Made by a program: the position numbers and the translations under genes
In this document: positions 1 through 38,738 of the stretch, in pieces
Layout: each line of letters opens with the position of its first letter
How positions within the stretch are numbered: position 1 is the first letter of the stretch
Origin: Vermamoeba vermiformis
Lineage: Eukaryota
Assembly: GCA_045837725.1 (NCBI GenBank)
Contig: JBEWZL010000260.1
Location: forward strand, 682,001-720,738
Length of the DNA: 38,738 bases
Direction of reading: 5' to 3'
The notes under the pieces: model-generated
Told to the model about the DNA's origin: nothing
Database searches by the model: none
The model's input: the letters and a program-made list of their open reading frames with translations, nothing else

Positions 1-641
1 TCACGCGAATATCTCATAGCTTCGTGGACTGTAGAATATTTAAAAGTTAATGGAGGACTGTTTGAGGCTCGTGTAATATTTTTAAATATTTTTCAATTTT
101 TTTTTATTCGCAGAAATTTTGTGGTAGCTTCAGTTGCATATATGAGGCTAAAATAGACTTAAAGTGAATTATAAAAAATAGGGAATAATAAATAGAAAGA
201 CAGAACGTGTTAAGAACCGATCTTTCATTGCTCTGATCTTACCTGACATTTTAAGGCCGGCACAAAGTTATATTATAGAGCTATTCAATTCAAAATGGCG
301 AAGTGTCGCTCAGCTTCGGCTTGAAAAAGAAAAGGCCAAAAAAAGGATGATTTTTATTTTCCCTGCCGGTAACACCGAAACACAGCTGGTTCTTGCTTAC
401 AATTTAATTATCCTAAATATTTAGCTAATATTGGCTTCCATTATTCGAGGCTTTACTATCAGCTCCTGATCAACCAGTCGAATTACAATTATTTGATCTT
501 CAAATATAAAGCTAAATATAAATATACCGTAACATATATGAAATTATCGTTATGAAGACCATCGTAAAATTGCTTTTTTTAAAAATGCATCCGTTTTATT
601 CAAAACATGGAGCTCTAAAAATACTATTATTACAAGTAATA

Positions 642-2073
642 TTACAATGACACGTGCTTCACAGTGAGCGGACCCAGCAACCTATCAACAGTACCTGGAA
701 ACAATGCCCGTACAATACTCATCACGCGCAGGGCAGTCTCCGTGTACAGCTCTCGTTTGCGCGTGACAATAGCGCGCACAATGCTCGGTGCAATCTCTTC
801 GGGCAGTTGCAGCTTGTAGAACTTGCCTTCTTTCGGAGCCTCTCCGAACCCTTCGCGCAGCAGATCTGTCTTCATGCCGCCAGGGCACACAATCGTCACG
901 CTCACTCCTTGCGACCGTTCTTCAATTCGCAACGCATCGAAGAAGCCTATGGAGGTATATACTATTAGCTACTACTAAGTATACTGCGAGCGAACAGTTT
1001 CTGTGCAAATCACGAGCGGAGATTATGACACGCGTCACACGGAGAATTCAGCTCGTATTTACCTAACAAAGCGTGCTTGGAACTGCAGTAATGAGCGAGA
1101 TTCATCATAGCGGTCTTGCCTATATTAGTAATATATTAGAGATAAGTAGCAACTCGTGAAGCCAAGGCGTACCAGCCATGCTCGAAGTGAGACCAATCAT
1201 GCCTTTCGAAGCACGGATGTGAGGCAGAGCAAGCTTGGCCAAGTAAACAAACGACATGAAATTAACACTGATGACTCTTTCGATCATTTCAATGCTATTA
1301 TCGGCCACAGAACAAGCTGGCATGATGCCGTGGTTGATGTAAAGCACATCCAACTTGCCGAACTTGGTGATTACCTCGCTAACCACTTCCCTATTAGAAA
1401 TACTATCGTAAGTACATGCTATTCATTGCCTACATGGAAAAAATGATCTGATTTGTCGGCAGAGAATCTAACTGCAATATCATGCAAGACGTACTGACAG
1501 AACTGTTTGTCGGAAAGATCTCCTGCTAGTGCTAGCAGTCTTTCTTGATTGCTGTTAGATGATATGACCGCTGCTGTTTCTTTCAAAGTTTCCGTCCTGC
1601 AGTCAACGAGCACGACTCTAATTGATTACCAAGTAAGTATTAAATCATTCTAGTGAGGATTAAATCGTCTCCTATGAATTAATTATAGCTCAATTTCACC
1701 GAATTGCTGCCCTAAGAAATAAAATTTGATTTGCGAATCACGAAGGATCCAACAATTTAATTTCGATAATACTCAGGTTCATTTAATGATCTTACTTGGC
1801 TCCGTTGTCATAAAAGCTCTTTGCTACTTGTTTTCCAAGGCCTCTAGCTGCGCCAGTAACAATGACGACTCGATCTGTCAAAAACGGCCGTTAGGTTGTA
1901 GTCACGTAACTGGTGCTGGATTGTTCCGATCGTAAGTAATTTCAAGTCATTTAAATACACTTTAGAGTGGTACCTTTCAGATGAAACTGGAGCTCTTCTG
2001 GGCTCATGTCTTTCTTCATCGATCGCAAAATGAAGTAGGTTATTGTAACCCCGAGCATAAAAAGAGCGAGCAT
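642..2073 (-). CDS. Membrane-anchored short-chain dehydrogenase/reductase, 11beta-HSD-like, copy 1 (multi-exon)
   Basis: Spliced translation: N-terminal hydrophobic anchor MLALFMLGVTITYFIL, Rossmann motif VIVTGAARGLG, LDVLYINHG, TSSMAG, catalytic HYCSSKH (YxxxK), C-terminal exon VTIVCPGGMKTDL; GT-AG introns. Confidence 0.92.
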
Positions 2074-2571
2074 CGCACGAGCTGTGGTTTAATTGGCCAA
2101 TATTAGATGGAAATTAATTCGGTTTCAATTTATCGTTGCGACACATTCTACTGCCTGTTTTTGGAAAGTCAAGAAATCGATGGCCGCGAGCGGAAATAGA
2201 CTCCTGCTCATGCTTCTGACGTAAGGTATGCAACTTTAACATTATGCAACGTAATGTATGGTTAGGTCGTTTCACTTTCTGACTATTCATTTTTTACCAT
2301 TTTTGGATGCGCTTCATCTGACTTAGCTCCACTTCGCCGGTCTAACAATCGTTGATGCTGATTCAATTTGACTCACGATTCCTTGCTCTCGATTACGAAA
2401 TTATTGTAATTGCGCTTTAAATCTCAGCTGAGATTATAGATAGGTGGAAGATCTGACATTGGTCAAGCTCTGTCGTTTCTCGCAAAGTATTCTTGCTGAT
2501 TTATGTCATTCTATATACAAAATTAATCGGCTACTTATTCTCTCGACTGAACTCTACGCAGATCCACCCCA

Positions 2572-3949
2572 TTACGATCGACCAGCAGTCTCCTTCGACA
2601 ACGGACCAATAACGTTATCAATGAACTGCGGGAACAGCGCTCTGACAGTGCCCATAGTCTTCAATATTGCTTCGGTGTAGTGATCTCGCTTGCGTGCAGC
2701 GACGGCGTTGACAATGCCCGGTGCGAGATCTTCGGGGAGATGCAGCTTGATGTACGACTTGGAGTCATCGGCTTTAGTGGTAGAGCCACCCACGGCCAGC
2801 TCTGTCTTCATGCCTCCTGGACAGACCACAGTCACACTCACGCCGTATTGTTTTTCTTCAATTCGCAGCACGTCGAAGAATCCTAGAGTAGTGGTAAGTG
2901 TGTCAGTAACAACGAACCCTTTTTATTATATTTATTATGAAAATAATCACGTACCGTTCAAGGCGTGTTTGGAGCTGACGTATGGTGCGAGATTGATCAA
3001 AGCGATCTTACCTATAAAAAGCATTAATAGAGTGGTTGATAGGCAGTGTAAAAGAGAAACGTACCGGCCATGCTGGATGTGATACCATAAGAACCCTTTG
3101 AAGCACGCAAGTGAGGAATAGCGCACTTGACTAAGTACACAAACGACATGAAGTTGACGGCCATCACTTTCTCGAATGTTTCGGTCGGCAACAGTTCGAT
3201 GGTGTTTGAAGGCTTGATGCCGTGGTTGATGTACAGGATGTCTAACTTTCCAAATTTGGCAATGACCTCATCGATCGCTTGTCTGAAATAGATCAGAGTT
3301 AGAAAAGTAGGCCATTATTTTCAACAGTAATTATGGAGTTGGGGCTTACTGGCAAACTTCTTTTTTCGATAGATCTCCGACAATGGCGTGAATTCTATTT
3401 TCGCCGAATGATTCTTTAAATTCCTTTTCAGTTACGCGAAGTACTTGTTCGAGAACGTCAATCAAAATGACTCTGCAATTAATAAAAATTATTATCGATT
3501 CAGTAATTTTAGATCAGCGTTAGTAATTGGTTTAAAATTCCGGTATTAATATTTGAGCACTTGAATTCAATAATTAAATATAATTTCGGTCGGAAATTGC
3601 TCCCGCATTTTTCCCGCTCGTAAAAACTTCGATCAACAACTTAGAGTGAACCTACTTGGCTCCAGCTTTGCCGAACTCATTTGCAACTGCTTTTCCAAGA
3701 CCACGAGCGGCGCCAGTGACGATGACGACGCGATCTATTTAAAAATTTTAGTACAAGGATAATTGAAATTTTTTGAGTCGCTACGAATCGAATCAAATTG
3801 AATACTAATGGAGTCTCAATCCTATAGGAGGTCGTAAATTTACCTGTTAAGCGTCTTTTTAATTCTTTCTGCGAGAGCGAGGTTGATCGGAACAACCAGA
3901 GCAAAGCTACACCGGCGCAAGCAGCGATGTAAGGGAGATAAGCTTGCAT
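2572..3949 (-). CDS. 11beta-HSD-like SDR, copy 2 (multi-exon)
   Basis: MQAYLPYIAACAGVALLWLF anchor, TGAARGLG, LDILYINHG, TSSMAG, PYVSSKH, VTVVCPGGMKTEL; same intron positions as copy 1. Confidence 0.92.
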
Positions 3950-4109
3950 AGTAAATATAGTTCTCGTGTGGTATTGTTGAAGTAAACGAAGTAAACTGGT
4001 TAAAATTTAAAGTCTTATCGACAAAATAGGAGAAATAATTTCGCTGCGTAACATCAGTTTTTCCGCTCTCGTAATTTTAGCTTCCTGTTGGGTGGAAATT
4101 GATTTTCAT

Positions 4110-5347
4110 TTACTGCGCCACTTGAGCGGACAAAGGACCGAGCAAATTATCGATAGTTTGAGGGAACAAAGCTCGGATCAAGGCAGCGAAGCGCATGTAC
4201 ACGTCAGTGTAATGCTCTCTCTTACGCGCAGTAACGGCATTAACTACACCGGGGGCAAGATCTTCCGGCAAGCAGTGTACTTTGTCGTTTTTCAGGGCGT
4301 TTGGTCCGAATCCGTCAGTCACAAGATCTGTTTTCATAGGTCCAGGGCACACAATGGTAATACTAACACCGTGTTGTTTTTCTTCGAGTCTCAGCACGTC
4401 GAAAAATCCTGCGTGGCATTCGGTGTCAAAAAAGCGACACGTGTCATGTGATGGTTTGAACTATTACTTACCGAGCAAGGCGTGTTTGGAGCAGCAATAA
4501 TGAGCCAAATTCATTAAGGCAGTCTTGCCTATATTAATGATATATTAGAGATGAGTTAGCAGTTCGTGATGCCAAGTCGTACCAGCCATGCTCGAAGTGA
4601 GACCAATCATGCCTTTTGAAGCACGGATGTGAGGCAGAGCAAGCTTGGCCAAGTAAACAAACGACATGAAATTAACATTGACGACCTTTTCAATGGACTC
4701 AATGCTGTTGTTGAAGACTGAACTGACTGGCATGATGCCGTGGTTGATGTAAAGCACATCCAACTTGCCGAACTTGGCTACCGTATCATCAATGACCTTT
4801 CTATTAATTGACGATAAGTAAATGCTAAAGATTAATTCTAAGAAGATTGTTTCATACCCGCAAAATTCTTTGTTGGACAGATCCCCGTTGATTGTCATCA
4901 CCTTGTCAGCACCAACGGATTTTGCGATCTCGTCGGCTGAGGCACGCAAGGTATCCTCTCGCAAGTCAACCATAACAATTCTATAATTAAAGGAGGTTAA
5001 AAGATTTTTTTATCGGATCTATTCCGGATGTGCTTTCTTTTATCAAACAAGTTATGATTCGCATTGCACTTACTTGGCACCACTTAAAGCATACTGTTTA
5101 GCAACATATTTTCCCAAACCACGGGCTGAGCCAGTCACAATCACGACACGATCTGAACGAATGAATCAAAAAAGAATTCCTTCGATTAACGTCCACGTTA
5201 TTTTTCAACCTAGATATTGGTCGTATTATTATAATTACCAGTTAAACGCTCTTGCAATTGCTTCGGTGTCAGATTTGTCTTCCTGGCTTTGAGAAGATAC
5301 CAGCAGACCAAGACTCCAACTAAGGCGAAAATAATCGATAAAATCAT
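4110..5347 (-). CDS. 11beta-HSD-like SDR, copy 3 (multi-exon)
   Basis: MILSIIFALVGVLVCWYLL anchor, TGSARGLG, LDVLYINHG, TSSMAG, HYCCSKH, ITIVCPGPMKTDL. Confidence 0.92.
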
Positions 5348-5551
5348 TTTTGCTGTGCTTGCGTGCCTTTGTTGATTTGATGGTCGATGGAATAAACAAA
5401 ATCTGTTTCAGTTTTTTGGTCCCTTTCCGTTTGCCGCCAAAAATAGCAGTCATTCTGTGAGTCCAGAATGGAATAACAACAATCTAAACTAACTAATCAT
5501 TTATAGCACAACTCTGATTCTTTAAAGAAAGAATGAAACATTTACATGAAT

Positions 5552-5854
5552 CTATCTGCTGGTGTGGATCTGCTTGGTGCCTGATTTCTGCGCCGTCTGT
5601 GCCTTGACATTCTGGTTGTGCATTCTTTTCGAGATTGGTCCGAAGTAACGGTCCACTGTCTGCGGGAACAACGTGCGGAGCAGTCCCATCATGCGCAATG
5701 TGACGTCAGTATAGTGTTCGGGCACTCGCTTCAACACTGCGTTCACGATGCCGCGAGACAAGTCCTTTGGTTTGCTGAACTTGATCAGCTTGCTCTTCTT
5801 GCCTTCGTTCGGATCTTCTCCGAATCCATCGCGGATCAGTTCCGTGCACATCGC
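5552..5854 (-). pseudogene. Orphan duplicate of the SDR terminal exon; 5'-truncated, carries a native-looking C-terminus
   Basis: Highly similar to 5977-6195 (MCTELIRDGFGEDPNEGKKSKLIKFS...) but begins mid-exon after a T-run with no splice acceptor. Confidence 0.7.
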
Positions 5855-5876
5855 AAAAAAAGATAGTTATGATTTT

Positions 5877-7173
5877 CTAGGAATCCCTAAAAGCCCCACG
5901 AATCCCACAAGGCGCGGGGGACCCGAAACACCCCAGGCCCGGAGGACAAGAGGGATAGATTGACAGTATTTTGAAGGGTCCAAAGTAGCGATCAATAGTC
6001 TGCGGGAACAATGCACGGAGCAAGCCCAACACACGCAGTGTGACATCAGTGTAGTGTTCAGGCACTCTCTTCAGTGCTGCGTTGACAATGCCGCGCGACA
6101 AGTCCTTTGGTTCACTGAATTTGATCAACTTGCTCTTCTTGCCCTCGTTCGGATCTTCACCGAATCCATCGCGGATCAGTTCAGTGCACATCGCACCAGG
6201 GCACAATATCGTCACACCTACACCGTGCTCTTTTTCTTCCATGCGCAGCGAGTCGTAAAATCCTATTGCAGGGTGTCATTAAGGTACGACACGTGTCATC
6301 AGGTGTCAACGTACCCATCAGTCCGTGCTTAGAACTGCAATAAGGGGCAAGATTTTCCATCGGTGTTTTGCCTAAAAGGAGATTAGTTTTCTTTAAGGCT
6401 ATTAGAACTGAATGCAAGACTTACCAGCCATGCTCGAAGTGACTACAATGCTGCCTTTAGACTCGCGAATGAGTGGCAGTGCTAGTTTGGTCAACAACAC
6501 GTGCGAGGTGAAGTTGACGGCGAGTACTTTGTCGATCAAACCAATGGGCGTGTCGTGAATAGAACCCGAGGGCATGATACCGTGATTGCTGAACAACAGG
6601 TCTAACTTGCCGAACTTGGCTTTGGTGTCGTCAATCACTTGTCTACAGATAATGTCAATATATACTAGCGTTATTGATTTGAATTGTTTTGCTTACTGTC
6701 TGGCCTCGGGTTTGGTCAAGTCGCCTTCGATAGTCAAAAACTTGGCCTTTGGAAATTTGGTCTTGATTTCTGTTTCTGTTTTCGCGAGCTCGTCTTTAAG
6801 AACATCGACGAATACGACACTGATTGAGCGTCAGTCCTGCTAATGATTGTTGGCTGCATGTCGGAATACTTACCGTGCACCGTATTGTAGCAAGGACTCA
6901 GCGATGGCTCTTCCAAGACCTCTTGCTGATCCAGTGACTATGGCTACTTTGTCTGCAGGATTTATATTTATATCAGAAAAAAAGACTCGAAAAGAATTGC
7001 GGATGTGACTTACTGTTCAACTTGTCTTGCATTTGCTTGTCGGAGAGTGGCCTAGACGCGATGTAATTGTATGTGAGAGCGCACGCGATGGCCGCTAGTG
7101 TTAAAGCGAAGAACGATGCGTTCAAGTAGATGCGATACAGCACCGTGAACAGCCATCGCAAAAGTTCTGGCAT
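5877..7173 (-). CDS. 11beta-HSD-like SDR, copy 4; last exon reads into an unrelated GC-rich insert
   Basis: Long hydrophobic N-terminus, TGSARGLG, LDLLFSNHG, TSSMAG, PYCSSKH; after DRYFGP the frame continues into non-homologous sequence to TAG at 5877. Confidence 0.88.
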
Positions 7174-7359
7174 TTTGTGAGGTATGGTATTGTATTGATG
7201 AAAATTACAATAATGAAGTATAGAAGTACTCGCCTATTTATGCCGTTCTGAATTCTTGCAGAATAGAGCATTCGTTCCGATCCGAATGGACTAAAATGGG
7301 TGCAGAAGGAGAATAGAATTATTTACCGTTTTTCTAACGAAATATTCGGCGTAACAATA

Positions 7360-8438
7360 TTAGAACTTGTCCTTCAATTCTCTGACCTTGCCCATCACTT
7401 CAACAGCAGTCGCATCCGGCATTTTCAGATGTGCTCGCAGTTCAGAGCTGTTGACGCGCATGAAGGGGTTATATTGCAGCTCTTGGCCAATAGTACTCGG
7501 CACTGTTGACTTGCCCTGGCGGCGTTGTTCTTCAGCCCAACTCAATTTATCCTGTCAGATCCGGCATGTTAGCACCAATATTTCTTTTATCATATAATAA
7601 TGTGACACGTACTTTAATGTGTTGATTATTAGACTCGAGGGTGTGAGCAAATTGCAAGTTCTTGACGGTGTATTCGTGACCACAGTAGATTTCAGTGGTG
7701 AGTGGAAGTGACGCGATCACACCGAGCAGTGCTTCGTGCATTTGTTGCGCCGTGCCTTCGAAGAATCGACCACAACCAGCTAATACATATAAGCATTAGT
7801 ATCATATAGAACCCTCTTATATGATGAGGTAAGTTGTCACAAGCGTCGCACCAATGAACAACGTGTCACCAGTGAATACAGCCGTGTTCGAGGCATTGAG
7901 CTTGTCCTCGACGTAATAGAGCATGTGGCCGCTAGTGTGGCACGGAGTAAACAAGCACGTGATTGTCACGTGATCTCCCAGCGAGATTTTATCGCCGTGT
8001 TTGACTTCGCGAGTAATTGCTTCGATACGGCTATCACCTGATTGGCCATATTAATATTTTAGGGATTGATAGTATTAGATATATTTAATACCTCCAATGA
8101 CCTCTAGGCCTAGTTTAGTGGAAATTTCTTTGTTTCCACCAGCGTGATCCCAATGGTGGTGCGTAGTCAGCACGCCTTTTAATTTAACACCGTTGCTTTC
8201 AGCGGCAGATATTACCTGTATTATAATGTTAATACCGAGCGGGGCGAATATTATTGCTTGCCTTGGCAGGTTCAGCAGGATCCACCGCGAAAGCTTCTCC
8301 AGTCTTAGTGTCGCACAACAAGTAACTGTAGTTATCCGACAATACGGGTACTTGGATTATATTATAATTTTCTATTTAATTAAATTGATTATAAGCTATC
8401 TTCGTTTATTCAGAAATTATGGACTTACTTGCGGACAT
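7360..8438 (-). CDS. HAGH: Hydroxyacylglutathione hydrolase (glyoxalase II), multi-exon
   Basis: Spliced protein [22 protein letters not shown]...DPAEP...[13 protein letters not shown]...TPCHTSGH...[15 protein letters not shown]...YCGHEYT..NL.FA...[17 protein letters not shown]...KDKF. Confidence 0.96.
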
Positions 8439-8787
8439 TCTGGAATAAAATAGACCAACTAGCCACAAAAATTTTAATAAATTGTTCATTATATTTACGT
8501 ACAACTCTACCACCACCACCTTTGGGTTTGAAAAGTTTGCTGGATCGAAAAACTGATGTGGACGGAAGTTTGGTGGCAATAAATCTGAACACTCAGACGA
8601 TGTCAATATCTGCGAGAGTCAATTATTATGTTATTGATTGTGCTCTTACTTGACCGAAATTGTTCGTTTGGTTTTGGTTCCGATCATTTTTTGATTTATC
8701 CTTTTACCGCGCAAGCACGCAGCACAAAAGAATGAAGTAGTTATATTTTCTTTGTATTATAGGACTTTATATATTAGAATAGAATAG

Positions 8788-10583
8788 ATGCAACGATATA
8801 AATTGATTCTGCAGTACTGCGGCACGTCGTACATTGGCTGGCAGAAACAAGGCAAAGAGACGAAGCACAAACGAAGCATTCAGTCGACATTAGAGGTACG
8901 CAATAAGAGTTTCGTGCGCTAATAGTAATATTCAGATTTATTGCAGTAGTAAATTTTAAAAATTAAATTTTAAAAATTGGCGGATCCCGTTCAGACCCGA
9001 TCTTAAAATTAACTTGGTGCCCGATATCAATCACTGATATAACATCGATTTTTATTAATTATCGCGATGCATTTCTATGATATTTTAACCGCGTGAGTTC
9101 ACCGATCTGATGTGCATCATTCATGAAAACAGAAAGCAGTGCACGATTTCGTCAAAACGCCGACACACGTGCACATATGTGGTCGAACAGATGCGGGTAA
9201 GGTAAAAGCCACGAGTTTTCTTCGAGCCTCCCTGTATTTTTACTCGTAACTAATTCGCTCTTGTTTCATGACCAGGTGTGCATGCCATAGCCAATGCCGC
9301 GCACATTGACATCAATAGACTGCATCGGAAGACCGGCAATGAAGTAAGTGTACCTATTATACTTCAATAATATAATTACGGAGTGCAGTGCAAACGATGA
9401 TTTTAGCACCCTCACGCGGATCCAAAAAACAACAATAATTTCATCGCCTTATTGAACTAATAGTGCGTTATTATATAGCGCGAGCCATACTCAGCGATGC
9501 AAGTTAAAAATGCGATCAATCATCACTTGAAAGCGATGGACGTCAACGACATTTACGTCAATCACGTCGAACTCGTGGATCAAGTACGTCTGACTGTTAG
9601 CTGAATAATATTAGTGCCTATACTTATAACACAACCAATTTAGGATTTTCATGCACGATTCTCCGCGCTAGAGCGCACTTACGTGTACAAAACAGCGCTG
9701 TGTCGCGACAGCACTGGCGCAGTATTTGATTGGGACAAACGATGGTACATTAGGAGGCATATTGATTTGGAGAAAGTAAAGGTATGCTAGTGTAATCATA
9801 TACTATAATATTTATGAGTCTATATATTATCATTGGGGTTAATACTAATGATAGGAAGCATGTAAATTTTTCGAAGGCGAACACGACTTTACAACGATGA
9901 AGCCAGCTACAGAACAGGTACGAATATGCTTATACATGTATGATATATGAGTGTTGATGATACTAATGCTGGATCTGCTCGTTGTTTTATAGTCACCAGT
10001 AGTCGTCAGAACAATAAGGAGTTTTCATTTTGAGCTTGAAAAGCCGACTATATCAGCAGGATATCACGAGCCTATTTACGCTAATTTCTATATTCGCGCT
10101 AAGGCCTTCATGCAGCATCAGGTAACGGCTGTATAACTAACTTGGATCTCGCGCGACCGATAAATCAACGCAAAGCTAATTATATCAATATTAGGTTCGC
10201 AAGATTATGGGCTCTGTTATGCTAGTGGGAACCGGAGATATTACAGGTATGTCTGATTACGAGATGAATCAAGATCGGTACACATCCAATCAAACAAATC
10301 GGAGTAGAATTATTGAAGGCGTTACGCATTAATAACGATCATATGACTATTTAATAATATGTGGAAGATATCATCAGACGATTAAATAATCTACGTGGCG
10401 AGATATGATCAAAATTTCTAATCCGTGGTAGTGGATGAGCTGAGACGGAGAATGGAGGCGAAAGACACTAGCTTAGCTCCAAAGATGGCCCCTCCTAATG
10501 GTCTTTATTTCTTGCACGTACGTTATCCCGAAACGACAGAACGAAATCCGGAATCTGGTATTAAAATTCCTTATCATCTATAA
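8788..10583 (+). CDS. truA: tRNA pseudouridine synthase, TruA/PUSL1 family, about 9 exons
   Basis: MQRYKLILQYCGTSYIGWQKQ, catalytic GRTDAGVHA (split by an intron), DFHARFSALERTYVY, FEGEHDF, AKAFMQHQVRKIMG, APPNGLYF; TAA at 10581. Confidence 0.93.
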
Positions 10584-10821
10584 AGCGGTGATTTAACGTA
10601 CGTTACGTCATTAATACGGTGATTATTATTTATAATACTATGCTCGCAATTGGCACCTATTATTTGTTGTCGAAACCGACTTTTTTTTGATCGAGCTATT
10701 GCTTTTTCGATTTCTCCGCAGGTTGATTATGATTTATTAAAAATAATACGTAAATTACATGGGTGTGATGCTGAATACAGCACCACGAATTTTTACACTA
10801 ACACCGATATTTGTTTTATGA

Positions 10822-11034
10822 TCATCGGGTAGATTCATCATCTCGGCTTGAAGAGTAGTTACCATTCATAAACGGACCCTTCCACAAGCCAAACTCAGAT
10901 GGAGAGAATTGAAGCTCATGATCGGCACTTAACTGGGTGCTGCCAGGTCTGCCCCGAGAGTACCACGGATGTTGATCAGATTGATCCAATTTCTTCGGAG
11001 AAATTTGAATGGGCTGTGTCGCTGTAGCTTCCAT
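10822..11034 (-). CDS. Possible small hypothetical protein (~70 aa)
   Basis: ATG-initiated ORF, more GC-rich than its AT-rich flanks; no recognisable motif. Confidence 0.3.
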   Translation of the reverse strand: MEATATQPIQISPKKLDQSDQHPWYSRGRPGSTQLSADHELQFSPSEFGLWKGPFMNGNYSSSRDDESTR

Positions 11035-11501
11035 GTTCAAATCAATACTCGAATCGTTGTGTCAATAACTTATTAACAACTGTGTTCCTCTCGCAAGCGT
11101 GTTTGTAGATTTAACAAATTTTTCTGACACCACGCGAGAAATAATTTCGAGACCACGTGGCCAATTAATTAAAGATAACTCAGTAAGTATACCTATACCT
11201 ACTTCTGAAAGTTAGACAGCTAAATGCAAGATCGGCCGAGACAGCTCTGATCGCTCACGTGCGGTTTACTGTGCGACCCCTTTGTATACCGGCCCTCCCG
11301 ACTTAATATATATAGTCGTGTAACTGAATTAAATGTTAATATTTGGTCCGGTGATGATAAGGTGTGATAGAAGTACAACAATTTTTTTTGTTTTCAACTG
11401 ACATCCAGGCAACTAGAAACCACAACTGCCTAGTTTTACCTTGGCCTTGTTTATTTTGATATTGTATATTGTATTTAATACCCTTCTTAAATGTTAAGGT
11501 G

Positions 11502-12452
11502 ATGGTGAGTGCTCAGGAAAGATTTTCGGGATATTTGATAATTATTGAATACTAATGACATAATTGAGCCAAATATTTAGAAAATAATTAATTTAATTGC
11601 CCGGACTAATACGCTGTTACTGCACAGGAGAATAATAACGAACAAACCACAGCAAGTAATATACTTTTGGGACGTGGTCGTGACGTGTTTGTACTGCATT
11701 TGCTGCCTCTAACAGCCTTAGACTGGTTATACGTATCAAAGGACTACCATGAACTCGCATTCAATAATTTATTGCGCGATCCAAGAGTCATACAATTGAT
11801 CAACGAATCTAGACCTTTGTCCAAGGCCGTAGCGCTCAATAATGCACGAGCAGTAACACTATTATTGACACATCCTAATGTCAATCCAAATGAAGCATTC
11901 AGCAAGCCATTAATTGCGGCGATCGAAAACGGATTTGAATATGGATTTTGTTATGACACGCGAACGAAGATTAGTTATTATTTCTTAGATCTATGTATCT
12001 GTAGAAAGAGATTGAATATTGCAAGGTTGTTATTAAAGCGCGGCATCAAGTTTGAAGACGAGATCAATTTTAATCGCATGCTAGCAAAGGCTTGCGAGAA
12101 CTATATTCCCGAATTAGTCGCAGAATTATTAGAAGTATACGAAGATAAAAGTAAAATCAATATTAATCAGGCACTAGAAATTTCAGCAATTTGTAGGCAC
12201 GAAGATCTTGTCAAAATTCTGTTAGATCATCGACCAACGAACAACAGATTATCAGCGAAAATATTATTAAGCATGGCTAACTATAGAGTATTCGATTGCG
12301 CACAATTATTGTGCGATCAAGCGGAGTTTATAGACATAGACGAGAGAGCTTTCAAAGAGCTCATTACGCGCACGACACACGCCAAGAGAACTGACATTGT
12401 TCAGCTTATTAACGACAAAATTGCACCTTTTGTAACCAAATCTGTTGATTAG
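11502..12452 (+). CDS. Ankyrin-repeat protein with F-box-like N-terminus
   Basis: ATG|gtgagt micro-exon spliced in frame at 11628; F-box-like LGRGRDVFVLHLLPL..DWLYVSKDYHELA; ankyrin repeats PLSKAVALNNARAVTLLL, PLIAAIENG..NIARLLL, ALEISAICRHEDLVKILLD. Confidence 0.8.
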
Positions 12453-12832
12453 CGGAGATAAACTCGAGCTAATTCTGATTAATTTACTACTCTAGATAAA
12501 TTGTGCTAGCAATACATTTGTCAATTTCGCAGCCCACTCCGGCACGTGGATCACAATCGCGCAATGTTGCGCGGTTCTTTGATCCGTGCCGTGCTCCTTG
12601 GCACCGTGTCGCCACTGTAACTGGGCATCGATTCACACCAGCACCTGTTGTCCAGCGCTTGCTGCGCGTGCAATAAATCTTATCGCAATCGGAGCAGTAC
12701 TGCGACATACAAATTTTCCTTTCCACTTTGACCTATGTAAACCCGAGTTTAAAGTGAAATCTTATCAAATATTGAATGCTGTCGTACAAGATGACCAGTA
12801 ACAACGCTCATTTATTCAGTTAATCCAAAGTG

Positions 12833-14509
12833 CTATTCATGCAGCATTTCAACCACGGATTTACTCCTCGTCACTTCGCAGTGCCACAAACGCGGCAGTT
12901 TCATCTTCAATGTCTCTTCGTCCACGTCAAAAGTATTGTGGTAGAAAATCTCCGTGTACTGCAGAGATGTCAAAGATGTCAAAATGACACCTGAAATTTT
13001 CTTTCGGAGGTGCATTTGTAAGTTGGTTAAATGAGATAAACTTCTTAAATATGGCAATTTCTTATCGCTTAATGACGCATCGTGAAGTATCAATGTTTCT
13101 AGTGTCGTAATATTTGATATTGATTTCAGAAATTTGCCTTTGATCCGCATCATAATCTCGAGTTTTTTCAGCGGTAAATGACGAAGGTTCTTTTGGTCTA
13201 AATATAACTGTTGATATAATCCAATGCATCTGAGCTCTTCTAGATGAACTAACTTGTCAACGTGAAATTTCACTTTGGGCCATTTGTTCGTGCAAAGAGT
13301 TAGAGATTTTAAGCTGGTCATTTGTTCTATTATTTTAACGTCCTCTATTGTAGCAATAGTAATTTGTAATGAAGTTAGTGCTGACAGCTTGAGTAACTGC
13401 TGTGAATGATGTACTTCGCTATTAATTTTCAATTCCATGATGCTCGATAAGTGCGTCAAGTGATTCAAATTGAGCATTGGATATGCCTCTAGTCTAGTGA
13501 GTTTAGGGCCAATAATATAAGGAAGTATTGGACACTCGTTCAGATCTTGTTGTTGGAACACTGAATATCCAAAACATTCCAAGCTCGTCAACGCTGTCAT
13601 AAATTGAAAATCATCGATATTTCCAAGATTTGATAGTGACATTCGAAGAATTTGCAGTTTCGTGAGTGTTGCTAACGTTGATATCATTTGTTGATCTGTC
13701 GTACTAAATCTCAATTCCAAGTTGGTTAAATTCGTTAATGAGATCAACGGAATAAAGTTTCGCGTGCGTAACATCAATGCTTCCAAATTAGGCAATGTTG
13801 GGAACGCTTTCAGTTTGCACTCTGCCACAAATTGATAGTCCAAGAACTTCAATTGTTTCAAGCTGCTAAATCGCTCAAAGTTCGTATTGAGGCACCTAGA
13901 ACGTCCATTTTGTATAGTTAGGGCTGTCAATAAGTGAGGGCATTGAATATCGTGCAGCGGATCTGCTACTTGTGTCAGTTTGACGTTTTCGCCGAACATC
14001 CATGAAAGGCTGACGAGCTTTGAGAAGCACCGCAAGTTAACGATCGATTCTTTTTCTTCGGCGTATAGTTTTAATTGCGTTAAATTGACGAATGATGTGA
14101 GAAGTTTGTCGGGGACACCGAACGGGACTGTTTCCAAATTTGTTAATGCAGTTAATGGCTCGAAATCTACGTCTGAAGTCGTCGGAATGATCTGTCGAGT
14201 ATTGATAGATATTAATTGCGTTAATTTAGACAATTCTTCGAAATGCCTTCGTTCCAATGCGAGTTTGTGGTGCGTGAACGAGATCCGAATAGGGCAGTTG
14301 TACTTTTTCAGTCGCTGAACTATCTGGTCGAATTGACTATTCGTTGTATAATAAAAATTGAAATTATATGTATCGTTGATTACTCTGCACCAATCTTCGT
14401 TTGCAAGTCTCAAAGCACGAGCTGATCTGTCATCCAAAAAATTGATAATGTTCAATTTTATTTCTACTGGCAGGTCCTCCATATCCGACGGTAAAATACT
14501 TTGCTCCAT
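12833..14509 (-). CDS. Intronless F-box/leucine-rich-repeat protein (558 aa)
   Basis: F-box MEDLPVEIKLNIINFLDDRSARALRLANEDW followed by many LxxLxxLxxLxL repeats. Confidence 0.9.
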   Translation of the reverse strand: MEQSILPSDMEDLPVEIKLNIINFLDDRSARALRLANEDWCRVINDTYNFNFYYTTNSQFDQIVQRLKKYNCPIRISFTHHKLALERRHFEELSKLTQLISINTRQIIPTTSDVDFEPLTALTNLETVPFGVPDKLLTSFVNLTQLKLYAEEKESIVNLRCFSKLVSLSWMFGENVKLTQVADPLHDIQCPHLLTALTIQNGRSRCLNTNFERFSSLKQLKFLDYQFVAECKLKAFPTLPNLEALMLRTRNFIPLISLTNLTNLELRFSTTDQQMISTLATLTKLQILRMSLSNLGNIDDFQFMTALTSLECFGYSVFQQQDLNECPILPYIIGPKLTRLEAYPMLNLNHLTHLSSIMELKINSEVHHSQQLLKLSALTSLQITIATIEDVKIIEQMTSLKSLTLCTNKWPKVKFHVDKLVHLEELRCIGLYQQLYLDQKNLRHLPLKKLEIMMRIKGKFLKSISNITTLETLILHDASLSDKKLPYLRSLSHLTNLQMHLRKKISGVILTSLTSLQYTEIFYHNTFDVDEETLKMKLPRLWHCEVTRSKSVVEMLHE

Positions 14510-14942
14510 TTTAACCTTATTAAATTAATTTTAGCAATTCAGGATTAACAAATCGATTACCATTAGATTAATAATAATTTTTGATTAGAAAAGCCCTTAC
14601 CCACCGGGAGATCGAATTTACTGCATTCTACGTATCATGAAAATAACAATTATAGTGCATTATTGTTCGTGTTATTAGTGATTTAAGAAAATGTGACCGT
14701 AAGAAGGTCATTTTGATGTATTATACAAACAATTTATTTTCGACTCCAAATAAGGCTAAGTTATATTTACGCAAAGCCGGCGACTACCAGTATAATCGTG
14801 AGCCGCTGATGAGTTCATTTGCACACGGCAAAATTTTGTTGTGTTCCAGCAGAAGTACGCTCCTTGGGAATATGCGAAATAGGCGTGATATGAGGGTTGA
14901 GGCTCAGGTTGAGGTGGTGCAACTGGGGCTGCTTGGGTGGAT

Positions 14943-15146
14943 CTACGTTGACAGGCGTGGATGCGACTGGGCGGTGAGGATTTGGCGCTCCTTATTCAAC
15001 GCCTCCAAGAGAGCTGCGTGGGCGGCGGCAATCTTCTCGCCACTGGGATTGTTATCGAGACGAGCTTTGACGAACCCCTTGAACTTGTCGCGGATTGGAG
15101 CAATCAGCTTTTCCAGATCGCGGTATCTGTTGGTGGAGAGCGACAT
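14943..15146 (-). CDS. Small hypothetical helical protein (possibly truncated or frameshifted)
   Basis: MSLSTNRYRDLEKLIAPIRDKFKGFVKARLD..., coding-like composition; a Pro-rich stretch (QAAPVAPPQPEPQP) follows the stop in another frame. Confidence 0.35.
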   Translation of the reverse strand: MSLSTNRYRDLEKLIAPIRDKFKGFVKARLDNNPSGEKIAAAHAALLEALNKERQILTAQSHPRLST

Positions 15147-15417
15147 TTGCAATGTTTCGTTATATTTGGTAAAGTAAAATAATGGAATTTGACGGCAGGT
15201 TTCGTGCGCTGGCAAAACGTGACTGTGTGAGCTGAATTCTTTGAACGTGATCACGGAATTAGACCAGCTGGCATACCTCGCTCGAAATGCTCGCATAGCA
15301 TAGTTTTTATCAGCAATAATATAAAACCAAGAAAAATATCGTTGGGTTGCGTGCAGATCTATATCTTTCGTTCAAAAAAACTTTACCTCAAACTTTTCTC
15401 GCGAGAAAAGTACAATC

Positions 15418-17155
15418 CTACGCTGCTGGCTCGGCAATAAGTGAGCTCGGACTTGGTGAAGAGGTTTGCTTCATTTGTGTCGAGTCGCTGCTCTTGCTGC
15501 TGCTGTTGCTCTTGGGTGGCACAAACGAAAAGATTTGCAACAGATACGTGGCCTGGATCCACAAGTAGCTCAAGAAAAACGGCATAGGGAAGCCATAGGG
15601 CGTGTGGTAGAAGTTGGTGAATGTAATGGCATACATTACGATTGCAAACGAATTCGAGAGGCCAGCGATCATGATCATAATGGATGACTGCATTACGAGG
15701 CACATGAGCTAAATCACGTGACGATAGATATCTTACCTTTCTTAGTCGAGTTGCGCCTTTCGAGGCCACGTTTTGTCTGTTCTGCAATTTGATGAGAATT
15801 CGGATTGTCGACCACAAGAACACCACGACAATGGTGACGGCCACGCAAGCTGAGATGGCAATGCCGACAATGGTCAGCGTATTCAAATCCAAAAATGCAG
15901 CGCGGAGAGCACTACAAGAGTTCATTAACATCAATAAACGATTGCCGTGTAAAGCCTTACCTGTTGACAATCTCAATAGCCCAGAGAACAATGATTGCAA
16001 TGATGTACGGCACTTTGAACTTTTGCAGTACTTTGAGAACTCTCGTGTCTTTTTTCTTGATGAGTTCGAGCCAATAGAACGTGATTAGCAGCGTCAAGGT
16101 GTAGGCAGCTGTGACGGGTGACGAAACAAAAAAGCTGCCCGCTGCAAAGGTCAAAATCTCCTTGGTCCAAAACGGATCCAAAGGAATCATCACGCCCATC
16201 ACTAGCAGAAATCAATTGTTATTAAACAAGCCTAACTATGATTGGCTTACCTAATGAAGCGATTATAATGAGTATTAGGAGCACCTTGGCCAAGTTCATC
16301 GGTTGCCACTTTCTGAACATGTCCGTAAATAGCAACAACTTCCACAATGCACACGCAATCACTGCAGCACTGCCAGCTGTGCATATGACCGTCATAACAG
16401 TGGAAAACGTGGCATATACCTCGGTCCAAGTATTGGGATCTAAAAATAGACCGTCCAGTTACAATTGTTTTGTTCAAGGTTATCTTTATCTATCTTTACT
16501 TACCGCAACACCTCATCGTGACTGTAATGATTTCTCCGTTTTTTAATTGGTTGTAGAGTTCTGTGCCAAGACTCTGTATAATTTCAACCGCTGCAATATC
16601 GATTCCAGAGAGATCCGTGCCGTCAAAAATCAACTCTATACGGCCAGGCTTATAGGCTAAATTTATATTAGTTCCAGTCTTTTTCTTAAGTTCGATCTGT
16701 AAGTCTTCTCTTCGATCAGATCGAAAAGGCAGAAAGTCCAGTTGTAGAGCCAACTTACTCCAAAATCGATTAAACATAACGACACCACGAGCACCAGCAG
16801 CCGCTTCTTTTCGGATTAAGGTCTCCCACGTAGCACCTGCGACTGGCGAAACGAGCACAATACTGTTGCTTTTGTCTACATTACTATCGAAAGCAACTAG
16901 AGGCGCTGTAAATTCCGCAAAGGAAGGTCCTATTAACGGATTGGTTATTAAGGTAGGTATTTTTGATAAACGATTTAATTAACGTAATTTATTTTAGTAA
17001 TTGTGTTGATGCTACCGATAGTACGTACCTTTAAAAAAGCGCGTAATGCCGGTGGCCTCTGCATTAAATGTCGCTGTCGAGTTGGTGATGGTAATCTCTG
17101 CCCGTGCCAAGGTGCAGATGAGCGCGAGAAAAGTTAACACTCGCAGTAAAAGCAT
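15418..17155 (-). CDS. Signal peptide + PA (protease-associated)-like ectodomain + seven-transmembrane receptor-like protein
   Basis: Signal MLLLRVLTFLALICTLARA; PA-like SIVLV...AAAGARGVVMFN...IDIAAVEIIQSLGTELYNQL; seven hydrophobic segments across spliced exons; Ser-rich cytosolic tail. Confidence 0.75.
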
Positions 17156-17292
17156 TGCCAAGTGTTATAATTATAGTGTCGTTATCATTAAATCAAATAA
17201 ATCATAATTTATGATTCAAGTTTTCGCAGTGCTTTTGCGCCAAATTCCTTTTTAGGCAAATCGAATTTATTCCAATTTTAAATTGATATCAA

Positions 17293-19124
17293 TTAATTGC
17301 TAGCGGCGTTAAAATCAAGACTAAGATCGGGAAATTGATCCGAAGGCAATTCGCCTTCGCCAAACATTCCAAAAATGTCACTCACATCTGCGTCGGGCAA
17401 ATTAACAAACTTGGGTTCAGTTGCCACTGGCTTTGACTCTGAGGGTTGCATTTGAGACACGTATGCGAGGAAAGGATTCCAACGATATTCTAAGGGCCAC
17501 ATCTCGTCGGTTTGGTCGTAGTTGGTGAGTCGATCCAGAATAAAATGCATTCCTGGGAACGAGTCTATGACTTGGTTGATGACAGCAACGAGCTAATTGA
17601 TACGTCAGTTAGAGAGCAACCTTAAGGCATCGTCGTACCTTGTTTAATTCGCCTGCAAGACCCAAGGCCAAAAACATGCGACCCGTCATGTTGAGCAGTG
17701 ACAGCGTGAAGTAGTCGAACACTTTGCGCTGCGAGAACTGTTCGATCAAGCTCTCACTCTCTTTGAGCGCAAGTTCTTTGTCGCCGCGCAAGCTGTACTT
17801 CATTATGCGCATCAAACTCATCGGTAACGTGAGCCGACTGACGCGAGTGTTAGTCTCAAGCCTCAGAGCCACCACACATAGTTGTAAGTACTTACCTCTT
17901 CATCCAGCCCTGCGTGTTGGCAGTGATGACTTCCAACTCTTCGATGGCACCAAGGACATCAGGGCAATCACCACCCAAGATCGAGTAGAACACTTTGATG
18001 GAGCGACACACGTCCAGGGCAGTGGACATGTTCTGACGTGATTGCCACTTTTTTGCGCGTTCCCAGAGCTCTGCGGTACTCTTCTTCAGCTTGTCACTGT
18101 GCCATGTTAGTACTAACATAAGGAATGACCGTAACAAAAATACGTACACTGAAGTGCAGAAATCGATGCGCGAGAAGTAATAGGAGATCTTGATCATTTG
18201 AGCTTGTATGAGCGCGTATTGCGAGAACGGACCGCCGTAATTGACCATATTCGAATAACCATTGCTGCGCTGGGCTTTGATGAGCGAGGACGAAATGTTC
18301 TTCGCCAAGTTCAAGAAGTTGCTGGCCGGCATGAACTCGAACAACATCATGTGGAAACTACCTAGCATTGTAAAGCCCAATGCTGCATTGATAGTACAGC
18401 TGGACATCATTTCTGGCACATATTTTCTACGAGATCACGCGACTTCGGTTAGCATCAAACGAGAATAGACAATGGCGAGCATCTAATTTATATTATCTAA
18501 ATAAATACCTGACTTGTTGCATTAATATGCGGCCTTGTTCTGAGTGTCCAACAGTCAAAGCAGCAAAAGAGAGCGTGGAGAGTATTCTAAACTTCGTCTC
18601 GTCACCTAATATTAATAGTATCATAGTATTTAACAATTGGTAATCACAAATAGAATCATGTTTAGGTTAGGGTTGACATACCAAATGAACTCGATAAAGC
18701 TGAAGGATCGGGGACGGAGAAAGGAATAAATTGGTATTCAGACGTTTGCCGGTAAGCTTCCGTATAGTAACTAGCAAGCGCCATCAAATCAGAAATATAT
18801 CTGGGCGAAGAATCGGGTTCAATCTTCGGTTGATGGGCTTGCGCGGGAACTAAATCCGGATTTCAATTAAAAAATGTCAATTTTCGCTTCAATGATTTTG
18901 TTAAAATTACCTGTTACCGGCAAAATATCTTTCTTAGTATCGCTTTTCTTTTTAAAACCTCCACGAGTTTTTGCGTGAACGTACTGGCATTCTAGCTTGA
19001 GATTGAAACAGCGGGTGCAAGGAATTTTACCATCGCAACGACGGTGTTTGTCCCTACAATTTTTACAAGCCAACGATACATACTTGCGCGAATCAGGATC
19101 TCCTGTATTTAAATTGTCTTGCAT
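17293..19124 (-). CDS. Zn(II)2Cys6 binuclear-cluster (Gal4-type) transcription factor, multi-exon
   Basis: ACKNCRDKHRRCDGKIPCTRCFNLKLECQY fits Cx2Cx6Cx5Cx2Cx6C; basic linker KTRGGFKKK; helical middle; acidic/Phe-rich C-terminal tail. Confidence 0.9.
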
Positions 19125-19658
19125 GTATTAAGATTATGAGATCAAAAGATCTGATCGGGTTAGTGAACAAAGTACGCGTGTGTTTAACGATTCGCGACAT
19201 CCATTAAAAAGAAAAGAATGTTAGCAAGCGCCTTTAGTACCAAAAAACGGTCCCGGAAAGTTACAAAAAATTTGGCCGCATAATTCCCACAACAACCCGC
19301 ATTGATCCAACACATGAGACAAATACAGCTTAATATGCCCAAATATTCCAAAAATATTTGGGAAACGGCATTTCATTAGCTAAAGGCAAACGGGCTGAGA
19401 ATTGATCGAGATCTTTTTCTTTAACTTGGATAATTTGCCGTATTGGACATAGTTTGGTGTCTTGCGCGAATCAGGTAACAGCCGCATAATATTTATGCGA
19501 CTTTTCCAAGCTTTCAGACCAGCAATTTTTAGCCAACAGCTATTTTCGAAATTCGTGGGCAATGTAGATTTATGAAAATACCCTGCATCATTGCCTTTCT
19601 AAGATTCTATCGTTCAAACTATTTAAACCTAACTTTTATTTCATTCATTTTAACAATT

Positions 19659-21203
19659 ACGAATAACAGAATTATTTCTTATGTTCTACCCCTATTTGCT
19701 GTCGCAGTCATGCGCAGATGACTTATACCGGTGTAAACTTGTTGGTGGCGAGTTTGTAACTGTTTGCACGAGGTGCTTTCAATTTTAGTTTATTCTAACA
19801 CTTTTGTTATCAGGCCAAGTTCCCGGTCAACTCGGTACGACGTACCAATATCCCACCAACGAGATGTGATACTTCACGGCAAGGGCAGAACACCATTCGC
19901 TTGCCATTAGATGGGAACGTATGAAAAGTAGCTGCCTTCACTTGTGATTAGACGCTCGAGCACGTGCACTAACTTAGATGCAATTGAACGGACAGACAAC
20001 AAGAGTGGAGCCACATTCAGAACCTCGTGATAATACTAACACTAAGGGCGCTTACGCCATTTGGATCCAAAAGTATTGCCAACTCGTACATTATTTGCAG
20101 CGAATGTTAACACTTTGCATTAGCCAAGGACAATACAACGGTGCTCAAATCGGTTCTGATGCAGTTCGTAAGTTCATAATATCGATCATTAATCTTCGTG
20201 CCACCTAACACGTGCTTATTAGCTGCTGCCGCTTTTGCTGATTTCTGGGCCAAACTCGCAGCCATGTACAAGAACAATCAAAAAGTGATCTTTGGCTTGA
20301 TGAACGATCCCAATTCTATAGATTCCGCTGTTTGGAAAGGCATTTGCAACACGGTCATTGCCGCCATCCGTCAAACTGGCGCTCAAAACTTGATTCTCGT
20401 GCCTCCTGTTGAGTGGAGCAGAGTTCAACAATGGAGTACTAACCCCGGCACTCCTCAATCTGTTGGCATGCTAGGTATTGTCGATTCCGCTAACAACTTT
20501 GCCTACGAAGTACATCAATTCTTGAACCCCGAAGGCAGTGGTTTGACCGACGATTGTGTCGGCCCTGATATCGGTCAACAGTTCTTGACTGAGTTCACTA
20601 CCTGGTGCCGTCAACACGGCTTCAAGGCTGTTCTCACTGAGATGGGTATCGCTAACAACGACGGCTGCCGCACTGCCTTCAGCAACCTCCTCGACTGGCT
20701 CGATGCCAACAAAGACGTCTGGGCTGGTTGGACTTACTGGTCTGCTGGTCCCATGTGGGGTGGCTGGAGCTACTCTCTTCAACCTGCTGACGGCGTGGAC
20801 AAGCCTCAACTCGCGCTCATGACTACTCATCTTGCCCCCGCTCCTACTCCCACTGTCGTCGCTCCAGTGACTCAAGTATGTCATAACTTTATTGTTGATT
20901 AGCGCTTGGTATTGACTATTGATTTAGACTCCTCAAGCCACTACTCCTCAAACTACCACTCCTCAATCTACCACTCCCGAATCGACCACTACCCCTCAGT
21001 CCACTACTACTCCTCAATCGACTACCGAGCCTCAGACTCAAGCTCCTACTAGCGTCGAGACTCCTGTCGTTGTCACCACGCCCTCTGTGGTCGTTACTCC
21101 CACGCGCAACAACAACAATAACAACGTGTCTGCCTCTGACAGCGTTCACAGCAAAATTTTGGTGGGGCTTTTGTCGGCTCTTAGCTTCATCATTCTGATG
21201 TAA
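19659..21203 (+). pseudogene. GH5 endoglucanase (cellulase) gene with Thr/Pro/Ser linker and C-terminal membrane/GPI-type anchor; 5' exons frameshifted and acid/base Glu replaced by Asp
   Basis: Fragments TYTGVNL.GGEF, YQYPT, NTIRLP.RWER and KGAYAI.DP lie in shifting frames. Large intact exon has VIFGLMNDP, NFAYEVHQFL, LTEMG, WAGWTYWSAGPMW, then TTPQS repeats and a hydrophobic tail. GH5 identity is strong; pseudogene versus assembly error is unresolved. Confidence 0.75.
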
Positions 21204-21257
21204 ATTTTTGTATAGCAGTTAATTACTAGTAATCAATTAGTTTAATAAATCAATTTG

Positions 21258-22514
21258 TTATAAAACAATTTGCGTGCCGTTGTGTGGTCGGCAGAATTCA
21301 GCTTTGAGATTGCTCAGTTCCCAAAGATCAATGTACTGCAACAACAAGCGTACACGTGCATCGTTGAAGTTGAAGTCCCACCAGCCCAATCGAGACTGCA
21401 TGGGTGATTAGTAATGCAACTAACTCGCTTCGGTGCACTTACTTGGCTGTGGATCCACACCATGGTGACACCAGCCTCGCATTGGAATTTGAGGGCGAGG
21501 TCGTCGGGATAGCCTTGGAACGTTGTCAAGCAGCGAGCGTGAAGGAAACTAACTGCGTGTTAGTGACTGTAGAAGTATCGATATTTGTGCGTACCCGATA
21601 GACTCGTTGTAGGCGATGACTTTGCAGCCCAATCCGCTTCTGATGACCTCCACGAACATTGCAGTAACATCGCTCAATGTACCGTTGTACGTTGGGACTG
21701 TGAGGCACGGGTCTGCGCCGTTGTTCGTGTACGGGTTTGGAATGCCAGGGCCGGCGCGTACCTGCGCGTGTCAGCAAGCTATAGGCACGCCTTAGTAATT
21801 ACTACTTACGCAGTTCAAAATGGTTAAGTTTTGCGAGTTTTCAGCGCATTTGTAAGGGAAATCTTTCCAATCCGGATCAGGCGCCTAGCGTACGATTAAC
21901 AAGACGTAGAGTCACATTCAATTTACTTACATTAACATGAATTCTCAATAAAGTGGACTGGTACCAAATAAGCACGGCTTGAGCACCCAAAACGATCAAT
22001 AACAAAAGCACGAACTTGAAAATTTCGAAACCGGTCAATCCGCTGTTGTACGATCTGACATTCCAGCGCGATGTCACTAATAGCATTAATAACTAATTAA
22101 TATTTGCCAAAATTACTTACCGTAATAAATGACGCAAATGCCAAATACAAAGCCGCTAGCTGCAGACAAAAACACTCCGTAATGGAAGATCCACGTTGCG
22201 TGAATAATCAGTAGAATAAAGCTAAAAAACTACGGAAAAATTAGTTACGTGAATGGCGTGGTAAATTTATAACGATTAATTGAATTAAATTGAAGATATT
22301 TTTAGTTTTATTGTTTTTAACGATAATATTTAACGCTAAATGCAATAAACATTTTCTGCCATACCGAGAATAATACGGAAGTGTAGAAAAGAGGATTTCG
22401 CCACCACAAGTGAATTTTGCCGGGAGGAACGTATTTGTTGTGGGGATCATTACCAAGTAAGGTAGTGGTCTCTCCGTCGTCAATGTCTCGGTTCTGTATC
22501 GTCGGTGAGGACAT
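21258..22514 (-). CDS. DUF1499-family protein with N-terminal transmembrane segments, multi-exon
   Basis: About three hydrophobic segments, then TTFQGYPDDLALKF...VWIHSQ|SRLGWWDFNFNDARVRLLL, matching the DUF1499 pattern GFxDD...SxSRxGxxDxxxNxxR. Confidence 0.75.
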
Positions 22515-23084
22515 TGTTAATAAATATAAGGCGCGATCTGGCTGTGATGCGCTTGCTGAACAAAAATGAAAAAGAGAAAAACAAAATCTTCTGAAACAAC
22601 GCAACACACGTGCGCCTCAATCAGTAACTGAAATTGATTGCGCAAGATAATAATTCTTGCGTAAAAGAATGACGAAGGAAGCAAACAACACCAGTTTAAT
22701 TAAGTTTGATCACGATCGTGCCGTCAAAGCTCACGTATCGCCAAAATTAATCCCGCTTAACGGTAATTATTAATACCTAAATCTTTGACGTCTGTATTAA
22801 TAAACAGACGCATGTTTTGCTTTTTCATAATTTGTATTTTTATAAATTCATTAAATAATGACGGCGAAACAATCCTTACGAATTATTTAGTGCCTTATTA
22901 GTTAAATCGGTAATTTGAGTGTTTGCTAGAAATTTGGATAAAGCGATTCGGACGAACTGCCCACGAAATCCACTGCCAATTCGGCTGGTGCTCTCCAGAC
23001 GCTCGTCTATAAAACTGGATTGTTTTGGCCATTAATGCAACACCATAATTTACGAAGAGTCACCACAAAAGAGCGTCATACAAC

Positions 23085-25031
23085 ATGTAAGTTCGAACTA
23101 ACTTTCAACTGCGATGTTCTAACTCGGTTTTAGGGCGAAGAAAACAATTAATATGGGACAGCTCATCGCTGTCAATGGTCTAGGAGGTCTAATATTCGGC
23201 TATAACACAGGTACTCCGCCCGTACAGTTTTTAATCATTTTCTTAATTTATCAACAAAAATATTTGCTAGCAATGATTAATATAAATTCAATCTAGGTGT
23301 TATTGCCCTCGCATTATCGTATATTGCCGAGGAGTTCAACTTGTCGTCTATTCTGCAAGGAGTTCTTACGGCGAGTATTCTCGTTGGTGCGTTGATTGGA
23401 TCCGCTACGTCAGGTAAATTTCAACCCAAGCGAAATTGATACTATTATTCCGCATATATACTTCATGTTTACTTAATTACTTTTGACTTATGCGCTTAAT
23501 TAGGCATCATTTGCGATAAAATCGGTCGAAAGAAGACGATCCTCATGCTGAGCATCATCACAATCGGCGGAGCAATCTTTTCCATGTTCTCGCCATTGTA
23601 TGCCGTGCTCTGTGTTGCACGCGCAATCCTTGGATATGGTATGTGTCTCTCTTATCGGCAAAGTCCTCAATTTGGATCTGTTGCGTGATTTTTCGAGTTT
23701 TCTGAAGTCTAATCGCAATTATTTAATGAAATTATAGCTGTCGGCGCAGCATCAGTCGCGTGTCCAATGTACGTGTCGGAGATGGCAAAGGTTAAGCACC
23801 GCGGAAGATTGGGAATTGTATTTCAGATCGCGGTCACGCTCGGAATTTTCCTCGGTTATATTGTTCAATACGGCCTCAATCGCGGCAACATTCAAGGAGG
23901 TATGACAACGAGAATATTGTGGTGTTTTCGATAAATTTCTGACTTTGCAAAGATTGGTACTGGAACTGGCGAGCTGGATTTGGCATTGGAGCGGTGTTTG
24001 GCGTGGGCTGCCTGATCTTGTCGTTCCTCATTCCCGAGTCCGAGCATTGGCTCGAAGCTGTGCGCGTGGCCCGTGAAAATAACACGAAACACTCGTCGGG
24101 CTGGGGCACTTTCTTCAAGCCTCGCTACGGCAAGTTCGTGGGTCTCGGCTTTATGTTGGCTATCAGCTTGCAGTTGACTGGTGCGTAGATTCAGCACACG
24201 GTCAGCGTGCCTAGTTGCGGACTAACAGTTCCTTGTAGGTGTGAATGCCATTATGTACTACGCACCCAAGATTTTGACGGGCGCTGGCTTCAACATTGAG
24301 GACGTATTAACTTTGGTGCGTGCAATGAGTGCCTTCGTTATTGTTACTCATTTCTCACGTTACTATTCAATAGATCGTTGGTGCGTGGAACTTTGTCGTC
24401 ACATTCTTCCCTCTGCTGCTCGTTGACCGCGCAGGTCGCAAGCCACTGATGATCGCTGGTCTCTCCATCATGTGCGGCAGTTTGATTCTCGTTGCAGCAT
24501 CGTTCTTTGCCAAGGTAAGTCTTTCTATTATCTTACTAGTTTCGTGTATTCATACCATTCAGGATCCGTTTGCGAACGGCATTATCGCAATCGTGGGCAT
24601 CGGTGTCTTCTTGTTTGGCTTCGAAACAGGTCCAGGGTACGTCTGATATCTATTTCATGCTCAATTCGTGTGGCTAATCATGCGACAGAACTAATTTCTG
24701 GGTGCTCGTCAACGAAGTTTTCCCCAACGAAGTGCGTGCCGGTGCGAACAGTTTCATCAATATGTTGCAGTGGCTCTTGAACGTCGCGTTGGCTCTTGCA
24801 TTCCCGCCACTTGTGGATGCTATCGGAGTCTCAAACACTTTTTGGATCTTTGCAGGTATTGGAGTGCTGTGCTTGATCTACATTGTAATTTCAGTGAATG
24901 AAAGCAAGGGCAGTGAGCTCGGTAAGACAGATGTTGGTGGCTTGCACAAGAAGGATGGCAAGGCAGTGCACGCTGATATTGAAAATCCTGAGGTCAAAGC
25001 TGTTGATACTCCTGCACCTCAAGCTGCATAA
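23085..25031 (+). CDS. MFS sugar porter family transporter, multi-exon
   Basis: GGLIFGYNTGVI, DKIGRK, PMYVSEMA..HRGRLG..FQ, WRAGFG, IPESE, QLTGVNAIMYYAPKIL, VDRAGRKPL, NEVFPNEVRA, ESKG. Confidence 0.95.
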
Positions 25032-25099
25032 TCCATGTAAATAAATGCAAAATTTTGGTTTAATTGTTTGGTTGTGGCAATTGCTCTTAAACAAGCCAC

Positions 25100-27650
25100 A
25101 GTTGACAGGGAATCTCCCTCACTGCCTTTTATTTATAGCTCAACAAGTAAGTTAGGCTACGCCCTGCGGTTAACCAACCAGTGCCACCAAAAACAAGCTT
25201 CCACAAGTGCCCTGTGGTAGTGATATTACATCTGTATAAATTTGCCACACATTTTTGTATGGCAGTTTCCAATTATTAAACAAAGAACCTGTTTTCTAGT
25301 TTCAAACATTGTTAGCTAGCTAAAGATATATATTTGGGTAACTACAATACCATTTTACTAGAATGACATGGACAATGTGTTTGGCATTATGGCATTGAGT
25401 AAAGAATGTCTGGCAACTTTGAGGCAAGTTCTTAAAGACAATGAATGTTGTTGCAGTATCTACACAAAGAACCTTGAATTATCCACATTCACCAATGATG
25501 TCCAGTCACTGCCTCCTTTGGACGATAACTTTAACTGTCAAGAACAGTGTCATAGGTGGAAGAATTTTTTCAAGTTGCTTCAGGTTATGCTTGGTTTTAT
25601 TGGTAGAGTGATCTAACCAAAGTAGAACAATCCAATGTGACCGTGTAAATGAAAAGCAGTCTACCAGCTTATTTGCGCTTGTGAAACTAAGTCTTATACC
25701 TATAGGTTGATTTTAGAGGGTATTCAAGTGTGCTGTATTTTATTTAAGGATTTGGTCTCTTGGTTTGATTGGTGATAATCGTGCGTTCAACAAAAGTTAG
25801 CTTGTTAGAACGAGCGACCAGTACGGAAATACATCTTGATGGTTATACCATCGATCAGAAACAAGATACCTAGGAAATTTGTGTTTATTCTCACATCCAT
25901 CAAAGCATCAAACTCTCTCTATGACAATGTGGAGTTTCCAGAGGGTGATTATGGTGCTTGTCCACAATTCCCAGAGTGGCCTTAGACAACAATGGCCCAA
26001 CTACAATTTATCAGCTGCCCAAAACTAAGCAAGTGAATCCCCCACCAGCTCCAGATCCAGCAGAGCAACCAGCAGCAAAGAAGGCAAAGGAGAATTGACA
26101 ATTGTTTTTTTATATAAAAATGTAGTTTAGGCCTCATTTCTGTTGTGCAATACAAATGCACAGTGGTGATTCCACTGGATTTCGCAGGAGAGTTTAAACG
26201 AGCTCCTCAAAGAAATTGGCTGTGCCGAGTGCCAATACGACGTACCTTTCTTCTCCCAATGCATCTCTGCGGAATCACCGATAGTGCGAGTCCCAGTCGA
26301 GCCAATCCAAGGTAAATCCAAACGTTGTTCGCCTAATAGTTTCTTACGGTTAACAATAGGAACTGCGACTGTCCCCGAGCAGAACAAACACCTGGAAATC
26401 GATTTCATCCCTGGCTGTAACGGAGTTGGCTACGAGTGCTTTCATCTTCCCTCCTTCTTAGCACGACATCCTGTGCACAACAAAAATAAGAGAAGTGGAG
26501 AAAACCTGCCGCAGCCCGATACTAAGCGGCGACGAACCGAGAAAGCAACTACAGAAGTTGGCGGCGATGGCTCAAGCGCAGACAACTAATCCAGTCATTC
26601 TGCGATCAAGATCGATTTGTTCACCTTACCAGCATCGCCGATTCAAAGTCCAGGATTTTTTAATGACGAAATACCGGTATGTATTCCACACTGGCTTTGA
26701 CCTTGGCTGACCATTCTTCAACAGACTTCCCCGAGCAATCCTGCTTCACCCATCCAACTCACTTCGCCGATCCAACTCACAGACACGATTGCTACCGTCA
26801 CAAACCCTGCTAAACCACCGCTTCCCCACGCAATACAGCTCAAAGGTAAGGCTTAGTTCATTACTGAACCTACTAACACCAAGTTCAGTCACCCCGCGAG
26901 TCCAATTTTCGTTAGTGCACGGCCTTTGCTTAGTAGGCAAACCTCTCCTATTTCAGGATGCTCAAGGCGATCGATTTTGTCGTTTACAAGCTGAGGATTG
27001 TATTATTAGTCTCTCCGAGCTTGGTACAATCAACCTTGTCAACCAACTTGCTTGCCGAGAATTCTCCTTTGTCCGCGTGAAGTTTTCCCCGACGGGCTTG
27101 TCCATGACTAAACATGCTGTGCAGTTGTAAGTACTATATTCAAATATTTAATGATAATAACTAATAGTTACCACTAGCATTCAACGTTTACGGGTTCTTT
27201 GCTTCGAGGACGTGGATCCGGAACTCGTTGCAAAGCTATGTCCTGTACTTTACCCTTCTCTTCGCGCTTTGACGATCAAGGGCATAGTACAGCCACTGGC
27301 AGTCTATGCATTTCCCTCCTTCAAGTGGCATAACTTGCGATTTCTTCATTTGGCAAGCGACACATGGGTACTGCCACTTTTCCAAGCAATGGGCGCGTCA
27401 GTTGCCGAAGTTCTCAATATGCTCTTTGTCTTGGCTCCAAACCTGATGGGTTTGCGGTTGCCAATTCCAAAAGAGGACGATACGAAAACGTCTTGGGAGA
27501 TTTGTCTGACGGGTGTCAACTTCCCGCCTGAATTTCTCCTTTTGGAACTCGAATCACACTGCCCCGGAGTCTACATCGACTTACGCGACCTCGATCAACT
27601 ACCTTTGCGGCATCTATGCCTGGTCAACATTATAGTATTTATTAGGTTAC
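25100..27650 (+). pseudogene. Decayed multi-exon gene(s) of unknown function ending in an LRR-like region; truncated next to repeat array A
   Basis: Spliceable exons with in-frame TGA (26167) and TAA (26587) interrupting otherwise open frames; NLS-like KRRRTEK; LRR-like WHNLRFLHL, APNLMGLRL, LPLRHLCL; 5' part strongly CpG-depleted. Confidence 0.5.
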
Positions 27651-27700
27651 TACAGTTTAGGGTTTCGCGTTCTGAAGGGCAAATAACACCCTAGCACTGC

Positions 27701-28135
27701 AGAACAGGGGTGTAGTCCTTGAAACTACGCCCTTGCAAACCAGAATGGGGGTGTAGTCCTCGAAACTACGCCCTTGCAAACCAGAACGGGGGTGTAGTCC
27801 TCGAAACTACGCCCTTGTGAACTAGAATGGGGGTGTAGTCCTCGAAACTACGCCCTTGCAAACCAGAACGGGGGTGTAGTCCTCAAAACTACGCCCTTGT
27901 GAACTAGAACAGGGGCGTAGTCCTCGAAACTACGCCCTTGCAAACCAGAACAAGGGTGTAGTCCTCGAAACTACGCCCTTGTGAACTAGAATGGGGGTGT
28001 AGTCCTCAAAACTACGCCCTTGTGACCTTGAATGGGGCGTAGTCCTCGAAACTACACCCTCACAAGCCAGAACAGGGGTGTAGTCCTTGAAACTACACCC
28101 TTACAAGCTAGAACAAGGGTGTAGCCTTCAAACTC
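27701..28135. repeat. Tandem array A: 11 x 41-bp palindromic units
   Basis: Units start at 27701, 27742, 27783, 27824, 27865, 27906, 27947, 27988, 28029, 28069, 28110; stem GGG(T/C)GTAGT / ACTACGCCC, loop CCTCGAA. Confidence 0.97.
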
Positions 28136-28159
28136 AGGGACATAACTATCTGCGTCTTA

Positions 28160-29250
28160 TTTATTTACTGTGCACAACTGGTTGCGCGACCAGCTGGACA
28201 CAGGCAAGGAAGTGACAGGGCACAGAGTGCAACGAGAGAGTGCCCAAGCCAGTCACAGAGGCAGAGAGCATGAGTGCCAGCAAGGAACAGCAAACAAAGT
28301 GATGTGTGGTGAGAGCTCATGACACGGTGTGCAATCAGGCTTGACGAGCAGCTTGCTGCAGTGTGCACAGTGGTGCATGCAGTGTCATCAGCATGCAGTG
28401 CGCTGTCACTGCTTAACTGTCACTGCTTAACTGTCACGTGTGATGCGCAGTGCGGCAGTGAATGTGAACAGCGTGCTCGACCAGCTCGATGAACTTGCAC
28501 TGCTCGGCCAATGGGTGCGCTGGGCAATGCTACCGGCGTGAGGTTAGTGCTGGAACTAGTATGCGTACACATCATTCGACGCACCTGCTATGCTTTCACG
28601 GGCCTTGGCTGGCGATGCCGGTGTCGAGTAATTCTTGATATCTGTTGTGGAAGTACACTTGGCCTTGGTGCTGTGGCTCTTGGCCTATGCGCGCCGTGTG
28701 CGTATAGTGGCATCAAAGCGATTCTAGGTTGTGTATCGGGCTTGACGTGTCATAAAACGTTGCACGCATCGGGTCAGATTCGTGATCGAGGTAAAATCTA
28801 CTTGACTTACCTCTTGCAGGTTGCTTGTAGCTATCTGGCGGTCATGCTGAAGCTTGCAGAACGTGTGGTGCTTATATGGAGGCTAGCTACACTATACAAA
28901 CGATAAAAATTAGATGCCTCGCATCTGAAAATTATGATTTAAAATTTTTTCCCTTACCTCATGCCGCACTTGTTGGCTAGCACCTTAAAAGCATGACCCT
29001 TTGAATTAATTATGTCGTAGGTGCAGTCCCTACGCAGCAGTGAGCTCGAAGAACAACTGCGTGTGATCAGCAGTGACAGATCGGCCGAAAAACCTTTCCT
29101 AAAAATTAATTTAAATTCTCCCCTGAGTTATTAATTAAGCAACTCACCTCAGCGTACTAAGCACTGTACGAGCACGTATTGGGCCACCAGACAGTCAATC
29201 TCGGCACAACCGAAATATTACTTGCCGCGTGAAACGCGTATGTTGCGTTC
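28160..29250 (-). ncRNA. Putative spliced non-coding transcript (minus-strand module 1)
   Basis: Minus-strand donors near 29147, 28958 and 28809 with matching YAG acceptors; AATAAA at ~28160; no spliced ORF found; exon structure shared with module 2. Confidence 0.4.
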
Positions 29251-29352
29251 AATAAATAAAAAAACAACTACATAAAATTAATTACACAACCATTGTGGTG
29301 ATCGTGTTAGTAGGTATTTTTAAGCTAACGGTTTAGCGTGCAAATTTGTCAG

Positions 29353-29420
29353 CGTGCCAGGATTTATCCCAGCACAAACAATTTTTGGCAGCACGTGCTG
29401 TTCGACACACGTCGGTTTTC
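29353..29420. promoter_or_regulatory. Conserved 68-bp core, copy 1 (putative bidirectional promoter or origin)
   Basis: 65/68 identical to 31380-31447; contains GTGC.AGGAT/ATCC.AGCAC dyad and CACGTG; lies between divergent splice-signal arrays. Confidence 0.5.
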
Positions 29421-29717
29421 GCGGTCGACACGCGTCGGTTTTCATTCTGTTGACTAAATAAGGAAGTGACCGTTGCATTAAACTTCGACAGATCAACCAC
29501 AAGGGTCGATTTATTTATTTATTGTTATTACAGCATATACAGTAACGCGCCACGGCATCAGAGAAGAGAAATGATGATAGAAAGAGTGAAATTTCATTGT
29601 GAATCTGATGGAGAATGAGTGAAAATGATTGAATTTGATTGAAATTGCAATGAAATTACAGTCAAATTGCATTGAATTAGCATCGAATTACAATAGAATG
29701 ATGTTGTAGTCTAGTCA

Positions 29718-29870
29718 CTCTTCGAGCGCCACAGAGGTATGAGAATAGCAAACGAAATCTCATTGGAAGTAATGCACTCTTTGAGCGCCACAGAGGTATC
29801 GATTTCGATCTTTTAAATCAAAAATACAGTAATGTAGGCTATATCACTTGAGGCGCCACAGAGGTATTGA
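29718..29870. repeat. Three dispersed copies of GCGCCACAGAGGTAT
   Basis: Three copies ~60-70 bp apart, preceded by a degenerate GAATT/TGAAA low-complexity tract (29580-29700). Confidence 0.85.
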
Positions 29871-29984
29871 TAGTCAAATTCATATATACTGTAGGGCCTG
29901 GCCATATAGGGCTAGCCCTGAAAAACCATGATATGTTGGAAAACTTCAAAATAAAAACAACACACTAGTAAAACTTGGCAAATT

Positions 29985-31265
29985 TTTTATTTACAAATTA
30001 CTCATACAAAAATGAGCTGAGGCAGAGGCAGATGTGGCTGGTGTGGGCATCCCAAGGCTTGTCTGCACCAGGTCAAGGGCCATGAAACGTGGCTGATAGA
30101 CATGCACCAATAATTACCTAAACAATTAGCTGTTTAGTTAAAAGTTGTTCAAAACAGCTAAGTCCTCATACATCGTCTCCATGTGGAGACGACCTCCAAA
30201 AAAACAAAGTCGTAGGAGGTCGTCTCCCTAAGGAGACGATGTATGAAAATAATAAAGTCCGGCAGAGGTCGTCTCCCTATGGAGACGATGTCGGAAAAAA
30301 CTAAGTCCTAAACTAACTTACCTTTGGCCAGTTGTGGTATGCCTCAATGCACCGAAGGTTGTACAACGGCACCACAGAGCGAAAGGTACCAGCTGAACGA
30401 GCAGGACTTGGGAAATTCGTCAAGCCCTAAACAAACAAGAGTTCAGTCAGATGCCGCGCCGAAAATTAATTTAAAAAATTTAATGCGAGTCCTAGGAGGT
30501 CGTCTCCTCCACAAAGACAATCTACGAAAAAAACGAAGTCCTAGGGGGTCGTCTCCATCGCGGAGACGATCTATGAAAAAAAATTTAGTCCAAGGAGGTC
30601 GTCTCCATCACGGAGACGATCTATGAAAAAAACTAAGTCCTAAAGGGTCGTCTCCATCGTGGAGACGATGCCTGAAATATCTAAGTCCAAACAAACTTAC
30701 CCTAGGCCATAATGGTTACTGAGTTGTATTGCACCGTGGCAGACCATAGAGCGAAAGGAAACAGCTGAACGCAGCAGTTTAGCCAAATGTAGTTGAGTTT
30801 AAGTAAATTGCTTGCTTACCGTAATATCCACGTGTGAGAATTAATTGCCAAGCTTGGCAAACTTGCAGGACTTAGGAGATTTGTTAATCAGATGCGAAAA
30901 AATTAATTCGAACAGCTTACCTAGCGCTGGAGGCTTAGTCACGGAGGGCAGCAATACACTAAAGTGTGTAATAACGCGCTGTGTAGTTCATGAGCGTCAG
31001 CTCCCTACACGAATGGTGAATGTTAGATGCCGCGCATCTGAAATACGGATTTAAATTTTTTTTGCTTACCGAATGCTCTGTACTGCAAGCGAAAGTATGA
31101 CCGATCAGCTGTAAAACTAAAATTAAAAATTAATTCTGCCTGAATTATTCTTCAGGTTATGGAAACTCACCTCCGAATACGCACTGTACGAGTACATAAT
31201 GGGCAGCAGACAGCCGATCGGCACACCGGGTAACCTTGGCACACGAAAGCAGTTGCGTTGCGGGC
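29985..31265 (-). ncRNA. Putative spliced non-coding transcript (minus-strand module 2), paralog of module 1, with hairpin array B in its introns
   Basis: Minus-strand donors near 31170, 31068, 30920, 30820, 30700, 30321; duplicated exon 30322-30393 / 30701-30765; no spliced ORF found. Confidence 0.4.
30160..30690. repeat. Tandem array B: 7 palindromic units of ~47-49 bp in two blocks (3 + 4)
   Basis: AAGTC.N4-5.AGGTCGTCTCC-N4/5-GGAGACGAT.N.A-run; blocks at 30160-30310 and 30487-30690. Confidence 0.95.
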
Positions 31266-31379
31266 AACAACTCAATAAACAAGAAGATAAAAATAAATAA
31301 AACTAATTATGACCATTGTGGTTGTCTTGGTGTTCATGAGAATTAATGAAAATGATTTCGTGTGTTGAAATTGTTTCGC

Positions 31380-31447
31380 CGTGCCAGGATTTATCCCAGC
31401 ACAAACATTTTTTGGCGGCACGTGCTGTTCGACGCACGTCGGTTTTC
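31380..31447. promoter_or_regulatory. Conserved 68-bp core, copy 2 (putative bidirectional promoter or origin)
   Basis: 65/68 identical to 29353-29420 inside a more diverged ~430-bp duplication (29141-29562 / 31164-31587); followed by GGAAGTGACCGTTGCA in both copies. Confidence 0.5.
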
Positions 31448-31499
31448 ACTGTCGAAGTCGGTTTTCGGCAGTAATGACTAAATACGGAAGTGACCGTTG

Positions 31500-34400
31500 C
31501 AATTTACGGAAAAAGCTTTGACAGATCGACCACAAGGGTCGAGTTATTATTTATTACAGCTGAAAGCAACGTGCCGCGGCATCAGAGCCGTTCCAGCGCG
31601 AGTTATTTGGATCGAGAGCTGATGCGAAAACGGTCGAGCCGTGTTATTTCGTTAGCAATTTGTCCGCTATCAGATGACTCGTTGGCCGCATCGAAATAAT
31701 TAGTAAGCTATTTTATTTTAATAAAAATAACGAATATGATGCAATGAACGCGGCTTTTTGAAATTTAAATTCAACATAAAAAAAATTAATTTATATTCGG
31801 ATCGAGCTTTCCACTCGAACCAAAGTTAAATAATTATTTACATTATCGTTTATATATTTATTAATCGTAATTTTGCAGGTTTTTATGAAGAAGGCACGGA
31901 CCCAGACCGGCTGAGCCGATCGAAAACTCGATCCGTGACATGCCAAAGTTTTCTTGACCGGTAAGTGCATTTGGATAGTTAAATATCTAATATTCGACAA
32001 TCTAACTTTATTTATTTAGGCCTTGAGTGAACACGAGAACGGATCTAGATCGCGATCTTCACGCGATAAAAAATTTACATCTAAGGGTAAGTTAGAAATA
32101 TTAATGGTATAAATCGATAGTATTATAGTAGTACTAACGTTTTATCGACCTTGCGAGCGTCAACAATTTCCATTTAAAGAATAAGACATCGATGGTAAGT
32201 TTATAATAATAATCACAAAGCCAAGTACTAACGAGTTGTATTAGTAGGAATGCTCCCACGAACGTTCGAGCCTGATGAAGTTGATCAAGAAGTACGGGCT
32301 CGATCCGATAAATTTTGCTTGACGCGACCACGAACGCTTAAGAGTAAGTAAATTGCATTATAAAACGTATTTAACAATTATTTTAATATCTGTTTATTGT
32401 TTAGTTGGCCTGATTACGCGTTAATATTGACTAATGGATTCACGAATTAGCGAAGAATATCAGCGCGGTGGTCAATAGGTAAGTTAATTTACGCTTTAAG
32501 TATTATATATAATCAATAATTAACTCTTTGATATTGCTAGAGTTGATGCGTGATTGCTTTCATCGCAGATGCGGGATCTCAGACCGCTAATAATCTCACA
32601 GGTAAGTCTCATTATTGTATATTATGAATACTAACGTTATTTTACTACTAATTAGAAATGTGTGAAGGGTTATTTACGAGAACAGACGCTAAGATCGAGC
32701 ACCACAGCTCAAGATAAATTTTCACGTAGCACATTGATCGCGCTACAAGTAAGTTAAATAATTGTTATATTATTATATTAAAGTACTAATATCGTTTATT
32801 ATACAGAGCAATTGGTTGATTCCAATTTGCGTGGATTCGGGAACGCGATCTGGTGCCCGAATTTCAGACATTGATAGTGCTAAAAGTAAGTAGAACGTGT
32901 TTAAATAACATATCATACTTATTGATATTGTTTTTATTTCAGGTAAGAGCACGTTGGCTATTTTTACGATCGTTGAAGGCGCGATCTGACGCGAGCATTA
33001 TTTTTGATTCATGTCAAATTACGGACCCGTAAGTAGCATAAACCAATCAATCGTATATGCTAATATAATATTTTAAATCAGAGTCGCTGAATTCGGTGAC
33101 ATTACGTAGAAAGCGGATCCGCAACTTAACCGGATTCGTGACACGAAAACAAAGTTGGAAGCGTTAAGGTAAGTTTATTTAGGCTATTAGTCATTTTAAT
33201 ACTTTTACTAACTCTTCTATGAGTATTTTCAAGGAGGAATTTGTTTATCCTCAGGGCCCGCGTTAATCCCTTATAGTCAGCGCGATTAATTGCTTGATAA
33301 GGTAATTGCTTCCTCTAAATATTATTGTTGTTTTATTTACTCATACGTACTATGGTCAGGTCGTTTCACGGTATACTGGCTCTTTCCGTTCGTGTCCCAC
33401 TGGGTCGGTAACTTGATGGCGAGTTCGGATGCGTTGGACGCATCAGAATAGTTGGTAAGGTCAATTGTAATAATAATTACAATCAATAAGACGCAGGGAA
33501 TGCGTCAATTTAAAATTTGAAATTACACGTACGGATCGAGCTTCGTGCTCGTATAAAATTGAAATTGTTATTCATTTGTTATTATAACAATATGTTAATC
33601 CTTCTTTTATTTGTTCAGAACTAACGCGCGAGCTCTAAATCAAGCGTGAATCAATTTATATATCATATTCATGGCCGGTAGCGAATCAAGCGTAAGTAGA
33701 TTAAATCTTGTATTTTATTGTTATTTAATATTCTAACATGGTTTATTTAGGATTTGGAATTTCACGATGATGGATCTTGAACGCGATCTTCTCGCGTTAA
33801 CAGATCAATTACATCGACAGTAATTGACCGGTAAGTATTCCCAGCACTAGATATCGAGCAACACTAACGTTTTGTTTAATCAGAAATGGGCAGTGCAAGC
33901 ACTCAGTAAAATTAACAAGATCGAGATCAGGTTACATCTCGATCCTTGAAAATTTATATGGCGTGCATCTATTACTCTGAAGGTGAGTAATGCCCTTGTT
34001 TATTTATACTTTAACTCATTGATACTAATTAGATGTCTTGGGAAATGACATGGAGCTGGGGCCGGAGATCGGGTAGCGACATCCCGATCTCTCAGAAGTT
34101 CAGTGACGCATCGATCGCGTCAAAAGTAAGTAAAATGCTTTAAAATTAAATATAAAAGCCAATATTAATGATTATTCTTATTTAGGATTTATTCGGCTGA
34201 GATCATCGGATCGATCACTCGATTGCTTTTGAATTAATGCTGCGCATCAATTGCACCGAAAGTAAGTCCAAAGCGCACATTTATAAAATATGATATTAAT
34301 ATCTTTATTATAGTTTGATAGCACGAGACTTAGCAGAAGCAGTGCACGGGATCTGACCAGTGCCTGCTTAATTTTCACGGTAGACGAAGATTCAATTACA

Positions 34401-35870
34401 CGTAAGTAATAGATGGCGATTAAATTATATATTGACTAATAGAATATTACAATAGATTGGCTAAAAGAAGCGGCGAAGAAGTGGCGAAGAAATTTGATCC
34501 GCAACTTCAGCGGATTTGCAACCGGAAACTTAGCCCGTGGTAATTGGTACGTGATTTTACGTTTAATTTTATATTCACAATCAATTCATTAATGTTATTA
34601 GAGAATGGATCCCAGAGCGGCTGTACTCGGATCTTGGCTGTTTTAGAACACAATTCATACGAGCCACGTTTTAAATTAAAAAATTGTAATTAGGTCTTAG
34701 GACCAAGCAATAAAAATTGTCAATTCACTTGTACATGTATTAAGGCAGTTAATAAAATTAATAAACGAGCTCCCGCTAAAGATCTGATGCTGTTATTTTT
34801 AGCTTGGACAGATCGACCACAAGGGTCGAATATTTATTAAAATTGTTGATTAACAGCTGACAGTGACGCGCCACGGTCGCCACGGCCGTTCAGCGCGAGT
34901 TATTTCGAGGATAGACGCGTGCGAATCTTGGATTCTCAACAGATCGACCACAAGGGTCGGTTTGTTCATTTGGATAATTTTTATTGAATCATTAGGTAAC
35001 GCGCCAAACGACTTTCAGCGTCGTTGCAGCGCGACATTCAAAGCAAGATCTAAAGTGTTGCGAATCTCGGTGCAGAGAACGAGATAATTAAAGGTAATAA
35101 ATTTTAAAATACCCTTCCACCATCTATAAAATTATTCTACGCTTAATTGAATTTAAATTAAATTTATAGTTTTAATGAAATCTTGCGAGATTCGGATCGA
35201 GCTTAGTGCTCGTGTTTTATCCGAATCTCAAGTAAAATAGTATTAAATCACATTAATTACACAATATTAACGTTTATTTTTTATTATAGACTCCACGTAG
35301 AAATTTTTAGCGCGATCGCGAAAGTCCTACTCACTTTCTGTTCGCGAGATCCCGACCACCAATGGTTGTATTATTGTCTTCTGGTGCCCTCCATTCGTGT
35401 CCCGCTGCAGGGACGATCACCATTGCTCGCCGACGGGGTCGGTAACTTGATGGCGAGATCGAATCCGCCCAGACCGTGGAAATAATTCGGTAAGTTTTTA
35501 AAGATATTCAATGGTGATAGAATAATCGTACCAATGCGTCGATTATTCATTTAAAAATCAACTTAAATTTATAAATTTTGTTAAATTCGTATCGAGCTTC
35601 CCGCTCGTGCAAAGTTTAAATCATTGGTTATTCTCTTATCAATACAATATGATAATTGTTATTTTATAGGTTATTTCGGTGTCGTCTGCACGCATCCGTA
35701 CGGATCGTTCGCGAAGTCGAACCCTCAATCCCCACTAACTCTTCAAGCGTAAGTAGTTTAAATTTATTATATTATTCTATTCAATATTCTAATGCTATTT
35801 ATTTTGGCGTTAAAAGTTACACGGGACGGATCTCGAACGCGATCTTCATGCGTTATCAGATCCATTACAT
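31500..35870 (+). ncRNA. Putative multi-exon structured lncRNA locus (>20 short hairpin-forming exons)
   Basis: More than 20 GTAAGT-type donors, mostly ~110-150 bp apart, mostly followed by a 50-65 nt AT-rich intron with CTAAC/TTAAT-like branch site and YAG; exons GC-richer and self-complementary; some exons have stops in all 3 frames. Confidence 0.55.
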
Positions 35871-35964
35871 TTTATATATACTTGGGGTTGACGGATGTTT
35901 GGGTTATGGAAAAAATACTAAGTCGAACGGCCAATGCATGAAATATCCTCTGGACAACACCAGA

Positions 35965-36648
35965 GGCGTTACGTTCAAGGCAACAACATGGGAGGTCGTT
36001 ACCTTCAAGGCGACAACGTCCAAAGTTGGGTAGGTCGTTACCTTCAAGGCGACAACGTCCAAAGTCAGGTAGGTCGTTACCTTCAAGGCGATGACGTCCA
36101 AAGTCAGGGAGGTCGTTACCTTCAAGGCGACAACATGAGAGGTCGTTACCTTTAAGGCGACAACATGGGAGGTCGTTACCTTCAAGGTGACAACATCCAA
36201 AGTTGGTTAGGTTGTTACCCTCAAGGCGACGACGTCCAAAGTCAGGTAGGTCGTTACCTTCAAGGCAACAACGTCCAAAGTCAGGGAGGTCGTTACCTTC
36301 AAGGCGACAACGTTGGGGGTTGTTACCTTCAAGGCGACAACGTCCAAAGTCAGGTAGGTCGTTACCTTCAAGGCGACGACATCCAAAGTCAGGGAGGTCG
36401 TTACCTTCAAGGCGACGACGTCCAAAGTCAGGTAGGTCGTTACCTTCAAGGCGACAACGTCCAAAGTCAGGGAGGTCGTTACCTTCAAGGCGATGACGTC
36501 CAAAGTCAGGGAGGTCGTTACCTTCAAGGCGACGACGTCCAAAGTCAGGTAGGTCGTTACCTTCAAGGCGACAACGTCCAAAGTCAGGGAGGTCGTTACC
36601 TTCAAGGCGACGATGTCCGAAGTTAGGTAGGTTGTTACCTTCAAGGCA
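35965..36648. repeat. Tandem array C: ~18-19 palindromic units of 39 bp (a few 30-bp variants)
   Basis: GGTCGTTACCTTCAAGGCGAC(A/G)ACGTCCAAAGTCAGG(T/G)A; stem GTCGTTACC / GGCGACGAC, loop TTCAA. Confidence 0.97.
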
Positions 36649-36692
36649 TTGCCTTTGTTTTTAATACATCAGTGCAATAATTGAGTGAAGAG

Positions 36693-38061
36693 TTATAATT
36701 TTATTTTATGTTTGAATTTGTTGGCGATCCTACGACACTTTTTGTTAAATCTACGTTTTAACCTTGCAATCTCTTTGTCATTGGCTGCGCTCTCATCTTC
36801 GCTTTCAGTGCAGTCGTCAGAATAATCAGGAAAAGTAACACTATTAAACATTAGAAATTGAAAAGAATTGGATTATAACACATACTTGCAAAGAACATCA
36901 CAATACGGAACAAACATTGTATCAACATCTTCAGTTTCTCTCTTTGGAGCAGCAGACTGGTGATTGCGCGGCTTTTTGACGCGTGTCTCAGTAGTTGGTA
37001 ATCCCTTTCTTTTGGAATTGCTTGCCTCCAGCTGGTACAATTAGCAAAGCTACAGGATGAACATCATACTAACCCTTTGCCAAGTAAAGTAATGAGATAG
37101 CCCTGGCCCTTGGAGAACTGCATCCATTTTGCTCCAATTTTGCGGCAAATCAACAGACTCACATGTTGAATAACAAATTTCTTCTCGTTGAGAGACCAAA
37201 GTAACACTGTACCAGCTTACAGTTGTTTCACGACAAGCTTGTTGCCGAAATGAAAACAGCAACACAGATCTTAATTCAAGCCATCCAAAGTCCATGAAAT
37301 TGACACAGTTCAGTGCCAACGATGACATATGTAAAAACTGACCAATAAATTCAGTGCTCATGCGTTGAAGAAGGTTGCGGTTGTGGTCGTGCTTTAAAAA
37401 TTGTCGAGCATTGATGAATGGACGTATTTCTGTAAAGATATGAGTCTTTTGTTTACTGCAAATCTGGAGATTACCAAAATAATAATATAGCCGTTGAAGA
37501 ATCTCATTGACGAGCAACGGACCAAAACCATTAAATAAGTAAGGATCAAGCAGAGCCTCAAACAAAGTGATTTGTCGCAAGTAATCACTCTGAGTTGACA
37601 AGACAGTTGTGAGGTTCGCGGTGAACAGAGCTGATTCTAAGAGAATGTCAGGGCCGTAAGCATCCCACGCCAGTTCAGGCTGAAAGACCACCACAGATCT
37701 GCCAACCCCTTCATCCACCAACAATAGAGAGTTGCCAGTAACCGTTTTCATTGCTAAAGGGGCTTGCTCTACTACAGCCGGTGCCACACTGTCATGAGCA
37801 GCAAAAACCATATAACTGCCCTTGGAAATACACAATCGCAATGCCCATCCCTCATTGAATATGATACCAAGCTCTCTCCCGCGTGTTTTTACCTAGGAAT
37901 TGTCAATTAAGCTGACTTTAAATGTTTTTATTACCGCGTACAGTTTGTACAGTTAATTTTAGTTGCTGTACAAGGGCAGGTTTAATTTCGCAAAATTCTT
38001 CTGATTTTATCGACTTCTCGAGCCATTGTTGCAAAGAAACGCAGTCCGTGTACTCGAGCAT
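36693..38061 (-). CDS. Fpg/Nei (H2TH) DNA-glycosylase-fold protein, divergent, multi-exon
   Basis: Spliced: MLEYTDCVSLQQWLE (cf. MPELPEVETVRRGL), VKTRGRELGIIF (cf. RRGKYLL), YGPDILL, ITLFEALLDPYLFNGFGPLLVNEILQRL..EIRP (cf. LLDQ..aGiGN.yadEiL.ra.ihP); basic NLS-like and acidic C-terminus; TAA at 36693. Confidence 0.68.
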
Positions 38062-38738
38062 TCTACCAATTCTTCTGCCACCAGGCCTAAATAAAAATTT
38101 TGTTAATATAATGGCTTTATATTTACTATTAATTTAACTAACAATTATCATATCGATTTAATGACGCGCCGGGAGAACTCCAAATTGCCAATTAATTGTA
38201 ACTAATTTATTAATATTTTAAATATTTAAATTAACGCGATCATCAAACAATAGGAATTTCGTACTGCAGATCGTAATTGCAATTAACAAAATTCTAACTC
38301 CAATGTGTACTTACGTTACCGATCAGCTCGTTATTACGCTACAATTTTTTGTTTAAACGGTACTCTACTCTTTCCATTAAAACAAAAGTAATATTTTAAT
38401 TTTTTAGTGAGCATTCGAATGAGAATGGCGCCACTAAATTTTAATCCACGGGTGAGCGGATTAAAATCCGTTTTAAAACGGAAACAATTAACGTTCACGA
38501 ATGGGCGAACGCGTCCACAATTTAGCGGACTATAATAGCACTTACCTTGTGCTTGTCACTGCAATTTGTTCGTGTGAAAGCAAATTTTAATCTCCGATCT
38601 AATTTTAGAAAAACACGTGACCGCCACGTGCTTGTGTCAGAAATTATTTTCCGCGTTTGTTTCATTTTAAATACTTCGCGTAGTCAACACAACACAAGGG
38701 CCCAAACGTCCGTCGTGTTGTTGTTGGCGAACTGTGGA

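Follow-up and report, generated by a model that had tools for sequence, protein, structure and literature searches.

A plus-strand array of short exons with GATC-bearing stem-loops in Vermamoeba vermiformis, a candidate spliced non-coding RNA gene family

Splice structure and coding potential of the array

We analysed a 38,738-nucleotide stretch of Vermamoeba vermiformis DNA (the window). Splice-site modelling of the window placed 22 canonical short introns on the plus strand between 31703 and 35816. An earlier note on this DNA had listed 21 donors; GT was present at all 21, all on the plus strand, and 17 read GTAAGT, the others being GTAATT (33302), GTAAGG (33455), GTGAGT (33983) and GTACGT (34547). 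The modelling added two donors, at 31703 (GTAAGC) and 35094 (GTAATA). One of the 17 GTAAGT hexamers, at 32195, sits within the 161-nt intron 32087-32247, possibly the site of a micro-exon or of an exon that has decayed; 16 of the 22 modelled donors are GTAAGT, and the remaining six are the variants just named.

The array, about 4.4 kb long, starts at a conserved promoter-like module (31164-31513), missed by the earlier note, which is common to the array and a divergent minus-strand unit and would be the putative promoter of both. A 68-nt block within it (about 31382-31449) contains CACGTG/CACGTC cores and is nearly identical in a paralogous module at 29141-29563; the modules are 71% identical overall, whereas the block differs at only 3 positions.

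Exon 1 (31514-31702), whose putative start was placed by homology to 34801, is followed by a 176-nt intron (31703-31878, GTAAGC..CAG), exon 2 (31879-31960, 82 nt), a 59-nt intron (31961-32019, GTAAGT..TAG) and exon 3 (32020-32086, 67 nt), the first of three copies of an exon here called Z. Beyond the 161-nt intron, the series continues with exon 4 (32248-32343, 96 nt; an alternative acceptor is possible at 32244), exon 5 (32405-32478, 74 nt), exon 6 (32541-32601, 61 nt), exon 7 (32656-32748, 93 nt), exon 8 (32807-32885, 79 nt), exon 9 (32943-33028, 86 nt) and exon 10 (33082-33168, 87 nt); the introns after exons 4 to 9 are 32344-32404 (61 nt), 32479-32540 (62 nt), 32602-32655 (54 nt), 32749-32806 (58 nt), 32886-32942 (57 nt) and 33029-33081 (53 nt). 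Exon 10 is separated by an intron with an AAG acceptor (33169-33233, 65 nt) from exon 11 (33234-33301, 68 nt), which in turn is followed by a GTAATT intron (33302-33359, 58 nt), exon 12 (33360-33454, 95 nt) and a long GTAAGG intron (33455-33618, 164 nt). Next come exon 13 (33619-33691, 73 nt), exon 14 (33751-33830, 80 nt; Z copy 2), exon 15 (33884-33982, 99 nt), exon 16 (34033-34125, 93 nt), exon 17 (34186-34261, 76 nt), exon 18 (34314-34401, 88 nt) and exon 19 (34456-34546, 91 nt), with introns at 33692-33750 (59 nt), 33831-33883 (53 nt), 33983-34032 (50 nt, GTGAGT), 34126-34185 (60 nt), 34262-34313 (52 nt), 34402-34455 (54 nt) and 34547-34601 (55 nt, GTACGT).

The last exon of this first unit probably spans 34602-34720, as AATAAA occurs at 34709 and twice more at 34750-34765, and the transcript may continue to 35093; no donor was found between 34602 and 35094. 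A second copy of the exon-1 module (34801-35093) follows, 77% identical to 31514-31611 and lacking the upstream promoter-like block. It is succeeded by a 196-nt intron (35094-35289, GTAATA..TAG), a 200-nt exon (35290-35489), a 180-nt intron (35490-35669), a 79-nt exon (35670-35748) and a 68-nt intron (35749-35816), in which TTTTG has replaced the ancestral TTTAG acceptor, the next AG being at 35815-35816. The third Z copy (35817-35870), which has lost both acceptor and donor, ends the array at a minisatellite.

The introns are mostly short, as the earlier note had stated: 17 of the 22 measure 50-68 nt and the remaining five 161-196 nt. Their acceptors are TAG (13), CAG (7) and AAG (2). Exons range from 61 to 200 nt and have a GC content of 46.6%, against 22.7% in the short introns, and donors are regularly spaced, about 123-153 bp apart. 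The plus strand of the whole window contains 32 GTAAGT hexamers, with 12.5 expected per strand; 17 lie in the 3.8 kb from 31961 to 35749, where ~1.2 are expected, and none was found on the minus strand within the array. An intron of a GH5 cellulase gene in the same window (20168-20222, 55 nt, GTAAGT..CTAAC..TAG) matches the array introns in form. The splice architecture is gene-like far beyond chance, in the style of an intron of a coding gene in the window.

Many near-consensus short introns close together in a repeat-rich setting recall introner-like elements, the introns that multiply as repeats in certain fungi and algae. The array differs in that its intron interiors are unlike one another, and the recognisable repeats are exons and long-intron hairpins. 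Only 7 of 136 intron-interior pairs exceeded the 99th percentile of the shuffled null, and mobile introns were rejected on this ground. The array introns are not recent copies, because most exons and intron interiors can no longer be aligned with each other.

The exons do not encode a protein in any evident way. Joined into a spliced model of 1796 nt, they contain stops in every frame (38, 29 and 30), at about the random rate, and no open stretch exceeds 88 codons. Exons 5 and 14 have stops in all three frames, and the open frames of exon 2 (offset 2) and exon 3 (offset 0) are out of phase, both as previously claimed; altogether 9 of the 18 internal exons are closed in every frame. The three Z copies share no open frame, and a frame check of the array exons revealed no remnant ORF. 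The "destroyed reading frames" of the earlier note presume a coding ancestor of which we found no trace, and the candidate of a protein-coding gene or recent pseudogene was dropped, given 29-38 stops per frame and no long ORF. Coding by way of an unusual choice of exons, of small ORFs or of a variant genetic code would fit the resemblance of the exon-intron structure to coding genes and the one open frame in several exons. It is nevertheless barely credible given the stop counts and closed exons above and exon lengths that follow no consistent phase class, and a code with reassigned stops is unlikely since the standard code leaves other genes in the window open.

Stem-loops and the GATC motif

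The hairpins named in the earlier note are present in the sequence. As it had proposed, exon folding was compared with shuffles and coding controls: the exons (n = 20) had a mean z of -1.0, compared with +0.29 for coding 80-mers (n = 35; Mann-Whitney p = 1.4e-5), and short introns (n = 15) had a mean z of -0.02. The mean best perfect stem was 5.8 bp, a value reached in none of 200 dinucleotide shuffles (4.75 +/- 0.22). The statement that most exons fold on themselves holds in so far as z lies below -1 in 11 of 20 exons, but a perfect Watson-Crick stem of at least 6 bp occurs in only 9 of 20 (3.7 expected from the shuffles), and near end-to-end folding is limited to about three exons (5, 15 and 16, starting at 32405, 33884 and 34033). 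The spliced RNA as a whole had a folding z of -3.85 against 25 shuffles, with 310 of its 560 predicted pairs confined to single exons.

Exon 15 folds end to end with the strongest signal (z -2.93) and contains GATCGAGAT-CAGGTTAC-ATCTCGATC at 33919-33944. Exon 16 (z -2.16) has a 10-bp hairpin at 34064-34092 and TGACGC-ATCGATC-GCGTCA at 34104-34122, and exon 5 (z -1.64) forms one imperfect whole-exon hairpin. In exon 14 (z -1.64), AACGCGA-TCTTC-TCGCGTT (33780-33798) is nested in GATCT..AGATC, with a second hairpin at 33805-33827; the corresponding stem-loops of the other Z copies are ATCGCG-ATCTTCA-CGCGAT (32049-32067, exon 3) and AACGCG-ATCTTCA-TGCGTT (35836-35854). Exon 1 carries TCGACC-ACAAG-GGTCGA (31526-31542), its second copy hairpin cores at 34813-34829 and 34938-34966 (12 bp), and exon 2 GATCGA-AAAC-TCGATC (31918-31933; z -1.51). 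Further hairpins lie at 33113-33139 in exon 10 (z -1.68), at 32833-32864 in exon 8 (GCGATCT in the loop; z -1.06) and at 33428-33444 in exon 12 (GATGCGT-TGG-ACGCATC; z -1.30), which also contains an element called S (GGTCGGTAACTTGATGGCGAG); a second S element, at 35433-35463, lies in the 200-nt exon (z -1.62). Exon 18 pairs AAGCAG.GCAC with GTGC.CTGCTT around the loop GGGATCTGACCA (z -1.19). Weaker signals came from exon 6 (GCGG-GATCTCAGA-CCGC; z -0.25), exon 9 (GATCG..CGATC and CGCG-ATCTGA-CGCG; z -0.01) and exon 19 (GATCCGC-AACTTCA-GCGGATT at 34496-34516; z -0.23). The z values of exons 4, 7, 11, 17 and 35670-35748 were -0.74, -1.34, -0.72, -0.48 and -0.07, respectively, and exon 13 folded worse than shuffles (z +1.33).

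A common theme of the exons, overlooked in the earlier note, is the motif GATC. The exons contain 43 copies of it where 13.2 are expected (3.3-fold enrichment); its density per kb is 17.3 in exons, 5.5 in the background and 2.1 in introns. GATC is found in 20 of 24 exons, mostly mid-exon, with three copies in exon 17, four in the 200-nt exon and none in exons 11 and 13. It usually lies inside or adjoining a stem-loop and is held by 11 of the 20 best hairpins.

Both pairing and motif are strand-symmetric. Antisense exons had a mean folding z of -0.97 (paired plus versus minus energy difference, p = 0.79), and the GATC flanks are balanced (AGATC 14, GATCT 13). Since the pairing is strand-symmetric, it does not by itself point to RNA, and the hairpins could be inverted repeats at the DNA level. 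This symmetry, the regular donor spacing and the sharp alternation of GC content between blocks would suit a DNA-level element, either GATC-centred palindromic protein-binding sites or a ~140 bp chromatin-phasing repeat of GC-richer and AT-rich blocks, with incidental splice-like signals. We consider such an element highly improbable, as it leaves unexplained both the 22 one-strand sets of donor, branch site and acceptor in the genome-typical intron form and the preferential conservation of donor hexamers described below.

Covariation amounted to one pair in three copies. This pair of the Z hairpin shows a compensatory flip, two copies having AACGCG/CGCGTT and one ATCGCG/CGCGAT, but in an expressed Z paralog it is an A.A mismatch (T>A at 33797, with 33781 unchanged); no relatives outside the window were found for a covariation test. 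A second DNA version of exon 15 differs by 2 changes in the loop and 0 in the stem.

Comparison with Rfam, another check proposed earlier, gave 0 matches at gathering scores in the whole window, and a permissive scan of 28900-36000 returned nothing within the array. Next to the array, hairpin repeats at 30156-30288 had sub-threshold matches of microRNA type.

It is improbable that the array makes a spliced non-coding precursor of small RNAs, which would be cut from the exon hairpins in the manner of a microRNA-like or siRNA cluster, and not an intact platform. That reading could draw on the exon-spanning hairpins of about 20-35 bp in exons 5, 15 and 16, on the many hairpins held by one transcript and on the neighbouring sub-threshold matches; most stems, however, are only 4-7 bp, short of the needs of Dicer-type processing, and the array itself is without Rfam matches. 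In polycistronic microRNA clusters, hairpins are usually intronic or in one exon, with stems of at least 20 bp. The array resembles them in stringing several hairpins along one primary transcript and differs in having one short stem per exon with spliceosomal introns between.

The introns contain hairpins of their own. A conserved hairpin occurs in four copies, all within long introns: at 31802-31818 (GGATCGAGCTT..CTCG type), at 33537-33551 (CGAGC-TTCGT-GCTCG), at 35187-35229, where an 11-bp outer stem GAGATTCGGAT/ATCCGAATCTC surrounds CGAGC-TTAGT-GCTCG (35198-35212), and at 35593-35607 in intron 35490-35669. Non-coding snoRNA host genes (GAS5, SNHG) likewise give multi-exon pol II transcripts whose exons are short and full of stops and whose splice sites are well kept, and their conserved product sits in the introns. 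In the array, by contrast, the short length and AT-richness of 17 of the 22 introns (50-68 nt, 23% GC) leave no room for a small RNA. The conserved hairpins, in four of the long introns, had no Rfam match, a reading of the array by eye found no consistent C/D or H/ACA boxes, and a snoRNA host gene was set aside.

Paralogs, donor conservation and transcription

The array modules are repeated both within the locus and about 10-60 times genome-wide, a point absent from the earlier note. In a DNA sequencing run, depth at the modules was ~5-19 thousand, compared with about 300-570 for unique contigs (at 31593-31608 it was 15-19 thousand, against about 300-500 for single-copy contigs); several modules are therefore present in roughly 10-60 copies, which indicates a dispersed family. 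The joins between modules vary in this run, and one variant lacks two exon units (32410-32649). Within the locus, the mutually similar exons form only four groups; exon 10 is paralogous to exon 19, exon 12 to the exon at 35290, and the 3' end of exon 7 to that of exon 16.

Between alignable internal paralogs, which are 64-78% identical, donor hexamer positions were identical at 49 of 54 sites, against 463 of 698 in intron interiors (Fisher p = 1e-4). As the donors are kept better than intron interiors between old paralogs, splicing seems to be under selection, judging from the sequence comparison. Exon identity (0.64) was not higher than intron identity (0.66), with chance levels of 0.40 and 0.52, respectively.

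Three RNA-seq runs with the same species label contained 0 reads lying wholly on 26000-35925, a stretch that has no gene of known expression as a positive control. The 19, 17 and 23 reads that touched it were all partial, and none showed an exon joint. Reads with unlike flanks covered the cores 29481-29520, 31520-31551 and 33774-33812, the last of these, in exon 14, originating from a paralog. Paralogous modules are transcribed elsewhere, and the absence of reads lying wholly on this copy may mean that the locus is silent, that the RNA came from another strain or that the gene is active only under certain conditions.

These observations bear on whether the locus is without function and decaying within a dispersed repeat family, be it a pseudogene family or gene fragments borne by a mobile element, in which intron signals would be relics and inverted repeats a by-product of GATC/CGCG-rich palindromic sequence. 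We regard this as rather unlikely. The multi-copy modules, variable joins and deletion variant, the lack of wholly contained reads, the loss of both splice sites from Z copy 3, the strand-symmetric folding and the 161-nt intron, which resembles two introns flanking a dead exon, all fit decay. Against it, donors are far better kept than the adjoining intron sequence at 64-78% identity, 16 of 22 have the full consensus though most units can no longer be aligned, and the exons hold no remnant ORF. Domain scans of 10 long frames (at least 90 aa) from 20.9-29 kb and 35.9-37.9 kb, a subset of the frames in those regions, gave neither a transposase nor a reverse-transcriptase domain. Moreover, retroelements copy themselves intron-free, and non-autonomous DNA elements would gain nothing from keeping splice sites.

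A possible family of spliced multi-hairpin RNAs

The reading we favour, at a probability of about 0.45, is that the locus belongs to a spliced, non-coding multi-hairpin RNA gene family. The earlier note had argued for selection on an RNA; the splice signals, the lack of a reading frame, the exon folding and the kept donors support this in part; the strand-symmetric pairing and the lack of junction reads do not. The locus would hold a single gene, or two that have fused, from a dispersed RNA polymerase II gene family. Transcription would start at the conserved promoter-like block around 31380-31500, which also faces the divergent, multi-exon minus-strand unit, and the primary transcript would contain about 19-22 ordinary short introns. 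Once these were spliced out, the GC-richer 61-99-nt exons would form an RNA of ~1.8 kb without a reading frame. Most exons would supply one short stem-loop around or beside GATC (GAUC in the RNA), so the mature RNA would display about 20 related stem-loops in tandem. Such an RNA would most likely serve as a multivalent platform: it might be the sponge or scaffold of a protein that binds stem-loops, or it might self-associate via palindromic GAUC. We infer the transcription and splicing of this copy, the hairpins at the RNA level and the platform function from the features described above.

A close parallel is FIRRE of mammals, a non-coding RNA with many exons, a large share of them copied from one repeat that binds protein at the RNA level. 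According to PMC4820808, this repeat (RRD) accounts for 7 of the 13 exons in human and 11 of the 23 in mouse, interacts with hnRNPU and localises the RNA to the nucleus. The array has no sequence relation to FIRRE; its exons share a short GATC stem-loop theme and not a long repeat, and its introns are mostly minimal (50-68 nt). The repeat of FIRRE is local to one locus, whereas the array modules are dispersed in tens of copies. The literature searched contained no described equivalent of an RNA family with one hairpin per exon.

A broader proposal, which we hold to be doubtful, is that the organism has dozens of pol II genes whose sole product is a heavily spliced RNA of ~20 exons, each with one GAUC-bearing stem-loop, and that selection acts on the stem-loops and the minimal introns. 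If so, the introns may persist since repeated splicing itself matters, for instance in loading exon-junction complexes, in retaining or routing the RNA or in engaging the spliceosome. The palindromic GAUC loops and stems would then bind one dedicated protein repeatedly or pair RNAs into assemblies.

Splice signals and reading frames

The array lies on the + strand at 31500-35870, and its exons are named here by start coordinate. The 21 donor positions that the earlier note had listed were all genuine GT sites, 17 of them reading GTAAGT. The + strand of the whole window contains 32 copies of this hexamer, and 17 fell inside 31961-35749, where ~1.2 would be expected. No GTAAGT was present on the - strand of that interval, and a minus-strand gene spanning the array was dropped for this reason. 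With donors at 31703 and 35094 added, 22 introns were modelled. Their donors were GTAAGT in 16 cases and GTAAGC, GTAATT, GTAAGG, GTGAGT, GTACGT, and GTAATA in one case each, the 17th GTAAGT (32195) being located within a 161-nt intron; their acceptors were TAG (13), CAG (7), and AAG (2). Seventeen introns measured 50-68 nt, most with a CTAAC/CTAAT-like branch site, and five measured 161-196 nt. Exons were 61-99 nt long, with one exception of 200 nt, and had a GC content of 46.6% versus 22.7% for the short introns.

The window is eukaryotic, and its genes with introns encode a GH5 cellulase, an F-box/LRR and an ankyrin protein, a short-chain dehydrogenase, and a sugar transporter (C-terminal part, 24678-25028). 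A protein-atlas match for the GH5 fragment was annotated simply as cellulase, across mixed taxa. Among the F-box/LRR homologues, one NCBI protein was 95% identical and the other relatives at most 35%. The GH5 cellulase gene (19700-20902) has short introns of the form GTAAGT..CTAAC..YAG, and one of these (20168-20222, 55 nt, GTAAGT..CTAAC..TAG) matches the array introns, indicating that the latter are ordinary for this genome. Intron style is also the sole basis for describing the source as fungus-like. Intron interiors barely resembled one another (7 of 136 pairs above the 99th percentile of the null), and this dissimilarity ruled out an introner burst.

The spliced model of the first unit (31514 to ~34720; 1796 nt) contained 38, 29, and 30 stops across the three frames, and its longest open stretch was 88 codons. 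All three frames were closed in 9 of 18 internal exons, and a frame check agreed with the earlier note that exons 32405 and 33751 are closed and that the frames of 31879 and 32020 are out of phase. As the standard code leaves the other genes of the window open, a variant genetic code does not account for the closed frames. The underlying observation, an array of short exons with splice signals and no joint ORF, was confirmed, with 22 modelled introns and 29-38 stops per frame. We regard a coding gene as extremely improbable. A recent pseudogene was rejected because no trace of an ORF was left while the donors were kept.

Stem-loops and the GATC motif in exons

Folding energies were compared with those of dinucleotide shuffles, negative z values denoting better folding. 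The exons (n = 20) had a mean z of -1.0 and a median of -1.12, with 11 of 20 below -1, compared with a mean of -0.02 for short introns (n = 15) and +0.29 for a coding control of 35 80-nt pieces from the long coding frames of the window (exons versus coding control, Mann-Whitney p = 1.4e-5). The best perfect stem per exon averaged 5.8 bp versus 4.75 ± 0.22 bp in 200 shuffles, none of which reached the observed value, and stems of at least 6 bp were found in 9 of 20 exons versus 3.7 expected. The spliced RNA gave a z of -3.85 against 25 shuffles, with 310 of 560 pairs formed within exons. The excess of self-complementarity in the exons is thus genuine yet moderate. The description of most exons as hairpins held as an excess over shuffles but not in its full extent: exons 32405, 33884, and 34033 were the only ones to fold over almost their whole length, and exon 33619 folded less well than its shuffles.

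The antisense of the exons had a mean z of -0.97, and the paired energy difference between the + and - strands was not significant (p = 0.79). Because the folding signal is strand-symmetric, the strand was assigned by splice signals alone. A palindrome array operating at the DNA level could accommodate this symmetry; beside splice signals of near-uniform form on one strand, we consider it very unlikely.

The tetranucleotide GATC occurred 43 times in exons versus 13.2 expected from the remaining window, corresponding to densities of 17.3 per kb in exons, 5.5 in the background, and 2.1 in introns; CGCGAT was enriched 12-fold in exons. GATC was present in 20 of 24 exons, usually near mid-exon and within the stem or at the loop edge of a local hairpin, and was included in 11 of the 20 best hairpins. 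Its flanks were symmetric (AGATC 14, GATCT 13). Kissing-loop dimerisation via palindromic loops offers one known comparison. Repeat-induced point mutation was dropped, as CpG and CGCG were retained in the exons.

The Rfam search named by the earlier note returned no match at gathering scores in the whole window. When 28900-36000 was scanned permissively, the only matches were of microRNA type and below threshold, all on the hairpin repeats at 30156-30288; the best of them scored 38.6 bits, the gathering score being 76. A tRNA scan detected no tRNA, and a metagenome pattern scan with a 20-nt hairpin core had no matches. Sno-RNAs in the exons were dropped when by-eye reading gave no consistent box motifs, as were hammerhead-type ribozymes, for which Rfam had no match despite one CTGATGA. 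Sno-RNA host genes, microRNA clusters, and introner-like elements are familiar systems for comparison. A usual snoRNA host gene was rejected given that 17 of 22 introns are minimal, and a microRNA-type cluster given stems mostly of 4-7 bp. A small-RNA precursor more generally, which the repeated stem-loops might suggest and these short stems do not favour, is unlikely.

Modules, copies, and conservation

The array is not a simple single-unit tandem repeat, as significant likeness was restricted to four exon groups: 31514 and 34801; 32020, 33751, and 35817 (the Z exon); 33082 and 34456; and 33360 and 35290 (carrying the S element). One module order occurred three times (31760-32095, 33495-33840, and 35550-35870) at 73-78% identity: a long intron comes first, bearing a conserved hairpin (GGATCGAGCTT...GCTCG) that has four copies, and after it come an exon, a short intron, and a Z exon. 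Weaker collinear matches of the internal repeat families D6, D7, and D13 followed. A minisatellite at 35993-36647 (39-nt unit, 17.5 copies, with 30-nt variants) has a unit like the S element. On the - strand, an open frame of 261 codons without a methionine covers 35872-36657; its match to Pfam PCF11_RFEG_rpt (47.2 bits, cut-off 43) may be repeat-driven.

Upstream of the array, 31164-31587 was 71% identical to 29141-29563, and within this match a 68-nt block with CACGTG/CACGTC cores differed at only 3 positions. Beyond each block copy, the - strand has short exons with GTGAGT, GTAAGC, or GTAAGT donors, and we infer that the block is a bidirectional promoter. An LTR pair was dropped, the two promoter modules being just 71% identical. 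Five metagenome loci found with a 19-nt word of the block were attributed to chance (matches of 19-20 nt only, GC 25-63%). The copy of the exon-1 module at 34801 lacks the block, and the stretch past 34720 may accordingly either form its own unit or continue the first one.

The 29141-29563 paralog, comprising promoter-like and exon-1 modules, has AT-rich short repeats downstream (29560-29900) and no exon array. The - strand carries another unit of short exons and short introns (29950-31170), which extends leftwards from the shared promoter-like module and has donors at 31170 (GTGAGT), 31069, 30920, and 30819 (GTAAGC), and 30700 and 30321 (GTAAGT). A long ORF was absent from this unit, and a paralog of its first exon and donor lies at 29147. 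Tandem 49-nt units, each with the hairpin GTCGTCTCC...GGAGACGA, apparently lie within its introns (30173-30307, 2.8 copies; 30488-30690, ~4 copies).

In the DNA run containing the window, contigs identical to the array had a depth of 410-570 versus 256-381 in adjoining sequence. Summed depth was 15-19 thousand for exon-1, ~9 thousand for S, ~6 thousand for Z, and ~5.6 thousand at 34106, suggesting ~10-60 genomic copies per module. Alternative joins between modules were present, as was a variant without 32410-32649, exactly two exon-intron units. A second array version, ~9% divergent and of similar depth (cited for 33827-33933), may represent an allele, a recent duplicate, or the sequence of a second nucleus type. 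Separately, 27655-27985 is a highly repeated element (summed contig depth ~17 thousand versus ~300-500 for unique sequence), and the long frames at 26170-28906 (26.1-28.9 kb), in repeated DNA, had no Pfam match.

In global alignments of internal paralogs, donor hexamers were identical at 49/54 versus 463/698 for intron interiors (Fisher p = 1e-4). Exon identity was 617/959 (0.64) versus 0.66 for intron interiors; relative to the chance identity of unrelated pairs (0.40 and 0.52, respectively), exons were somewhat better kept, though not strikingly. Acceptor identity was 13/27, an unreliable figure as indels shifted the alignments. Anecdotally, one acceptor in the ~9% divergent version changed from CAG to TAG with function retained, and its hairpin at 33919-33944 had two changes in the loop and none at 18 stem positions. 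Covariation amounted to a single pair of the Z hairpin that is flipped between copies, with a mismatch there in an expressed paralog seen in RNA reads. The main rival explanation is that the array belongs to a decaying family of repeats or pseudogenes whose introns are relics. The multi-copy modules are compatible with it, the kept donors less readily so, and we judge it doubtful.

Expression and significance

Raw reads of three RNA-seq runs labelled as the same species (~13 million records read of each) were mapped on 26000-35925, a stretch without a gene of known expression. No read lay wholly on this stretch and no RNA joints were found there. The 19, 17, and 23 reads mapped per run were all partial, covering the conserved cores 29481-29520, 31520-31551, and 33774-33812, plus one site near 35450. 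These reads had flanks that agreed with each other and differed from the window, indicating that paralogous modules elsewhere are transcribed at a low level. Since no gene of known expression lies in 26000-35925, the absent reads fit a silent locus, a strain other than that of the window, or a condition that the runs did not sample.

The RNA reading of the earlier note was thus partly upheld: splice signals, the missing ORF, and exons that beat shuffles favour it, whereas strand-symmetric folding and the lack of reads wholly on 26000-35925 do not. We tentatively propose, with a probability of about 0.45, that the array is a spliced non-coding multi-stem-loop RNA of a dispersed gene family, acting as a multivalent platform. 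No account of an RNA with one hairpin per exon turned up in a narrow full-text literature search, which does not prove absence. By analogy, the nearest documented functional counterpart is FIRRE. Its local repeat RRD is exon-borne (7/13 human and 11/23 mouse exons), serves as a binding site for hnRNPU, and directs localisation of the RNA (PMC4820808). Unlike FIRRE, the array has minimal introns, a short stem-loop theme instead of a long repeat, and modules dispersed in many copies.

If transcribed and spliced, the array would be an unusually clear non-coding gene, with selection maintaining ~20 consensus introns as well as a recurring stem-loop theme, and its multi-copy family would provide natural replicates for covariation tests. 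In that case a new assembly system, RNA-protein or RNA-RNA, could come to light in a poorly sampled fungus-like lineage, and the array would offer a direct route to asking why introns persist in non-coding RNAs. Even a silent array would remain a useful illustration, within a repeat family, of how long splice signals can persist once every reading frame is gone.
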